In this document: piece after piece, positions 1-64,000 of the stretch
How positions within the stretch are numbered: position 1 is the stretch's first letter
Layout of the letters: every line of letters starts with the position of its first letter
Source: a phage
Reading direction: 5' to 3' (one strand)
Length of the DNA stretch: 64,000 nucleotides
Assembly: GCA_012490745.1 (NCBI GenBank)
Contig: GCA_012490745.1_3925.1
Position numbers and translations under genes: made by a program
The notes under the pieces: generated by a model
Seen by the model: only the letters and a program-made list of their open reading frames with translations
The model's database searches: none
Told to the model about the DNA's origin: nothing

Positions 1-84
1 GTACTTTACAAGGGGCTTATAGTTCGATAAAGTAAGCCCCAGATAAAGAGCTTTACCACTAAATCCTAAACTGGAGATTCAAAA
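1..84 (+). promoter_or_regulatory. Intergenic cassette family A: hairpin ggggcttat...taagcccc, then conserved leader agataaagagctttaccactaaatcctaaactGGAGattcaaaaATG
   Basis: Near-identical copies at 1675-1760, 2472-2557, 2807-2891 and a variant at 598-689; SD GGAG 8-9 nt before ATG; TTTACA-17nt-TAAAGT promoter-like spacing overlaps the hairpin. Confidence 0.6.
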
Positions 85-597
85 ATGAAAACTGTAGACG
101 CTACCTTTGAAGTTGTAAAAGAAAAATTTTCCATCATTTACGAAGCAGTTAATTGCTTTGAAGCAAGCCATAATCTTGATAATTGGGAATTTACAGATGA
201 CCATCAAGGCGGTGTGACGATTAAAAATCCTAGCTGTCAGCGTAATGAATTTAAATATGCAATCCCTTTACATTACAGCCTTAAACAGCTTTCAAGTGAC
301 TATGCAAAACAAGGCCGGGAAAACCCATCAAAAGAGGCTTACATCAGCTTACAGAAAGAACTAGAAAGAGATTTAGAGGCTTCAGAATATAACATCGCCG
401 CGAAAGTTGTAGATGCAAACGGTAGCACGGTTTTAGAGAGTTTTTATATTGGTTATGCTTTCGATTGGTGCTATCATGACGGCGATGATTTAGAGGATAG
501 ACTAAAAGAAGAGGTGAACAACGCAGACGCAGAATCTGAAGTATTAGAACGTTTGGAATCGTTGAAAGACTCAGTGATGAATATCTTTAAGAACTAA
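85..597 (+). CDS. hypothetical early protein (170 aa)
   Basis: ORF directly behind cassette with SD GGAG; acidic protein. Confidence 0.6.
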   Translation: MKTVDATFEVVKEKFSIIYEAVNCFEASHNLDNWEFTDDHQGGVTIKNPSCQRNEFKYAIPLHYSLKQLSSDYAKQGRENPSKEAYISLQKELERDLEASEYNIAAKVVDANGSTVLESFYIGYAFDWCYHDGDDLEDRLKEEVNNADAESEVLERLESLKDSVMNIFKN

Positions 598-689
598 ATA
601 GATTTCTTTACACGGGGTTATCAGACTGATAAGATAGCCCCAGATAAAGAGCTTTATTCAAATCAACCCTTAAACTAGGAGATTCTAAA
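598..689 (+). promoter_or_regulatory. Cassette family A variant (hairpin ggggttatcagactgataagatagcccc plus conserved leader)
   Basis: Shares agataaagagcttta...ctaaactaGGAGattctaaaATG with the other cassettes. Confidence 0.55.
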
Positions 690-986
690 ATGAAATTATC
701 AAATCAAGTGCGTGAGAATCTGAGCAAATTACTCAACAAAATTGATTTCATTGAAACATCAAGGAATAGTCATGATGTTATGGAATGGTTACACGGCAAA
801 ATAAAAGGCCGTCGTGTAGTGATTTGCTTATGGAACAGTTGCAGGGAGTATAAAAAACCTGTATTGCAAGTCAATATCTATGATGATACTTTTAAAAGCC
901 CTGTAAAGTCTAAAAACGACTTATTAGAATCCTATGAGATAACTGTAAGTGGCAAAGTATCACGTAAAGAGGAAACACCATGTTAA
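690..986 (+). CDS. hypothetical early protein (98 aa)
   Basis: ORF behind cassette, SD GGAG. Confidence 0.55.
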   Translation: MKLSNQVRENLSKLLNKIDFIETSRNSHDVMEWLHGKIKGRRVVICLWNSCREYKKPVLQVNIYDDTFKSPVKSKNDLLESYEITVSGKVSRKEETPC

Positions 987-1312
987 TGACTGGTATCACT
1001 GCAATCATTGCCATTTTCGCGCTATATAAGGCATATAAAGCCTATAATCTAGCAAATAAGGCAATCACACAGCAGGTTAGAAATAACCTTGTAGAGAGCT
1101 TTCTAGGGCGTCTCAGTGATGAGCAAATAAAGCGGCTAGAGATGAGCTTCAGATACAAAGCGAAAACCTATCAGATAAGTGACATCTTCAAAGATAATTT
1201 TCAGTTAGTTGATGATTATAATTCTCTGATAAATGCTTTAAATGTCAGTGACTTAAAAGACTACTACGCTGTAATTGTTCAAGAGTTGAGCAAACGAAAA
1301 CAAAACTGTTGA
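980..1312 (+). CDS. hypothetical early protein (110 aa), N-terminal hydrophobic segment
   Basis: ATG overlaps upstream stop (translational coupling), SD agaGGAaa; start could be ATG at 986. Confidence 0.5.
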   Translation: MLMTGITAIIAIFALYKAYKAYNLANKAITQQVRNNLVESFLGRLSDEQIKRLEMSFRYKAKTYQISDIFKDNFQLVDDYNSLINALNVSDLKDYYAVIVQELSKRKQNC

Positions 1313-1401
1313 CACTGGTTTTTAGATAGATTAAATTACACATCAACGGGGAGGGAATGACCTTCCCCACTAAATAAAGTCCTAAACTGGAGATTCTGAA
1401 A
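1309..1401 (+). promoter_or_regulatory. Cassette family B: TTGACA-17nt-TAAATT promoter, 5'UTR hairpin ggggagggaatgaccttcccc, conserved leader and SD
   Basis: Sigma70-like -35/-10 spacing; copies at 2170-2267 and 3745-3825 (latter has ttgtca). Confidence 0.6.
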
Positions 1402-1674
1402 ATGTATACTACTAACAACGGTCGCACCTTAAATGTCACCTTGCGTCACTATGTAGACGGTGTGATGTGCTTTGAAGATTTACGGGCTGAGCAACACATC
1501 TTAAATTGGCAAGTTGCAGGACTCCAAAAAACTGCTACAGGATACGGGAAAAAGATTCCAACCAGTTGGAAAGTACACTACGAAGGACGTTTGCGCAGAA
1601 TTTATCAGGATGTGCAAAGCAATAGCGCATCGAGTTACATTATAGTAAAAGGCAAAAAACTGCATTTAATGTAA
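1402..1674 (+). CDS. hypothetical early protein (90 aa)
   Basis: ORF behind cassette B. Confidence 0.55.
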   Translation: MYTTNNGRTLNVTLRHYVDGVMCFEDLRAEQHILNWQVAGLQKTATGYGKKIPTSWKVHYEGRLRRIYQDVQSNSASSYIIVKGKKLHLM

Positions 1675-1760
1675 AGTACTTTACAAGGGGCTTATAGTTC
1701 GATAAAGTAAGCCCCAGATAAAGAGCTTTACCACTAAATCCTAAATTGGAGAACTTAAAA
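1675..1760 (+). promoter_or_regulatory. Cassette family A copy
   Basis: Near-identical to 1-84. Confidence 0.6.
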
Positions 1761-2165
1761 ATGGCTATTAATAACCGTGAATTATCAATTTTAAAAGCAC
1801 GTTTGACCGTTAACCGGATTAATGTTATCACGTCATCAGCACCAGATGAAACACTGCAAAACATTATTGGGAAGATTCAAAGTGTTATCTTAGACGTTGA
1901 AAGCGTAAAAAATTCATTGGCTGACGTTGCAGCAGGTATCACACTAGACGGTGCGCAATATGAAATGTCCGACATGTTAGGCAAATCTAAGGTAATGAAT
2001 AAAGAGTTAGATTTGAAAATGTTCCGATTTGCTGTTAAAGTGTGGCTATCTGTCGAGTATGATGCTAACTTTGCAATCGCTGACTTTTTCGCCACTTGGT
2101 TGCAGCGTAATTTGACTAATCATGACTTCCGCGATATCTGTGATGCAATTTATGCAGAACTCTAA
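1761..2165 (+). CDS. hypothetical early protein (134 aa)
   Basis: ATG at 1761 sits at the conserved cassette position; the ORF-track start 1746 is a TTG inside the cassette. Confidence 0.55.
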   Translation: MAINNRELSILKARLTVNRINVITSSAPDETLQNIIGKIQSVILDVESVKNSLADVAAGITLDGAQYEMSDMLGKSKVMNKELDLKMFRFAVKVWLSVEYDANFAIADFFATWLQRNLTNHDFRDICDAIYAEL

Positions 2166-2169
2166 AAAA

Positions 2170-2267
2170 ATTTTGTTGACACTGGTTTTTAGATAGATTA
2201 AATTACACATCAACGGGGAGGGAATGACCTTCCCCACTAAATAAAGTCCTAAACTGGAGATTCAAAA
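2170..2267 (+). promoter_or_regulatory. Cassette family B copy
   Basis: TTGACA at 2175 plus 5'UTR hairpin, near-identical to 1309-1401. Confidence 0.6.
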
Positions 2268-2471
2268 ATGGCTATTATTAATGGTTTAACCATTGAAACT
2301 ACACACATCAAAGATATCAAAGTTGGCGATATAGTCCTTTCCCACGGCGTAGAAAAAACTGTCACTGCAAAGGATATCAAAGAGGATTCTTTCATGGGTA
2401 GGACTCTCTTCGGTGATTCTTATTGCTTAGGCTATCTTGCAGTTTTAAAAGTTGTCAAAAATAACAAATAA
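2268..2471 (+). CDS. hypothetical early protein (67 aa)
   Basis: ORF behind cassette B. Confidence 0.5.
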   Translation: MAIINGLTIETTHIKDIKVGDIVLSHGVEKTVTAKDIKEDSFMGRTLFGDSYCLGYLAVLKVVKNNK

Positions 2472-2557
2472 AGTACTTTACAAGGGGCTTAAAAGTTGAT
2501 AACTTAAGCCCCAGATAAAGAGCTTTACCACTAAATCCTAAACTGGAGATTCTAAAA
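2472..2557 (+). promoter_or_regulatory. Cassette family A copy (hairpin loop variant)
   Basis: Stem ggggctta/taagcccc conserved, loop differs. Confidence 0.55.
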
Positions 2558-2806
2558 ATGATGAACTACTTTAACATTCCCGATACCTGTAGATTATTGA
2601 CACAAGAAGAAAATTTGGGTAAACCTTTCATTTACCACATGCCAGATAACACGGCAAAAACTTATAGTTACAATGTTAACCGTTTCACCGCATACGCTGC
2701 AAAGAACGGCTATAGGTTGGTTACTCAAAAAGTAATGCTGGTTACAACTGCTGGCGAGATTCCTACAGTTGCAGTCAAACTAGTTTTCTCAAAGAAAGTT
2801 AAATAA
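2558..2806 (+). CDS. hypothetical early protein (82 aa)
   Basis: ORF behind cassette A. Confidence 0.5.
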   Translation: MMNYFNIPDTCRLLTQEENLGKPFIYHMPDNTAKTYSYNVNRFTAYAAKNGYRLVTQKVMLVTTAGEIPTVAVKLVFSKKVK

Positions 2807-2891
2807 AGTACTTTACAAGGGGCTTATAGTTCGATAAAGTAAGCCCCAGATAAAGAGCTTTACTACTCAATCCTAAACTGGAGATTCAAAA
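2807..2891 (+). promoter_or_regulatory. Cassette family A copy
   Basis: Near-identical to 1-84. Confidence 0.6.
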
Positions 2892-3434
2892 ATGAAATGT
2901 TATCACGGAACTACTCAAGAAAATTTCCTCAACCTGATTAATAACGGTGATAAACCATCAGGCGCATGGAATTGTTCGGATATGGACGGCAATTTTTACG
3001 TGTATCCAGAAAATAAAATCTATGGCGACGATGATGAAGAGATAACATCGGAGGGCATTCAGCAAGCTCTAGGGAACGCCACTATTACGGCGGCCTTCCA
3101 GATGAAAACCCAAAATATTGTTATCTTAGAACTCGATATTCCAGATGATGAGCTAAATGATGATTATTCTTGTGATAATATGTCGAGTGTAGCAAGTTTT
3201 ACAGAGTACTTTGATGTAAACTGGATTAAAAAGGTCTATACAACAGAGTTTAACGCTATGTATTCGCCTTTTTGTCTTCCTTCACTGGATAACCCAAATA
3301 TGAACTATCTTGATGAGACATTAGAACTACTTGCTAAAAGTGTTCAACAGTCGGACAGTATTCAGGTTTTTTGTGACATCATGGATACACTGACAGGAAA
3401 CATCGCAGAAGAGGATTTAAAGAGCTTTTTCTAA
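2892..3434 (+). CDS. hypothetical early protein (180 aa)
   Basis: ORF behind cassette A. Confidence 0.55.
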   Translation: MKCYHGTTQENFLNLINNGDKPSGAWNCSDMDGNFYVYPENKIYGDDDEEITSEGIQQALGNATITAAFQMKTQNIVILELDIPDDELNDDYSCDNMSSVASFTEYFDVNWIKKVYTTEFNAMYSPFCLPSLDNPNMNYLDETLELLAKSVQQSDSIQVFCDIMDTLTGNIAEEDLKSFF

Positions 3435-3466
3435 AAACCTATGCAATCACCTTATAAACACTATTT

Positions 3467-3486
3467 AGCCCCTTACAGGGGCTTTT
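3467..3486 (+). terminator. Rho-independent terminator-like hairpin agcccctt-aca-ggggct followed by T run
   Basis: GC stem plus tttt downstream of the 2892-3434 stop. Confidence 0.5.
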
Positions 3487-3500
3487 GGGAGGCTTAAATC

Positions 3501-3734
3501 ATGCTTACAACCGTTTACCTCATCCTTTCTATTTGTAACGGTCATTCATGCGATTTTAAAGGGCTTGAAGAGTTTACAGGAAGTAAAGAAAATGCTATTC
3601 AAGTTTGCCAGATAGCAAGACAAGACTATCCCGCTAGTGATGATATACAATGTTACTTTAAGACAGAAGATGAAGACGGTATCTATTTTGACAGCGTAGA
3701 TGGTCAGTATGAAATTATCATTGAAAAAGACTAG
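3501..3734 (+). CDS. hypothetical early protein (77 aa)
   Basis: ORF with SD gGGAGG; Cys-containing small protein. Confidence 0.5.
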   Translation: MLTTVYLILSICNGHSCDFKGLEEFTGSKENAIQVCQIARQDYPASDDIQCYFKTEDEDGIYFDSVDGQYEIIIEKD

Positions 3735-3744
3735 ACAAGCCTGA

Positions 3745-3825
3745 TAAAAATCTGTAAATTGTCAATCAACGGGGAGGGAATGACCTTCCCCACTAAGTAC
3801 AATCCTTAAACTAGGAGATTCAAAA
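3745..3825 (+). promoter_or_regulatory. Cassette family B copy (ttgtca variant)
   Basis: 5'UTR hairpin ggggagggaatgaccttcccc plus conserved leader. Confidence 0.5.
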
Positions 3826-4167
3826 ATGGCTTATGTAACCGTAATTACCGATAAAGAAAATTCATCTTGGTCAACTCAAGTAAGTGATAAGATGTCACCT
3901 ATGCAGTGCCTAAAATACTTTGAGCAGTGGAACAAAGGCGAGGATGTCAGCCCCTTTCAAGTGATGCAAATCATCCATACAGATAACGAAGGGAATAAAA
4001 CGGTTTTAAATAGTGAGTACTACGCAAGCCGTTTTGAAACTAGAAGTAAAACAATGAAGCTTTTACGTGAATCCGGTTATGCCCATATCGCCGCGCTAAT
4101 CTGGGATGACCTGCTAAAAAGACAGCGTATCAGCTATGTAAAACCTGAAAAAATATTCATCAGTTAA
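3826..4167 (+). CDS. hypothetical early protein (113 aa)
   Basis: ORF behind cassette. Confidence 0.55.
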   Translation: MAYVTVITDKENSSWSTQVSDKMSPMQCLKYFEQWNKGEDVSPFQVMQIIHTDNEGNKTVLNSEYYASRFETRSKTMKLLRESGYAHIAALIWDDLLKRQRISYVKPEKIFIS

Positions 4168-4189
4168 TCAATAACTTACAAAAAACTTT

Positions 4190-4386
4190 TAAAAAAGTGT
4201 TGACAATACCCATTGACATTGGTAACTTTGTTCGAGGGGGTTATCTAAAAGGGATTCACTTAAAAGATTCTTTATAGATAAGCTTAAAAAATTGCTTGCA
4301 ATCAGCTATCAAAACAAGTAAATTACTAATCAACGGGAGGGATGACCTCCCCACTAAATAAAAATCCTTAAACTAGGAGAGTCAAA
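4190..4386 (+). promoter_or_regulatory. Composite region: tandem TTGACA boxes (gttgacaatacccattgacattgg), hairpin gggagggatgacctcccc, conserved leader
   Basis: Two -35-like hexamers 14 nt apart, then family C cassette (taaattactaatcaacgggagg...). Confidence 0.5.
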
Positions 4387-4917
4387 ATGAACAAGTTTAA
4401 AGCTATCAACTTCATTCGTTCAAATGCTGTAATGTCTAAGCCTGTAAAAGATACATATGAATTCCGTTGTAATGGGGTACATTTCGCAACAATCACCAAA
4501 TCAGAAAACGGGGCTTATTACGTTCATCGTCGTAATGTCTCAACCGTTGTAGTCTCTCACTTTATGCAAGCTGTAGCGGAATTATTACCGTTATTCTTAG
4601 AGATTTATCTAGATGAGTGTAAAAACGTTCACAACCACGTTAAAAACCTTTTAAACGGTTATAAAATGGCTTATGAACGTTCTATCAAGTCACTAAACAA
4701 GTTTTACAATGCACCTGCAAATACTGTTTCAATGGCTTATGATGTAAACGGTGAGTTAGTTAGTCTCTTTAAAGTGGAAGAAATTAAACTGTATAATTTA
4801 CGTCCTAGTGGTTACTCTAAGACTCTTGGTGAAGGTTTAACGTTCAATATCAAGAACTTAGAAAAAACTTTAAAAGATATTGAAAAAGATATTGACGAGA
4901 CAATCAAAAGTCTGTAA
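4387..4917 (+). CDS. hypothetical early protein (176 aa)
   Basis: ORF behind cassette, SD aGGAGa. Confidence 0.55.
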   Translation: MNKFKAINFIRSNAVMSKPVKDTYEFRCNGVHFATITKSENGAYYVHRRNVSTVVVSHFMQAVAELLPLFLEIYLDECKNVHNHVKNLLNGYKMAYERSIKSLNKFYNAPANTVSMAYDVNGELVSLFKVEEIKLYNLRPSGYSKTLGEGLTFNIKNLEKTLKDIEKDIDETIKSL

Positions 4918-4982
4918 ATTACTAATCAACGGGAGGCGATAACCTCCCCACTAAATAAAACCCTTAAACTAGGAGATTCAAG
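4918..4982 (+). promoter_or_regulatory. Cassette family C (taaattactaatcaacgggaggNgatNacctcccc...ctaGGAGattcaaNATG)
   Basis: Copies at 4310-4386 and 5247-5311. Confidence 0.55.
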
Positions 4983-5246
4983 ATGGAAAACGTAGAATTA
5001 ACCACACTTTTACAAATTGCAACCGACAAAGAAGATGTAGCATTATTTCACCGTATTGAAAGTGATTTGTTCAATGGTGAAATCATCAAAGAATCTTACG
5101 AAGTTGTCGGATTCAAAGATGGTAAAGCGTTTGGCTTTTTTGACCTCGATAAAGGCAACGCTGTTACAAAATATGATGTTTTATCTTGTGAGATTCTTAC
5201 AAAATACAACGAAAAAAGGCTTGCAACATACGCCAATATGCAGTAA
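4983..5246 (+). CDS. hypothetical early protein (87 aa)
   Basis: ORF behind cassette C. Confidence 0.5.
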   Translation: MENVELTTLLQIATDKEDVALFHRIESDLFNGEIIKESYEVVGFKDGKAFGFFDLDKGNAVTKYDVLSCEILTKYNEKRLATYANMQ

Positions 5247-5311
5247 ATTACTAATCAACGGGAGGGATGACCTCCCCACTAAATAAAACCCTTAAACTAG
5301 GAGATTCAAAA
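5247..5311 (+). promoter_or_regulatory. Cassette family C copy
   Basis: Near-identical to 4918-4982. Confidence 0.55.
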
Positions 5312-5560
5312 ATGGCAACTATCCGCGCTACTGTTAACGAGTTCGGTTTTTCCTCTCTGGATGTTAAATTTGACATTGCAGGCACTGATAACGCCTTTGA
5401 AATGGTGAAATGTCTTATCAGTCAGACCATCAAAGACTATAATCCTTCGGATGAGTTCTGGGAGGAAACAAAACAAGAAGTTCTCAAGGATGGTTATACT
5501 TATCACTATTGGGGAGAAAAAATCGTCTCCCTGTACTACAACAAACAAGATTATAACTAA
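5312..5560 (+). CDS. hypothetical early protein (82 aa)
   Basis: ATG at the conserved cassette position; the ORF-track start 5267 reads through the cassette. Confidence 0.55.
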   Translation: MATIRATVNEFGFSSLDVKFDIAGTDNAFEMVKCLISQTIKDYNPSDEFWEETKQEVLKDGYTYHYWGEKIVSLYYNKQDYN

Positions 5561-5598
5561 TCGACGCAGCGGGGCTATTTAGCCCCAGATACCCTAAC

Positions 5599-5623
5599 AG
5601 CCCCTATTTAAAGGGGCTTTTTT
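5599..5623 (+). terminator. Rho-independent terminator (agcccct-attta-aaggggct + ttttt); a second hairpin at 5571-5586
   Basis: GC stem-loop followed by T run after the last early gene. Confidence 0.6.
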
Positions 5624-5625
5624 AC

Positions 5626-7236
5626 GTCTATCGAATCCTTATACAATCCCTTTCCCTCACCTTTCCAGAATCTTATCAGACCTTAAAAGCAATAACTCTA
5701 TAGTCTACTCTATAACCTCTTATCAAATCAACTTAAATATAAGCCCATAACCCGAAAGGGAAGGGCAACCCCTTAAACGCTCTATAACGCCCTATAACAG
5801 CCTTATCAACCTAACTTAAGGGGTTGCATTAACTCACCCTAAAAAGCCCTTCCTAGAGCTTCCTAGAACCTTAAAAGAATCTTATAAGGGTGTAAGCTTT
5901 ATTATCTCGTTAGCTATCTTGTGAACTACTAAACAAGCCCCTTGATAGTAACTGAAAAGTATGTTATAGGGGCTATAAAGTTACTTCAAAGTTGCTTAAA
6001 AGTTACGTAAATGCTAGCCCCCTTAACATTTTCTTAACAATTTCTTAACAAACCCTACATAGTTATGCTTTTAAGGCACTTGTTAGCAACTTGTTAGCCC
6101 CTTGTTAAATCTCTGTCAAGACCACGTAAAAGCCTTGTAAGAACCTTTGACATAGTCTTTAAAGCCCCTGTAAAGCCCTATAAAGAGGTATCTGTACAGT
6201 TGGGGTGTAATTACTAGGAAGAGGCTTAAAAGAGCTTACAAGGGGCTATAGAGAGCTTTTAAGAGGGCTATTTAGAGAATCACTAAGAAAGAGAGGGAAC
6301 GATAAGAAAAGAGATAGTGACCATGTTAATAGCTTGTTAAAAAGATTAAACACTTGTTAGAAACTTGTTAATTATCTTAACAAAATAACTCTTAAAAATT
6401 AACTTGTTAGCTCTTGTTAGTCATCTGTTAAGACTCTGTAAAGACCATGTATCGTCTGTTAAGAAACTGTTAAGCCCTTGTTAGTTATGTTAAGAATCTG
6501 TTAAGACCTCTGAAGAGATGTTAAGAGATTGAGAGAGTTGTTAAGAGATTGTTAAGGATATTTTAAAATTCTGCAAAGTACTTGTAAGGGAGCTGTTAAG
6601 GGCTACCAAGCAGATATACATCTTCTACAGATATTTTTCAGTTCCTTCAAAGACCCTAAAAAATGACTTGATAGTCCTATTTTATAAAAATTTTAAAAAT
6701 CTGAATAATTACCTATACAGTCTTTCTAAAATACAGGTAATAACAGGCTTATAAGATACCTTGTTAGTACCGTGTTAGACCTTGTGAGATAAGGTCTGTA
6801 AAGATATTCCTGTTAAGTTTGTTAAAACAGTCTATATAGAGGCTTAGTAGCACCTAGTGAACACCTATAGAGAGTATCATAGCTGACATAATGGGTTACT
6901 GTTAAGTAACACAGATAACCTAGAGATTAAGAGGTGTATAGGAGCTTCTAAGAGAGTGTAGAGAGATGGTTAAGGTGATTGTATAGGTTGTTAAGAAGGC
7001 TTGTTAGAAGAGTGTTTAGAGGGCTATTTAGAAGGGCTATACAGAGGGCTATTAAGACCACTAGATAGTTACTAAGATACTATATAGTACTATATAACTA
7101 TATAGAGAGTAAGATTAAGAAGGTTGTTAAGAAGGGTAGATATTTTATTCACATATGATGGTGACCCAGAGGTTGGGACAACCGATAAAATTTTACTCAA
7201 TAAAAAGCCCCCGATTAAGGAGGCTCTTAAGATATT
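5626..7236. repeat. ORF-free region dense in short direct repeats (CTTGTTAG / CTGTTAAG / TGTTAAGA and GGGCTAT(T/A)(T/A)AGA families)
   Basis: No ORF of 60 aa or more on either strand in the track; dozens of 7-9 nt repeat copies, clustered at 6000-6600. Confidence 0.7.
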
Positions 7237-7860
7237 TTAAATCAGTGTTTCCAGAACTGTTTTTAGGGATGACTTGGTTGTCTGATAAAAATGAGTGAAT
7301 CCGTTGTTGTTATCGAATATCTGCATCATGATATCATCTCCCTTGATTGGGTACACTCGGATATCATAGTGAAAACCATTAAAGACACAAGAACCACTAC
7401 AGAATGCACTAAAGTCAGCCACTGAGATATACTCTTCATGTCCTGTGATTTTTATACAAACACCTTTACTCGGTCTCTTAGGGTTGATATCTTCCATCAC
7501 AGACATACTCTGTCCACCAAGAGATACCATAGTGACCACTTTACGGTTCTTCTGTTTAAAGTACATCTTAACTTTCTGCAAAGTGTCTTCATAGAATGGA
7601 TAAGACCTTTCTACAAAGATTCCTTCAAGTGGCTCTTTACCATTTTCAACTTCTCGGTTATGCCGTACTGCAAAGATAATTTGTTCGAACCAGTCAAGAT
7701 TTTCTTCGGAGAGTGCTTCCCGAACATCCTTCCAGTCAAGTACTAAGTAGTTACCTTCAACTTCTTTTAAGTTATCTTTTTCCATATCTATCACACCATT
7801 ATCGTAAAACTTGATATTCTGGTACTGCGAATTTATTACTATTGTTCTTGATGAGGTCAT
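7237..7860 (-). CDS. hypothetical protein (up to 207 aa; true start probably an internal Met near 7785)
   Basis: Long ORF; its 5' end overlaps the upstream gene by 62 nt. Confidence 0.5.
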   Translation of the reverse strand: MTSSRTIVINSQYQNIKFYDNGVIDMEKDNLKEVEGNYLVLDWKDVREALSEENLDWFEQIIFAVRHNREVENGKEPLEGIFVERSYPFYEDTLQKVKMYFKQKNRKVVTMVSLGGQSMSVMEDINPKRPSKGVCIKITGHEEYISVADFSAFCSGSCVFNGFHYDIRVYPIKGDDIMMQIFDNNNGFTHFYQTTKSSLKTVLETLI

Positions 7861-8263
7861 CCTCTGAAACTAAAAATGTAATACCACATAAGTGTCTGTA
7901 ACGACTATCATACTCGAATATCTTAAACAGATATTTACCATCATGATAAACCTGTTGCACTTCACCTTCTGCAACAATCTCGCCTGTAATAAAATTTTTT
8001 AGTTTATATACATTACCAACTTTAGGTACTGTTTTCATCTCAGGCTCTTTTAGTGCTACACCTATTTTTGCATCACCGAGTAAATGAGAACTCTCAAAAG
8101 CTACGTGTTTCATATAAGCTTCTGAGCATTCCCAAATAAAACAGTGTACAAGAACCTTAGCAGCATGTCTTGAGCAGTTCAACTTATCACAAATTTCTGT
8201 GTACATCTCATCTTTAGTAGAATTGTCAAGCATTGCTCTTTGCACTACTTCTTTAATTTTCAT
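7799..8263 (-). CDS. hypothetical protein (154 aa)
   Basis: ORF in a co-directional minus-strand block. Confidence 0.5.
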   Translation of the reverse strand: MKIKEVVQRAMLDNSTKDEMYTEICDKLNCSRHAAKVLVHCFIWECSEAYMKHVAFESSHLLGDAKIGVALKEPEMKTVPKVGNVYKLKNFITGEIVAEGEVQQVYHDGKYLFKIFEYDSRYRHLCGITFLVSEDDLIKNNSNKFAVPEYQVLR

Positions 8264-8675
8264 AAGCTCTCCGAATAACCCTATTAAGCATCTCTAAAGT
8301 CAGCTTTCCAGATTCTAAATGCGGCATAACAAGCTTTAAAGCTTTTTCAACATCATGCACAATATCAATTATACCTTCTTCATAGGCTTCTACGAGGATA
8401 TCTTTTACACCGATATAGCCTTCATTGATAAGGATTTGCATATCAAAATCTTCTGATTGCTTGTTTAACTTACCTCTCCAATACCCATCAGCATTAAAAG
8501 ATATCACTTCACATTCTTTAAAATCCATATCATCTGCGTTGAATGGAGTAATTATTGTGCATTGGATTGGATACTCTACACCAGTGTCGTCAACATCAAA
8601 GACCTTCACAGAAGTAAGTGGTTTCTTTGTTTTAGAGCAGTAAACTGTCAATCTTTTACCAATAAGCTCTTTCAT
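8253..8675 (-). CDS. hypothetical protein (140 aa)
   Basis: ORF, tight packing with neighbours. Confidence 0.5.
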   Translation of the reverse strand: MKELIGKRLTVYCSKTKKPLTSVKVFDVDDTGVEYPIQCTIITPFNADDMDFKECEVISFNADGYWRGKLNKQSEDFDMQILINEGYIGVKDILVEAYEEGIIDIVHDVEKALKLVMPHLESGKLTLEMLNRVIRRAYEN

Positions 8676-8728
8676 TTCGCTACCTTCTAAGTTCCTACAA
8701 AGGGGCTATCAAGTAACCCCTCAAGCTA

Positions 8729-8953
8729 TTACTCAGACTTTTCAGTCTTCTTATCGGATTTCTTGCTAGTCTTCTTCTCAGCTTTCTGTTCAGGCTCCTT
8801 CTCAGAAGTTGCCTTAATAACCATATCAAGAAGCTCTGATAAGTCACTCTTCAGCAAAGTAACAGGTTGCTCGTTGTAGAAGTTTTTGTCAAGATAAACT
8901 TTGAACTCTTCAATAGATGGAAATCCAAAAATTGGTACAGGTGTCTTAATCAT
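8729..8953 (-). CDS. hypothetical protein (74 aa), Lys/Glu-rich C-terminus
   Basis: ORF. Confidence 0.4.
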   Translation of the reverse strand: MIKTPVPIFGFPSIEEFKVYLDKNFYNEQPVTLLKSDLSELLDMVIKATSEKEPEQKAEKKTSKKSDKKTEKSE

Positions 8954-9029
8954 TACTTAGTTTCTCCATAGGCATCTTTTAAGATTGCCTTGTTAATCAT
9001 TTCAGCGATTGCAAAACGAACACATACAG

Positions 9030-9563
9030 CTATAATTGTAGGTTGCATTCTTTACTTACCTCTTCAAGTTTAACTTCAGAGTCCTTAAGTCGTTTCTTAT
9101 GAACTATGAATCTTAGTAGTGAGATTATGATACCAGCTAAAGGAACAGCATACAAGTACCAAACATCATATACCTTTGCAGTAATCTGTGTAATAGTCAA
9201 GTCTTGAGCTATGTAGCTGATTGCTGATACGGCTAGTAATGTTGCTAAGAAGAAAACCAGTATCATAGCAATATTCAGACAACCTCTGGCATGGTATTCA
9301 TGCTTAATGCACTTATTCTTCTCTTCAACAACACTGTTGTAGTCATTTGTAAAGTCTCTGTAGAAAGCTTTTAAGTATTCTTGAGTGTAGCCTTCAAAGC
9401 AACCTGTACCGTACCAATAATCACCACCAAAATGTGCTATGATACCAGTATCCCCATTTGGTTTGGTTACTCTTAGTGAAGTATGATGACCAGTCTTCTG
9501 ATAATCTATCTTGTATCTTTCTTCGTAAATCATTTCCCAACCCCTCTCAATCGTTTGTTCCAC
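9030..9563 (-). CDS. hypothetical membrane protein (177 aa)
   Basis: Two hydrophobic helices (LNIAMILVFFLATLLAVSAISYI, AVPLAGIIISLLRFIV). Confidence 0.5.
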   Translation of the reverse strand: MEQTIERGWEMIYEERYKIDYQKTGHHTSLRVTKPNGDTGIIAHFGGDYWYGTGCFEGYTQEYLKAFYRDFTNDYNSVVEEKNKCIKHEYHARGCLNIAMILVFFLATLLAVSAISYIAQDLTITQITAKVYDVWYLYAVPLAGIIISLLRFIVHKKRLKDSEVKLEEVSKECNLQL

Positions 9564-9748
9564 TCAAGGTCAACAAGTCTTTGCAGGACTTTCCCTCTAG
9601 GTGTTACACCTTTTAAATCTGCATCGTAGCAACGGTAAAAGTCACCTTCAGCGTGTTTACCGTAGCATTTTCTGATATTCTGGCTCCTACGATACTGCTC
9701 TAACAGGGACAGTTTGTAGTAGTCTTCAACTGTAGTTAGTTTTTTCAT
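9530..9748 (-). CDS. hypothetical protein (72 aa)
   Basis: ORF. Confidence 0.4.
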   Translation of the reverse strand: MKKLTTVEDYYKLSLLEQYRRSQNIRKCYGKHAEGDFYRCYDADLKGVTPRGKVLQRLVDLEWNKRLRGVGK

Positions 9749-10290
9749 TCTTTCACCATAGCGTTTCTGAACTGGCGTTGTGTTTCTCTTGTAATTTCGT
9801 TTGGAGTAAAACCAGCTTTTAGCATATCTCTGAAAAGAACTTCTAAATGGTTCCTCTCAATGATGTAAATAGCATTCTGAATAGCTGTTTTGCGCTCCTT
9901 CAGGTCACTACTAATCTCTTCGCACTTACTGGTAAGTTCTGTATCAACTTTCTTATAGACTGGCATAACATGTGCGTAGCAACCTTTATTAGTCTCCATG
10001 AAAAATTTAAAAGATTCTTCAGAGTCCTTTAGAGCAATCCCTATAAAGTTTTTGTAAGCACCTGTGAAAGATAAGGAATCAATCTCAGCAGTTGAGTATA
10101 CAGTCCCTGCACACAGTCTTGCAGAAGTACTGAATGTGTGGTTTGGTGTTGTGTCAAAGTCTAAGTTCTTCAGTGGTCGGAAATAAACTGTACCATTGTG
10201 TGAGATGTGTGTTACAACAGCCTCAACACTCTTTGAAGGGTTCTGTTTAACATACAAAATAATTTTATCGTGCTCTTTCACTTTAGCCAT
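9745..10290 (-). CDS. hypothetical protein (181 aa)
   Basis: ORF, 4-nt overlap with the downstream gene. Confidence 0.5.
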   Translation of the reverse strand: MAKVKEHDKIILYVKQNPSKSVEAVVTHISHNGTVYFRPLKNLDFDTTPNHTFSTSARLCAGTVYSTAEIDSLSFTGAYKNFIGIALKDSEESFKFFMETNKGCYAHVMPVYKKVDTELTSKCEEISSDLKERKTAIQNAIYIIERNHLEVLFRDMLKAGFTPNEITRETQRQFRNAMVKE

Positions 10291-10362
10291 AACTATTCTC
10301 CAGAAACTAAAAAGGGAACTACCTCTCGATAGCTCCCATCATAGTCAATATTGTATACTCGG

Positions 10363-10944
10363 TCAAGAGTATTTTTTAGGCAGTAATGCACTGCGCTTGT
10401 TACTCTCTTCACTCAATAGTGCAATGAAATCATCACTTTTACCTTTCCACGGGCTGAATGAAGGGATATGCTCACGAATGGCTTCAATCACCGTTTTCAG
10501 TGCTGTATTTTTCATCCACCAATCAGAATCTGCTGATGCTACCACGTAGTATCCACCGTCATCAGTTAAAATTGGCTCTGAAATACATGGTGAAATCAAA
10601 GTGGTGATGATTGAACCGTTGTTCATGTAGTATGTGCGCTTCATAACCTTTTCAAGAAGCTTGTGAAGGTCACCAAACAGTGTTACAAGCTCTTTGTGGT
10701 CAATGTCTTTTTCGAGATTTGCACGATACTTCAACAAAGCTGCATCAACTTCTCTGTCATTGAACTTGAAGTACTGAACTTCATCAACAAGGCAAACACT
10801 GATATTGTTGACATTCATAGTCAACTTACAAACTTTTGCGGGAGAGTTAATACTTGGCTGAAAAAGTGCAATACACCCTTCAATGTTTCCAAAATGTTGT
10901 ACTAATGTCACTTGTGGAGTGATACTTTGTTGCTCTTCGGACAT
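10363..10944 (-). CDS. hypothetical protein (193 aa)
   Basis: ORF. Confidence 0.5.
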   Translation of the reverse strand: MSEEQQSITPQVTLVQHFGNIEGCIALFQPSINSPAKVCKLTMNVNNISVCLVDEVQYFKFNDREVDAALLKYRANLEKDIDHKELVTLFGDLHKLLEKVMKRTYYMNNGSIITTLISPCISEPILTDDGGYYVVASADSDWWMKNTALKTVIEAIREHIPSFSPWKGKSDDFIALLSEESNKRSALLPKKYS

Positions 10945-11288
10945 TACAGTTTCCTCATTAAATACTTTTTAAGTTGTGTGTTAGGTTTCTCAAAAACTTC
11001 TACAGAAGATATCTTGACAGCTTCACCACGCATACCTGTATGTTTGAATATATAGTACTCTAACATCCCTATATACTTTGCTGGTAAGTCATGTTTGACA
11101 TACACTGTTATAGAATCTTCAAATTCAACAACCTTTGTACCATCTTTGTAGTTGAACTCTTTAGGATGGTTGTAGTTGTCAATATCGTACATTAAAAATA
11201 GTCTTTTCCGTTGAATGTCAAGCTTGTTGGTTAGAGACTCTTTGATATCTGAGAAGTTTTTGTAGACTACGACATGGAGCTTACTCAT
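10944..11288 (-). CDS. hypothetical protein (114 aa)
   Basis: ORF, start/stop overlap with neighbours. Confidence 0.5.
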   Translation of the reverse strand: MSKLHVVVYKNFSDIKESLTNKLDIQRKRLFLMYDIDNYNHPKEFNYKDGTKVVEFEDSITVYVKHDLPAKYIGMLEYYIFKHTGMRGEAVKISSVEVFEKPNTQLKKYLMRKL

Positions 11289-11574
11289 CGTTAAACTCTC
11301 TGACGAAGAAATAGTTGACTTTGTTGTTACCTACCATAAGGTCAAAGCAGGTATTCTCAAAAGGTTTGTTGTAGGCATCATATGAAGTGTATGTATCAGC
11401 TACTTGCTTAGTAGTGAGCTTTTTACTTGATGGATTTAAGAGGCCACCATACAGTTTCTTGATAGCCTCTTCTACAACAGACCAGATAATTTCGTCAGTA
11501 ATTTCTTCGTACAGGTCAAGTTCACGCTCTAGTGAGAAGTCACAAATAGGGAAAATAACCTGTACTTTACTCAT
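11281..11574 (-). CDS. hypothetical protein (97 aa)
   Basis: ORF. Confidence 0.45.
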   Translation of the reverse strand: MSKVQVIFPICDFSLERELDLYEEITDEIIWSVVEEAIKKLYGGLLNPSSKKLTTKQVADTYTSYDAYNKPFENTCFDLMVGNNKVNYFFVREFNDE

Positions 11575-11963
11575 TAACGAATCACCTGTGAGACTTGAAT
11601 TGCTTCAGTTACTGACAAGTCACCTACTTTCTCTTCTTTGATAAATGTGAAGGTAAGTTCAACAGGCTCTTGCTCTTCTTGCTCAACTGGAATGCCATTA
11701 AGCTCATCTCGGATTGATTGAGTTGTCCAGTCTTCTCCACCATCTGGATAATGGATGGCGTAAAGAGGAAACTCCATATCATACCAGCCAAATACAGGGC
11801 AACCATCTGCATCATCTCGCATTCTGCGAAGGGTGCTACCTGAGCCTGTAAAGCGAAGACTAATATTTCCATTACACTCAAAAATCACTGCGTCAGCAAG
11901 TCCAGCATCTTCTCGACCATCATGGCCAAAAGTGTCAACTTTTACTTGAATCTCTTTATTCAT
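11574..11963 (-). CDS. hypothetical protein (129 aa)
   Basis: ORF. Confidence 0.5.
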   Translation of the reverse strand: MNKEIQVKVDTFGHDGREDAGLADAVIFECNGNISLRFTGSGSTLRRMRDDADGCPVFGWYDMEFPLYAIHYPDGGEDWTTQSIRDELNGIPVEQEEQEPVELTFTFIKEEKVGDLSVTEAIQVSQVIR

Positions 11964-12354
11964 AAAAACCTCTCTCTGCTTGTTCGATTTTTGCTCTTAA
12001 AACTTCACAGCGTTCTATGTGATATCTGGCCTCATGCTCATGTGTTGCCAAAGTCCTTTCAAGAACTGTTTTATAGTAACTCGCAAGCTGCTCTCTTGTC
12101 AAGGGGTGTTCTGAAATAATATCAAGGCCGCTTTCACCCAGAGTATTAAACTGCCCGTGCTCATTTACATGGTAAGTTTCAAACTTGAACAGACCGTTGT
12201 TAGCAGATTCAATAGGTGAGAGTTCAGCCAACTCAACAGTGAACATTGTGTGTACCCTATCACCAACTGTAACAATGTTACTACCAATGATTCTCACCAT
12301 AGAGCCATTACGAGTGTACTTAAAAGTCCCAAAGTCACTAGCCCAAAGTTTCAT
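11956..12354 (-). CDS. hypothetical protein (132 aa)
   Basis: ORF. Confidence 0.5.
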   Translation of the reverse strand: MKLWASDFGTFKYTRNGSMVRIIGSNIVTVGDRVHTMFTVELAELSPIESANNGLFKFETYHVNEHGQFNTLGESGLDIISEHPLTREQLASYYKTVLERTLATHEHEARYHIERCEVLRAKIEQAERGFYE

Positions 12355-12369
12355 AGTTTTCTCCTTAGA

Positions 12370-12396
12370 AAATAAAAAAGGCTCCCGAAGGAGCCT
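12370..12396 (-). terminator. Rho-independent terminator (ggctcc-cgaa-ggagcc with flanking A/T runs)
   Basis: Perfect 6-bp GC stem with tetraloop and T run on the minus strand after the lysozyme stop. Confidence 0.6.
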
Positions 12397-12405
12397 ATGA
12401 AGATA

Positions 12406-12870
12406 TTACTTTGGGTATACACTGTCAAGATAAATGTCAGCTTCCATTCTACGTCTGTTTTTCAGGCCGTTTGAAGTGACCTTCTGACCTTTGACTGTAA
12501 CCTTGTTCCACCACTGCATAGCTTCTGCACAACCTACCTTATTACCAGCGTTGTGGCGCTTGATAAATGTGGAATCCTGCATAGCTGTGATACCGATGTT
12601 GTATGTTTCACTTACAAGTGCATCAAACTCGTTCTGAGAAGTTGGAACCTTGATGGCTTTATTCACTGCTGCAACGAATTTTTCAACATCTGCAAGAAGA
12701 TACTGTTCAGCTTGTTCAGCAGTAATTTTCATACCCATCTTAACAGGCTTTCCGTCAATACGGATTGTCCCATACCCGATTGTTGGGATTCCGGCAGAGT
12801 CTTCGTAAGCCTCTAACTTCAGACCTTCGAAGAACTTAATAGCATCTAAACCTTTTCTTGAGAGTTGCAT
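12406..12870 (-). CDS. endolysin, T4-lysozyme-like GH24 muramidase (154 aa)
   Basis: Catalytic motif EGLKLEAYEDSAGIPTIGYG matches the E...D...T triad region of T4 lysozyme. Confidence 0.85.
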   Translation of the reverse strand: MQLSRKGLDAIKFFEGLKLEAYEDSAGIPTIGYGTIRIDGKPVKMGMKITAEQAEQYLLADVEKFVAAVNKAIKVPTSQNEFDALVSETYNIGITAMQDSTFIKRHNAGNKVGCAEAMQWWNKVTVKGQKVTSNGLKNRRRMEADIYLDSVYPK

Positions 12871-14003
12871 TACGCCTCCCCTGCTGGGTTAACTGTAACT
12901 GTTGCCGCATTAGATGTTACAGAGCCACCTGCACCAGTAACTACACAGGTGTAGCTTCCTGAATCAGCAGCGGTTGCACCTTCTTTGGTGTAAGTTGCAG
13001 TAGTTGCATCGAGGATGTCTTCCTCACCTTTCTTCCACTGGTAACCTGTTGCACCTGTTGCTACAACGTTAAGTGTTAATGTCTCACCTTCAGTGATTTC
13101 CTGATTGGTTGGCTGTTGAGTGATTACCGGAAGTGCTTTAACAGTAACTGTTGCAGGGCTAGAAGTAACAGAACCACCTGCACCTGTTACAACGCAAGTG
13201 TATGAACCTGCATCTGCTGGCAGAGCACCAGACTTGCTATAGGTAGCATTTGTCGCTGAAGGAATGTCAGAGCCATCTTTCTTCCATTGGTAACCAGTTG
13301 CACCAGTTGCAGTAACTGCTAAGTTGATGTTTCCACCTTCATTAATAGTCTGGTTAGAAGGTTGCTTGGTAATCACAGGTAGTGCGTTCACAGTCACTGT
13401 TGCTGCATCTGAGGTAACACTTGTTCCACCCTCTCCAGATACAACACAAGTGTATGAACCAGCGTCAGAAGGTGCTACTGACTGTTTTGTGTAAGTTGCA
13501 GAATTGGCACTAGGGATATTCTCACCATCCTTCTTCCACTGATATCCAGTGGCATTAGTTGCTAGAATGCTTAGAGTAAGTGTGCCACCATCATTGACTG
13601 TTTGACCTGTTGGTTGCTGAGTAATTGCTGGTGGCTTAATAGCATCCTTCAACTTAGCATTCAACATTGAGAACGGCTTAACTCTTGCCAACCATTCACA
13701 GTAAATTGTGTCAACATCTTTACCATTGATGATTGCATACTGCAAATCCATGAAGAAATCAGCAGTTCTCATCTGTGCACCAACACTGTAAAGCAATTCA
13801 TCACTAAATGGAACTTTGTAGTCTGGTTTGTAGTCAAACTTCTCAACTTCTGCAATATCAGCTTCAGGCCAATACGAGCTATAGGTAAGTGGTAAAATAG
13901 CCTCTTGATATGTTCTAAAATCATATCTCTTACCAGCCTTTACGTTTGCAATGAAGCCCTTCACAAACTCTTTGAAGTCTGGGTAAGTCTTTGCTTTAAT
14001 CAT
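12870..14003 (-). CDS. protein with N-terminal domain paralogous to the upstream gene plus three tandem Ig-like repeats (377 aa)
   Basis: Three ~90-aa repeats (QPTxQT(V/I)NxGG...ATGATGYQWKKDG...YT...AGSYTCVV(T/S)GxGGSVTS...ATVTV); ATGA overlap with 14000-14371. Confidence 0.65.
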   Translation of the reverse strand: MIKAKTYPDFKEFVKGFIANVKAGKRYDFRTYQEAILPLTYSSYWPEADIAEVEKFDYKPDYKVPFSDELLYSVGAQMRTADFFMDLQYAIINGKDVDTIYCEWLARVKPFSMLNAKLKDAIKPPAITQQPTGQTVNDGGTLTLSILATNATGYQWKKDGENIPSANSATYTKQSVAPSDAGSYTCVVSGEGGTSVTSDAATVTVNALPVITKQPSNQTINEGGNINLAVTATGATGYQWKKDGSDIPSATNATYSKSGALPADAGSYTCVVTGAGGSVTSSPATVTVKALPVITQQPTNQEITEGETLTLNVVATGATGYQWKKGEEDILDATTATYTKEGATAADSGSYTCVVTGAGGSVTSNAATVTVNPAGEA

Positions 14004-14371
14004 TTCTTTTCAGCCTCTAAATGTGCGTTTAGTCTAAAATAACCTTTGTGATTCGGAGATACATCACCAACGACAATACCTTTAACCTTATAACCTTTAC
14101 CAATTACATACTGGATATCCATAAGGAATCTTCCAAGACCAACAATATGGAACATTGGGTATAATAGATTCTCAGAGTCTGGAATATTGATTTCAGGTTT
14201 GTAGGTACGCTGTTCGCTTGTTGGTGTAATATCTTCTTCAGGCCATTTACTGAGTCTCCATGTCAAAGGTGTTGGGATAACATCATTAAGGTTGTACCTT
14301 TCACCATTTTGCACGGAATTGATATAGGATTGTAGGAAGCAATAAAAGTCTTTTGCACTCTTAGCTTTCAT
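14000..14371 (-). CDS. hypothetical protein (123 aa), paralog of the N-terminal domain of 12870-14003
   Basis: Shared motifs MKAK...Y.F...GERY...WPEEDI...YKP...LLY...FLMDLQY.IGKG. Confidence 0.55.
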   Translation of the reverse strand: MKAKSAKDFYCFLQSYINSVQNGERYNLNDVIPTPLTWRLSKWPEEDITPTSEQRTYKPEINIPDSENLLYPMFHIVGLGRFLMDIQYVIGKGYKVKGIVVGDVSPNHKGYFRLNAHLEAEKK

Positions 14372-14418
14372 TAAATATCCTTATAAATAGTTAAAGGGGC
14401 ATAAGCCCCTATTCACAC

Positions 14419-15009
14419 TTAAGCTTTGGTCTTAAGTAGGTTCTTAAGTTTTTTAAGATTCATACTCTCATCAAACTTAAAACCAAATCCATTGACATAA
14501 TCAATGAAATCGGATTTCTTACTGAGTGACAATGCGTAACTCATATCAAAGTTCTTACTTGTTTCTGCGTCTGGACTAGAGTTCACATCAAATGAAATTT
14601 CCGTAGGCTCTTGCTTACTTTTTCTCATATTATCAACCAACAAACATGTATAGTTTGCTGGATAGAAATTTACACTACCATCAACGTAGCTGTACTTATT
14701 ATTATGGATAAGGTTGGAAAAGACCTTAAGGAATGTTTCTGAGTCGTGGCAAACAAGTTTGAATTGACTGCTCTCTCCAAGCGCAACTAATGAATACGGA
14801 CTTTCACTATCAAAGTCATAATTTGGATTAGATGCCGTCACTGTTACACGCATCAAGTTATTAGCAATAGTCTTCTGTTTAAAAGAATTTTGAACATAGT
14901 GAAGACCTCTATCACACTGATTGACTAGCTCTTTAAGAAGGTCATTTGCATATGGTGAATTAATTGATACAGAGCCATCACTATTGTAATTAAAACTTAC
15001 TGTTAACAT
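14419..15009 (-). CDS. hypothetical protein (196 aa)
   Basis: ORF. Confidence 0.5.
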   Translation of the reverse strand: MLTVSFNYNSDGSVSINSPYANDLLKELVNQCDRGLHYVQNSFKQKTIANNLMRVTVTASNPNYDFDSESPYSLVALGESSQFKLVCHDSETFLKVFSNLIHNNKYSYVDGSVNFYPANYTCLLVDNMRKSKQEPTEISFDVNSSPDAETSKNFDMSYALSLSKKSDFIDYVNGFGFKFDESMNLKKLKNLLKTKA

Positions 15010-15236
15010 TTTTCAGTTCTCCTGCGATTTATAATTTTGCTGCAATAGAGAAACGAAGTAAACTCACTGGAAGAAACCATTAAGTGTTGTTCACTAGATT
15101 GAGCCATTGCCCTGAAATACATTCCAGTCAAAGCATCATAGTGACTATTCTTTCCAATTGAGGTTATATAGCCATGACTCTTTGCAGTTTGATATAAATC
15201 TATAATATCTGCGATTTCTAATTGGGAACTACACAT
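15003..15236 (-). CDS. hypothetical protein (77 aa)
   Basis: ORF. Confidence 0.4.
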   Translation of the reverse strand: MCSSQLEIADIIDLYQTAKSHGYITSIGKNSHYDALTGMYFRAMAQSSEQHLMVSSSEFTSFLYCSKIINRRRTEKC

Positions 15237-15400
15237 AGATAATCCTCTTGTCTTCTGTAATTTTGAAAGAACAGGTACAGACCAATTTCAGAGGATGAAT
15301 AGTAGATTAACTCTACCCTTTTTGATTCCTTACAGTGATTGGTATTCTTACCTTTCTTCGGTTTATTTGATTTTCTCATTAAGTCTCCTTTGTAGAACAA
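15218..15400 (-). CDS. hypothetical small basic protein (60 aa)
   Basis: ORF, first gene after the divergent promoter region. Confidence 0.35.
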   Translation of the reverse strand: MFYKGDLMRKSNKPKKGKNTNHCKESKRVELIYYSSSEIGLYLFFQNYRRQEDYLCVVPN

Positions 15401-15474
15401 GGCAGACCTACAGCTTTAACTAAGATGGTACAGTAATCCATACAACAAGTCAAGAACTATTGCAAGTTAAAAAA

Positions 15475-15516
15475 GTTGTTGACAAAGTACTTGACAAGGT
15501 GTAGGCTTATAAATAC
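15475..15516. promoter_or_regulatory. Divergent promoter region with tandem TTGACA boxes (gttgttgacaaagtacttgacaaggtg)
   Basis: A-tract plus two -35-like hexamers 13 nt apart; near-identical motif at 58173-58207. Confidence 0.5.
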
Positions 15517-15628
15517 TTAGAAGATAACTTAAAAGGTTCCTCTAAAAAGGCTATTTAAACAGATATCTTTCTGGATATCTATCTTTTATCTTAAAAGCCT
15601 TTTAAGAGGTCTTATAAGAGGCATACCA

Positions 15629-16000
15629 ATGAAAAACAGAACAAACAAAGGCCAGTTTAAAAAAGGCCAATCTGGAAACCCATCTGGAAGACCAAAAGGC
15701 TCTCGCAACAAAAGCTCACTTGTAAAAGCTCAACTGACCATTGACAATTCTGCTGAGTTTGCTGCAAAGTTATTTGAAGCGATTGTTACAAGGGATGCTG
15801 CTAAGCTTGCAGAGTTCGGGTTAAACACAGACGATGTAACCATCAAGAGTATGATTGAGGTCGGTAAAACTATCATGACTCACTCAGCAGGTGAGATGAA
15901 AGCAATTGCAGCAGACACTAAGAAGACTCCTGATAACAGTGGTCAGTCTCAGACAGACAACAAACCAACGTTCTCTGCTGTTGCAACCCTTAAAAAATAA
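15629..16000 (+). CDS. hypothetical protein with N-terminal KGQSGNPSGRPKG motif (123 aa)
   Basis: Basic Gly/Pro-rich N-terminus; the motif recalls uncharacterised phage protein families. Confidence 0.55.
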   Translation: MKNRTNKGQFKKGQSGNPSGRPKGSRNKSSLVKAQLTIDNSAEFAAKLFEAIVTRDAAKLAEFGLNTDDVTIKSMIEVGKTIMTHSAGEMKAIAADTKKTPDNSGQSQTDNKPTFSAVATLKK

Positions 16001-16081
16001 TTTTAAAAGATGTTGACAGACTCTATAAAGTTACTCTAAAGTCTGTCACATCAAACAACAAATGAGAGAAGAGAGTAAAAT

Positions 16082-17497
16082 ATGAGCGAGTTATTTAAAC
16101 ATGCGCACCTTCATGCAGGTCGAACTGAAAATGGTGCTGTAAACCATACTTCATCAATGTCTGCTCTTGTAGATTTTTACAAAGCTGCTGGTTCAAGCCG
16201 TAGCAATGTAGAAATCTTACCAGACTTGTTCTACAAAGCTTTGCGTGAGGATGTTGATGTTGCAGTTCGTATTTTACTGCATATGCGAGATGTACGAGAA
16301 GGTATGGGTGAGCGTAAAGCCTTCAGAACTGTTTTGCTTCAAGCGATTGAAGATAAAGTTTTAGAACCTACACAGGTTCTTCGCATTATGGATAAGATTG
16401 CAGAACTTGGTCGTTTTGATGACTTCAAAATCTTCGTAGGTACTCGTTTCGAGACAGATGCCTTCAAACATTTAGAAGCAGCATTACTAGACCATGCAAC
16501 AGCAGGTTTAGCAGCTAAGTGGTTGCCACGAGTAAAACCACGCCACAAACAGTTTGTAAAACGTTTCTGCAAGTTTGCCAACTTGAGTGAGAAAGAGTAC
16601 CGCACACTGTTGTCTGCACTATCTGATACAGTTGAGCAAAAAATCTCTGCTAATGAGTTTGGTAAGATTGATTACAGCAAGATTCCTTCACTTGCTGCTG
16701 CACGTTACCAAAAACTCTTTAACCGTAAAGATGGAGAGCGCTACAAAGCTTACATCGAGTCCTTATCAAAGGGTGAGACTAAGATTAATGCTGGTGCTGT
16801 TTACCCATACGATGTGATTAAATCTGTTAAGTATGGTAATGCAGATGTTGCTAATGAGCAGTGGAAAGCACTACCAAACTGGATGGCAGAGGGTGAAAAC
16901 ATTCTATGTATGTCTGATGTTTCAAGTTCAATGTCTTGGGTGAATTTTGGTTCAATTACTGCTCTTGATATTGGTGTTTCACTTGCATTGTATGTAGCAG
17001 AACGTAATACAGGTTGCTTTAAGAATGAGTTGATGGTTTATTCAACAAACCCTCACTTCATTGAACTGAGTGGTGATTTACGAAACCGTCATCGTCAGGT
17101 AATGCGTCATGTTGAATACGGTTCAACTAACTTACAAGCAGCTTTTGACCGCATTCTTGAGACAGGTAAGAGAAACAACTTGACTCAGAAAGATATGCCA
17201 AGTAAGCTTATCATCTTCTCTGATATGGAGTTCAATCAGGTTGACGGTGCAAATGGTCGTACAAACTTTGAAGCAATTCGTAGTAAGTACAAAAAAGCTG
17301 GATACGAAATGCCACAACTGGTATTCTGGTACTTAGCAAACCGTAGTGGTACTTGCGAAGTGTCTGTTAAGGATAACGGTGTAGCAATGGTATCAGGGTT
17401 CTCTCCAGCCACTTTAAAAGCTCTGCTTGGTGGTGAGAAGTTTGACCCAACCAGCGTAATGCTCAAAGCAGTAATGATTGACCGTTACATCTGGTAA
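16082..17497 (+). CDS. putative vWA/MIDAS-like domain protein (471 aa)
   Basis: Possible MIDAS-like D-x-S-x-S (MSDVSSSMS) followed by hydrophobic beta-strand-like segments and IIFSDMEF. Confidence 0.45.
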   Translation: MSELFKHAHLHAGRTENGAVNHTSSMSALVDFYKAAGSSRSNVEILPDLFYKALREDVDVAVRILLHMRDVREGMGERKAFRTVLLQAIEDKVLEPTQVLRIMDKIAELGRFDDFKIFVGTRFETDAFKHLEAALLDHATAGLAAKWLPRVKPRHKQFVKRFCKFANLSEKEYRTLLSALSDTVEQKISANEFGKIDYSKIPSLAAARYQKLFNRKDGERYKAYIESLSKGETKINAGAVYPYDVIKSVKYGNADVANEQWKALPNWMAEGENILCMSDVSSSMSWVNFGSITALDIGVSLALYVAERNTGCFKNELMVYSTNPHFIELSGDLRNRHRQVMRHVEYGSTNLQAAFDRILETGKRNNLTQKDMPSKLIIFSDMEFNQVDGANGRTNFEAIRSKYKKAGYEMPQLVFWYLANRSGTCEVSVKDNGVAMVSGFSPATLKALLGGEKFDPTSVMLKAVMIDRYIW

Positions 17498-17499
17498 AA

Positions 17500-17545
17500 A
17501 GTTTTAAAAAGGGTATTGACAATGTGTTTAATACCCTTTAATATG
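17500..17545 (+). promoter_or_regulatory. Sigma70-like promoter TTGACA-17nt-TAATAT upstream of the tRNA array
   Basis: gggtaTTGACAatgtgtttaataccctTTAATATg; second candidate TTGACA at 17609. Confidence 0.55.
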
Positions 17546-17662
17546 TTCTACATAGAAACGAAATGAGAGCTTTTCTAAGATACTGAAAAATATTTTAAAA
17601 AAGTTCTTGACAACCACTAAAAAATAATGTTAAAGTGGTTACATAGAGTTTGAAAAGTTTAT

Positions 17663-17739
17663 CTCTGTTTAGCTCAGCTTGGTAGAGCGTTCCGTTTGGG
17701 GCGGTAAGGCCGGAGGTTCAAGTCCTCCAACAGAGACCA
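17663..17739 (+). tRNA. tRNA-Pro (anticodon TGG)
   Basis: Acceptor ctctgtt/aacagag, T-arm ggagg-ttcaagt-cctcc, anticodon loop tttgggg, CCA encoded. Confidence 0.6.
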
Positions 17740-17746
17740 AATTAAT

Positions 17747-17824
17747 GTTCCAGTAGACAAAATGGTAAAGTCACCACTCTTTCAAAGTGGATATCTGAGG
17801 GTTCAAATCCCTTCTGGAACGCCA
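17747..17824 (+). tRNA. tRNA-Glu (TTC)
   Basis: Acceptor gttccag/ctggaac, anticodon arm ccact-ctttcaa-agtgg, T-loop ttcaaat, discriminator G. Confidence 0.7.
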
Positions 17825-17915
17825 GTTTTGACAGAAGACCAATTACAGCAAACTTAATCTTATTCATCTGAAGGTAAATCGGACAAAGAAGAGATTTGGT
17901 CTGGTCATTAAGAAT

Positions 17916-17992
17916 TGCGGGTATAGAGAAAGGGCGTCTCACATGTCTCATTAGCATGGTATCGGCAGGTTCGACTCCTGCACCCGCCTCCA
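17916..17992 (+). tRNA. tRNA-Met (CAT); possibly initiator
   Basis: Anticodon arm catgt-ctcatta-gcatg, T-arm gcagg-ttcgact-cctgc, 1:72 mismatch. Confidence 0.55.
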
Positions 17993-18069
17993 ATTTTGCA
18001 GAAGACCGTATTCAGCAACAAAATACTTTTTGCGGATAAAAGAAAAAACACGGTCTGGCAATGTATTAA

Positions 18070-18146
18070 GGTTAGGAAGCACATAAGGTATGTGCGGTCG
18101 CCTGTTAAGCGAATGGCACAGGGTTCGAATCCCTGACTAACCGCCA
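18070..18146 (+). tRNA. tRNA-Asn (GTT)
   Basis: Anticodon loop ctgttaa, T-arm caggg-ttcgaat-ccctg, CCA encoded. Confidence 0.65.
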
Positions 18147-18155
18147 AATTTAAAT

Positions 18156-18243
18156 GTGTCGTTATCCCGTAGATGGTAGCGGTGGGGACTGTAAATCCCT
18201 TGTCATTGAGACTCGGTAGGTTCGACTCCTACACGGCACACCA
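18156..18243 (+). tRNA. tRNA-Tyr (GTA), class II
   Basis: Anticodon arm gggga-ctgtaaa-tccct, long variable arm ttgtcattgagactcg, T-arm gtagg-ttcgact-cctac. Confidence 0.7.
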
Positions 18244-18249
18244 AATAAA

Positions 18250-18327
18250 GGTTATGTAGTTTAATCTGGTTAAAATACTCCCCTGTCACGGGAGATGATG
18301 AGGGTTCAAATCCCTTCGTAACCGCCA
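18250..18327 (+). tRNA. tRNA-Asp (GTC)
   Basis: Anticodon arm ctccc-ctgtcac-gggag, T-loop ttcaaat, discriminator G. Confidence 0.7.
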
Positions 18328-18643
18328 AATTATAATAAGTATTTCAAAATGATGTTTGAGAGGGCTATTTTAGCCCCTCCCTTAAAGAGTTCTTACGAGT
18401 ATTCTTTAAAGGAGCAGAAGACCAAATTCAGCAAGTACGTATGATATTTTCAAGCCAATTTAATTTTGAAAAAATTTATAAAACTTGGTCTGGCTCAACA
18501 ATTTTACAGAAGACCGTTTACAGCAAAACTTAAACAATCTATTTCTCCGGTAAAGAAAAGGCGAAGGTTCGATTCCTTCACTCGGCAGATGTCGAGTTGG
18601 TGTAATGGTAGCACTTAAGATGATAAACAACGGTCTGGTAATT

Positions 18644-18779
18644 ATCTTTGTAGATAAGTTATTAAGCTTACCTGTGAGTATGCGACCACAAAGGGTGAAA
18701 GGGTAAATTCTAGATTTAAACCCAAAAAGGCACATCGCTACAGACCTTAAGCAAGTCTGGGTAGCTTATCTACAAAGAT
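18644..18779 (+). ncRNA. Candidate structured small RNA: 15-bp perfect inverted repeat (atctttgtagataag / cttatctacaaagat) enclosing 106 nt with internal hairpins
   Basis: Perfect long-range stem plus internal hairpins cagac-cttaagcaa-gtctg and gggt...accc; lies between tRNA genes. Confidence 0.4.
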
Positions 18780-18787
18780 AATTTAAT

Positions 18788-18863
18788 GGAAGTGTAGCAG
18801 AATGGTGATGCGGCAGACTTTTAATCTGACAGGCGATGGGTTCGAATCCCTCCACTTCTACCA
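18788..18863 (+). tRNA. tRNA-Lys (TTT)
   Basis: Acceptor ggaagtg/cacttct, anticodon loop cttttaa, T-loop ttcgaat; paralog of 20023-20098. Confidence 0.6.
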
Positions 18864-18867
18864 AAAT

Positions 18868-18944
18868 GGTTCAGTCGCAGATAAGGTAATGCAAGGGTCT
18901 CATAAGCCCTATGAATGTGGGTTCGATTCCCATCTGAACCTCCA
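18868..18944 (+). tRNA. tRNA with CAT anticodon (elongator Met, or Ile2 if lysidine-modified)
   Basis: Acceptor ggttcag/ctgaacc, anticodon arm agggt-ctcataa-gccct, T-loop ttcgatt. Confidence 0.6.
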
Positions 18945-18945
18945 A

Positions 18946-19021
18946 GCTGGTATAGTTAAGAAGGTTATAACACTCCCCTGATAAGGGAACATCGGTGGTT
19001 CGATTCCACCTACCAGTACCA
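18946..19021 (+). tRNA. tRNA-Ile (GAT)
   Basis: D-arm gtta...taac, anticodon loop ctgataa, T-arm ggtgg-ttcgatt-ccacc. Confidence 0.65.
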
Positions 19022-19029
19022 ATTTCAAT

Positions 19030-19075
19030 AAAGTTGTTGACACTGAGATGTGACTACTTTATAGTAACCTTAGTT
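19030..19075 (+). promoter_or_regulatory. Internal promoter TTGACA-17nt-TATAGT within the tRNA array
   Basis: aaagttgTTGACActgagatgtgactacttTATAGTaacc. Confidence 0.55.
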
Positions 19076-19269
19076 TTCGTTGCGTAGCGTCTATTTTGCA
19101 AATTTAAAATAAATGCAAACGACAATGTTTTTCTGGCAGTAGCTTGATAGGCTAAACACCAGTGAGGTCTTCCAATCCCTCATCAAAGAATTTGGCGTAC
19201 TAGCCCACGGTATGATTAATAAGGTGGGCATCTTTAAGGGCTTTCTAAGAGAGTCTTTAAAGATAATTA

Positions 19270-19351
19270 CGGGGCGTATCTCAGCGGTCTTCTAAACCGC
19301 CGTTAACCGAGTAAGTGGAGTATGCGGGTTCGAGTCCTGCCGCCTCGACCA
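19270..19351 (+). tRNA. atypical tRNA-like gene (candidate Arg-TCT); cloverleaf not resolved
   Basis: Good acceptor cggggcg/cgcctcg and T-arm gcggg-ttcgagt-cctgc; perfect hairpin gcggt-cttctaa-accgc sits where the D-arm should be. Confidence 0.4.
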
Positions 19352-19494
19352 ATTTAGTTAGCAGATTACTTAGACGACCTAAGCGGGTCTTCCTGTAGGG
19401 AGGTGGTCTGTATCTCATGTTTTCCAGAACATGTAAATAATCTGAGAAGGGGCTTTACAGTGTTGAGATAATACGGTAAGCTTCGAATTATAGT

Positions 19495-19577
19495 ATGGGA
19501 CGATGTTAAGACTCTAAGGCATGAGCAACGGCCTCCAAAACCGTTTCAAAGGGGTTCAACTCCTCCGTCCCATGCCA
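19495..19577 (+). tRNA. tRNA-like gene, candidate Trp (CCA), with 7-8 extra nt in the 5' region
   Basis: Perfect acceptor atgggac/gtcccat, anticodon loop ctccaaa, T-loop ttcaact. Confidence 0.45.
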
Positions 19578-19590
19578 AAGTCTTATTAGG

Positions 19591-19680
19591 GGTAGGTAGC
19601 GGCTAATGGCAGCCAAACAGTCTTGAAAACTGTTGCCACTGTAGAGATACGGTGAGGGTTCGACTCCTTTACTTACCGCC
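19591..19680 (+). tRNA. tRNA-Ser (TGA), class II
   Basis: Anticodon arm acagt-cttgaaa-actgt, long variable arm, T-arm gaggg-ttcgact-ccttt, discriminator G. Confidence 0.65.
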
Positions 19681-19937
19681 TAATAAGATTTTTAAAGCCA
19701 AGCTTCATTCGGATGTTGCTTTGGTATACCGCGTGTATTGTCGTACACACAGATAAAGCACCTAGTAGGTGTCACGGAGAAGAGATAATATCAAGCTCTC
19801 CAAAGGTTCTAGTCACCGGATTAAACAAGACTATGCAAAGGCCTTTTTAGGTCTTTTTAGAGGGCTTCTAAGGTTATTACAGCTTGTTGTGGAACCTTGT
19901 TGCTTAGGTTCTTAGAAGTTCTCTAAAAAGATTTAAT

Positions 19938-20015
19938 GGGAGATTGACGGTAATTGGTAAACCTACCATCCTTAGAAGTTGGTGTTTGAGGGTTCGAATC
20001 CCTTGTCTCCTACCA
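19938..20015 (+). tRNA. tRNA with TAG anticodon (Leu) but class I length
   Basis: Anticodon arm ccatc-cttagaa-gttgg, Leu-like D-loop aattggtaaac, discriminator A, T-arm gaggg-ttcgaat-ccctt. Confidence 0.5.
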
Positions 20016-20022
20016 AATTAAT

Positions 20023-20098
20023 GCAGGTGTAGCAAAATGGTTATGCGGCTGACTCTTAATCAGTAAGACGATGGGTTCAATTCCCTCCACCTGTACCA
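20023..20098 (+). tRNA. tRNA-Lys (CTT)
   Basis: Anticodon arm gctga-ctcttaa-tcagt, T-loop ttcaatt, acceptor gcaggtg/cacctgt. Confidence 0.6.
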
Positions 20099-20104
20099 AA
20101 CAAT

Positions 20105-20180
20105 GGGGATGTAGTTTACATGGTTAAAACATAAGTTTTGCAAACTTAAGTACAGGGTTCAATTCCCTGCTTCTCCACCA
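20105..20180 (+). tRNA. tRNA-Ala (TGC)
   Basis: D-arm gttt...aaac, anticodon arm taagt-tttgcaa-actta, T-arm caggg-ttcaatt-ccctg. Confidence 0.65.
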
Positions 20181-20186
20181 ATTAGT

Positions 20187-20261
20187 GCATCCATAGTTTA
20201 AACGGGAAAATTACAGTCTTCCAAACTGAGGTTGAGGGTTCGATTCCCTCTGGATGCTCCA
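20187..20261 (+). tRNA. tRNA-Gly (TCC)
   Basis: Perfect acceptor gcatcca/tggatgc, anticodon loop cttccaa, T-arm gaggg-ttcgatt-ccctc. Confidence 0.65.
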
Positions 20262-20266
20262 AACAA

Positions 20267-20344
20267 TGCTGCTTTCGTATAATTGGCTATTACACATCCC
20301 TTGTAAGGATGGAAATGCAGGTTCGAGTCCTGTGAGCAGCACCA
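20267..20344 (+). tRNA. tRNA-Thr (TGT)
   Basis: Anticodon arm catcc-cttgtaa-ggatg, T-loop ttcgagt. Confidence 0.65.
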
Positions 20345-20440
20345 ATTCAGAGGTCAAGTGAAAGACCGCTTTGAGTCAACTGAAGACCGTAACAAATTCC
20401 ACGGAGTTGAGTTAGCGGCACAACTCCAGACCTCTTTCAT

Positions 20441-20515
20441 ACTCGCTTAGTTTATATGGTAAAACATCACCCTTACAAGATGAAGAAAAAGGTTCAAGTC
20501 CTTTAGTGAGTACCA
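20441..20515 (+). tRNA. tRNA-Val (TAC)
   Basis: D-arm gttt-atatggta-aaac, anticodon loop cttacaa, T-arm aaagg-ttcaagt-ccttt. Confidence 0.6.
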
Positions 20516-20516
20516 T

Positions 20517-20594
20517 GTTCCAGTATCCCAATTGGCAGAGGATGCAAGCTCAAACCTTGTACTAGTGACGGTTCGAATCCGTCTTGGAACACCA
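20517..20594 (+). tRNA. tRNA with CAA anticodon (Leu) but short variable arm
   Basis: Anticodon arm (t)gcaag-ctcaaac-cttgt(a), Leu-like D-loop aattggcagag, discriminator A, T-arm gacgg-ttcgaat-ccgtc. Confidence 0.5.
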
Positions 20595-20599
20595 ATTTT

Positions 20600-20675
20600 G
20601 CAGGATTAGTTCAAATGGATAGAGCAACAGTCTACGAAGCTGTTAATAGGGGTTCGAATCCCTTATCCTGCGCCA
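20600..20675 (+). tRNA. tRNA-Arg (ACG)
   Basis: Perfect acceptor gcaggat/atcctgc, anticodon arm acagt-ctacgaa-gctgt, T-loop ttcgaat. Confidence 0.65.
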
Positions 20676-20694
20676 ATTTAAAGAGGCTATTTAG

Positions 20695-21252
20695 ATGAGA
20701 TATTTGAAGTATGCTTCATGGATTTTCTTAGCTTTGTTAGAGCCATTTGCAGCAATCTTAGCAGTTATCTTAGCACCTTTTGTAGTTCCATTCTACAGTG
20801 AGAAGAAAGGACACTTACCTTTCGGGTTCAGATGGATGGAGACATATGACAACCCAATTGATGGTGATGAAGGTCACGTTAAAAGATGGGCTAATATTAG
20901 ATGGATTGGTAAACTAGGTGTCTACATGCAAAGAGTCGGATGGCTCTGGAGAAACAAAGCTTATAACTTCTCTTACCATGTATTAGGAAGAGATGTAAGA
21001 GATGTTACTAAGTGGAAAGGTAATATCAACGTAAGTTCTGACCCCGAAGATAATCAGACAGGTTATCTCCTAATGTGGAACAGTAATGCTTGGGGATTAT
21101 TCGCTTTTATCCCATCAATTAAAATCTTTGGTAAACAGTTTTACTGGAGAATTTATATTGGATGGAAACTTAAAAGTGTTGTCCCAGAAGAAAGAGCATT
21201 CTCAAGGGAAAGAGTTATGTTGGCATTCTTTATTCATCCACTGAGAAAGTAA
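20695..21252 (+). CDS. hypothetical Trp-rich membrane protein (185 aa) embedded in the tRNA array
   Basis: ORF with SD aaGAGG; N-terminal TM helix (WIFLALLEPFAAILAVILAPFVVPF). Confidence 0.55.
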   Translation: MRYLKYASWIFLALLEPFAAILAVILAPFVVPFYSEKKGHLPFGFRWMETYDNPIDGDEGHVKRWANIRWIGKLGVYMQRVGWLWRNKAYNFSYHVLGRDVRDVTKWKGNINVSSDPEDNQTGYLLMWNSNAWGLFAFIPSIKIFGKQFYWRIYIGWKLKSVVPEERAFSRERVMLAFFIHPLRK

Positions 21253-21260
21253 AGATTTAA

Positions 21261-21336
21261 AGGGGATTAGTTTACAAGGTTAAAACCTCGGTCTTTGAAA
21301 TCGAAGAAGTTGGTTCAATTCCAACATCCCCCGCCA
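21261..21336 (+). tRNA. tRNA-Gln (TTG)
   Basis: Anticodon arm tcggt-ctttgaa-atcga, T-arm gttgg-ttcaatt-ccaac, A1:C72 mismatch. Confidence 0.55.
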
Positions 21337-21338
21337 AT

Positions 21339-21416
21339 GCTCCATTACTCCAATTGGCAGAGAGGCCAGACTTAAAATCTGTGTTATGTATCGGTTCGAA
21401 TCCGATATGGAGTACC
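21339..21416 (+). tRNA. tRNA with TAA anticodon (Leu) but short variable arm
   Basis: Paralog of 20517-20594 (D-loop aattggcagag), anticodon loop cttaaaa, discriminator A. Confidence 0.5.
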
Positions 21417-21422
21417 AAATTT

Positions 21423-21497
21423 AGCGGTATAGCATAACTGGCAATGCAACAGTCTCTGAAGCTGTCCTATTAAGGTTCAAATCCTTATGCCGCTGCC
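21423..21497 (+). tRNA. tRNA-Gln (CTG)
   Basis: D-arm gcat...atgc, anticodon arm acagt-ctctgaa-gctgt, T-arm taagg-ttcaaat-cctta. Confidence 0.55.
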
Positions 21498-21529
21498 ACT
21501 TCTAAGGATTCTTACGAGAGTCCTTAAAT

Positions 21530-21605
21530 GTGGCCTTATCATAAAAGGTAATGACCCATGCTGTGAACATGGTCTATACGGGTTCAAATCCCGTAGGTCA
21601 CCCCA
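21530..21605 (+). tRNA. tRNA-His (GTG)
   Basis: Anticodon arm ccatg-ctgtgaa-catgg, discriminator C73, T-arm acggg-ttcaaat-cccgt. Confidence 0.65.
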
Positions 21606-21610
21606 ATTTA

Positions 21611-21688
21611 TAGTCCAAGTAGCTTATATGGTTAAAGCGCGTGTCTGAAAAACATGAGAAGAGGGTTCAAATCCCACTGGACTACCAA
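21611..21688 (+). tRNA. tRNA-Phe (GAA)
   Basis: Perfect acceptor tagtcca/tggacta, anticodon loop ctgaaaa, T-loop ttcaaat. Confidence 0.65.
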
Positions 21689-21703
21689 TTTCAAAGGTGC
21701 TTA

Positions 21704-22438
21704 ATGAAAGAGATGACAGAACAAGGTAAGGAGATTTTTAATCTCTTAAAAACTGGTAAAGGGTTTTCTAACCCCCTTATTACTGGTGCAGCAGTTCTCG
21801 GTGGAACCGTAGCTGCCTCTACATCACTTGTAAGCTCTATTAGCTCTGTATCAGACCCTACAGTAAAGGATAAGCTTGTTGCTGCTGGACTTACAACAGT
21901 TCTGCTTAACAGCTTTACCACGAGTCTGACAAGCACTACATCAACTACCAAAACACTAACAGATTACGGTCAAAAGTCCATTGATGAGTTTTCATCACGT
22001 ATGCAGGTAGCAAAAGGTTATTCTAATGTTATGGGTGCAGCAGGTGAACAAGTTGGCTGTACACCATTTAGTGGTATTATGGGTGTTGCTACAGAGTATG
22101 GTCAAAAAGCTATTGATACGATTAACAGTACACTAGATAGTGTTAATGGTGTGTTAAGTGACTTACAAGATGCTATTGATAAGGGTCTTGATACTGTTTC
22201 TGATTTAGCTAATCAGGCTGTTAGCAAGATTAATGAAGGTATCTCAAAGATTACAGCTTATGCAGATGAAGTTGTGCAGATGATTGAAGAAGAAGCTGCC
22301 CTTATTGCAGAGTACCTTAAAACGAATATCAATGGGTTCTTAGCAGGTATCTTACCAGACTGGTTTGATGATGCTTGTAAAACTGGTGTGATTGACACTA
22401 TTGCAACACCAGAAATGAAGAACGCATTACAGAAATAA
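21704..22438 (+). CDS. hypothetical Ser/Thr-rich protein (244 aa)
   Basis: The ORF-track start 21641 lies inside tRNA-Phe; ATG 21704 has SD aaaGGtg 5 nt upstream. Confidence 0.5.
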   Translation: MKEMTEQGKEIFNLLKTGKGFSNPLITGAAVLGGTVAASTSLVSSISSVSDPTVKDKLVAAGLTTVLLNSFTTSLTSTTSTTKTLTDYGQKSIDEFSSRMQVAKGYSNVMGAAGEQVGCTPFSGIMGVATEYGQKAIDTINSTLDSVNGVLSDLQDAIDKGLDTVSDLANQAVSKINEGISKITAYADEVVQMIEEEAALIAEYLKTNINGFLAGILPDWFDDACKTGVIDTIATPEMKNALQK

Positions 22439-22439
22439 T

Positions 22440-22532
22440 GGAAGATTAACCCTAAAAGGTAAGGGAGCAGTTTGCTAAACTGCCAGTAGCTGAGAAATCG
22501 GTGTACCAGTTCAAGTCTGGTATCTTCCTCCA
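22440..22532 (+). tRNA. tRNA-Ser (GCT), class II
   Basis: Perfect acceptor ggaagat/atcttcc, anticodon arm gcagt-ttgctaa-actgc, long variable arm, T-arm accag-ttcaagt-ctggt. Confidence 0.7.
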
Positions 22533-22536
22533 ATTT

Positions 22537-22612
22537 GAATCCGTGACAGAAATGGCTATGTGCCTGTCTGCAAAACAGGTTTATAAGGGTTCGAGTCCCT
22601 TCGGATTCTCCA
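22537..22612 (+). tRNA. tRNA-Cys (GCA)
   Basis: Perfect acceptor gaatccg/cggattc, anticodon arm cctgt-ctgcaaa-acagg, discriminator U73. Confidence 0.7.
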
Positions 22613-22834
22613 AGTTATTTTACTCTCTCTCAATTAAAATAATAATAATGCCCTGCTATAAGTATTCTTCCTTTCGCTACCGAAGAGTATTTTTAGACAG
22701 GGCTTTTTTACAGAGCTATACTTTATAAGAAGACTTATACAGTATGTCTCTGACGTACATTGTGGTTTCTCCTTGACGGTCTCTGTGCCGTCTTTTTTAA
22801 GGGGAAACATGGTTAATTATTTGGAGAAAACATA

Positions 22835-23035
22835 ATGAGCGAGACCGTTTATAAAGAACTTTATGAAGCTAACAAGAAGCTAGAATTTATGCAGAATACT
22901 ATCATGGCAATTGCAGACAGATTATCTGTAGCAACAGGCATTGATATTAAAGAAGCATCTATGGATGCACTTCTTGATGCTGTTGATGCAAAGTTCGAAG
23001 TTAAGAAAGAAGAGACTGCTACAGACTCTGAATAA
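22835..23035 (+). CDS. hypothetical protein (66 aa)
   Basis: ORF with SD GGAG just upstream of the terminase gene. Confidence 0.45.
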   Translation: MSETVYKELYEANKKLEFMQNTIMAIADRLSVATGIDIKEASMDALLDAVDAKFEVKKEETATDSE

Positions 23036-23056
23036 TTCTATTTGCGGAGGTGCTTA

Positions 23057-24658
23057 ATGGACTTAAATGCTGTTAAGCAGAAGCGAGTGGAAGATGTTAG
23101 GAAAGTCCTAGCTGGAGAGTTGGGGCTTTCTGATGAAGTAAAAGAAATTATCAAATCATTCGGTAAAGACCCCTCTAAATTCCTTCCAACTCAAATTCTG
23201 ACTTTATTAAGATACACACCAGACCAAGTTAGACTTATCTTCAAATTGATGACTGATAAGAACTATGTAGCCCCTCAGCCGGGTTCTCAAGAGGTCTTTT
23301 TAAATACTAATGCTGACTTGGTTCTCTATGGTGGTGCTGCGGGTGCTGGTAAGACTGCTGCATTGTTAATGGACTCTTTAAGGTTTATTGAAGACCCTAA
23401 CTATAATGCTGTATATTTCCGTCGAAATACAACACAGTTACAAGGTGGTTTATGGCCTGCTGCAAAGAAACTATTTGGTAAGTTTGGTGGGGTTCCTCAC
23501 GAGCAGAAGATGACTATCACATTCCCTTCTGGGGCAACTATCAAGTTTACCTATCTAGAACTTGAAAAGCACGCTGAAGGTCATCAGGGTATTGAATACT
23601 CAGCTATTTACTTTGACGAAGGTACACACTTCTCTGCTTCACAGATTTCATACCTACAGACTCGTCTACGTTCTGGGGCTGAAGGTGATTCATACATGAA
23701 GATTTCTATGAACCCAGACAGAGACCACTTTATTTACGATTGGGTAGAACCATTCTTAGATGAAGAAGGTTATCCAGACCCTGAAAAGTGTGGTCGTATT
23801 CGTTGGTATGTAATGAATGACGGTGTGATGGTTTCTGATTGGGAGAGAGACAAGATTCTTGAAATGTTCCCTCTTGAGATTCCTCAAACATACACCTTTA
23901 TCTCTGGTACGATTGATGATAACCCAATCCTTGACTTCTTAGAGCCTAAGTACCGTGGTAAGTTGGAAAACAACACCCCTGTAAACGTTGCAAGACTTCG
24001 TTTCGGTAACTGGAAGGCTCGTGCAGAAGGTTCAAACTATTGGCAAAGACAATGGTGTGAGATTGTTGATTCACTCCCAGAAGATGTATTCGATGTTAGA
24101 GCATGGGACTTAGCAGCAACTTTACCATCTGAGGTTAACCCTAATCCAGACTGGACAGCAGGTGTTAAGATGGGTAAATCTAAAAAAGACGGTTGCTATT
24201 ATATCATTGATGTAGTAAGATTTAGAGATAGACCCTCTGGAGTCGAAACACAAATTAATTTGACTGCTGAAAGTGACGGTAAGCGAACTGGTATTTTTAT
24301 CCCTCAAGACCCAGGCGCTGCTGGTAAATCCTACGCAACATCCCTCATCAGGAAACTTGCCGAGAAAGGCTATCGTGCAAGAGCTAAACCAACAAATAAA
24401 GATAAAGTTACCCGCTTTGCGGGATTTTCTGCTGCTTCTGAAGCTGGACTTGTAAAAGTCTTGAGAGGTAGTTGGAATGAAGCTTACTTTCAAGAGCTTG
24501 AAGGCTTTTGTGGTGATGGCAAAACTAAAGATGACCAAGTGGATGCTACCAGTGATGCTTTCAACAGTCTTAACGAAGTTAAATTATTCAAGCCACCATC
24601 AATGGGTGCTCACACAGACTTAGTGAGGGGAAACCCATATGAGGGGCTTAGACGTTGA
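23057..24658 (+). CDS. terminase large subunit (533 aa)
   Basis: Walker A-like LYGGAAGAGKTAA, Walker B-like IYFDEGTHF, C-terminal nuclease-like acidic motifs; SD GGAGG before ATG 23057. Confidence 0.85.
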   Translation: MDLNAVKQKRVEDVRKVLAGELGLSDEVKEIIKSFGKDPSKFLPTQILTLLRYTPDQVRLIFKLMTDKNYVAPQPGSQEVFLNTNADLVLYGGAAGAGKTAALLMDSLRFIEDPNYNAVYFRRNTTQLQGGLWPAAKKLFGKFGGVPHEQKMTITFPSGATIKFTYLELEKHAEGHQGIEYSAIYFDEGTHFSASQISYLQTRLRSGAEGDSYMKISMNPDRDHFIYDWVEPFLDEEGYPDPEKCGRIRWYVMNDGVMVSDWERDKILEMFPLEIPQTYTFISGTIDDNPILDFLEPKYRGKLENNTPVNVARLRFGNWKARAEGSNYWQRQWCEIVDSLPEDVFDVRAWDLAATLPSEVNPNPDWTAGVKMGKSKKDGCYYIIDVVRFRDRPSGVETQINLTAESDGKRTGIFIPQDPGAAGKSYATSLIRKLAEKGYRARAKPTNKDKVTRFAGFSAASEAGLVKVLRGSWNEAYFQELEGFCGDGKTKDDQVDATSDAFNSLNEVKLFKPPSMGAHTDLVRGNPYEGLRR

Positions 24659-24674
24659 TAGCTAGGTGAGAAGA

Positions 24675-26141
24675 ATGGCAGATATTACAGAAACACAAGA
24701 AAGCTTACCACCATTTAGAATGGGTGAAGTAGGTTCTTTGGGTCTGAAGGTTAAGAATGGAAGAATCTATGAAGAACCTCGTCAGGCACTAAGGTTCCCT
24801 GAAAGTATTAAAACTTTCCAATTAATGATGCGTGACCCTGCTGTAGCAGCATCTGTAAATATTATTAAGATGTTTGTCAGAAAAGTCAACTGGAGATTCG
24901 TACCTCCAAAGGGAAAAGAGCAAGACCCTAAAATGCTTGAAAGAGCAGACTTCTTTAATTCTTTAATGGATGACATGGAGCATGATTGGGCAGATTTTAT
25001 TAATTCTGTAATGTCATTCTGCACTTATGGGTTCTGTGTTAACGAGAAAGTTTATAAGAAGCGACAGGGTAAAAAAGGAAAGTACCAGTCAAAATTTGAT
25101 GATGGTCTAATTGGATGGGCTAAATTACCAATCAGAAACCAATCAACACTTGATAAGTGGTATTTTGACGAAGACTTTAGAAAAGTTACTGGTGTCAGAC
25201 AGAATCTGAGAAATGTTTCACATATTGCTGGAGCAATTAATCTTGGAGAGAGACCATTAACAAGAAAACTTCCACGAGCTAAATTCATGCTGTTTAAGTA
25301 TGACGATGAATATGGAAACCCAGAAGGTCGTTCACCATTACTCAATGCCTATGTACCGTGGAAGTATAAAGTTCAGATTGAAGAGTACGAAGCTGTTGGT
25401 GTTTCAAGAGACTTGGTAGGTATGCCAAAAATTGGTTTACCACCAGATTATCTGGATGAAAATGCAGAACCTGAAAAGAAAGCTTTCGTACAATACTGCA
25501 AAACTGTTGTTAACGATATGATTGCTAACGATAGAGCAGGTTTAATCTGGCCTAGATATATCGACCCAGATACTAAAGAGGATATTTTCGAGTTCTCATT
25601 AGTTTCTAGACAGGGTGCTAAAGCATACGATACAGGTTCTATTATTGACAGATATTCCAAGCAGATTATGATGGCATTTATGTCAGATGTTCTTGCTATG
25701 GGTCAGTCAAAATATGGTTCATTCTCTCTTGCAGATTCTAAGACGAGTTTACTAGCAATGTCAGTAGATATTCTGCTGAAGCAAATTAAGAACGTAATTA
25801 ACCGTGATTTAGTTGCACAGACTTATGCTCTTAATATGTGGGATGATGAAGAACATGTACAAATCACATATGATGATATCGAAACTCCAGACCTTGAAGC
25901 AATTGGTTCTTATATTCAGAAGACTGTTGCAGTAGGTGCTTTGGAAGTTGACAAAGAGCTATCTAACAAACTTAGAGAGCATATTGGTCTCCCTCCTGCT
26001 GATGAGTCTCAGCCAGTATCTGAAAAGCTTTCTCCAAATAGCCAAAGCCGCTCAGGAGATGGTTATAAGACCGCTGGAGAAGGTACTGCAAAGACACCTT
26101 CAGCGAAAGACCCAAGCACAGCAAATAAGGCAAATAAATAA
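24675..26141 (+). CDS. putative portal protein (488 aa)
   Basis: Size and position directly after the terminase; SD aGGTGa before ATG 24675. Confidence 0.6.
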   Translation: MADITETQESLPPFRMGEVGSLGLKVKNGRIYEEPRQALRFPESIKTFQLMMRDPAVAASVNIIKMFVRKVNWRFVPPKGKEQDPKMLERADFFNSLMDDMEHDWADFINSVMSFCTYGFCVNEKVYKKRQGKKGKYQSKFDDGLIGWAKLPIRNQSTLDKWYFDEDFRKVTGVRQNLRNVSHIAGAINLGERPLTRKLPRAKFMLFKYDDEYGNPEGRSPLLNAYVPWKYKVQIEEYEAVGVSRDLVGMPKIGLPPDYLDENAEPEKKAFVQYCKTVVNDMIANDRAGLIWPRYIDPDTKEDIFEFSLVSRQGAKAYDTGSIIDRYSKQIMMAFMSDVLAMGQSKYGSFSLADSKTSLLAMSVDILLKQIKNVINRDLVAQTYALNMWDDEEHVQITYDDIETPDLEAIGSYIQKTVAVGALEVDKELSNKLREHIGLPPADESQPVSEKLSPNSQSRSGDGYKTAGEGTAKTPSAKDPSTANKANK

Positions 26142-26641
26142 TGGCTGAAGTTATCTCTATTTCAAATGCTACACGAGTGCATTCGTATAGGGGTGTCCTT
26201 ATCATTACTGACAAGTTATCTGTAGAGGCTGGCTCAAGGGTCAGTCTTTCAGGTTATGTAAGTGATGGTGGAACCTCTGACGTTTTCACTATTTGCAGGT
26301 TACTTGATGCACCAATGAGTGGAAAACCGTTTATTTTAGGAAATTGTAGTGAAATTGTTAAAATTCCATTTGACAGTTCATGCCTTTTGGGTGTAAAGTT
26401 ATATAACTGCGAGAATAAACGTATCAATGTTAATAGCATTGAAGCCGCTTTCATTACCCTCGACACTGCATTTCAATCTCCAATGACAGTTAATAAAGAA
26501 ACAAACAGACTTGAATACATTTTTTCACAAAATGATTACAAAGTACTTGTCAAAGGTAAAGTATATGCTATGATTGTAAATGTGGTAGATGAATCTGGTA
26601 ACCATTCAACAGTCCTTAAACAAAAAGTAAGGTTTAATTAA
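26141..26641 (+). CDS. hypothetical head-module protein (166 aa)
   Basis: ORF, start overlaps portal stop. Confidence 0.45.
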   Translation: MAEVISISNATRVHSYRGVLIITDKLSVEAGSRVSLSGYVSDGGTSDVFTICRLLDAPMSGKPFILGNCSEIVKIPFDSSCLLGVKLYNCENKRINVNSIEAAFITLDTAFQSPMTVNKETNRLEYIFSQNDYKVLVKGKVYAMIVNVVDESGNHSTVLKQKVRFN

Positions 26642-26973
26642 TGGGAACATTAACTATTGATGGTAAGAATAAAATCCTCGCCACGCTAAACCCAACGACT
26701 ATTATTTTACACAATGTAGACCCAACGGCAGACCCTACAGCAAATAAGGTTACTCAGCCAGTGGCTATTTATTTTTCTGAACCGGATAATGGCTTAATTG
26801 CCTCAGAAGACACAGTTAATATTACTGTTCCAGCTTCTGCAACGGTCTCACACTATAGCTTGTGGGATGCTAACGATAAATGCGTGGCAACTGGTGCTCT
26901 TAGCAAACCTCAATTCTTTGCTGAAGAAGGTATCTATGTTATCTCTTCAGTCTCTGTAGATTTAAACAAATAG
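26641..26973 (+). CDS. hypothetical head-module protein (110 aa)
   Basis: ORF, translationally coupled. Confidence 0.45.
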   Translation: MGTLTIDGKNKILATLNPTTIILHNVDPTADPTANKVTQPVAIYFSEPDNGLIASEDTVNITVPASATVSHYSLWDANDKCVATGALSKPQFFAEEGIYVISSVSVDLNK

Positions 26974-26984
26974 GGTGAGTAAAA

Positions 26985-28331
26985 ATGAGTTCGAATATCT
27001 TCAGACTTGCTGATAGATTATTCAACCAACCTTTACTAGCCACTGAATCATTAGCTCACTCAGCAGCAACTTATGTGAATAACAGATTGCTGGGTGATGT
27101 CCAAGCAGCAGTAAACTTTGATAAACCCAAAGGTGATGCAAGAAGTCTTTTAAAAGTAAAAGATGACATTGCTATTATCCCTATTATGGGTGGTTTAACC
27201 CATCGTATGACATTCATTGATGCAATGTGTACAGGTGGTCTAAGCTCTTATGAAGGTTTACGTAGAGGCTTTGATGAAGCTTTAGCAGATGAGTCAATTA
27301 AGACTATTGTTCTGCATATTGATTCTGGTGGTGGTGAAGCTTCAGGTTGCTTTGAATTAGCACGTCACATCATGGCTTCAAGAGGCCAAAAGAAAATTAT
27401 TGCTTATGTAGATGAGTTCGCTTGTTCCGCTGCATATGCTCTTGCATCTTCTGCTGAAGAAATTATTGCATCACCAGATGCAGATGTTGGTTCTATCGGT
27501 GTAATCATGGTTCATCAGGAATTAACTAAGGCATTTGAAAAGAATGGCGTAACAATTAACGTCATCAAAGCTGGTGAGTTTAAAGGTATGGGTTCACCAT
27601 TCCAAGCACTTTCAGAAGAAAGCAAAGAAAGACTTCAAAAGAGAATTAATGATACCTACTCAACCTTTACAGGCTTTGTAGCTGAATCGCGTAATCTCTC
27701 TGAAGAAGCTGTAAAGAATACTGAGGCGAATGTTTATTCTGCTCAGGAAGCTCTTGAACTTGGTTTAATTAACTCAATCATGTCTCAAGATGATTTCTTA
27801 AATTACTTACAAGGTTCTGAAGAGGCTCCTGTAAGTTTAAACGTTAACAATTCAGGTGAAGAAATGACTGAACAAGAAAAGCAAGAACTAGAAGCTTTGC
27901 GTCTTCAGGTTGCTCAAATGAAAGCTAAAGAACAGGAAGCTGCTTTGTCAGATTTGACTAATAAGATTTCTGCTTCTGCTGAAGCTTTTGGGTTTGATGC
28001 AAAAGAAGCTGCAACGACTATTTTAGGTGCTGGTCTTGATAACCCTCTGAGCGTTCTGTTTATGAATGCTATGGAAGGTGCTAACCAGAAACTTAATGAA
28101 ACTATCGCGTCCCATGCTTCTGCAATGGAAGAAAAAGAATCAGAAATTACCAAGCTGAAAGAAACTGCTGGTGCTGTTCTTGAACATTCTAATGCTATGG
28201 AAGAAATGGGTAATGACGGCGAAGCTGATTTGGTTGAAGAAGAAAAAGAACCAGCTAAGAATGCTTCCGAAGACACCGCTGAACAACGCAAACTGGCTCT
28301 CCAGAATGCTCTAAAATCTCTTATCAAATAA
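26985..28331 (+). CDS. prohead protease, S49 (ClpP-like) family, fused to a C-terminal coiled-coil scaffold-like domain (448 aa)
   Basis: S49-like core (IVLHIDSGGGEASG ... AYVDEFACSAAYALASSA ... GSIGVIMVHQ); Glu/Ala/Lys-rich helical C-terminal half. Confidence 0.75.
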   Translation: MSSNIFRLADRLFNQPLLATESLAHSAATYVNNRLLGDVQAAVNFDKPKGDARSLLKVKDDIAIIPIMGGLTHRMTFIDAMCTGGLSSYEGLRRGFDEALADESIKTIVLHIDSGGGEASGCFELARHIMASRGQKKIIAYVDEFACSAAYALASSAEEIIASPDADVGSIGVIMVHQELTKAFEKNGVTINVIKAGEFKGMGSPFQALSEESKERLQKRINDTYSTFTGFVAESRNLSEEAVKNTEANVYSAQEALELGLINSIMSQDDFLNYLQGSEEAPVSLNVNNSGEEMTEQEKQELEALRLQVAQMKAKEQEAALSDLTNKISASAEAFGFDAKEAATTILGAGLDNPLSVLFMNAMEGANQKLNETIASHASAMEEKESEITKLKETAGAVLEHSNAMEEMGNDGEADLVEEEKEPAKNASEDTAEQRKLALQNALKSLIK

Positions 28332-28342
28332 GGAACACAATA

Positions 28343-28720
28343 ATGGCATATGAAGGTTTTACTCACTTAGGTAAAAGAGAACCTCTGAATGATATCATTC
28401 TTTGGGAACAGGTTACCCCAACAGGTCACTCTCGCAAAGAGTACACTCCAGTTGCTTCAACAGAATACCGTGTAGGTGAAGTCCTGAAAGCAGATGGTAC
28501 TAAAGTTGCAGCAGGGGAAGAAGCTCAGGCTGATTCTGTATGTATCGTTAACTTTTATGCAGACCTGCAACTGTCTTACCACGGTCAGTTGAAAGTCGTT
28601 GGTATTTACCGCGACGCAGAACTGAAAGACATGCTTACTCTTGAGTCTGGTGTTAATGCTGAGAACGTCAAGAAAGCTCTGGCTGCTAAAGGTATTGATT
28701 TCGTACCAACTGGCCTGTAA
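28343..28720 (+). CDS. putative head decoration protein (125 aa)
   Basis: Small protein between protease and major capsid gene; strong SD. Confidence 0.45.
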   Translation: MAYEGFTHLGKREPLNDIILWEQVTPTGHSRKEYTPVASTEYRVGEVLKADGTKVAAGEEAQADSVCIVNFYADLQLSYHGQLKVVGIYRDAELKDMLTLESGVNAENVKKALAAKGIDFVPTGL

Positions 28721-28753
28721 TAACAATAATAAGACATTCTGGAGAATTTTACA

Positions 28754-29860
28754 ATGTTGACTAATTCTGAAAAAAGCAGATTTTTCCTTGCTGACCTGAC
28801 TGGTGAAGTCCAGTCTATCCCAAATACTTATGGGTATATTTCCAACTTAGGTCTGTTCCGTTCAGCACCAATCACCCAAACTACTTTCCTTATGGACTTG
28901 ACTGATTGGGATGTTAGCTTGCTTGATGCGGTAGACCGTGATAGCCGTAAAGCAGAGACTAGCGCACCTGAGCGTGTTCGTCAAATCAGCTTCCCAATGA
29001 TGTACTTCAAAGAAGTTGAAAGCATCACTCCTGATGAAATTCAGGGTGTACGTCAGCCAGGCACTGCAAACGAACTGACTACTGAAGCTGTAGTACGTGC
29101 TAAGAAGCTGATGAAGATTCGTACCAAGTTCGATATTACTCGTGAGTTCCTGTTTATGCAAGCTCTGAAGGGTAAAGTTGTTGATGCTCGTGGTACTCTG
29201 TACGCTGACCTGTACAAGCAGTTCGACGTTGAGAAGAAGACTGTTTACTTCGACCTTGACAACCCTAATGCTGACATCGACGCTTCTATTGAAGAACTGC
29301 GTATGCACATGGAAGACGAAGCTAAGACTGGCACTGTAATCAACGGTGAAGAAATTCACGTAGTTGTTGACCGTGTGTTCTTCAGCAAACTGGTTAAGCA
29401 TCCTAAGATTCGTGACGCTTATCTTGCACAGCAGACTCCACTGGCTTGGCAGCAGATTACTGGTTCTCTGAGAACTGGTGGTACTGACGGCGTTCAGGCC
29501 CACATGAACACTTTCTACTACGGTGGTGTTAAGTTTGTCCAGTACAACGGTAAGTTCAAAGACAAGCGTGGTAAGGTTCACACTCTGGTGAGCATTGATG
29601 GTGCAGCAGCAACTGTTGGTGTTGGTCATGCTTTCCCTAACGTTTCTATGCTGGGTGAAGCAAACAACATCTTCGAAGTTGCATATGGTCCATGTCCTAA
29701 GATGGGTTATGCAAATACACTTGGTCAGGAACTGTACGTATTCGAATACGAAAAAGACCGTGACGAAGGTATCGACTTTGAAGCTCACTCTTACATGCTG
29801 CCATACTGTACTCGTCCTCAGTTGCTGGTAGACGTTCGTTCTGACGCTAAACCAGACTAA
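28754..29860 (+). CDS. major capsid protein (368 aa)
   Basis: Position after protease/decoration, size, SD GGAG, strongly biased codon use typical of highly expressed genes. Confidence 0.75.
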   Translation: MLTNSEKSRFFLADLTGEVQSIPNTYGYISNLGLFRSAPITQTTFLMDLTDWDVSLLDAVDRDSRKAETSAPERVRQISFPMMYFKEVESITPDEIQGVRQPGTANELTTEAVVRAKKLMKIRTKFDITREFLFMQALKGKVVDARGTLYADLYKQFDVEKKTVYFDLDNPNADIDASIEELRMHMEDEAKTGTVINGEEIHVVVDRVFFSKLVKHPKIRDAYLAQQTPLAWQQITGSLRTGGTDGVQAHMNTFYYGGVKFVQYNGKFKDKRGKVHTLVSIDGAAATVGVGHAFPNVSMLGEANNIFEVAYGPCPKMGYANTLGQELYVFEYEKDRDEGIDFEAHSYMLPYCTRPQLLVDVRSDAKPD

Positions 29861-29881
29861 TATTCTTAAGGAGGGTTATAA

Positions 29882-30331
29882 ATGTGCTATACAGGCGACC
29901 CAGCCAATAACCCTCTTGATAGAGTAAGAATCCTCTGCACAGACACCAATAATGATGAAATTCTTATTGAACAGTCTGTGCTAGAGTGGTTCTATCTAGA
30001 ATCTGGAAAGGATGAAAAGAAAGCAGCCATCAAAGCTCTTAAATATTTACTCTTTCAAGTAGCCAAGATGGGAGATGAGAAAGTTGGTGGTGTCTATTTA
30101 CGTAACTCTTCCAGATTCAAATCTCTGAAAGCTGTTTATGACGACCTTGTTAAAAGCTCTGTTTCAGGACTACCCTATGCAGGTGGTATTAATCAGTGTG
30201 ATATTGACATGCGTCGTCAGAATCCTTGCTCTGTCAAGAAATACACAGAATATGGTGATGCTGCCAGATACGAAGGCAGAGATTACTGCAACCGTGTTAA
30301 TGGCGTATTTATTATCGAGCGAGATGAATAA
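29882..30331 (+). CDS. hypothetical neck/head-completion protein (149 aa)
   Basis: ORF with SD aGGAGGg in the head-tail joining region. Confidence 0.45.
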   Translation: MCYTGDPANNPLDRVRILCTDTNNDEILIEQSVLEWFYLESGKDEKKAAIKALKYLLFQVAKMGDEKVGGVYLRNSSRFKSLKAVYDDLVKSSVSGLPYAGGINQCDIDMRRQNPCSVKKYTEYGDAARYEGRDYCNRVNGVFIIERDE

Positions 30332-30813
30332 TGGTTAAAAGGGTTATTCACCCCGCTAGAGCAAAATTAGTCGGGGCTATGAAGAACTTGCAAACGGCTA
30401 ATGCTCAAGTTGGGTATTTTCAAGAACAAGGTCAACATAGCTCTGGTTTTTCTTATCCTGCTTTAATGTATTTACAAGAAGTTATTGGGGTTCCTTCAGC
30501 TTCTGGTAAAGTATATCGTAGGTTGTTTGAAATCACTATGATGCTAAACAAACAGACCTTGTTAGAGCAGACTAAGAAGAATCTATATAAGCAACTTAGC
30601 AGTCTCAACACAGACCCTTCAAATACCTTAGAAGCATTTGCAAAGAATGCTCAAAAGGCAATTAAAAGGGGTTTTGGTAATTCTGCTATCCTCCCTCCTA
30701 ACGCACCTTCCACAGTCAAGAAAAAAGGCTTTAATGCACCTCTTGTTGAGACAGGTGACTTAAGGGATAACCTTGCTTATAAAATTTCTACTAAGAAGGG
30801 TATTAAGAAATGA
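30331..30813 (+). CDS. hypothetical neck protein (160 aa)
   Basis: ORF, ATGA overlap. Confidence 0.45.
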   Translation: MVKRVIHPARAKLVGAMKNLQTANAQVGYFQEQGQHSSGFSYPALMYLQEVIGVPSASGKVYRRLFEITMMLNKQTLLEQTKKNLYKQLSSLNTDPSNTLEAFAKNAQKAIKRGFGNSAILPPNAPSTVKKKGFNAPLVETGDLRDNLAYKISTKKGIKK

Positions 30814-31211
30814 GACTCTTAAACAGACACAGCTTTGTAGTAAAGCGTAAAGTCTCTGAAGACGGTTATTATAATGATGATGGTGATTGGGTAGCTTCGC
30901 AAGATATTGTAGAGGTCAACTGTAAAGGTAATATCCAGCCATATATCAAAGGTTCTGTAAAGAATGGTACACAGATTGCTTTACCGGAAGGTATTAGGCT
31001 TACTGATACAAGAATCCTGTATACCACATATAAGCTTAGAACTTCAGATGATGTAGAGTGGAATGAGTCTGACATTGTTATGATTGATGGTCATGAGTAT
31101 GAAGTATTTATGACTATGGATTGGTCACAGCAATTAGCCCATACGTCCCATTATGAATATATCATTATTAGAAGGGATAAAATGAATGCAGTTAGAAACA
31201 GCAGAACTTGA
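30810..31211 (+). CDS. hypothetical neck/tail-completion protein (133 aa)
   Basis: ORF, overlap-coupled. Confidence 0.45.
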   Translation: MRLLNRHSFVVKRKVSEDGYYNDDGDWVASQDIVEVNCKGNIQPYIKGSVKNGTQIALPEGIRLTDTRILYTTYKLRTSDDVEWNESDIVMIDGHEYEVFMTMDWSQQLAHTSHYEYIIIRRDKMNAVRNSRT

Positions 31212-31785
31212 AAAAGGTCTAGTTAGAACCTTAGTGGATGTTATTGGTCACAGACTAGCTCGTGATAAGAATAATAGACCAAATGTAATTAGAGCTTACC
31301 CTTCTGATAACTCAAATGACAAAGGTTTAAAACCTGACCAGCCATTTATCACCGTATACTGTCAAGATGCTGCAACACCTTATGGTTGGGTTCTTGATAA
31401 GTTTGTTGAGGATGATGTAGTTTGCTACAGAATTGCTTTTCAGATTCCAGTGTTAATTACGGTGAATGGTAAAGGTGCTCACAGTATTATGCTTGAGCTT
31501 AAACAACGATTAGAGATGAGTTCAGTCAGAGATTTAATCCTTGAAGAAACAGGAGCTACAGTACTGGACACTGGAGCAATCCCAAATGATTACACTTATC
31601 TCAATACAGATTTCGAAAATTCTGCACCTCTTGTTGTAACTCTTGTAAAAAACTCAGTCCTGAAAGATGAACGTGGAAGTATTATTGAGCGTGTCATTGT
31701 TGATGGTGAGTTAGTTTATGAAGAAGGACAAGAGCCACCAGAATATACTATCCATCTAGATGTAGACTCCAAAGGGGTAAAATAA
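31186..31785 (+). CDS. hypothetical tail-completion protein (199 aa)
   Basis: ORF. Confidence 0.45.
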   Translation: MQLETAELEKGLVRTLVDVIGHRLARDKNNRPNVIRAYPSDNSNDKGLKPDQPFITVYCQDAATPYGWVLDKFVEDDVVCYRIAFQIPVLITVNGKGAHSIMLELKQRLEMSSVRDLILEETGATVLDTGAIPNDYTYLNTDFENSAPLVVTLVKNSVLKDERGSIIERVIVDGELVYEEGQEPPEYTIHLDVDSKGVK

Positions 31786-33138
31786 ATGTGGAATCCAATT
31801 GTTAATGTAGATATTACATTGAACACCGCAGGAACTACAAGAGAAGGTTTTGGTTTGCCACTATTCTTAGCTTCAACAGATAACTTTGAAGAAAGAGTCC
31901 GTGGTTACACTTCCTTAACTGAAGTTGCTGAAGATTTCGATGAAAACTCTGCTGCATATAAGGCTGCTAAACAACTTTGGAGTCAGACTCCTAAAGTAAC
32001 TCAGCTTTATATTGGTAGACGTGCTATGCAGTACACTGTATCAATTCCTGATGCCGTTACCAAAAGTACAGACTACTCAATTACTGTAGCTGCTGGCGGT
32101 GGAATTTCTCAACCATACCAGTACACAGCACAAGACTCAGACACTGCTGAGGTAGTGTTGCAACAGTTTAAAACACAGATTGAAGCTGACCCAACAATCA
32201 AAGATAAGGTTTCTGTGAATGTAACTGGTAGCAATGGCTCTGCCACAATGATTATTACCAAAGCTGGTGATAATGACTTTGTGAAAGTAACAACCACAGC
32301 ACAGACTGTATACATTGCAAGTACAACTGCCGATACAGCATCAACTGCTCTGGCAGCTATCGAAGCTTATTCTACTGACTGGTATTTCATTGCAGCAGAA
32401 GACAGAACTCAACAGTTTGTCTTAGCAATGGCTTCTGAGATTCAGGCTCGCAAGAAAATCTTCTTTACGGCTAACTCAGATGTAGCAGCACTGCAAGGCA
32501 CAGAATTAGCCAGTGCAAATGATGTTCCAGCACAGCTTGCTAAGAATATGTACACTCGTACAGTTTGCTTGTGGCATCACACAGCAGCAGAAGATTATCC
32601 AGAGATGGCATACATTGCTTATGGTGCTCCATATGACGCAGGTTCGATTGCTTGGGGTAATGCTCAGCTAACTGGTGTAGCAGCTTCTCTACAACCATCT
32701 AATCAGAGGCCTCTGACAAGTATTCAGAAGTCTGCTTTAGATGCACGTCACTGTAACTTTATTGACCTTGATGGTGGTGTTCCAGTGGTTCGTAGAGGGA
32801 TTACTTCTGGTGGGGAATGGATTGATATCATCCGTGGTGTTGACTGGTTAGAATCAGACCTGAAAACTTCTCTGAGAGACTTGCTAATTAACCAGAAGGG
32901 TGGTAAGATTACTTATGATGATACTGGTATTACTCGTATTCGTCAAGTCATTGAAACCTCTCTGCAAAGAGCAGTCAACAGAAACTTCCTGTCATCTTAC
33001 ACAGTTAATGTTCCTAAAGCCTCTCAAGTTGCTTTAGCAGACAAGAAAGCACGTATCCTGAAAGACGTTACCTTCGCAGGTATCTTAGCAGGGGCTATCT
33101 TGGATGTTGACTTGAAAGGTACAGTGGCTTACGAATAA
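31786..33138 (+). CDS. putative tail sheath protein (450 aa)
   Basis: Synteny: ~450-aa gene followed by ~150-aa gene, chaperones and tape measure; contractile-tail inference. Confidence 0.45.
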   Translation: MWNPIVNVDITLNTAGTTREGFGLPLFLASTDNFEERVRGYTSLTEVAEDFDENSAAYKAAKQLWSQTPKVTQLYIGRRAMQYTVSIPDAVTKSTDYSITVAAGGGISQPYQYTAQDSDTAEVVLQQFKTQIEADPTIKDKVSVNVTGSNGSATMIITKAGDNDFVKVTTTAQTVYIASTTADTASTALAAIEAYSTDWYFIAAEDRTQQFVLAMASEIQARKKIFFTANSDVAALQGTELASANDVPAQLAKNMYTRTVCLWHHTAAEDYPEMAYIAYGAPYDAGSIAWGNAQLTGVAASLQPSNQRPLTSIQKSALDARHCNFIDLDGGVPVVRRGITSGGEWIDIIRGVDWLESDLKTSLRDLLINQKGGKITYDDTGITRIRQVIETSLQRAVNRNFLSSYTVNVPKASQVALADKKARILKDVTFAGILAGAILDVDLKGTVAYE

Positions 33139-33153
33139 TAGAGGTAAATTGGA

Positions 33154-33600
33154 ATGGCTATGTATCAGCAATATTCCCCTAAAGACGTTGTATGTAGCTG
33201 GAATGGTATTGCCATTGAAGGCTTTGCCCCAGATTCATTCTTGCGTCTACAGAGAACATCACCACTTGTGACACCAGTTGTTGGTGCAGGTGGTCAAGTT
33301 GCTCTGACAAGAAATGCAGACAAGACAGGTACTATTGAGATTGAGTTAATGCAGACTTCTCTCTCTAACCAGATGCTTTCTGCAATTCAAGCTAAACAAG
33401 ACAATATGGAACTTGAAGAAGATATCTCTTCTAACTTCGTAATCTACGACCCATCAGGCTCTGTTCTGGCAACTGGTATTAATGCTTGGTTGCAGGAATT
33501 ACCGCAGATTGAACTTGGTCGTGACCAGAACTCTAAAACTTGGATTTTTGGTTGTGAGAAGCTAGACTACACTTCTACAATTCCAGCGTCAAGTGTTTAA
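33154..33600 (+). CDS. putative tail tube protein (148 aa)
   Basis: Size and position; followed by a strong terminator. Confidence 0.45.
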   Translation: MAMYQQYSPKDVVCSWNGIAIEGFAPDSFLRLQRTSPLVTPVVGAGGQVALTRNADKTGTIEIELMQTSLSNQMLSAIQAKQDNMELEEDISSNFVIYDPSGSVLATGINAWLQELPQIELGRDQNSKTWIFGCEKLDYTSTIPASSV

Positions 33601-33612
33601 TAAATCCTATAA

Positions 33613-33645
33613 GGGGGAGACTTTAAAAGGTCTTCCCCTTTTTTG
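33613..33645 (+). terminator. Rho-independent terminator (gggggagac-tttaaaag-gtcttcccc + tttttt)
   Basis: 9-bp GC-rich stem plus T run after the tube gene. Confidence 0.65.
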
Positions 33646-33673
33646 TTTCTTTTAAAAGTATTAAGGAATCACA

Positions 33674-34072
33674 ATGAAAACAGAATCTAGAGTAATTAAT
33701 GGTAAGAAAGTAAATATCGTTCTGCTTGGGGCAAGAGATGGTATTAAGATGTCTATGAAGTTGGGTAAAATTGTTGTTCCAACCTTTGCACAGATGCTAT
33801 CAAGTCTGACTGACAAGGGTAAGAAGGAAGCTCCAATGGTTCCATTTAAAGAGCTTGTTGAAGCTTGTTTTGACAGAATTGAAGAAATTAACCTTGAAGA
33901 GATGGCTACCTTATTATTTCAAGGGGCAACTGTTGATGACTTCCCACTTAATATTGATACATACTTCCAAGCAAACTATGGTGAATTTATTGATTACTTA
34001 GCATTTGCGCTGGAGGCAAACTTCGGAAGTTTTTTCGAAGCAAGCATTTTCAAAAGCCTAACTTCTCAGTAA
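33674..34072 (+). CDS. tail assembly chaperone (132 aa), upstream frame of a putative -1 frameshift pair
   Basis: Immediately upstream of the tape measure gene; slippery heptamer T_TTT_TTC at 34030-34036. Confidence 0.6.
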   Translation: MKTESRVINGKKVNIVLLGARDGIKMSMKLGKIVVPTFAQMLSSLTDKGKKEAPMVPFKELVEACFDRIEEINLEEMATLLFQGATVDDFPLNIDTYFQANYGEFIDYLAFALEANFGSFFEASIFKSLTSQ

Positions 34073-34313
34073 ACATGGGTAACACTCTACAGACACCACT
34101 AACTGATGCTGCTGTAGAGGCAACCTATGAAGAAGCAGACGAGATGAAATTTGTGCTTGCTATTTATGGTATGGAAGGGTGTAAAGAAACACTTGACCAA
34201 CTCTTTGCTATGACATTCTCTGATTTATTATCATTGAGACAATTTCTTGAAATTCAGAGGTCGTATAAAGAGGAAATTGCTTACAACGAACTTAGAAGAG
34301 CAGGAAAAATGTA

Positions 34314-34314
<1 letters not shown>
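34030..34314 (+). CDS. frameshift extension of the tail assembly chaperone (-1 frame; the ORF track shows it as 34075-34314)
   Basis: The -1 frame is open from 34003 through 34314 and overlaps the 3' end of 33674-34072; stop overlaps the tape measure ATG. Confidence 0.5.
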
Positions 34315-42336
<8,022 letters not shown>

Positions 42337-42338
42337 TA

Positions 42339-43526
42339 ATGGCAGTAGGTGAAATTCAAATTAGTGCCTTGCCTCAAGCAGCCTTACCAATTGACCTTAG
42401 TGATATCTTCCATCTTAAACAAGGTATTGAGGATAAGAGATGCACTCTTGAGCAATTACTTGCTCCACACTCAAGCCTAAGAAATAACCCTCATGGTGTT
42501 ACTAAAACACAAATTGGTTTAGATAACGTTATCAATGCTCTTCAGTTAGTTGCTGCAAATAACTTATCAGACGTTACTAATGTAGCTCAGGCAAGAGCAA
42601 ATCTACAGATTATGTCTTCAGAAGAGGTTAATAATCTTGTTCAACAGCATATTCAGGACAAGAGCAACCCACATAATACAACTAAGGCACAGGTAGGATT
42701 GAGTAATGTTCAGAACTGGACAACATCTAACCTTTATAACGAAGATGCAGATAAGTATGCTACAGCAAGAGCAGTAAATAACTTGTACAAGGCTGTTCAG
42801 GCTTCTTATCCAGTAGGTACTATCCATCTTTCCATGAACTCTGCAAACCCTTCTACGTATTTAATTTGTGGAGGAACTTGGGAGTTAGTTTCAAAAGGTA
42901 GAGCATTGGTTGGTTATGACTCTGACACAAGACCAGCAGGTTCTGTATTTGGTGCTTCAACTGTCACTTTGTCAGTTAATAACATGCCTCAACACTCTCA
43001 CTCTGTGTCTCTTAGTGGTGGTGGTCATACTCATAATGCAACGGTGTCAATTTCAGCTTTTGACTATGGGACTAAGACTACCAACTCTTTTGACTATGGA
43101 ACTAAGACCACTAACACAACTGGTAACCACAACCATGTTGGTAGTGGGTCAACAAGTTCTGCTGGTGCTCATAACCACAGATTGACCTATGAATCAGGTG
43201 GTGGTTTATCGGAAAGACCTGCAATGGTTTGGTCTTCAAGGAATGACCAATCATGGTACTCAGCAGATGCTGTCTGTGAAGTAGCTGGTGCACACACTCA
43301 CTCTTTCAGTGTTACCACTAACACAACTGGTAACCACAACCATACGGTTGGTATTGGTGCTCATAGCCACACAGTTGGTATTGGTTCGCATACACATAAT
43401 GGTACTGTAACAGTTTCTTCTTCTGAACATACGCATAGCGGGAACACTAATAGTGTTGGTGGTGGACAAGCTTTCAATATTGAGCAGCCATCCTTCGTAC
43501 TGTATGTATGGCAGAGAACGGCTTAA
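42339..43526 (+). CDS. tail fiber protein with C-terminal His-x-His repeat tip domain (395 aa)
   Basis: Repeated HSHS/HTHN/HNHV/HTHS/HSHT motifs, duplicated FDYGTKTTN; C-terminal module shared with 43573-45951. Confidence 0.7.
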   Translation: MAVGEIQISALPQAALPIDLSDIFHLKQGIEDKRCTLEQLLAPHSSLRNNPHGVTKTQIGLDNVINALQLVAANNLSDVTNVAQARANLQIMSSEEVNNLVQQHIQDKSNPHNTTKAQVGLSNVQNWTTSNLYNEDADKYATARAVNNLYKAVQASYPVGTIHLSMNSANPSTYLICGGTWELVSKGRALVGYDSDTRPAGSVFGASTVTLSVNNMPQHSHSVSLSGGGHTHNATVSISAFDYGTKTTNSFDYGTKTTNTTGNHNHVGSGSTSSAGAHNHRLTYESGGGLSERPAMVWSSRNDQSWYSADAVCEVAGAHTHSFSVTTNTTGNHNHTVGIGAHSHTVGIGSHTHNGTVTVSSSEHTHSGNTNSVGGGQAFNIEQPSFVLYVWQRTA

Positions 43527-43572
43527 TTTCTTTACAGGGGCTTTATAGCCCCTTTTAAGAGGAAAATTTATA

Positions 43573-45951
43573 ATGGCAGATTACAAGTTGAGTGAATTAA
43601 ACTCAATCGATACAATCCGTTCAGATGACCTTCTTCATGTCAGAGTTAAAAAGAGACCTGAAATGCTGGGTGATGAAGACCGTCGAATGACCTATCAAGA
43701 CTTCTTAGCATCTTTTAAACTCGAAAGATTTGTTCAGATTGCTGGTAGCACTATGACGGGTGACTTAGGTATTGTCAAACTTCTTTATGGTGGTAAGGCA
43801 GTATTTGACCCAACAGGCTCTTCTGAGATTAATATTGGGGACGTTTTAAAGACTTTTAAAATTAACTCAAACGGTCTTAAGCTAACTATTGCAGACGCTT
43901 CAAGGTCGGCAACTGTTTATCACACTCTGAATAAGCCAAGTCCTAATGAGCTTGGGATGAGAACTAATGAAGAGAATGATGCAAGATACTCAAGATTAGC
44001 TGCAAATAACATCTTTACCTTCCAACAGGTTATTCAAGCAAATGGCGAAGCTATTAGACTAAAAAATTCTTCTGAGAACTCACCGTTGTATATTAGAGGT
44101 CAGGACAGCACTGGTGCTAATAGGTGGTATGTAGGTAATGGTTCAGGGAATGATGATGTTATTATCCACAACTACAAGACAGGTTGTGAAGTGAATCTGT
44201 CTAGTGTTGCTGCTATTAGCAAGACACTTAGAATCACTGGTCAAGTCCAACCTTCTGACTTCTCTAACTTAGATGCTAGATACTTCACACAGACAGTTGC
44301 TAATCAGAGATTTGCACAGTTAAATGCTAGTAATGTTCTTTATGGTGCTAATACATTTAAAAAAGATGTTGTATTTAACTCAGATATCCCTGTCATTCTT
44401 AAGAGTCTAACAGCTAACAAACCATTATATATTCTAGGTAGAGATGACCAAAACTCCAACTTGTGGTTTGTTGGTAAAGGTGGTTCGGGAACAGAGATTA
44501 AATTCTATAACTATGTGAGTGATACGGTTTTAGAGTTGTCTGAGACGGCAAGATTTAATAAAACTTTGAAGATTACTGGTCAAGTTCAACCATCTGATTG
44601 GACTAACATTGACTCTAGATATATTCCAGCAGCAACTTTGAGTAATCTTGCTAAGATTAATGTGGCTAACACTTTTACAAATGTGCAGACTATTGTATCT
44701 AACAATGAAGGTCTAGTATTGAGGAACTTAACACAGGGTCAGCCACAATATATCCGTGGTGTTGATACTGCGAATGTATCTAGGTGGTGGGTAGGTGTAG
44801 GTGGTACAAATTCTACTGATGTAGCCTTAAACAACAGCTCATCTGGGACTCAAATTACCCTTATGACTTCAGCGATTAAGGCTAATAAGAATCTAACCAT
44901 TACTGGTCAAGTTCAACCTTCTGATTGGTCTAACTTAGATGCTAGATATTTTGTTAAAACTCAGTTATTAAACCAATCCTTAATGACTGTCTCTGTAGAT
45001 AACCTTGAAAACCCTTCAGGTTTTAATCTTGGATATTCAGGTTTTGTCAGAAACAATGCGGTTACTAGTGGACTGAAAGAATTGGCAATCCATGTTGCGC
45101 ACTCTAATAAGACTGCTGCACATGCAAGAGGAATCTCTTTTGTGTATGGCTCAAATGGACTGGCAACATTTACCTATGCCTATGACAAAAATGGTGACTA
45201 TGCCGGAGAAGCACAGATTTATACAACTGATTTTAAACCAACCCCTTCAGATATTGGTGCATACACTAAAGCTGAAACTGACCAGAAGATTGCACAAGCT
45301 GTAAGCGACTCCACAGACCTTAACAAAATCTATCCAGTGGGTATTGTAACGTGGTTTAACAGTAATGTTAACCCTAATACAGCACTTCCTGGGTTAACTT
45401 GGACGTACCTTAACAATGGTGTTGGTAGAACTATCAGGATTGCAGCAGCAAACGGTTCAGATGTTGCTACAACTGGCGGTTCAGATTCTGTGACGTTAGC
45501 TGTTGGTAACTTACCATCACACACTCACAGCTTCTCTGCTACCACTTCATCTTTTGATTATGGTACGAAGAGCACTAATAGTACTGGTGGTCACACCCAC
45601 ACTGTAAGTGGTACAACAAGTGCTGCGGGTAACCATGCTCACCACTTAGGTCTGCTATTGGTTAATGGTGGTGATGCTCAGTATGGTTACACAACTGTTA
45701 GCAACAGCAAGACAAGAACTCTTGACTGGCTTGATAGAAAAGATAACAAATTCCCTAACACTAACACAACTGGTAACCATACACACACATGGTCTGGTAC
45801 TACAAGTAACACTGGTGCTCACACCCACTCTGTAGGTATCGGTGCTCACACTCATACAGTTAGTGGTAACACTGGTGGTACAGGTTCTGGTTCAGCATTC
45901 AGTGTTACTAACCAGTTCTACAAGTTAATGGCTTGGGTAAGAACTGCTTAA
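43573..45951 (+). CDS. long tail fiber protein with three internal ~110-aa repeats and HxH-rich C-terminal tip (792 aa)
   Basis: Repeated L(R/K)ITGQVQPSD(F/W)(S/T)N(L/I)D(A/S)RY motif roughly every 330 nt; C-terminal HTHS...HTHT...W(V)RTA like the preceding fibre. Confidence 0.75.
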   Translation: MADYKLSELNSIDTIRSDDLLHVRVKKRPEMLGDEDRRMTYQDFLASFKLERFVQIAGSTMTGDLGIVKLLYGGKAVFDPTGSSEINIGDVLKTFKINSNGLKLTIADASRSATVYHTLNKPSPNELGMRTNEENDARYSRLAANNIFTFQQVIQANGEAIRLKNSSENSPLYIRGQDSTGANRWYVGNGSGNDDVIIHNYKTGCEVNLSSVAAISKTLRITGQVQPSDFSNLDARYFTQTVANQRFAQLNASNVLYGANTFKKDVVFNSDIPVILKSLTANKPLYILGRDDQNSNLWFVGKGGSGTEIKFYNYVSDTVLELSETARFNKTLKITGQVQPSDWTNIDSRYIPAATLSNLAKINVANTFTNVQTIVSNNEGLVLRNLTQGQPQYIRGVDTANVSRWWVGVGGTNSTDVALNNSSSGTQITLMTSAIKANKNLTITGQVQPSDWSNLDARYFVKTQLLNQSLMTVSVDNLENPSGFNLGYSGFVRNNAVTSGLKELAIHVAHSNKTAAHARGISFVYGSNGLATFTYAYDKNGDYAGEAQIYTTDFKPTPSDIGAYTKAETDQKIAQAVSDSTDLNKIYPVGIVTWFNSNVNPNTALPGLTWTYLNNGVGRTIRIAAANGSDVATTGGSDSVTLAVGNLPSHTHSFSATTSSFDYGTKSTNSTGGHTHTVSGTTSAAGNHAHHLGLLLVNGGDAQYGYTTVSNSKTRTLDWLDRKDNKFPNTNTTGNHTHTWSGTTSNTGAHTHSVGIGAHTHTVSGNTGGTGSGSAFSVTNQFYKLMAWVRTA

Positions 45952-46030
45952 TCCCTTGTTGACTGATTGTTAAGATGGTGTTAATATTCTTTATGGGTAT
46001 TCTCACCATCTTGGCTGATGAGGTGATTAA

Positions 46031-46225
46031 ATGCCTACAATCCTAGCAATTCTTCTAAAAAATCTAGGTAGCTTCTTCTGGAAACTCATTTTATCCCTTC
46101 TAAGTGAATACATGATTGAGAAAGTGTTCTTTAATCTTGCAAGATACCTTGCGAGTAAAACAGACACACCTATTGATGATGAGTTCGTAGATAACTTAGA
46201 AAAAGCTTTTAAGGGGGAGAAATAA
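46031..46225 (+). CDS. small hydrophobic protein, possible holin-like (64 aa)
   Basis: N-terminal hydrophobic segment ILAILLKNLGSFFWKLILSLL; downstream of the fibre genes. Confidence 0.35.
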   Translation: MPTILAILLKNLGSFFWKLILSLLSEYMIEKVFFNLARYLASKTDTPIDDEFVDNLEKAFKGEK

Positions 46226-46597
46226 ATGAAGTGGCTAGAGGAAGCTTTTAAAAATAATATTGGTGCAATTGTAGTTGGTATTTTTAGTGTTATTGGGATG
46301 TATACCACGATGCAGGTTTCAAGTGGTAAACAAGAAGTGTCTGTCACAACAAAGTTACAGCAGCTAGATAATTATTCCAAAAGTAACTATTCAGCTATTC
46401 GTGATTTACAGTCTGACATGAGACTGATTCAGCTAGGGATGGAGAACCAGAAAGTTCAGTTAGAGAATGTTAAGGGTGAAAACGCAAAACTTACCAAAAC
46501 TCTTGATAAATTCTCTGACAGTGTGAACAATCTGGCTCAATCAGTATCAGCCCTCCAAGCTATTACTGAAAAGAACACAAAGAATACTGAAAAATAA
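46226..46597 (+). CDS. membrane-anchored coiled-coil protein, possible i-spanin-like (123 aa)
   Basis: N-terminal TM helix GAIVVGIFSVIGMYTT followed by a heptad-rich periplasmic-type domain. Confidence 0.4.
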   Translation: MKWLEEAFKNNIGAIVVGIFSVIGMYTTMQVSSGKQEVSVTTKLQQLDNYSKSNYSAIRDLQSDMRLIQLGMENQKVQLENVKGENAKLTKTLDKFSDSVNNLAQSVSALQAITEKNTKNTEK

Positions 46598-46601
46598 AGT
46601 T

Positions 46602-46630
46602 TAAGGCTCCTTTTTACGGGAGCCTTTTTT
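46602..46630. terminator. Bidirectional rho-independent terminator (ggctcc-tttttac-gggagcc flanked by T/A runs)
   Basis: Sits between convergent gene blocks. Confidence 0.65.
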
Positions 46631-46633
46631 GTT

Positions 46634-47533
46634 TTATTTACCTACTGACAAAGGTGCTTCAATCTTTCCTGCATGTTGATAGTTGCTAATACCACCGATA
46701 AAGTCACTTGCAGTAAGATGTTTTAAGTCACTTAAAGTGTTAAGCTGTACACCAATCTCAAAAGTAGGTGCATGGAACTCTTCATTGTTTATCAGTTCAT
46801 AAACCTGCTTCATATGGTTCTGATAAATCTGAGTATCTCCAAAGACACCTATCAAGTACCGTGGAGTGTATCCAGTCATCTTGCAAAGAACTTCTAAGAT
46901 GAAGCCATAAGACGCAATGTTGAATGGAAGTCCTAAAAAGGTGTCTACAGAACGCTGATACCATTGCAAATCCACTTCACCTTCATTAGTGATATAAATC
47001 TGAAACAGAACATGACAAGGTGCTAAAGCCATTGAGTTTGCTGCAATATCTGCTGCATTCCAAGCATTAACAAGCATGTAACGGTCTGTGATATCACCCT
47101 TCATCTTCGTTACTAAGGCCTCTAACTGGTCTACAACACAACCATTATGACCTTCGAAGTTTCTCCACTGAACCCCGTAGATTCTCCCACCTGCATCTTC
47201 TAACCAGTCTTGCTCAGAAGAATAGTTAGAGCTTAACCAACGTTTAAAATCATCTGACCAGATAGTCCAACGTTCTCCATCATTTTCACCCCAAGTGCGA
47301 TAACGGAGTTCACTAAGTTTATTCTCACCATTCAGGAACCATAAAGCTTCCCCAATGACTTGCCGTGTAAACACCTGTTTAGATGTTAAGAGCGGGAAAC
47401 CAGTTCGCATATCAAAACGAAACTGAGGTGGAGCAAATGCAGAGATAACATCTCCAGTTCGTGTAGTACGCAGTTCACCAACGGATAAAACATGGTTCAG
47501 GATATTTTTGTAACTTGAATCTGCTTGTGACAT
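46634..47533 (-). CDS. thyA: thymidylate synthase (299 aa)
   Basis: Active-site region LAPCHVLFQ and folate-binding QRSVDTFLGLPFNIASY. Confidence 0.9.
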   Translation of the reverse strand: MSQADSSYKNILNHVLSVGELRTTRTGDVISAFAPPQFRFDMRTGFPLLTSKQVFTRQVIGEALWFLNGENKLSELRYRTWGENDGERWTIWSDDFKRWLSSNYSSEQDWLEDAGGRIYGVQWRNFEGHNGCVVDQLEALVTKMKGDITDRYMLVNAWNAADIAANSMALAPCHVLFQIYITNEGEVDLQWYQRSVDTFLGLPFNIASYGFILEVLCKMTGYTPRYLIGVFGDTQIYQNHMKQVYELINNEEFHAPTFEIGVQLNTLSDLKHLTASDFIGGISNYQHAGKIEAPLSVGK

Positions 47534-47534
47534 A

Positions 47535-48080
47535 TCAAAAGTGTCCTTTTACTTGTGGAACATAAATTTCAAAAGTTGCTTTACCATCCTCTGATGGTTT
47601 TGACTGTACCTTTGTAAATACACGGTTATCATACAGCTTCTCAAAGAAGTTTTCAAAAGGTAAATGCACAGTAGCCTCTTCAGTAACTTTATGGAAGACT
47701 GTATGGAACACCACACCAGCATACGGTAAAGCATTGACAAGGACACCTGCACCACCAATTACAAAGACATCTTCATCAATAGAGCTATCAAGATACTTCA
47801 AAAATGCTCCAAAGGATTCTTTGCTGGCCTTAGCATACATTACACCATCTTTGCCAAAATCTATACCTAAGTATGGTACAGAATTTGTTAAGATTAGGTT
47901 TGCACGTTCTGGTAGAGGTTTACTACCCAGAGTCTTAAAAGTCTCATTACCCATGACTACTAAGTTATTTTTAGTGAGTCTCTTAAACTCTTGCATGTCC
48001 TGTTTATGTCGAGGCCACGGCATACCAGTTGGAGTACCAAACTCCCCATTTTCACCACTTGCAAAGATTAATTTAATCAT
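47535..48080 (-). CDS. folA: dihydrofolate reductase (181 aa)
   Basis: N-terminal GMPW motif, VVMGNETFKTLG, VIGGAGV; sits next to thyA. Confidence 0.85.
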   Translation of the reverse strand: MIKLIFASGENGEFGTPTGMPWPRHKQDMQEFKRLTKNNLVVMGNETFKTLGSKPLPERANLILTNSVPYLGIDFGKDGVMYAKASKESFGAFLKYLDSSIDEDVFVIGGAGVLVNALPYAGVVFHTVFHKVTEEATVHLPFENFFEKLYDNRVFTKVQSKPSEDGKATFEIYVPQVKGHF

Positions 48081-48337
48081 TTTGTAAATCCTTTCTTAAT
48101 GAACCAGTTGATAACATTCTTCACGGCTTTATTGCTATGGTATATTAGGTGTGGTGTAGGTTGGTATGAACCATAAGCCCAGAATGATAGATGCTCACCA
48201 CAACCAACACATGTAGTACTTTCTTCAGCTATATGACCATTAACAATCACATGAACTTCACCTTGTAAGTCTGTACACCCACAATGTGGACATCGGATAG
48301 GTGTCCCATCAGACTCATAGCAGTGTTCAATTTTCAT
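48077..48337 (-). CDS. small zinc-ribbon protein (86 aa)
   Basis: CPHCGC ... CVGCGEH Cys pairs. Confidence 0.5.
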   Translation of the reverse strand: MKIEHCYESDGTPIRCPHCGCTDLQGEVHVIVNGHIAEESTTCVGCGEHLSFWAYGSYQPTPHLIYHSNKAVKNVINWFIKKGFTK

Positions 48338-48853
48338 CTATTTAACCTCAAAAACTGGTTCAAGAACCAATATAAAGTCTACACAGTCATCTTCTTCATC
48401 CAGAATACCATCAAAGTTCTTAGGTACAAAGTCGAAGAGGCTCATAGAATATCGGTCAGAAGTAACCCTGATAGTGTTCCCTATATTCTCTACAGTTAAT
48501 ATTGTACGGCTTTCTGTTACCTCACTTAGAAGATTACTCACAAAGTCATCTAAGAAGTGTTTCATCAGTGACTTGAAGCCTTTAGGGTAATCTGTACCAG
48601 AGTATGTTTCAATCTGAGGAACAAGCTTAACATTTATACTAGTCTTTGTTAAGAACGTTTTAGAGAACATGCTATCAGGTAGCTTACAAACAGTCTTTCC
48701 AGTACCTTCATGTTCAATCTCAACAAAACCAGCTTCGTCGCCACATGTAACTATTTTAAAAGATGCTTCATTCTCATACTGTGAAGCCATAAACTTTTTA
48801 AGCATTTCTTTAAGGAAATCTGCATGAGCATCTTGTAAGTAGATATCAATCAT
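48338..48853 (-). CDS. hypothetical protein (171 aa)
   Basis: ORF. Confidence 0.5.
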   Translation of the reverse strand: MIDIYLQDAHADFLKEMLKKFMASQYENEASFKIVTCGDEAGFVEIEHEGTGKTVCKLPDSMFSKTFLTKTSINVKLVPQIETYSGTDYPKGFKSLMKHFLDDFVSNLLSEVTESRTILTVENIGNTIRVTSDRYSMSLFDFVPKNFDGILDEEDDCVDFILVLEPVFEVK

Positions 48854-48866
48854 AGTTAATCACCTA

Positions 48867-49226
48867 TTATGGGAACAAGCACTTAATGTCATCATTTTTG
48901 AAAACAAAACTTGTGTAGTTATGACCATCAACATCCAGCCAAACAGCCTGAACATCTACACCATCAAGGTTGTGGTAAAGCTCTTTGATGAAGTGGTCTT
49001 TTACAATCTGGCTGCTAGTTGTTTCCAGCTTAATGTTTGAGATTGCTGAACCTACAGCCATATAGCCCATGACACGTTTCTTCTCAGTATGCTTAATCTT
49101 ACCATCTTTGTAAGCCATAATGAGATTGGAGAGAATCTTCACACCATAATACTTTTCAAGGTGAGTAGGTACACCATAAAAGCCTAATGCAAAGTTTTCA
49201 GAGTGGATAATGTTTTCACGTTTCAT
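48867..49226 (-). CDS. hypothetical protein (119 aa)
   Basis: ORF. Confidence 0.5.
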   Translation of the reverse strand: MKRENIIHSENFALGFYGVPTHLEKYYGVKILSNLIMAYKDGKIKHTEKKRVMGYMAVGSAISNIKLETTSSQIVKDHFIKELYHNLDGVDVQAVWLDVDGHNYTSFVFKNDDIKCLFP

Positions 49227-49227
49227 A

Positions 49228-49557
49228 TTAATCTGCCAACCTTAAATTAAAATTAACACCAAATTTTTCACATACTTCCAACATATACTCAAGAGAGACA
49301 TTCCCAGTGAGGTGGATTATGTTGGATACACGAGCTTGAGAGATGCCACAAATTTTAGCGACTTGCTCTTGAGAAAGACCTCTAGATTTAATCTCTCTCT
49401 TAAAACGATGTGCAACGAAGTCTCTCATTTCGTCTACATCCATTGGACAAATATAACTCTCCATTTCAGCCTCTCTATCAGCCTCCCAATCATCTTGTGG
49501 AGCATAAGGGTCAAAAACCTCATTCATCTTTCTTCTTCCGTTTACGTGAAGTATCAA
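49228..49557 (-). CDS. helix-turn-helix DNA-binding protein, XRE-like (109 aa)
   Basis: C-terminal HTH-like segment GLSQEQVAKICGISQARVSNI. Confidence 0.6.
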   Translation of the reverse strand: MILHVNGRRKMNEVFDPYAPQDDWEADREAEMESYICPMDVDEMRDFVAHRFKREIKSRGLSQEQVAKICGISQARVSNIIHLTGNVSLEYMLEVCEKFGVNFNLRLAD

Positions 49558-49732
49558 TCAATGAGTCTATGTTTGTAGCTCTGACCTTTTCACGTTCATC
49601 ATTAAGATAATCGTCAAGAGCCTTTTCAATCTGTGAATCATCCTGACAGATGACTGTAAAGACTGTAAAGCCGTCTGTATCGTCAATTATCTTACCATAA
49701 CCGCTTCTGGGATGTAACTTTTTAAGAGCCAT
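49520..49732 (-). CDS. hypothetical protein (70 aa)
   Basis: ORF. Confidence 0.4.
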   Translation of the reverse strand: MALKKLHPRSGYGKIIDDTDGFTVFTVICQDDSQIEKALDDYLNDEREKVRATNIDSLIDTSRKRKKKDE

Positions 49733-49733
49733 A

Positions 49734-50117
49734 TCAAATACCTGTGCAGCTTCTGTTTTCTAAGAAATACTCAACACCATACATAGCTTTTTGCATCAAA
49801 TCTTCTTTAAACTGGATACGATGATTGAGCATAGCCTGTACATCAATATCATCAGGGTGCTTCTCTTTAATATTTGCAGATTGCAGGAAATACTCTGCAA
49901 GAACACGATACTGATAGTCAGTTACCTTATCAGTCATCTCTGTTAAAGACTCTTCAGAGATTGGTTTAAGTAGTTCACCTTTAGATAGGGCAACACCTTT
50001 AACAATCTGGCAAGTGTCTTCTGGAACACCTGATAAGTCCACATTTGGAAGTTCTGTTGCATTGACTGGTAAATTCATTGCCATAACCATTGCAGCAGCT
50101 AATAAAATCTTTTTCAT
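49734..50117 (-). CDS. secreted/periplasmic protein with signal peptide (127 aa)
   Basis: N-terminal MKKILLAAAMVMAMNLPVNA signal-peptide-like sequence. Confidence 0.5.
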   Translation of the reverse strand: MKKILLAAAMVMAMNLPVNATELPNVDLSGVPEDTCQIVKGVALSKGELLKPISEESLTEMTDKVTDYQYRVLAEYFLQSANIKEKHPDDIDVQAMLNHRIQFKEDLMQKAMYGVEYFLENRSCTGI

Positions 50118-50179
50118 AATGACCTCAAAGTTATATTAAATTTTGTATTACATTGAGTATAAAAATAAGCTATAACACC

Positions 50180-50481
50180 TGACTTGTCAACAGATTTTAT
50201 AGCTTATTTGGCAGATTTTTTATAAGGCTACTGCCATCCTTCCAAACTATACCAAACCTAACCCCACCTAACCCTACCACACCAGACCTAACCTAACCTT
50301 GTTAAAAGACCCTCTTAAAGACCTTTTAAAAAGGTAAGTCTCATTTTAATGTAGCTGAGACTAACTACCCATACCAGACCCTACCTTACCAAACCAGACC
50401 TCACCCTACCCCACCATACCGTATACTACCTCATTAAAAGACCCTCTTAAAGACCTTTTAAAAAGGAGCCTCCGAAGAGGC
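50180..50481. repeat. Left flanking repeat block: hairpins, C/A-rich degenerate repeats (ccaaacc / accttacc / ccagacc) and 69-nt core 50302-50370 identical to 51713-51781
   Basis: 69-nt core ttaaaagaccctcttaaagaccttttaaaaaggtaagtctcattttaatgtagctgagactaactaccc occurs twice; terminator-like hairpin gcctc-cgaa-gaggc at 50466-50481. Confidence 0.7.
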
Positions 50482-50493
50482 TACCTAGTCAAC

Positions 50494-50934
50494 TTAGAAA
50501 GGTTTTCTACGTTGCTTGTTAATGTTAGCTTTCATAGCAGCTAAATGGTTTTGCTGTTCAATTAGTCGTGAACGTTCTTGATGGCTAAGTGCCATAGTGT
50601 TCACATTCTCAATCGCTTGAGTGGCTTGCTTTAAAGCACGACCAATCTTACCAGACATTTTACGTTTTGCAATAGTTGCTTGATGCTTAGGTTCAACCAC
50701 ACGATAACCAACACCCATTGAAGCAACCAGATAAATCTTCTCTTCTTTAAGAAGCTTCTCAATAAACTTCTCAAGTCGGTTTAGACGTGTAAGCGCATAA
50801 GCCTTCATTTCATCTTCGTACTTAACAATGTCACCTTGATAAGTTGGTTTCACAATACCTAAGAAGGTATCCATCTCAGAATGTGATACAGTGTCACCGT
50901 AACTAAACTTTGCTGCTAATGCTTTTGTATTCAT
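50494..50934 (-). CDS. hypothetical protein (146 aa) in repeat-flanked cassette
   Basis: ORF; basic C-terminus. Confidence 0.5.
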   Translation of the reverse strand: MNTKALAAKFSYGDTVSHSEMDTFLGIVKPTYQGDIVKYEDEMKAYALTRLNRLEKFIEKLLKEEKIYLVASMGVGYRVVEPKHQATIAKRKMSGKIGRALKQATQAIENVNTMALSHQERSRLIEQQNHLAAMKANINKQRRKPF

Positions 50935-50936
50935 AA

Positions 50937-51542
<606 letters not shown>

Positions 51543-51569
51543 TTAGTTGATTGTTAAGTTGTTTGTAAA

Positions 51570-51960
51570 GAACCCTCAACAGAAGACTCTTTAGAAACTT
51601 GGTAGATTTTTAACGTGGCTACTACCATCCACCCATACCATACCGAACCTTACCTTACCAAACCAGACCGCGCCTTACCAAACCAGACCAAACATTACTT
51701 TACCCTACCTTATTAAAAGACCCTCTTAAAGACCTTTTAAAAAGGTAAGTCTCATTTTAATGTAGCTGAGACTAACTACCCGCACTTTACCGCACCGGAC
51801 CTTACCGGACCGCACATCACCGCACTAAACCAGACATCACATTACCTGACCACACCAAACCAAACATCACATTACTTAAAAACCCTCTTAGAAGACTCTT
51901 AAGTGATGTTGGTGAGTACCCGTTGGTTTATGCTGCTCAGTATACTCACCAAATTTTCTA
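51570..51960. repeat. Right flanking repeat block, homologous to 50180-50481
   Basis: Hairpin ggtag...ctacc covaries with ggcag...ctgcc in the left copy; same C/A-rich repeats; identical 69-nt core. Confidence 0.7.
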
Positions 51961-51973
51961 TGTCAACAACTTT

Positions 51974-53074
51974 TTATTCGTAATCTCGAATAACTAACCC
52001 AACAGGGAACTGTAAAGAACCCTTACGAGTCATCTTCTGGAACTGAACAGTTAAAGGTTTCCCGATAAACTCTTCAGGATGTTCAGCAAGATACTGTTTC
52101 TTCTCATGAGTAGTCTTCCATGAGACATCTACAAAGACGTTAGGAAGAGTCTCTACGACGAACTTACCATGACCACGTTTATCAGTCTTTACACCAGTTA
52201 CTTTAAACTCTTCAGTGTGCATCTTCTTGTGCTTAATCAAGAAGTATGAACGGTGACAACACTCATAGAATGAGTCTTCAGAGATTGAACGGTACATTGC
52301 ACCTTCAAACTTAGCCTCAACCCACTTATCATGAGCTTCATCAAATTCTTCCCAAGAGTTCACACGGATAGTCTGTACAGGAACCACTCTACAGGTATCA
52401 CCAAGCTCAACAATGGGTGAATTATCAATAACTTCACGACGCTCAGGCCAAGATTTTGAATTGTCACAGATATCATACCAGTAGAATTTAAGAAGGTGGC
52501 GGTCTGGATTGTCAGCATTCTTAATCATAGAGACAATATCTTCTAAGTCCCAACCATGAGCATAAATCTCACCATCAAAGTCTTCAACTTGTGGATGTAA
52601 TTTAAGCAACAAAAGCAAATCTGGAATTAGTTCTGCTGGAACGTTGTAAACAGTATTCTCACGAGAATAAGCCGTGAAGTTAACTAAATCAGCATCTCTT
52701 GAAATTCTACAACGGACACCATCAAGTTTTGGTTGAGCATCAGCAGGGAACTTCAGATACTTTGCATGACTAACCTTTGCAGCATCATGAGCAAGCTGTA
52801 CACCTACCTTCTCAGTATTCTGTGCAGATTCTTTTGTGTAAGCATAACCTTTACGGTCAACTTGCTTTTTATACTTAGCAGCAACTTCAAAGAGAGCTTG
52901 CTGTTCAGCATTACGCTCATTCTTTTTACCGATGTTTTTAGGTTCTGCTGTATACTCTTCAAACATCATCTTGCCATTTTCTTTACCATAGGTTGTAATA
53001 ACTTTGTCACCTACAGCGACACATGACCAGACGTTAAAAGAGCCATCTTTATTTTGTTTGTATAGAATTGTCAT
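51974..53074 (-). CDS. ATP-dependent DNA ligase (366 aa)
   Basis: Adenylation motif I KLDGVR (Lys-x-Asp-Gly), motif IV-like FEGAMYR, motif V-like FLIKHKK. Confidence 0.8.
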   Translation of the reverse strand: MTILYKQNKDGSFNVWSCVAVGDKVITTYGKENGKMMFEEYTAEPKNIGKKNERNAEQQALFEVAAKYKKQVDRKGYAYTKESAQNTEKVGVQLAHDAAKVSHAKYLKFPADAQPKLDGVRCRISRDADLVNFTAYSRENTVYNVPAELIPDLLLLLKLHPQVEDFDGEIYAHGWDLEDIVSMIKNADNPDRHLLKFYWYDICDNSKSWPERREVIDNSPIVELGDTCRVVPVQTIRVNSWEEFDEAHDKWVEAKFEGAMYRSISEDSFYECCHRSYFLIKHKKMHTEEFKVTGVKTDKRGHGKFVVETLPNVFVDVSWKTTHEKKQYLAEHPEEFIGKPLTVQFQKMTRKGSLQFPVGLVIRDYE

Positions 53075-53079
53075 TCAAA

Positions 53080-53637
53080 TTACCTTAGCATGTGTGATTT
53101 TACTGGAATAAAGATACCAAATTGTGAGACTGCTAAATCAGATAGTGACATACACTGTTCAGGTAAGTACACAAAAACCCCTGTGTAGAAGTCTATAAAA
53201 GAACCATCATCTTGTTTGCAGGCTAGTTTTCCATAACCATAGTTGTACAACTTTAATGAACCATCATCATACTTTAAGTAGTTCTTGAACTGAACATTAA
53301 AAGCATATTCAGAGAACCTTGTGTACAGGTCATAAAGCAATCCAATACTGTCGTCGACTATTGCTACACCAAACTTTTTACAAACATCTACATAGTTTTT
53401 GTATAATTTATTATGATTTTCAGGTGTTGCAAAGTTTGTATACCAATGTTCTAAGATAGATAACTTAATTGGCTGATTTTTAGAATATTCTAATACCTTC
53501 ATGTCATACCAAGATTTCCTAAGTCTGACATCATCTAGCCTTAAATTTTGAGACACTTCGCGGAAGTTTTTGATGATTATATTTCTGCGCCTATTGTCAA
53601 TCATAATCAATCCTCTGAGTGATACCAAGTATTGCAA
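53080..53637 (-). CDS. hypothetical protein (185 aa)
   Basis: ORF. Confidence 0.5.
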   Translation of the reverse strand: MQYLVSLRGLIMIDNRRRNIIIKNFREVSQNLRLDDVRLRKSWYDMKVLEYSKNQPIKLSILEHWYTNFATPENHNKLYKNYVDVCKKFGVAIVDDSIGLLYDLYTRFSEYAFNVQFKNYLKYDDGSLKLYNYGYGKLACKQDDGSFIDFYTGVFVYLPEQCMSLSDLAVSQFGIFIPVKSHMLR

Positions 53638-53798
53638 GCATTACATGCGTAAAGCTCTAAGTCATTTTTATCTGGTTTATGAAAACAGTTTGCTCCGCAG
53701 TGGCAACGAAACGGCTTTCCACCAACTGTCAGGATGAAGGATTGAACCTTTCCATCAGGAGTCCGTACAGCATTTTTATGCTTATCTTCTTTGTTCAT
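53607..53798 (-). CDS. small Cys-rich zinc-binding-like protein (63 aa)
   Basis: CHCGANC ... CNACNTWYH motif. Confidence 0.45.
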   Translation of the reverse strand: MNKEDKHKNAVRTPDGKVQSFILTVGGKPFRCHCGANCFHKPDKNDLELYACNACNTWYHSED

Positions 53799-54001
53799 TT
53801 TCTCTTACCACCAATCTCTACGTCAATAACTTGAACATCACCAGCAACATCAAACTTATGAATGATGTTTTCCACAGTGTAAGTCCAACCCTCAATGCGA
53901 ACCAATTCACCTTCTCGCGGTACGATTGGGTTACGTTGGGCCACGGTTGCAGTGGAATAAACAACATCGTAGCAGTAGATATAGTGTACTAAAACTTGCA
54001 T
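53795..54001 (-). CDS. hypothetical protein (about 68 aa; start trimmed to an internal Met)
   Basis: The ORF-track version 53795-54100 would overlap the upstream lipoprotein gene by 92 nt. Confidence 0.4.
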   Translation of the reverse strand: MQVLVHYIYCYDVVYSTATVAQRNPIVPREGELVRIEGWTYTVENIIHKFDVAGDVQVIDVEIGGKRK

Positions 54002-54008
54002 ATTAGTC

Positions 54009-54269
54009 TCATCCATCAATAACAGTAGTGTGTGATTGACCATTTTTGCCATATCTATAAGATGTTGTTGTTTGAGAGTTTGGGCATCTGACAACAACAA
54101 TATCCCTGCTTATAGCATCCCCATTGAGTTTGTAGATTTTGCAGTCTTGCATCTCTGGAGGGAGGCTGTAAGAGGCATCTTTGTTTTCATAAGATGGGTT
54201 ACAGCCAGCCAGAAAAATTACTACAAGTGCAACCATTGCTTTCACACAACTCTTAACCTTATTGTTCAC
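54009..54269 (-). CDS. putative lipoprotein (86 aa)
   Basis: Signal peptide with lipobox VIFLAGC (L-A-G-C). Confidence 0.6.
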   Translation of the reverse strand: MNNKVKSCVKAMVALVVIFLAGCNPSYENKDASYSLPPEMQDCKIYKLNGDAISRDIVVVRCPNSQTTTSYRYGKNGQSHTTVIDG

Positions 54270-54401
54270 GATAATCTACCTCTCTGTATGTTTTTAAATA
54301 GTGAGTGATGAGTTCTGGTAATTCACTACGTTTAACGTTTGAACGAAGAAGTGTCCAGTCAAAACCTTTACCAACCCTCCCCCAGAGACTGTACATTTTC
54401 T

Positions 54402-54635
54402 TCATAGCAACTCCAGAATATCAATACGTTCACCTTTGAGTGCTCCAGTACGGTCTTTTGCAATCTTCCCTTCAACAATAAGAATGTGTGCAGACCTTAA
54501 AGTGTCACTGTTAAAGGCTTTTACGAACTTGCTAGGCATCACTACAATACACATCTCCTGAATCAACTCTGGAGTATAGCAGTTGTCGTGAAGTTGCTGA
54601 ATAACGTCTGCAAGTGTCATTTTTGATGTCTCCAA
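54402..54635 (-). CDS. hypothetical protein (77 aa)
   Basis: ORF. Confidence 0.45.
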   Translation of the reverse strand: METSKMTLADVIQQLHDNCYTPELIQEMCIVVMPSKFVKAFNSDTLRSAHILIVEGKIAKDRTGALKGERIDILELL

Positions 54636-54826
54636 TATTCAATATCTACAAGTTCTTGTGCAATGCTTTTCAGATTACCTTTCAAGAAAACCTTCTCAGA
54701 ACCTGAAAGAGATGAATTGTCAATTAACCTGTTCATCCTCTCAAATAACTTCTGCTTACGGTTCTTAATAGTTTCCTTTGAAGCACCTTTCATCATCGCT
54801 GCATGGGTTCTTCCACGGTGGCTCAT
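54617..54826 (-). CDS. hypothetical basic protein (69 aa)
   Basis: ORF. Confidence 0.4.
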   Translation of the reverse strand: MSHRGRTHAAMMKGASKETIKNRKQKLFERMNRLIDNSSLSGSEKVFLKGNLKSIAQELVDIEYWRHQK

Positions 54827-54877
54827 AAGCCCTCCTATACAAGATGTAGTATAAGGTACTCTTCCATGAGCACCTTG

Positions 54878-55405
54878 TCAACTTAGTTTTGCAAACTCTC
54901 CGTGGAGTTTCATAGCAGCTTCACAGTAAGCTTTATGGGCTTCTTCAGGTGTATCATAGTAGCCTAAGTACATCTTTTTACCTTTATAACTTATTTGTGC
55001 AACCCACCTACCAGACTTCTTCTTCAGGCTTACACCTTTATAACCTGATTTATTGGTGGATAGCTTGCTTTTATTCCAAGCGCTTTGGCAGTCATCTGCT
55101 TCTCTTAGGTTTACAACCCTGTTATCAAGGGAGTCTCCATTAACATGGTCAATGATACCTCTCGGCAACCTACCATACACGTACAGCCATGCGAGTCTGT
55201 GCGCTTTATGTGCTTTCTTATCAAAGTAGATGGTAACCTGCTTATGACCAGTTGAGTCAATCTGGATACTCCCCGCTATCTGTCCTGCGTACTGACTATT
55301 AAAGACCTTAACAGCCTTTGAGTCGCCCTCTCTACGAAGCCAAGTAAAGACCCCTGTTTCGGGGTCATAGTGTAGTAGTTCCTTTAAACGTTCTTGTGTA
55401 ATCAT
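54878..55405 (-). CDS. HNH homing endonuclease with C-terminal AP2-type DNA-binding domain (about 175 aa)
   Basis: HNH region HRLAWLYVYG...IDHVNGD..DNR..NLR; AP2-like YKGVS...GRWVAQISYKGKKMYLGYYDTPEEAHKAY; internal Met start avoids overlap with the polymerase stop. Confidence 0.75.
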   Translation of the reverse strand: MITQERLKELLHYDPETGVFTWLRREGDSKAVKVFNSQYAGQIAGSIQIDSTGHKQVTIYFDKKAHKAHRLAWLYVYGRLPRGIIDHVNGDSLDNRVVNLREADDCQSAWNKSKLSTNKSGYKGVSLKKKSGRWVAQISYKGKKMYLGYYDTPEEAHKAYCEAAMKLHGEFAKLS

Positions 55406-55415
55406 TTTGTCACCA

Positions 55416-58145
55416 TTAATGCACTTCCAACCACGATTTACCAACCTTACCAGTACCAGTTACCAGTGTTTCACTCTTTAGTCCTAAGTTCTTAGAGGCT
55501 TGCCCGTAATACCAATCAGTGACAGCCTTCACCTCTGCCGTCATACTTTCTGGACATTCCCAACTCGTCTCATCGTGATAGGAGCACAATAAACGAGCAC
55601 CTATAGCTGGTTTGCGACCGTTCAACTTCATCAAACCTTCGTCAATCATACGACGGCAAGCAAGGTTAATTGCCTCGTTCTGAATCTGACTTTCCGAACC
55701 CATGAGCAAATAATTCAATAACTTATGTGGAGATTTACACCACAACCAAGCTCCAGCAACCTTTACAAAACCCCCTTTAGAGATTGCAGCGGTCTTACCA
55801 AACACCTCTTCAAGTGCCTTTTTAGTCGCTTTGTAGTCAGCTTCCAAGTCATCTAACAGCTTCTTAATTTTAGGCAAACGTATAAAGTAAGTCTGTTTAG
55901 TCAGCGCACCTTCCTGAGTAGTCGCAGCTTTAATCGTCTTAGCAAACTTCTCATCACCTGCACCAAACAGCAGTGCATAGATACCATTCTTAGCTTTCTT
56001 ACGACCTTTGCTAATCTCATGAAGAAGATTCTCATCCTGAGTAGCTCGACAAGTCAAGATGTCCTGCTCATCATTCAAGCTAAAGTAAATACTGTTCAGT
56101 GTATGTGCATCAGTCCCTGAATAGACAACGTACAGGTCATTCTCAGAGTCATAGCGAAGGTACTTATCAATCTCTGGGTTGAGGTACTCATCAAAGTGTT
56201 TGCAGTAATAGCGTCCATCTTCTTGACGAATGAACTCAATTTCTTCTTTACCTTGCGTCACCGCTTTGGTGAAGTCTTTGTCACCCATAAAGTTACAAAG
56301 AAGAACTAGCTGGGCTGAGTTCATGTCTACAGAGACGACGTTAGTACCTTCTTCACAAATCCACACTGCCCTCATTGGTTCCCCATAGACAGCAGCACCA
56401 GACGGTACGTTTACAATACCATATTGTGTCATACGTCCAGTTGAAGTACCAAACACCATTGCACCAGCACTAAGGCGACCATCAGGACGAATCTGGTTCA
56501 ACCAACCTTTTTCATCATCCTTTGAGTTCTCAATAGTTCTACGTCGGTGCATCAAAGTATAGTATTTAGCAATCTTCTGTCCAAGCTCGCCTTCAATCGT
56601 ATCATAAGATGATTCAGTAAGTTTTGGTGAAGTACGGATTAAGCAAGGCTCAAGCAAATCTGTGTACTTCTTCACAGACCAGTTATGCTCAATGTACTGG
56701 ACACCTTCATGTTCAACATAACTCAAGCCACACCGTTCAACCATCTCCTGCCACTTAGGATGCTTTGTAATCATCTTTTTGTTGTCTTTGAAACGACAAA
56801 CTTTGACAGGGCGACCATCTGAGTCTTTCTTGTAGTTCCAGTCATCTGGAATCCAACCAACTGATTTCAAGTAGTCTTTAACAACTGCTACCTGAGTCAT
56901 ACGAGAAACTTCGAACTCAATTGGTGTATATGGTGCATCAATCAATCCTGTGTAGCGACTTGACTCAAGTTCAAAGTGGTTAACAACATGGCTGTTATAG
57001 TACTTCACAGTTTTAACAGTTTTTACTGGCTTCCAGTCTTTGCATTTCTTACCAATCTTTGCATTCAACTCGTTGCAAATTGCACGGGCATCCTTCATTG
57101 CTACAAAGCCTTCCTTGTACTCTTCACCAGTTACAGAGTTGGTTGGTGTATAGCAATTTCTCTTTTCAATGTTAAAAATCTTTGTAGTTGGCTTACCAAA
57201 TGGCTTGATTTCGTATGTCTGCATCTCACCGTTACGTACCTGCTGACGATACTTTGTTTTAGGGTACTTGGTAATTCTCTTCAGTCCATCTGCATGACCG
57301 AATGTTTCAACATACTCATTCCAAGCTTTTGCAAACTCTTCTCCAGTGACTTTACCTTTGGTCTTAATAGTTGGAGGTAGATGTGGTTCAACCTCTGAAG
57401 CAAGCTCATTAGTCAACTTGTCAAGTTCCTTTACATGGAACTCCATAAGCTCTTTATCAGCTTTCCAGCCATTGATAGCTTGTTGACTCATCCAGAAAGA
57501 TGTTTCTTTAGCTCGCATGTAGGTTTCATAAGTGTCTATGCCACACTTCTTAAGCTTGAGATATTCATTATCAAGTGCCCGTTTAGTTTTGGCGTTAATA
57601 CGGATATCTTCTACAACACGAGTGAAGATTTCTGCATTCCACACACCCCAATGTTCAATCTCTGGTTTACGAACACCGACACGAGCGCCCCATGCAGCCA
57701 AACCATGAGCACCTTTATAACCCTTTGGAGTTGGTCTATCCATCCACTGAACACGAGACTGGATAAGAGAATCCTGAAAGAAATTACTCCACGGTTTACA
57801 CTTTGGATTATCAAAGTTCCACAAATCAGGTGCAATGTGATTGAAAACCCACCAGTCATAACCGAGACCATTATGGATGCAAAGGCGTTTTGCCTTTAAC
57901 GCAAACTCAATACCTTCACGTAAGCCACCCTTAATGTACTTGGTATACTTGTGACCGAGGATAGGCTCATCTGTAAAGACCCATACAGGTGGCTCTTCAT
58001 CGTCAGATTTATAGTCTGCGAAAGCCATTACGTGCACTTTAGTGAACTCAAGGAGTAAACCATCAGTTTCTGTATCACCAACTAAATGTAAGTTTTTAAA
58101 ATCTATGTTTTCCATTTTTACTCCCTCTAAAATCATTAACCTCAT
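55416..58145 (-). CDS. DNA polymerase, family A, with 3'-5' exonuclease domain (909 aa)
   Basis: Exo I VGDTETDGL; Pol A motif A-like SVDMNSAQL, motif B K..KNGIYALLFG, motif C YHDE. Confidence 0.9.
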   Translation of the reverse strand: MRLMILEGVKMENIDFKNLHLVGDTETDGLLLEFTKVHVMAFADYKSDDEEPPVWVFTDEPILGHKYTKYIKGGLREGIEFALKAKRLCIHNGLGYDWWVFNHIAPDLWNFDNPKCKPWSNFFQDSLIQSRVQWMDRPTPKGYKGAHGLAAWGARVGVRKPEIEHWGVWNAEIFTRVVEDIRINAKTKRALDNEYLKLKKCGIDTYETYMRAKETSFWMSQQAINGWKADKELMEFHVKELDKLTNELASEVEPHLPPTIKTKGKVTGEEFAKAWNEYVETFGHADGLKRITKYPKTKYRQQVRNGEMQTYEIKPFGKPTTKIFNIEKRNCYTPTNSVTGEEYKEGFVAMKDARAICNELNAKIGKKCKDWKPVKTVKTVKYYNSHVVNHFELESSRYTGLIDAPYTPIEFEVSRMTQVAVVKDYLKSVGWIPDDWNYKKDSDGRPVKVCRFKDNKKMITKHPKWQEMVERCGLSYVEHEGVQYIEHNWSVKKYTDLLEPCLIRTSPKLTESSYDTIEGELGQKIAKYYTLMHRRRTIENSKDDEKGWLNQIRPDGRLSAGAMVFGTSTGRMTQYGIVNVPSGAAVYGEPMRAVWICEEGTNVVSVDMNSAQLVLLCNFMGDKDFTKAVTQGKEEIEFIRQEDGRYYCKHFDEYLNPEIDKYLRYDSENDLYVVYSGTDAHTLNSIYFSLNDEQDILTCRATQDENLLHEISKGRKKAKNGIYALLFGAGDEKFAKTIKAATTQEGALTKQTYFIRLPKIKKLLDDLEADYKATKKALEEVFGKTAAISKGGFVKVAGAWLWCKSPHKLLNYLLMGSESQIQNEAINLACRRMIDEGLMKLNGRKPAIGARLLCSYHDETSWECPESMTAEVKAVTDWYYGQASKNLGLKSETLVTGTGKVGKSWLEVH

Positions 58146-58172
58146 ACATTACTGCAAAAAATTATAAAAAGC

Positions 58173-58207
58173 AAGTTGACAATGTACTTGACAAGGTGTT
58201 AATCTTT
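58173..58207. promoter_or_regulatory. Divergent promoter region with tandem TTGACA boxes (aagttgacaatgtacttgacaaggtg)
   Basis: 25-nt motif almost identical to 15475-15500; lies between divergent gene blocks. Confidence 0.5.
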
Positions 58208-58372
58208 GCGAAGTGGGTTTTTACTTAAAAGGTTACTTAACAGTTTAACTATACAGATACTTTAAAACTCTTAAAAGATTATTTAATAGCTTTTAAAAAG
58301 CTTTAAAGTATAACGTATAGAATACGTTAAGATAAAAGATTAAAACTTAATAGCTACTTAAAAGAGGCTTAC

Positions 58373-58795
58373 ATGCAGAAAATGTTTGTTCACCCAGACA
58401 TAGCTGACTTTGTTAGAGCTTTGCAGAAGTTGGAAGAACTTGACATTGCTGCTCAACGGGAATATGCTCACCATCACAGGAGAATGGTTGATATACAACA
58501 TGAAATAGAGTTGTCTGAAGACTATGAAGATGACTTAAAATGCTCTGTATTTGAGCATATGAAAGATGTTGCTACAGCGAGACGTAAAGCTAAAGACACA
58601 GTTGCTTTACTAGATTCTCTTAAAAAGAGGTTGCAAAGTGGTACAGACCTGTGTAATCTAGCATCACTGATTAACGATGTTGAAACTTCTTGGGATAGGC
58701 ACTATTATCCACGTTCTGAAAAGACACTTGACTTTTCTTCATCCGAAAACTTAAAATGTTCTAGAAAGAAACTTAACCAACTGAGAGAGAAATAA
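58373..58795 (+). CDS. hypothetical protein (140 aa)
   Basis: ORF. Confidence 0.5.
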   Translation: MQKMFVHPDIADFVRALQKLEELDIAAQREYAHHHRRMVDIQHEIELSEDYEDDLKCSVFEHMKDVATARRKAKDTVALLDSLKKRLQSGTDLCNLASLINDVETSWDRHYYPRSEKTLDFSSSENLKCSRKKLNQLREK

Positions 58796-58796
58796 T

Positions 58797-59597
58797 ATGA
58801 ATATCGATGCAGAAAAGATGCTTGAAGAGAAAGGTGTTGATGAAGCATTCTTAATCAATGCCGTAGAAAGCATGGCTATGATTCTTCGTGGTAATAACTA
58901 CACAGAACAGTTTATGCCTGCAAGCTATAACTTGCCTAAAGACAAGTCTGATAACGTTGCTTTTGCAGAACAGGTTAATATGATGTTGACAGACACTACA
59001 CTTGCTCTGGCATCTATTGCGGTTGGTGTTGATGCACTTGCTGAGTTCATTTTTTATGAAATGCAAAAGAATGACTATATCAGGATGTCAGACGAAGATA
59101 AGGAACTGTTGCTGACTAAGGACACTGATTTCATTATTGATACGCTTATCTCATCAACGAGTGCTGTTATGGCTGTTCTTGAGAAGCGTATGGAAGAGAA
59201 ACTTTCACGATATGAAAAACTTGATTGGGGCGTAGAAGAATTAAACCCACGAATCAAAGAGATTATCCAGCAAACTAAAGAGTCTTTGGAAGAAGCTGTT
59301 GAAAATGACTCTGTAGCTGACATTGAACCACTTCAGGTGAAAGTTGCACTGATGATTCCAGCTATCTCTACGATGATGAATATCGTTGCACTAATCCAAC
59401 TGTCACAGATGATGGGTGTGAGTATTGAGTTCATTGAGGAAATGACTGGTGGTGTTAGTATGCAAGCAATCAATGATGTTTTGGTGAGTATTGGTGCTTC
59501 AATCATTGAAGAGAAGCTACGCATTAACTTTGGTGATGATTTTGTGAAGCAAATCTCAGCTATGGCTGAAAAAGAGTCTGCTGAGCAACTGCACTAA
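58797..59597 (+). CDS. hypothetical protein (266 aa)
   Basis: ORF, coupled to the upstream gene. Confidence 0.5.
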   Translation: MNIDAEKMLEEKGVDEAFLINAVESMAMILRGNNYTEQFMPASYNLPKDKSDNVAFAEQVNMMLTDTTLALASIAVGVDALAEFIFYEMQKNDYIRMSDEDKELLLTKDTDFIIDTLISSTSAVMAVLEKRMEEKLSRYEKLDWGVEELNPRIKEIIQQTKESLEEAVENDSVADIEPLQVKVALMIPAISTMMNIVALIQLSQMMGVSIEFIEEMTGGVSMQAINDVLVSIGASIIEEKLRINFGDDFVKQISAMAEKESAEQLH

Positions 59598-59658
59598 GTC
59601 TTTATAAATCTTACAAGCCTCCTTAGTTGGGGGCTTTTTAGTAATTAAGGGAGATAAA

Positions 59659-60402
59659 ATGAGTAATATTATCGCATTTACTGGAAAGGCACGCTCTGGA
59701 AAAGACACCTCATGTTCTATTGTGAAGAACATCTTAGAGGATGAGTACGGCTACAATGTTGCTGTAATGGCCTTTGCAGACAACCTTAAAATGTCTGCAT
59801 CAAAGATATTTGACCTGACTTGGAATGACCTGTATGGTGAAACTAAAGAGACTCCACAGGTATTTGACTTATCATATCCTGAACTGATGTTTAAAGTTAC
59901 GGAAGCTATGGAGTTCACCTTCAGAGATGAACGTTACCATATGGACTTCAAGCTTATGTCAGAGTTAACCGGACGATTAATCATGGAGCTTAAGAAGGTT
60001 GCTAAACCTACCATACTAACACGTCTGGGATTTAGTAAAAAGTATAAATTCTCATCAAGACAAATTCAACAAATTTGGGGTACTGAAGTTGTCCGTAAGG
60101 TAATGGGCGACAAGTTCTGGTCTAAAGACCTTGAAAAAAGAATGGTTAGATTCCATGAAATGTGCTCACTTAGAAATCAATATGGTTTTGTCTTAATCAG
60201 TGATTTAAGATTTGACTCTGAAGCTGAATGGCTGAGTAGATTTGCACACCAAACTATTGAAGTAAAAAGAGACAATGTGGACAAAGTTTCATCACATGTT
60301 TCAGAAAATGGGATTTCTACAAAATATGAGCGTGACATTATTCATAATAATGGTACTCTTGCAGACCTTGAGAACAAGCTAAGAGCCATCATTAAAGTTT
60401 AA
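59659..60402 (+). CDS. deoxynucleoside monophosphate kinase-like P-loop protein (247 aa)
   Basis: N-terminal P-loop FTGKARSGKDT resembles the T4 gene 1 dNMP kinase GxxRSGKDT. Confidence 0.65.
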   Translation: MSNIIAFTGKARSGKDTSCSIVKNILEDEYGYNVAVMAFADNLKMSASKIFDLTWNDLYGETKETPQVFDLSYPELMFKVTEAMEFTFRDERYHMDFKLMSELTGRLIMELKKVAKPTILTRLGFSKKYKFSSRQIQQIWGTEVVRKVMGDKFWSKDLEKRMVRFHEMCSLRNQYGFVLISDLRFDSEAEWLSRFAHQTIEVKRDNVDKVSSHVSENGISTKYERDIIHNNGTLADLENKLRAIIKV

Positions 60403-60410
60403 AAGAGAGA

Positions 60411-60611
60411 ATGAAGATGAGAGTAAAAGACAATTTTAAAGTTATTGACCACCGTTTAGTGGAACTCTCATCTCTTTCCAATGAGGTAATGATTGAACGT
60501 CTTAAGAGAGTTGAATCACGAAGGAAAGAGATTGCAGATGAAATTCATGAACTGGACAAGATTGAAAATGGATTGAAGGCAGAACTACAACGAAGAGGTG
60601 CTAATGTCTAA
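60411..60611 (+). CDS. hypothetical protein (66 aa)
   Basis: ORF. Confidence 0.4.
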   Translation: MKMRVKDNFKVIDHRLVELSSLSNEVMIERLKRVESRRKEIADEIHELDKIENGLKAELQRRGANV

Positions 60612-62589
60612 AGGTCGTAAATTGAAAGAGGCTGGTCAGTTTATTGGTCATTGTGCATGTCCACGTTGTGGTTCATCAGATGCTGGTTCAATCTATCATC
60701 ATGACGATGATTCTTATTCGATGACTTGCTTTAGTTGTAACAAAGGTTTCCCAGAGTGGGATTTTGATAAAGGACAAATCGTGAGTACTTATTCTACTGG
60801 TTCAGACAATAAAAACCGTACTTTCCGTGGAATGGATTTAGACGATGTAAAAGAAAACCTTGAAGCAATGGACTTGAAAGACAGGAAGATTCCTGCAAAA
60901 GTTCTTGAGCGTTTGGGTATTAAGGTTGACATTGACAGTGATGGTGAAATTGACGCGCATTTCTACCCAACTTACAAACGCAATGAAGATGGCAAGCTAG
61001 AGCATGTTGGCTACCGTGTTCGTCACCGTTACCCAGAAGACCATCCAAAAGAGCACCTACGAGGTAAGTTAAAAGACTTTTCTGGTGGTGTTGGAGACAT
61101 TAAAGGTGAACTGGCAATGTTCGGTTCATGGATTGCTCCAGAAGGTGGTAACCGTCTATTCATCTGGGAAGGTGAGATGGAATGTGCGACAGCAATCTAT
61201 ATGACTTCTCTTGCGATTAAGGACAAATCTCGTCGTAAGAATTACTGTCATGTATCTGTTCCGTCAGGTGCAAACATCAAGTCTATCAAAGATAACTATC
61301 AGTACATCACATCATTTGATGAAATTTACTTGTGCTTTGATAACGATGAAGCAGGTGCTAAAGCTACCAAAGAGGCTGCTGGTATCTTACCTATTGAGAA
61401 GGTTCGTTTATTCCAGTATCCAGAGGGTGTAAAAGACCTTAACGAATGGTGGACAAAGTTCTATAAAGAGAAAGACACAGTTCTGGAAGGATTTAAGCAG
61501 CGTATCTACAACGCACCTCGTTACTGCCCTGCTGGTATCAAGAACTTCGCAGATGGTTTTGAGGCAATGAAGAATCGTGGTCAGATTCCATTGATTCCTT
61601 TCCCAGAATCTTTCGGAGATTTGAACAGACTGACTTATGGTGGTTACGGTTTAGGTGAGATTACAACTCTGGCAGCACCATCTTCAGTGGGTAAATCTGC
61701 ATACACTCGTGAAATGATTTATACTGCTTGGAAAGATACCGATTACAATATTGGTGTAATTCCTGTAGAAGATACCTATGAAGAGTTGATGGAGATGCTC
61801 TGTGCAATCCACCTGAGCAAGCAGATTTCTGAGATTCCTTATGACGAACGTGATTGGGATGAATTGAAGAAGGCACACGCAGAACTGTCTAAAGGTCGTC
61901 GTATCCACATCGTTGACCATCAAGGGGCAATTGACCAAGATAACTTGCTGGAGTTTGTTGACTATCTTGTTAACAGCTTAGACTGTAAGATTATTATTCT
62001 TGACCCTATTACGTTGGCTCTGTCACGTTCAGATACGGATGAAGAGGAAGTTTTATCTGAGCTATTGCGTCGTTGCAAACGCTACCAGTATGCACAGGTG
62101 AACGTCTGTCACGTTCGTAAGAGTGCAGGTGGTCAGAAGGCTAACTCCGAAGGTGGAGATATCTCTGAAGAGGATATCAAAGGTTCTGGTGCGTATTTCC
62201 AGATTTCTATGAACAACATTCTGTTAATGCGTAACAAGGTTGACCCAGACCCTGTTAAGAAAAACTTGACAAAAATCAAGTTAACTAAATGCCGTCGTCA
62301 CGGTAAGTCAACAGGTATTGCTGGTCATACTTGGTACAATCCAGATACAGGACGTCTCATTAAAGCCTCTGGTTGTGGAGTTGACATTGATGGTGCAGCA
62401 GAAAATATTCGCCAACAGTTTGGTATTGGTGAAGCTGAAGACCATTACGATGACTCTTTGCCACATTATGAGGATGAAGTGTTTGACCGTGAAACTGGTG
62501 AAGTTTATACTGAAGAACAACGTCAAAGTTCAACAATTCCACCTGTATTAAGTGAGGATGCAGATGACTGCCCGTTCGAAACTGAGTGA
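60598..62589 (+). CDS. DNA primase-helicase, T7 gp4-like (663 aa)
   Basis: N-terminal Zn ribbon CACPRCG...CFSCNKG, TOPRIM-like YLCFDNDEAG, helicase Walker A PSSVGKSAYT. Confidence 0.8.
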   Translation: MLMSKGRKLKEAGQFIGHCACPRCGSSDAGSIYHHDDDSYSMTCFSCNKGFPEWDFDKGQIVSTYSTGSDNKNRTFRGMDLDDVKENLEAMDLKDRKIPAKVLERLGIKVDIDSDGEIDAHFYPTYKRNEDGKLEHVGYRVRHRYPEDHPKEHLRGKLKDFSGGVGDIKGELAMFGSWIAPEGGNRLFIWEGEMECATAIYMTSLAIKDKSRRKNYCHVSVPSGANIKSIKDNYQYITSFDEIYLCFDNDEAGAKATKEAAGILPIEKVRLFQYPEGVKDLNEWWTKFYKEKDTVLEGFKQRIYNAPRYCPAGIKNFADGFEAMKNRGQIPLIPFPESFGDLNRLTYGGYGLGEITTLAAPSSVGKSAYTREMIYTAWKDTDYNIGVIPVEDTYEELMEMLCAIHLSKQISEIPYDERDWDELKKAHAELSKGRRIHIVDHQGAIDQDNLLEFVDYLVNSLDCKIIILDPITLALSRSDTDEEEVLSELLRRCKRYQYAQVNVCHVRKSAGGQKANSEGGDISEEDIKGSGAYFQISMNNILLMRNKVDPDPVKKNLTKIKLTKCRRHGKSTGIAGHTWYNPDTGRLIKASGCGVDIDGAAENIRQQFGIGEAEDHYDDSLPHYEDEVFDRETGEVYTEEQRQSSTIPPVLSEDADDCPFETE

Positions 62590-62845
62590 TAGCTATAAAA
62601 GAGAGGGGTTCACACCCTTCTTTGAAGAAAAAAGTTTAAATAAATTTCATGAAGAGTGTTTGACAAAGATTGATAGGTTCTATAGAATGCTCCACATGAA
62701 ATGCGATGGGGAAGTTGAGATAAAACAAGATTTCCACCAGAGCATGATTACGGTCATCATTGCGCTGCCTCAGCATAATATTAGTTGGCTGTTTATAATG
62801 AAAGAAAATGTGTTTGAATATCAAGTATATCGGAGAATATCATGA
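62558..62845 (+). CDS. hypothetical protein (about 95 aa)
   Basis: ORF overlapping the 3' end of the helicase gene; start uncertain (ATG 62558 or 62564). Confidence 0.35.
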   Translation: MQMTARSKLSDSYKREGFTPFFEEKSLNKFHEECLTKIDRFYRMLHMKCDGEVEIKQDFHQSMITVIIALPQHNISWLFIMKENVFEYQVYRRIS

Positions 62846-62991
62846 AACACTCTAAAGCATTTGAAAAAGTTTTTGGGGATTCCTTAAAAGCCACTGCTGG
62901 TAAACCAGCAAAATACTATGAAGAGAAGCGTGTAAGAACTGGAAAAACTGCACGTAAAGCAGCTTCTAAAGATAAGCACAACTTCCAGTAA
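62842..62991 (+). CDS. small basic protein (49 aa), absent from the ORF track because under 60 aa
   Basis: ATG at 62842 with SD GGAG 6 nt upstream; Lys-rich; ATGA overlap with the upstream ORF. Confidence 0.35.
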   Translation: MKHSKAFEKVFGDSLKATAGKPAKYYEEKRVRTGKTARKAASKDKHNFQ

Positions 62992-63063
62992 TTAATGTTT
63001 GACAATAGAGTATCAACAAATTAGAATTGGTACTCTTCATAAATTGAGATAGAGGTTTAAATA

Positions 63064-63921
63064 ATGTCTAAAGTTGTTAAAATGAAAGCTCCGGTAGAGA
63101 AGTACAACGGTACTGAACGTCAAACTCTGCGTTACCTTCTGAAAGATGTCTGGTTTTATTACCTGAACACTTCACCACGTCCGGGAAAAGGCAAGTCCAT
63201 TGATAAGAAATTCCCAGGCAAAGACTGTAACTACAGCGTTTCAATTCTGGCAGAAGATGGTAACAAGCTGTTTAAAGAGTTTACTAAGTCTAAGAAAAAC
63301 CCAGAAGGTTGGGATAAAGTTACCACTGAAGCAGTTGATGCAGATGACTTCGAAGAGAAGTTTGGTTGCAAACCACCATTTGAAGCAGACACTTACTACA
63401 TCTTGAAAGTAAGTCGTGCAGCAGCTTATAAAGATGGTGCTGTGTGGACAGCTAAACAGTCATTCCCTGTAATGCTGATTGAAGAAGTAAATGGTAAACG
63501 TGTAGCTGTTAAACAGCCGATGAAGAAAATCAAAGCTCAAGCATCCGATAAACATGAAGATGACAAGAACTATGATGTAATTCATCCAGATATTGCAGTT
63601 GGTAACGGTTCTTTTGGTAGTGTGATTCTTTCTACTCACTTCTACACTTTTGAGAACAATGTTCTGACAAAACCTATTCAGGAACAGTTTATCATTGACA
63701 CCCTTGTACCTTACACTGGTGGTAACGGTGCTAACGGTGAACCTGAACTGGATGAAGACGAACTGGCTATGCTTGGTCTTGATGGTGTTGAAGATAATGG
63801 TGAAATCACTGAAGAAGACGCAAAAGACCATAAATCTTCGAATGATTCTGATGATGGTGACGATGAAGACTTGCCAGACCCAGATGACGAAGAAGATGAA
63901 GACTTCGATACAGAAGACTAA
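63064..63921 (+). CDS. putative single-stranded DNA-binding protein with acidic C-terminal tail (285 aa)
   Basis: Strongly acidic C-terminus ...DEDLPDPDDEEDEDFDTED as in phage SSBs; adjacent to primase-helicase. Confidence 0.5.
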   Translation: MSKVVKMKAPVEKYNGTERQTLRYLLKDVWFYYLNTSPRPGKGKSIDKKFPGKDCNYSVSILAEDGNKLFKEFTKSKKNPEGWDKVTTEAVDADDFEEKFGCKPPFEADTYYILKVSRAAAYKDGAVWTAKQSFPVMLIEEVNGKRVAVKQPMKKIKAQASDKHEDDKNYDVIHPDIAVGNGSFGSVILSTHFYTFENNVLTKPIQEQFIIDTLVPYTGGNGANGEPELDEDELAMLGLDGVEDNGEITEEDAKDHKSSNDSDDGDDEDLPDPDDEEDEDFDTED

Positions 63922-63939
63922 TATCTAAAAGTTACTTTA

Positions 63940-63969
63940 AAGCCCTGTACTTAGTATGGGGCTTTTTCA
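63940..63969 (+). terminator. Rho-independent terminator (aagccc-loop-gggctt + ttt)
   Basis: GC stem and T run after the SSB-like gene. Confidence 0.55.
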
Positions 63970-64000
63970 TATGGAGAGTCACAATGGAGAAGTACACATT

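Follow-up and report, generated by a model that had tools for sequence, protein, structure and literature searches.

A predicted lipoprotein from the replication block of a Felix O1-like phage, its phrog_902/DUF4884 family, and its relation to the Llp-type exclusion lipoproteins

Small phage lipoproteins are the best-understood means by which virulent phages shut out followers, as exemplified by the pairs Llp-FhuA, Cor-FhuA, and Rtp45-LptDE. The known exclusion lipoproteins of this kind all have genes beside the one for the receptor-binding protein (RBP) and are matched to a protein receptor. The stretch of phage DNA analysed here (64 kb in its entirety, and referred to as the window) contains on its minus strand, at 54009-54269, an open reading frame for an 86-aa product that had been read from the sequence alone as a lipoprotein with a possible Llp-like function, the blocking of the phage's own receptor. 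The question raised by this locus is whether a lipoprotein gene situated among replication genes encodes an exclusion protein and, if so, whether that protein works in the manner of Llp. The source of the window is a Felixounavirus (Ounavirinae), a Felix O1-like myovirus, and Felix O1-like phages are widely used in the biocontrol of Salmonella and E. coli.

The DNA around the gene is 89-96% identical to that of numerous Felix O1-like myoviruses that infect E. coli, Salmonella, and Shigella. Felix O1 itself shows 93% DNA identity across the local 1-kb block, and its ORF213 is the orthologue of the 86-aa protein, with 95% identity in an alignment that begins at residue 1. According to the ORF list and the sequence, the coding region extends from a GTG at 54269 to the stop codon at 54009-54011 and translates as MNNKVKSCVKAMVALVVIFLAGC followed directly by NPSYENKDASYSLPPEMQDCKIYKLNGDAISRDIVVVRCPNSQTTTSYRYGKNGQSHTTVIDG. 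A Shine-Dalgarno-like AGAGGT (54278-54283, minus strand) is located 8 nt before this GTG, within the 3' end of the upstream ORF, and the Felixounavirus members of the orthologue alignment retain it as AGAGAGGT or AGAGAAGT. A DNA alignment of nine orthologues revealed an alternative in-frame GTG (54243-54245, minus strand) that would generate a 78-aa precursor. This second GTG is the positional counterpart of the ATG start ('MWK...') of most relatives, which has AGGAG ahead of the codon; in the subgroup containing the window phage, ST11, and Ro111lw, GTG replaces the ATG after a 3-nt deletion. Because all of the starts are in frame, each of them would give the same mature protein after cleavage by signal peptidase II. 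The median pairwise dN/dS is 0.09 (25 informative pairs from 8 orthologues), and variable sites are distributed 30/22/61 over the three codon positions. The low dN/dS and the third-position variation demonstrate that the ORF is coding on the minus strand. A 90-aa ORF on the opposite strand overlaps the lipoprotein ORF and is spurious, since the coding signal sits on the lipoprotein strand.

The export signal was evaluated with the PROSITE PS51257 rule, which specifies a positively charged n-region, a hydrophobic core, and a lipobox of the form [LVI][ASTVI][GAS]C with the cysteine at position 15-35. In the translation, a signal peptide is predicted over residues 1-22 (54204-54269, minus strand), with the n-region MNNKVKSCVKA, containing three lysines, and the h-region MVALVVIFL. 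It leads into the lipobox L20-A21-G22-C23 (54201-54212, minus strand), which has canonical variants throughout the family and in which Cys23 is the predicted lipid-modified residue 1 of the mature protein. The rule is passed from the GTG at 54269 (Cys at 23) and from the GTG at 54245 (Cys at 15) and is failed from an internal ATG at 54236. Among the 822 candidate starts of the 64-kb window (ORFs of at least 60 aa) only two pass, both within the lipoprotein ORF, which is also the sole match in a stricter lipobox scan of the window. Since this is the only ORF in the window to pass, the lipobox is not a chance match. Fifty-seven of 61 family members likewise pass PS51257, and the lipobox cysteine is invariant in all 61. 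The signal peptide and L-A-G-C lipobox originally proposed for the 86-aa product are thus well founded, and two further conserved cysteines fit a periplasmic disulfide. By these sequence rules, the product of 54009-54269 is a predicted bacterial-type lipoprotein, a substrate of Lgt and LspA.

In E. coli, the residue at position +2 after the lipidated cysteine decides between the outer and the inner membrane (the Lol rule), and this applies to enterobacteria. The +2 residue of the window protein is Asn, which predicts sorting to the outer membrane. Members from E. coli jumbo phages (P0012-P0015, L002, and L007) and from CR8 have Asp followed by Ala beginning at this position, which predicts retention in the inner membrane. 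The predicted membrane of residence therefore differs inside one family and one host species. Because the residue is Asn in one form and Asp-Ala in the other, the target should be reachable from either membrane if both forms work.

The protein matches phrog_902 with an E value of 2e-18 over its full length and of 4e-11 when the mature domain is used alone. The mature domains of eight of eight diverse members match phrog_902 only, and this is a family of 'unknown function'. Homologues were detected by tblastn in 602 phage records; profile searches recovered 290 proteins in a 90%-clustered collection and 1,260 representatives at 50% clustering, 718 of these at E ≤ 1e-10. Throughout the 50% clusters the members are 70-150 aa in length. 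They range from Felixounavirus and Mooglevirus to the jumbo Asteriusvirus and Eneladusvirus, Certrevirus CR8 (Vequintavirinae), and Acinetobacter Saclayvirus, with further homologues in Vibrio Demerecviridae (T5-like phages including JSF10 and a large group of Vibrio crassostreae phages) and in one Vibrio Schitoviridae (N4-like) phage. The hosts of phages with the conserved domain are Enterobacteria, Vibrio, Acinetobacter, and Aeromonas. A precomputed PF16225 (DUF4884) tag is present on nearly all of the homologues (P0001-P0159), and the DUF4884 name is the one used by NCBI. PF16225 was absent from the results of an hmmscan of the 61 members against one copy of Pfam-A at E ≤ 10; the model is probably missing from that copy or different in it. 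Searches of the protein against Pfam-A, NCBIfam, and PDB sequences returned sub-threshold noise only, and the matches to Zn_ribbon_InsA, MIB_HERC2, TrbK (E 0.03), and a ribosomal protein were discarded as such. No functional study was found in the literature on PF16225/DUF4884 or on a Felix O1 lipoprotein or superinfection exclusion. The window gene is the orthologue of a long-deposited 'hypothetical protein' from a catalogued DUF family, represented in more than 200 deposited genomes, and on its own it is an ordinary 'hypothetical lipoprotein' of modest interest. In an environmental large phage (L022, at 6001-6297 and 6294-6620, and also L023; JGI 3300047388, a 193-kb contig), two family members follow one another, of which the second is the more diverged (E 2e-8); here the lipoprotein gene has been duplicated locally.

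In the mature protein, a tether of residues 24-35 (NPSYENKDASYS; 54165-54200, minus strand) links the lipid anchor to the folded domain; it differs among family members in both sequence and length and is modelled with low pLDDT. The conserved folded domain, residues 36-86 (54012-54164, minus strand), is delineated by the invariant and near-invariant alignment columns. In the 61-sequence alignment the lipid-bearing cysteine, Cys43, Cys62, Pro63, and Gly74 are invariant, and Pro37, Asn64, and Lys75 are nearly so. The folded domain of the window protein contains the motifs L-P-x-x-[LM]-x-D-C-K-I-Y, V-V-R-C-P-N-S-x-T, and G-K, such that the entire family signature (L-P-x-x-L-x-D-C-x-[IV]-Y ... R-C-P-N-S ... 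G-K, with two cysteines) is present. One half of the conserved cysteine pair is Cys43 (codon 54141-54143, minus strand), invariant in 61 of 61 members and also in a 143-sequence alignment. The other half is Cys62 of the R-C-P-N-S motif (codon 54084-54086, minus strand), found in all 61 members and in at least 90% of the 143 sequences. A Cys43-Cys62 disulfide probably clamps a small β-meander domain. In both AlphaFold2 models, which are of low confidence (pLDDT 61 and 66), a short N-proximal strand leads into an antiparallel β-meander of four strands, and in PDB fold searches the models match generic β-sheets only. Because the models are of low confidence and their matches are generic, the fold gives no basis for proposing a binding partner. 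In some members (such as P0046, P0053, P0067, and P0068) two additional cysteines flank the G-K turn (x-C-G-K-x-C); their placement suggests that another disulfide would clamp the G-K hairpin.

The minus-strand block around the gene consists, in order, of a DNA polymerase gene (55416-58145), an HNH homing endonuclease gene, five small ORFs, and an ATP-dependent DNA ligase gene (51974-53074). The lipoprotein gene lies between the polymerase and ligase genes and is co-oriented with both, in agreement with its earlier assignment to a replication block. Its immediate neighbours encode soluble proteins of 48 and 68 aa. The upstream 48-aa ORF (54259-54405, minus strand; phrog_2381, no TM segment) overlaps the lipoprotein start by 11 nt. 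It was not found beside family members of other lineages and is regarded as context, not as a demonstrated partner. In one 81.9-kb contig (P0008) the N-terminus of this ORF (MKKMYSLWG...) continues in frame into the lipoprotein to give an 89-aa protein, a fusion that apparently arose by deletion of most of the upstream ORF. The HNH-type homing endonuclease (phrog_99; 54878-55444, minus strand), between the polymerase and the cluster of small ORFs, is patchy: some relatives have it and others, such as Ro111lw, do not, which explains part of the coverage gaps in genome comparisons. A 127-aa ORF at 49734-50117 (minus strand; phrog_4332) has a cleavable-looking Sec signal peptide (MKKILLAAAMVMAMNLPVNA followed by TELP) and is a second exported protein of the same minus-strand block.

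In Meda and SLAM_phiST56, the lipoprotein gene is cleanly deleted together with the upstream 48-aa ORF; SLAM_phiST56 also lacks the 69-aa ORF, and the other flanking genes are retained in both phages. A copy at 60% identity or above is present in at least 198 records, as compared with about 260 that contain the surrounding block. Because certain relatives have lost the gene by clean deletion and fewer records contain a copy of it than contain the block, it is an accessory gene. It is dispensable yet under strong purifying selection where present. Across 31 loci of many lineages the lipoprotein gene itself is the only one to be widely shared, and the next commonest neighbour family occurs in 4 loci; a nine-locus set likewise gave no conserved neighbour. 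Annotated neighbours in other lineages are early, replication, or nucleotide-metabolism genes. A scan for promoters and terminators was uninformative (26 promoter-like sites versus 18 expected).

We tentatively favour a reading in which the lipoprotein modifies the envelope from the periplasmic side and, through a conserved partner, protects the infected cell from further infection. By the sequence rules described above, the precursor would be exported by Sec, lipidated on Cys23 by Lgt, cut by signal peptidase II, and N-acylated. Lol would then sort the mature protein, by virtue of its +2 Asn, to the inner leaflet of the outer membrane, from which a protein of approximately 7 kDa would hang into the periplasm on a 12-residue tether. 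Production would occur in the early or middle lytic phase, a timing suggested by gene position only, the gene being co-oriented between the polymerase and ligase genes and away from tail and lysis genes. Working alone and from the periplasm, the lipoprotein would target a conserved partner exposed in the envelope, which may be a host envelope machine or a component ejected into the periplasm by incoming phages, and the outcome would be that the infected cell and its debris become closed to further infection. In function this would amount to exclusion, although not by Llp/Cor-style jamming of the phage's own protein receptor; superinfection exclusion by such a non-Llp route is possible. There is precedent in a contractile phage for exclusion after adsorption, since Imm of T4 binds the tape measure protein. 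T4 Spackle, T4 Imm, and Ltp of Streptococcus phage TP-J34, which is itself a lipoprotein, are all early-expressed, envelope-located proteins that exclude via ejected tail components and not via the receptor, and in these respects they resemble the window protein as envisaged. The resemblance does not extend to sequence or fold, in which no similarity to the window lipoprotein was detected; Spackle, moreover, is soluble, and Imm is an inner-membrane helical protein.

The main competing explanation is a periplasmic accessory function unrelated to exclusion, such as stabilising or remodelling of the envelope, control of lysis timing, inhibition of a host periplasmic enzyme or envelope-stress pathway, or the countering of an envelope-associated defence. 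The domain is kept across phages of four host groups whose receptors differ. This conservation suggests that the partner is a conserved one on the side of the host, and it is equally compatible with exclusion and with a role unrelated to it. The gene stands alone among early and metabolic genes and is dispensable, and the variation between Asn and Asp at +2 suggests a soluble or periplasm-spanning target. However, no similarity to a known inhibitor or enzyme family was found in Pfam, NCBIfam, the PADLOC-independent PHROG categories, PDB sequences, or PDB folds, and nothing specific favours any single one of the roles listed. We consider a function of this kind possible, on the unlikely side.

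To return to the favoured reading of periplasm-side protection, a broader form of it would add phrog_902/DUF4884 as a fourth class, independent of the RBP, to the phage lipoproteins for exclusion or envelope takeover: one small periplasmic lipoprotein, spread over at least seven virulent lineages and directed at one conserved envelope machine of Gammaproteobacteria (e.g., LptDE, BAM, or Tol-Pal) or at a conserved periplasmic step of genome delivery. We regard this extended proposal as speculative and rather unlikely as it stands; if true, it would imply a broad, receptor-independent protection of the infected cell. The family is much larger than the known exclusion lipoproteins (more than 1,200 clusters) and has the same physical format, with no RBP linkage, and it is present even in phages that depend on LPS. 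If its members exclude superinfection, they would do so via a conserved target, which would be useful in the design of phage cocktails; if their role is other than exclusion, the family would mark an unexplored periplasmic function in host takeover.

In exclusion of the Llp, Cor, and Rtp45 type, to which the sequence-only reading points, the lipoprotein would attach from the periplasmic side to the outer-membrane protein that serves its own phage as receptor and would distort the surface loops of that receptor, leaving the RBP unable to dock. The window protein does share with T5 Llp the features of a small (approximately 6-7 kDa mature) periplasm-facing lipoprotein of a virulent phage with one internal cysteine pair, and the three structurally characterised exclusion lipoproteins have in common with it a ~6-7 kDa, periplasmic, disulfide-bonded lipoprotein format. 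Cor (phi80, HK022, N15, and T1-like phages; exclusion at FhuA) is also a small phage lipoprotein. Relatedness was evaluated with and without the signal peptides. The family profile aligned to T5 Llp with a probability of 92% in hhalign, a signal-peptide artefact that was lost in the mature-only tests: without signal peptides the values were 2% for Llp and 0.2% for Cor, and the scores equalled those of shuffled sequences. Weak matches to the Cor/Llp PHROG, obtained with 20 of 61 full-length members, are likewise derived from the signal peptide, and the mature family domains gave no phrog_1119 match in any of eight cases. As positive controls, mature Llp and HK022 Cor matched phrog_1119 only, at 2e-10 and 4e-26. 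The label 'Cor superinfection exclusion protein' on one jumbo-phage homologue was rejected because it traces to a phrog_1119 match dominated by the signal peptide (E 9e-4, residues 1-49).

The arrangement of the cysteines also differs. In T5 Llp, a Cys11-Cys58 disulfide ties both termini together, and in Cor the pair consists of an N-proximal and a C-terminal cysteine, whereas the conserved pair of the window protein is internal to the domain, its two cysteines being 19 residues apart (mature positions 21 and 40), and a C-terminal cysteine is absent. Negative fold searches carry little weight here, because AF2 mispredicts even Llp. Taken together, the analogy with Llp, as judged from sequence comparison, is valid for the physical format only and not for family membership.

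Gene context and receptor use bear on the same question. The genes for Llp, Cor, and Rtp45 adjoin that of the RBP (T5 llp is next to oad), and Cor is found beside tail or RBP genes. By contrast, the lipoprotein gene does not adjoin an RBP gene in any of the 31 loci, no tail gene was seen beside it in the annotated loci of the family, and in the window the tail fibres are encoded at approximately 42.3-45.9 kb, away from the lipoprotein gene. T5 has a protein receptor, whereas Felixounaviruses have been reported to use LPS and to need an intact LPS core, and no protein receptor is known. Rtp45/SE_Oeko is similarly RBP-linked and belongs to small siphophages (Drexlerviridae) with a protein receptor; it is set apart here by description and not by sequence. 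The full nature of the Felix O1 receptor has been described as still elusive, and a protein co-receptor such as LptD is conceivable; the target of Rtp45 is LptDE, part of the LPS export machine, which provides a precedent. The mixed +2 residues within the family mildly argue against strict docking of the Llp type, which would take place on the periplasmic face of an outer-membrane barrel.

Comparison of the window phage with JohannRWettstein yields 98-99% identity for core proteins, 60-74% for tail fibres, and 83% for the lipoprotein. The tail fibres thus differ by 26-40% as opposed to 17% for the lipoprotein, whose dN/dS is as low as reported above; this is not the pattern of a pair matched through a receptor. 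The same domain is moreover present in lineages with unrelated receptors. A T1-like Escherichia phage, Henu8 (L046), encodes three lipoproteins: gp6 (3121-3381), gp45 (31565-31792), and gp61 (45954-46340). Henu8 gp6 is labelled DUF4884, contains the signature C-x-x-Y ... C-N-x-x-T-x-S-T-Y-R-x-G-K-N, and scores 15-21 bits against the family HMM, which makes it a predicted distant relative of the family. The same phage has a separate Cor gene beside the RBP gene and a separate unimolecular spanin, and the trio suggests three non-redundant lipoprotein roles; the presence of the gp6 relative in addition to a Cor argues against Cor-like action by the family. No DUF4884 gene was found in pSf-1, a close relative of Henu8, and the distant gp6 was the sole relative of the family to be found among T1-like phages. 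With mature domains dissimilar to Llp and Cor, no RBP adjacency, an LPS-dependent genus, and a domain common to phages of unrelated receptors, the earlier suggestion that the protein blocks the phage's own receptor as Llp does finds no support in these comparisons, and we consider such a mechanism improbable.

A lysis function, as an outer-membrane spanin subunit (Rz1-like) or an accessory of the spanin complex, is very improbable. The window protein does have a weak match to an 'Rz-like spanin' PHROG (E 0.048), as do 9 of 61 members at E < 0.01, and one homologue is annotated 'putative spanin', but the matches to spanin PHROGs are gone when mature domains are used; that annotation was rejected as a signal-peptide artefact against which gene context also speaks. 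The o-spanins (lambda Rz1 type) resemble the window protein in being outer-membrane lipoproteins from phages of Gram-negative hosts. They are encoded with, or embedded in, the i-spanin gene in lysis cassettes and are proline-rich, and for the window lipoprotein the i-spanin linkage, the lysis cassette, and the proline-richness are all absent: its mature domain has 4 prolines in 64 aa, its gene is in the replication block, and no gene for a membrane-anchored partner is adjacent or embedded, either here or in the 31 loci. The genus, furthermore, has its own overlapping i-spanin/o-spanin pair near pnk and rIIB, approximately 33 kb from the lipoprotein orthologue in JohannRWettstein, and Henu8 encodes its spanin separately from its DUF4884 relative. 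The genus pair found no match within the window, and the endolysin gene (12409-12870, minus strand) is more than 40 kb from the lipoprotein gene; with the endolysin this distant and the spanin pair unmatched in the window, lysis genes in the genus are scattered and not organised as a cassette.

The remaining explanation is that the ORF arose by chance or is a decaying pseudogene, its lipobox being fortuitous. It could appeal to the small size, the non-ATG start, and the overlapping opposite-strand ORF but is extremely improbable in view of the low dN/dS with third-position variation, the hundreds of homologues in which Cys, Pro, and Gly positions are invariant, and the failure of every other ORF among the 822 starts to pass the lipoprotein rule.

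Felix O1-like DNA that includes the lipoprotein block was also found in MG065664.1 (Campylobacter phage A132) and GU169904.1 (Staphylococcus phage SA1), and the host labels or the assemblies of these two records look doubtful.

Follow-up and report, generated by a model that had tools for sequence, protein, structure and literature searches.

A free-standing HNH-AP2 homing endonuclease gene at a variably occupied site behind the DNA polymerase gene of a Felixounavirus, with signs of recent transfer

The window analysed here, a whole stretch of 64,000 nt, belongs to a Felixounavirus (FelixO1-like phage) and carries a small nuclease gene right behind its DNA polymerase gene (pol). Is this gene a mobile element that reached its place recently, and by what route? 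A sequence-only reading had placed an HNH-AP2 endonuclease here, starting within about 10 nt of the pol stop codon, and had suggested that it may mark a recent insertion. The genes concerned are the following.

54878..55405, minus strand: HNH-AP2 homing endonuclease gene (HEG), free-standing, 175 aa, from ATG 55403-55405 to stop TGA 54878-54880 (ORF and translation)
55406-55415, minus strand: spacer of exactly 10 nt between the pol stop and the HEG ATG, TGGTGACAAA, containing a Shine-Dalgarno-like GGTGA
55416..58145, minus strand: family-A DNA polymerase gene, intron-less here (Pfam DNA_pol_A), stop TAA 55416-55418
54617..54826, minus strand: 69-aa gene downstream of the HEG (PHROG phrog_5180), function unassigned

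An HNH-AP2 endonuclease right after the polymerase gene was confirmed at these coordinates, on the minus strand (the earlier reading gave no strand), and the gap to the pol stop proved to be exactly 10 nt, with the same spacer in all carriers of allele 1. The ATG at 55403-55405 is the start in annotated relatives (SP22, 528 nt) and public gene calls; for this reason, a TTG start at 55444 offered by the mechanical ORF list, which would overlap pol, was rejected. The conserved and essential neighbour, pol, encodes 909 aa when counted from the first ATG, or 899 aa with the start at 58115 used by gene callers. No paralogue of the HEG was found in the 64-kb window by tblastn and blastn, and a search of Rfam over 54300-56100 gave no match at E≤1, that is, no intron or ncRNA accompanies the HEG in the window. 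Since the HEG ORF follows the pol stop, nothing in Rfam was matched and the pol ORF is uninterrupted, the HEG is free-standing, being neither inside a self-splicing intron nor in frame in a host protein.

First, we examined the architecture of the encoded protein, in which two domains could be delimited.

55073..55156, minus strand: HNH beta-beta-alpha-metal core, residues 84-111, with D86-H87 (general base), N95, N99 (central Asn), S108 and N111
54899..55048, minus strand: AP2/ERF-type DNA-binding domain, residues 120-169 (Pfam AP2, PDB matches and model superposition)

The protein matched Pfam HNH_3 at residues 67-103 (E=3.1e-13; 49.6 bits, cut-off 24.8), Pfam AP2 at residues 120-169 (E=7.5e-14; 52.2 bits, cut-off 33.3) and PHROG 99 'HNH endonuclease' (E=7e-72), all of which are far beyond chance. 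With its AlphaFold (AF2) model (pLDDT 94.7), Foldseek returned the endonuclease I-HmuI (1U3E) first and also AP2 domains (plant) among the top matches. The relation to I-HmuI needed a profile at the sequence level: a search of PDB sequences with the single protein gave AP2 domains only (WRI1, TEM1 and ERF1), and the HEG-family profile aligned to 1U3E with E=3e-8, mapping D86/H87 to D74/H75, N99 to N87, S108 to N96 and N111 to N99. The modelled core consists of strands 84-87 and 100-103 and helix 105-110, with the catalytic His ending strand 1 and an acidic residue before it, as in a beta-beta-alpha-metal fold. N99 corresponds to N87 of I-HmuI, which as the central Asn of the H-N-H/N motif serves to orient the general base (PMC2816704), and D86, H87, N99, R101 and N111 were invariant across 69 homologues. 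The modelled AP2 domain is a three-stranded sheet (125-128, 133-140 and 143-150) packed on a helix (153-167) and could be superposed on the GCC-box domain of AtERF1 (1GCC) with an rmsd of 1.1 A over 51 columns. Within the allele clade dN/dS was 0.10-0.18 overall and 0.06-0.13 in the HNH domain, which indicates strong purifying selection, the HNH domain being the most constrained part of the gene.

Second, the junction downstream of pol was compared with that of relatives without the HNH gene, as the earlier reading had proposed. The features defined by this comparison are given below.

54882..55415, minus strand: insertion cassette of 534 nt relative to empty-site genomes, standing in place of the 6-nt TTAGTA (junction alignments)
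54878..54937, minus strand: right-hand cassette segment shared between alleles, the 3' end of the HEG ORF (HKAYCEAAMKLHGEFAKLS and stop; codon-aligned sliding identity and alignment)
54827..54881, minus strand: right junction, comprising TTGACA, a stem-loop (AAGGTGCTC..GAGTACCTT), TATACT and an SD, ahead of the next gene (junction alignment)

Empty sites, precise to the nucleotide, turned out to be common. The site was occupied in 15, empty in 12 and otherwise arranged in 2 of 29 IMG/VR relatives, and of 153 GenBank records matched by a junction probe at least 95 had a contiguous empty junction (including phages wV8 and KhF1-3) and 58 were occupied; the situation that the earlier reading had named as fatal to it, with the gene in all relatives and no empty site, is clearly not what was found. 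Empty genomes have only TTAGTA between the pol stop and the next promoter-like element, and the insert at the junction measures 481-534 nt when occupied versus 5-6 nt when empty. The right boundary, ...AAACTAAG/TTGACAAGG, is the same in every allele, and empty genomes read CACTRA-TTAGTA/TTGACAAGG, so both boundaries of this presence/absence polymorphism are exact. The right junction element is invariant in occupied and empty genomes alike, and the HEG stop TGA overlaps its TTGACA. A promoter role for the element is only a guess, because a sigma-70 consensus scan around the HEG did not call it and gave counts not above those of shuffles. The 69-aa gene beyond it varies in presence or order among relatives; its apparent loss from contig L115, together with that of a 72-aa gene, reflects a scaffold gap of Ns.

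The identical site holds five divergent HNH-AP2 alleles, mostly 40-55% identical to one another (the allele of L019 is 75% identical to that of the window), and within the genus it has been colonised solely by these five members of one nuclease family. Their DNA is 93-100% identical over the shared 3' end (89% for L019 in the last window of the scan) and 30-60% identical elsewhere (up to ∼80% for L019). The allele studied here was found in about 55 GenBank records of varied backgrounds, and the exact protein on 5 independent contigs. A seeming HEG remnant in Salmonella phage GE_vB_BS (H100) was rejected as a sequence-quality artefact, the record being UNVERIFIED and bearing many frameshifts, even in pol.

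Third, the end of pol itself proved to be inherited with the HEG.

55416..55439, minus strand: last 8 pol codons (GKSWLEVH and stop), candidate target/immunity segment, which carries synonymous changes and is inherited together with the HEG allele

The last 24 nt of pol are 100% identical among carriers of allele 1 only and 58-83% identical to all others, and the stretch 24-300 nt upstream of the pol end is 96-100% identical to an empty-site genome. In an association scan with HEG presence, which was not corrected for phylogeny, the signal peaked at 55419 (CAT vs CAC; MI 0.81) and 55430 (TTG/TAT vs CTT; MI 0.68), and linkage fell to baseline by ∼300 nt into pol. On this basis CTT to TTG at 55428-55430 and CAC to CAT at 55419 are candidate immunity changes. 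Two metagenomic genomes provided independent identity tracts (n=2). One of them, L117, is 2.2% diverged from the window overall, yet 852 nt centred on the HEG are mismatch-free; the other, L115, is 1.5% diverged, yet its mismatch-free tract covers at least 1008 nt. Each of these runs is the longest in its comparison (the next longest measure 293 and 518 nt, respectively) and they reach 313 and 450 nt into pol, which would make the last ∼300-450 nt of pol the co-conversion flank. The comparative evidence thus points to co-conversion of flanking markers and horizontal spread, and the earlier suggestion of a recent insertion or transfer is supported by the co-inherited pol tail and by these tracts. 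It should be noted that tracts and linkage could in principle come from ordinary recombination, because the genomes are generally mosaic.

On the basis of these results, we consider, with a probability of roughly 75%, that the window carries an active or very recently active free-standing HNH-AP2 HEG, which sits between the Felixounavirus pol stop and the conserved element before the next gene and spreads by intronless homing with co-conversion. This reading is directly supported by the domain architecture and fold, by purifying selection, by the presence/absence polymorphism and the several alleles found at one site, and by the decay of linkage and the recent identity tracts; catalysis, strand specificity and target position are what we infer. 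The HEG would be expressed from the transcript of the replication genes, with the GGTGA after the pol stop as its own ribosome-binding site. In a mixed infection with an empty-site relative, the monomeric enzyme would bind through its AP2 and N-terminal domains and introduce a nick or cut into the empty allele, within or close to the final ∼25 nt of pol and its junction with the intergenic region, at a predicted position of about TGGCTTGARGTWCAC-TRA-TTAGTA. Repair by recombination, with the occupied genome as template, would then transfer the 534-nt cassette and, with it, the recoded pol tail plus as much as ∼300-450 nt of pol. Occupied genomes would escape cutting, since in them the site is interrupted by the insertion and the end of pol carries synonymous changes.

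The active site calls for a more cautious view of catalysis. An Asn or His is expected as metal ligand in the first turn of the core helix, nine residues after the central Asn, and the window has Ser108 there (codon 55082-55084). This column is Asn in 72 of 79 and 61 of 69 family members and Ser in one clade only, formed by the allele of the window and a sister allele, to which D104-D105 (T104D/x105D) is also specific; N111, equivalent to N99 of I-HmuI, is kept. The Asp104-Asp105 pair lies one turn ahead of Ser108. Since Ser108 occupies the position of the metal ligand N96 of I-HmuI, catalysis could be weakened or altered, and the enzyme may be impaired or retired, moving passively by general recombination while its DNA binding (AP2 and N-terminal domains) has been co-opted, for example to regulate the adjacent promoter-like element or the replication genes. 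In keeping with this, the HEG lies directly upstream of the invariant TTGACA/stem-loop element, in other cases the AP2 domains of HEGs have taken on regulatory roles (PMC10448857), and purifying selection shows that some function is kept, not which. However, the other core residues (D86, H87, N95, N99, R101 and N111) are intact, the strongest constraint falls on the HNH domain, which would be surprising for a protein needed solely for DNA binding, this very allele stands at the centre of the longest mismatch-free tracts of two genome comparisons, and the allele occurs in some 55 GenBank records of varied backgrounds. Retirement therefore appears improbable.

A different reading of the same serine may be considered together with a second feature of the gene.

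55349..55366, minus strand: perfect 6-bp GC hairpin GACCCC-N6-GGGGTC inside the HEG ORF, codons D14-V19, followed by TCTTTACTT (terminator scan)

This hairpin occurs once in the window and is the sole terminator-like match around the HEG. It is common to all five alleles, being present in all 19 occupied loci with invariant stems and five loop variants, and is mostly missing from homologues outside the genus. The 5' mRNA of the HEG as a whole folds no more stably than shuffles (z=-0.95), the 6-bp hairpin being its only robust structure, and in this folding the hairpin does not sequester the ribosome-binding site. An attenuator and a recombination patch are candidate roles. Because strong purifying selection and signs of recent spread persist despite Ser108, the window and sister alleles could have a re-wired but functional HNH site, an 'H-N-S/DD' variant that differs in its use of metal or in strand specificity, while the hairpin might limit nuclease expression as a built-in attenuator or as the GC-rich AP2 binding site of the protein itself. 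Taken as a whole, this joint proposal is speculative and rather unlikely.

The HEG might also be passive cargo, carried by recombination at repeated promoter/stem-loop cassettes, with presence and absence reflecting modular exchange of small early genes in which no endonuclease drive takes part. The adjoining 69-aa and 72-aa genes vary in presence, order and copy number as well, the conserved TTGACA/stem-loop element forms the right boundary, and similar repeated cassettes are found elsewhere in the window. On the other hand, the junction element itself is unrepeated in the window, the left boundary lies inside the coding tail of pol with its allele-specific synonymous recoding, the HEG encodes a conserved nuclease under purifying selection, and the only occupants of the site within the genus are five divergent nucleases of a single family, which makes passive carriage highly unlikely. 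Finally, a target hundreds of bases away, above all the group I intron insertion site in pol (∼55969-55975), is barely credible: relatives do have a group I intron that lies ∼555 nt before the pol stop and in some of them holds an EndoVII-type HNH ORF (unrelated to HNH-AP2 and rejected as kin of the HEG), and free-standing HEGs often act on sites remote from the gene encoding them, collaborative homing being documented (PMC2988022, PMC3984707), but intron-less genomes with and without the HEG are the same around the insertion site, which would leave carriers open to cutting there, the association signal for HEG presence has dropped to baseline (mean MI 0.014) from 551-600 nt onward, and intron and HEG presence are independent across loci.

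Intronless homing with co-conversion by a free-standing HEG, our preferred reading, involves a known class of element and ordinary homing-endonuclease behaviour. The value of the locus is that of a clean natural example outside the T4 model: in a large phage genus, at least five nuclease alleles compete for a single intergenic site behind an essential polymerase gene and fill it in roughly half of the members, every allele has its own recoded pol tail, and the co-conversion tracts can be measured. Such elements make recombination hot spots, cause marker exclusion in mixed infections and confuse polymerase-based phylogenies. Felixounavirus-type phages serve in Salmonella and E. coli biocontrol and typing. 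Both the Ser-for-Asn variant and the conserved hairpin offer leads that could be tested at little cost.

HNH-AP2 genes are a recognised HEG family (Magnani et al., 2004, as cited in PMC10448857), placed in group 2 of the His-Me finger classification (PMC5714182). They often adjoin pol, and cognate HEGs are interchangeable; 29% of the 'IPA-HNH' HEGs lie next to DNA polymerase genes (Barth et al., 2023; PMC10448857). The HEG of the window resembles this family in its N-terminal HNH_3 core and C-terminal AP2 domain, its size (about 160-180 aa in the family), its free-standing state in a phage genome, its pol neighbourhood, its variable presence and the interchange of cognate HEGs at one site. It differs in having Ser, not Asn, at the metal-ligand position, and it matches the Pfam HNH_3 model well, whereas the ICP1 'IPA-HNH' proteins are too divergent for that model. 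The best solved-structure relative by profile and fold is I-HmuI, the intron endonuclease of the SPO1 DNA polymerase gene, which shares the D-H...N...N core, the N-terminal beta-sheet region and the association with a phage polymerase gene. I-HmuI nicks one strand, and nicking is therefore the default expectation for the HEG of the window. Unlike the latter, I-HmuI is encoded inside a group I intron, has a C-terminal helix-turn-helix module instead of AP2 and has Asn96 in place of Ser108. It is monomeric (PMC2699513).

The small, free-standing HNH genes of the T3 gene 5.3 and T7 gene 3.8 type also lie in a replication module, and T7 3.8 is a detectable homologue of the HEG (32% identity over residues 64-174), although T7-like phages are a different family. 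The T3 gene directly follows the DNA polymerase gene, and pol is its target; it is tied to an intron insertion site by collaborative homing, against which the data at our locus argue. The free-standing T4 endonucleases (Seg proteins and MobE) likewise lie between conserved genes, but they are GIY-YIG enzymes, or HNH enzymes with other C-terminal domains. Their cut sites are usually hundreds of bases or more away from the genes encoding them, whereas the strongest signal here lies no more than ∼25 nt from the insertion point. Intronless homing with co-conversion is an established process (PMC2988022, PMC3984707), the T4 genes being inherited with co-conversion of flanking markers and marker exclusion (PMC2988022, PMC2790892), and homing of the T4 kind predicts both the linkage decay and the identity tracts that were seen around the HEG of the window.

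The window derives from a Felixounavirus (FelixO1/wV8-like myovirus), and 262 phage records matched a 2.6-kb query around its HNH-AP2 homing endonuclease gene (HEG), with Escherichia phage SP22 at the top (94%). All genes of the region lie on the minus strand, including the following:

55416..58145, minus strand: family-A DNA polymerase ORF (pol; Pfam DNA_pol_A), stop TAA at 55416-55418
between TAA 55416-55418 and ATG 55403-55405, minus strand: 10-nt spacer TGGTGACAAA with GGTGA, from the sequence
ATG 55403-55405 to end 54878, minus strand: HEG ORF of 175 aa, by ORF reading

A sequence-only reading had placed an HNH-AP2 gene about 10 nt past the pol stop, and all its particulars were right, the strand being unstated: the spacer is 10 nt, and Pfam HNH_3 (residues 67-103, E=3e-13) and AP2 (residues 120-169, E=7.5e-14) both scored well over the curated cut-off. 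The product also matched PHROG 99 'HNH endonuclease' (E=7e-72), and close homologues at the same position carry the GenBank label 'HNH homing endonuclease' (SP22; Mushroom, 'AP2/ERF domain'; ASO1A). A TTG at 55444, which overlaps pol and was offered as the start by a mechanical ORF list, was rejected because annotated relatives and public gene calls use another start.

The same reading had suggested comparing the site with that of relatives lacking the gene. Using the pol C-terminus as probe, we recovered 29 related IMG/VR loci; directly past the pol stop, 15 had an HNH-AP2 gene, 12 had nothing and 2 (distant loci) had other genes. An 80-nt probe across the empty site matched 153 GenBank records, with a contiguous empty junction in 95 (wV8, KhF1-3, UAB_Phi87 and others) and the right half alone, under genes annotated as HNH endonucleases, in 58. 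Where the site is empty, TTAGTA (TAGTG in two genomes) comes after the pol stop, with the invariant TTGACAAGGTGCTCATGGAAGAGTACCTTATACT...TATAGGAGG-ATG next; where it is occupied, all alleles terminate in ...GAGTTTGCAAAACTAAG, joined to the common TTGACAAGG. Because both junctions share the right element, the limits of the inserted cassette could be set. A good empty counterpart is KhF3, whose flanks are 96% identical to those of the window on both sides.

54882-55415, minus strand: cassette of 534 nt in place of 6 nt (occupied and empty junctions compared)
54827-54881, minus strand: 55-nt intergenic element near-invariant in all relatives, with TTGACA, a 9-bp stem-loop (AAGGTGCTC/GAGTACCTT), TATACT and a Shine-Dalgarno sequence

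Possibly this intergenic element is a phage promoter that contains a hairpin; a sigma-70 scan missed it because the TTGACA-TATACT spacing is 22 nt.

The exact 175-aa protein was found on five public contigs, after pol each time. One of these, L116, matches the window exactly across 6.5 kb. Two others, L117 and L115, diverge from it by 2.2% and 1.5%, respectively, over the positions compared; L117 has 852 nt without mismatch, from pol -313 to 11 nt beyond the HEG stop, and L115 at least 1008 nt, from pol -450 to a scaffold gap. These were the longest identical runs in each comparison (runners-up, 293 and 518 nt), and the expectation of an 852-nt run is ~e^-17 at 2% background. Such tracts are the pattern that homing with co-conversion would be predicted to leave, and they support the earlier suggestion of a recent insertion.

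The pol flank was also allele-specific. In its final 24 nt pol is recoded synonymously, the encoded tail staying GKSWLEVH (or ...Y...), and this segment showed 100% identity among carriers of the window allele and 58-83% against all others; 24-300 nt upstream, identity was 96-100% with both the empty locus L005 and L003, a carrier of a different allele. A column-by-column association scan, which was not phylogeny-corrected and whose carriers span four different alleles, placed the top HEG-linked site at 55419 (CAT in 13 of 14 carriers, CAC in 13 of 13 empties; 0.81 bit) and the second at 55430 (T in 14 of 14 carriers, C in 11 of 13 empties; 0.68 bit). Mean association reached baseline by ~300 nt upstream and was flat to 1500 nt.

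The cut of a free-standing phage endonuclease can lie far from its own gene, and for some enzymes the target is an intron insertion site (PMC2988022, PMC3984707). In some relatives (Mushroom, L032) pol is interrupted ~555 nt upstream of its stop by a group I intron, a selfish element independent of the HEG and the second one in this gene; its insertion accounts for GenBank annotations of a 'split DNA polymerase'.

55969-55975, minus strand: intron insertion site in pol by comparison with relatives, intron-less in the window
Mushroom (L004) 5206-5510 and L032 2634-2917: group I intron of relatives, 274-317 nt (Rfam RF00028, 62 bits)
L027 1694-2505: 811-nt intron version with a 160-aa EndoVII-type HNH ORF, present in the related loci L027-L031

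This site was rejected as the HEG target. Because HEG carriers and non-carriers have the same sequence there, the association is at baseline, and intron and HNH-AP2 gene occur independently of one another, we infer that the best candidate target is the pol tail plus junction, a segment that the insertion interrupts and that carriers have in recoded form.

Occupied loci fell into five allele classes, mostly with 40-55% amino-acid identity; the window's class, which includes SP22 and phiSUSP1-like contigs, is 75% identical to that of locus L019. DNA identity between alleles was mostly 30-60% (L019, ~80% in places). Two stretches stood apart: the final ~60 nt of the ORF (93-100%; L019, 89% in its last interval) and ~30 nt surrounding a GC hairpin near the 5' end (93-97%; one allele, 70%).

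55349-55366, minus strand: perfect 6-bp GC hairpin GACCCC-N6-GGGGTC within the HEG ORF, codons DPETGV

The hairpin occurs in 19 of 19 occupied loci and all five alleles, with five loops and invariant stems. It needs four specific synonymous choices, rare CCC and GGG codons included, and is mostly missing from extra-genus homologues, even though these retain the peptide motif. The hairpin, with TCTTTACTT after it, was the sole terminator-like match in the region, and it has no second copy in the window. As its stems carry no compensatory changes, it may act as a functional attenuator or a protein-binding site, or may be a patch of gene conversion.

The family is very large: tblastn gave 3570 phage records, and a metagenomic protein database held 3689 proteins at E<=1e-10. 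A profile of 30 members matched I-HmuI (PDB 1U3E) at E=3e-8. A confident AlphaFold2 model (mean pLDDT 94.7), based on 69 homologues, contains a beta-beta-alpha-metal core (strands 84-87 and 100-103, then helix 105-110) and an AP2 fold (strands 125-128, 133-140 and 143-150, helix 153-167). Foldseek ranked I-HmuI first in the PDB, followed by plant AP2 domains, and AtERF1 superposed at rmsd 1.1 A over 51 columns. Residues D86, H87, N99, R101 and N111 did not vary among the 69 homologues. Aligned to I-HmuI, D86/H87 correspond to D74/H75, Ser108 to N96, and N99 to N87, the central Asn of the motif (PMC2816704). Ser108 lies nine residues past this Asn, in the first helix turn. As a rule, HNH enzymes carry their Asn/His metal ligand at this position (PMC5714182, PMC2699513), examples being ColE9 (N118/H127) and HpyAV (N311/H320) (PMC2816704). 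Of the IMG/VR family members 72 of 79 have Asn in this column, as do 61 of 69 database homologues, and Ser is confined to the window's clade. Asp104-Asp105 is likewise unique to this clade ('READD[CFY]QSAWN' versus consensus 'REATxxQNxxN'), and together these residues may form a candidate alternative metal site. The protein with Ser108 is nevertheless not decaying: pairwise dN/dS in the clade is 0.10-0.18 overall and 0.06-0.13 for the HNH domain, and stays low where dS exceeds 1. A Salmonella phage record, GE_vB_BS (L114, MG969407.1), was rejected as a degraded HEG: it is labelled UNVERIFIED, and its many single-base indels through pol and HEG are almost certainly sequencing error.

Three further features of the window were noted:

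53080-53604, minus strand: 174-aa ORF directly upstream of the DNA ligase gene (51974-53074), in a 536-nt segment missing from most relatives
54402-54826, minus strand: 69-aa (phrog_5180) and 72-aa (phrog_4230) genes downstream of the HEG, varying among loci L005-L019
1-6600, plus strand: families of repeated ~77-105-nt intergenic cassettes before successive small ORFs (for example, 1-90, 1676-1765, 2473-2562, 2808-2897 and 4318-4394)

Neither Pfam nor PHROG gave a match for the 174-aa ORF, a rare accessory gene adjoining another essential gene; it occurs in just 16 phage records (KhF1-3 and Ro111lw at >=99%, the rest at 35-52%). The 69-aa gene is missing from L005, L006, L010 and L012, the order of the two genes is swapped in L013-L015 and L019, and L008 has the 72-aa gene in duplicate, flanking the 69-aa gene; this variation is modular shuffling independent of the endonuclease. 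The repeated cassettes comprise TTTACA, a GC-rich stem-loop (AGGGGCTTA...TAAGCCCC or GGGAGG...CCTCCCC), a conserved spacer and SD-ATG, and no tRNA genes were found in 1-6600. They are reminiscent of the promoter/stem-loop cassettes of T4-type phages, proposed as mediators of gene shuffling.

Taken together, we consider it probable (roughly three chances in four) that the 175-aa ORF is a working homing endonuclease gene that has moved recently. It is typical of the HNH-AP2 family of homing endonucleases, and nothing in it is categorically new; genome papers report 2-6 such genes per Felixounavirus genome (PMC8300805). What is added here is the exact cassette boundaries, an occupancy census, co-conversion evidence, five-allele turnover with allele-specific pol tails, the Ser108 variant and the conserved hairpin. 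The nuclease core resembles that of I-HmuI, the gene behaves like the T4 Seg/Mob genes (intronless homing), and the allele turnover at the pol site of Felixounavirus agrees with the 'interchangeable cognate HEGs' reported for phage HEG islands (PMC10448857).
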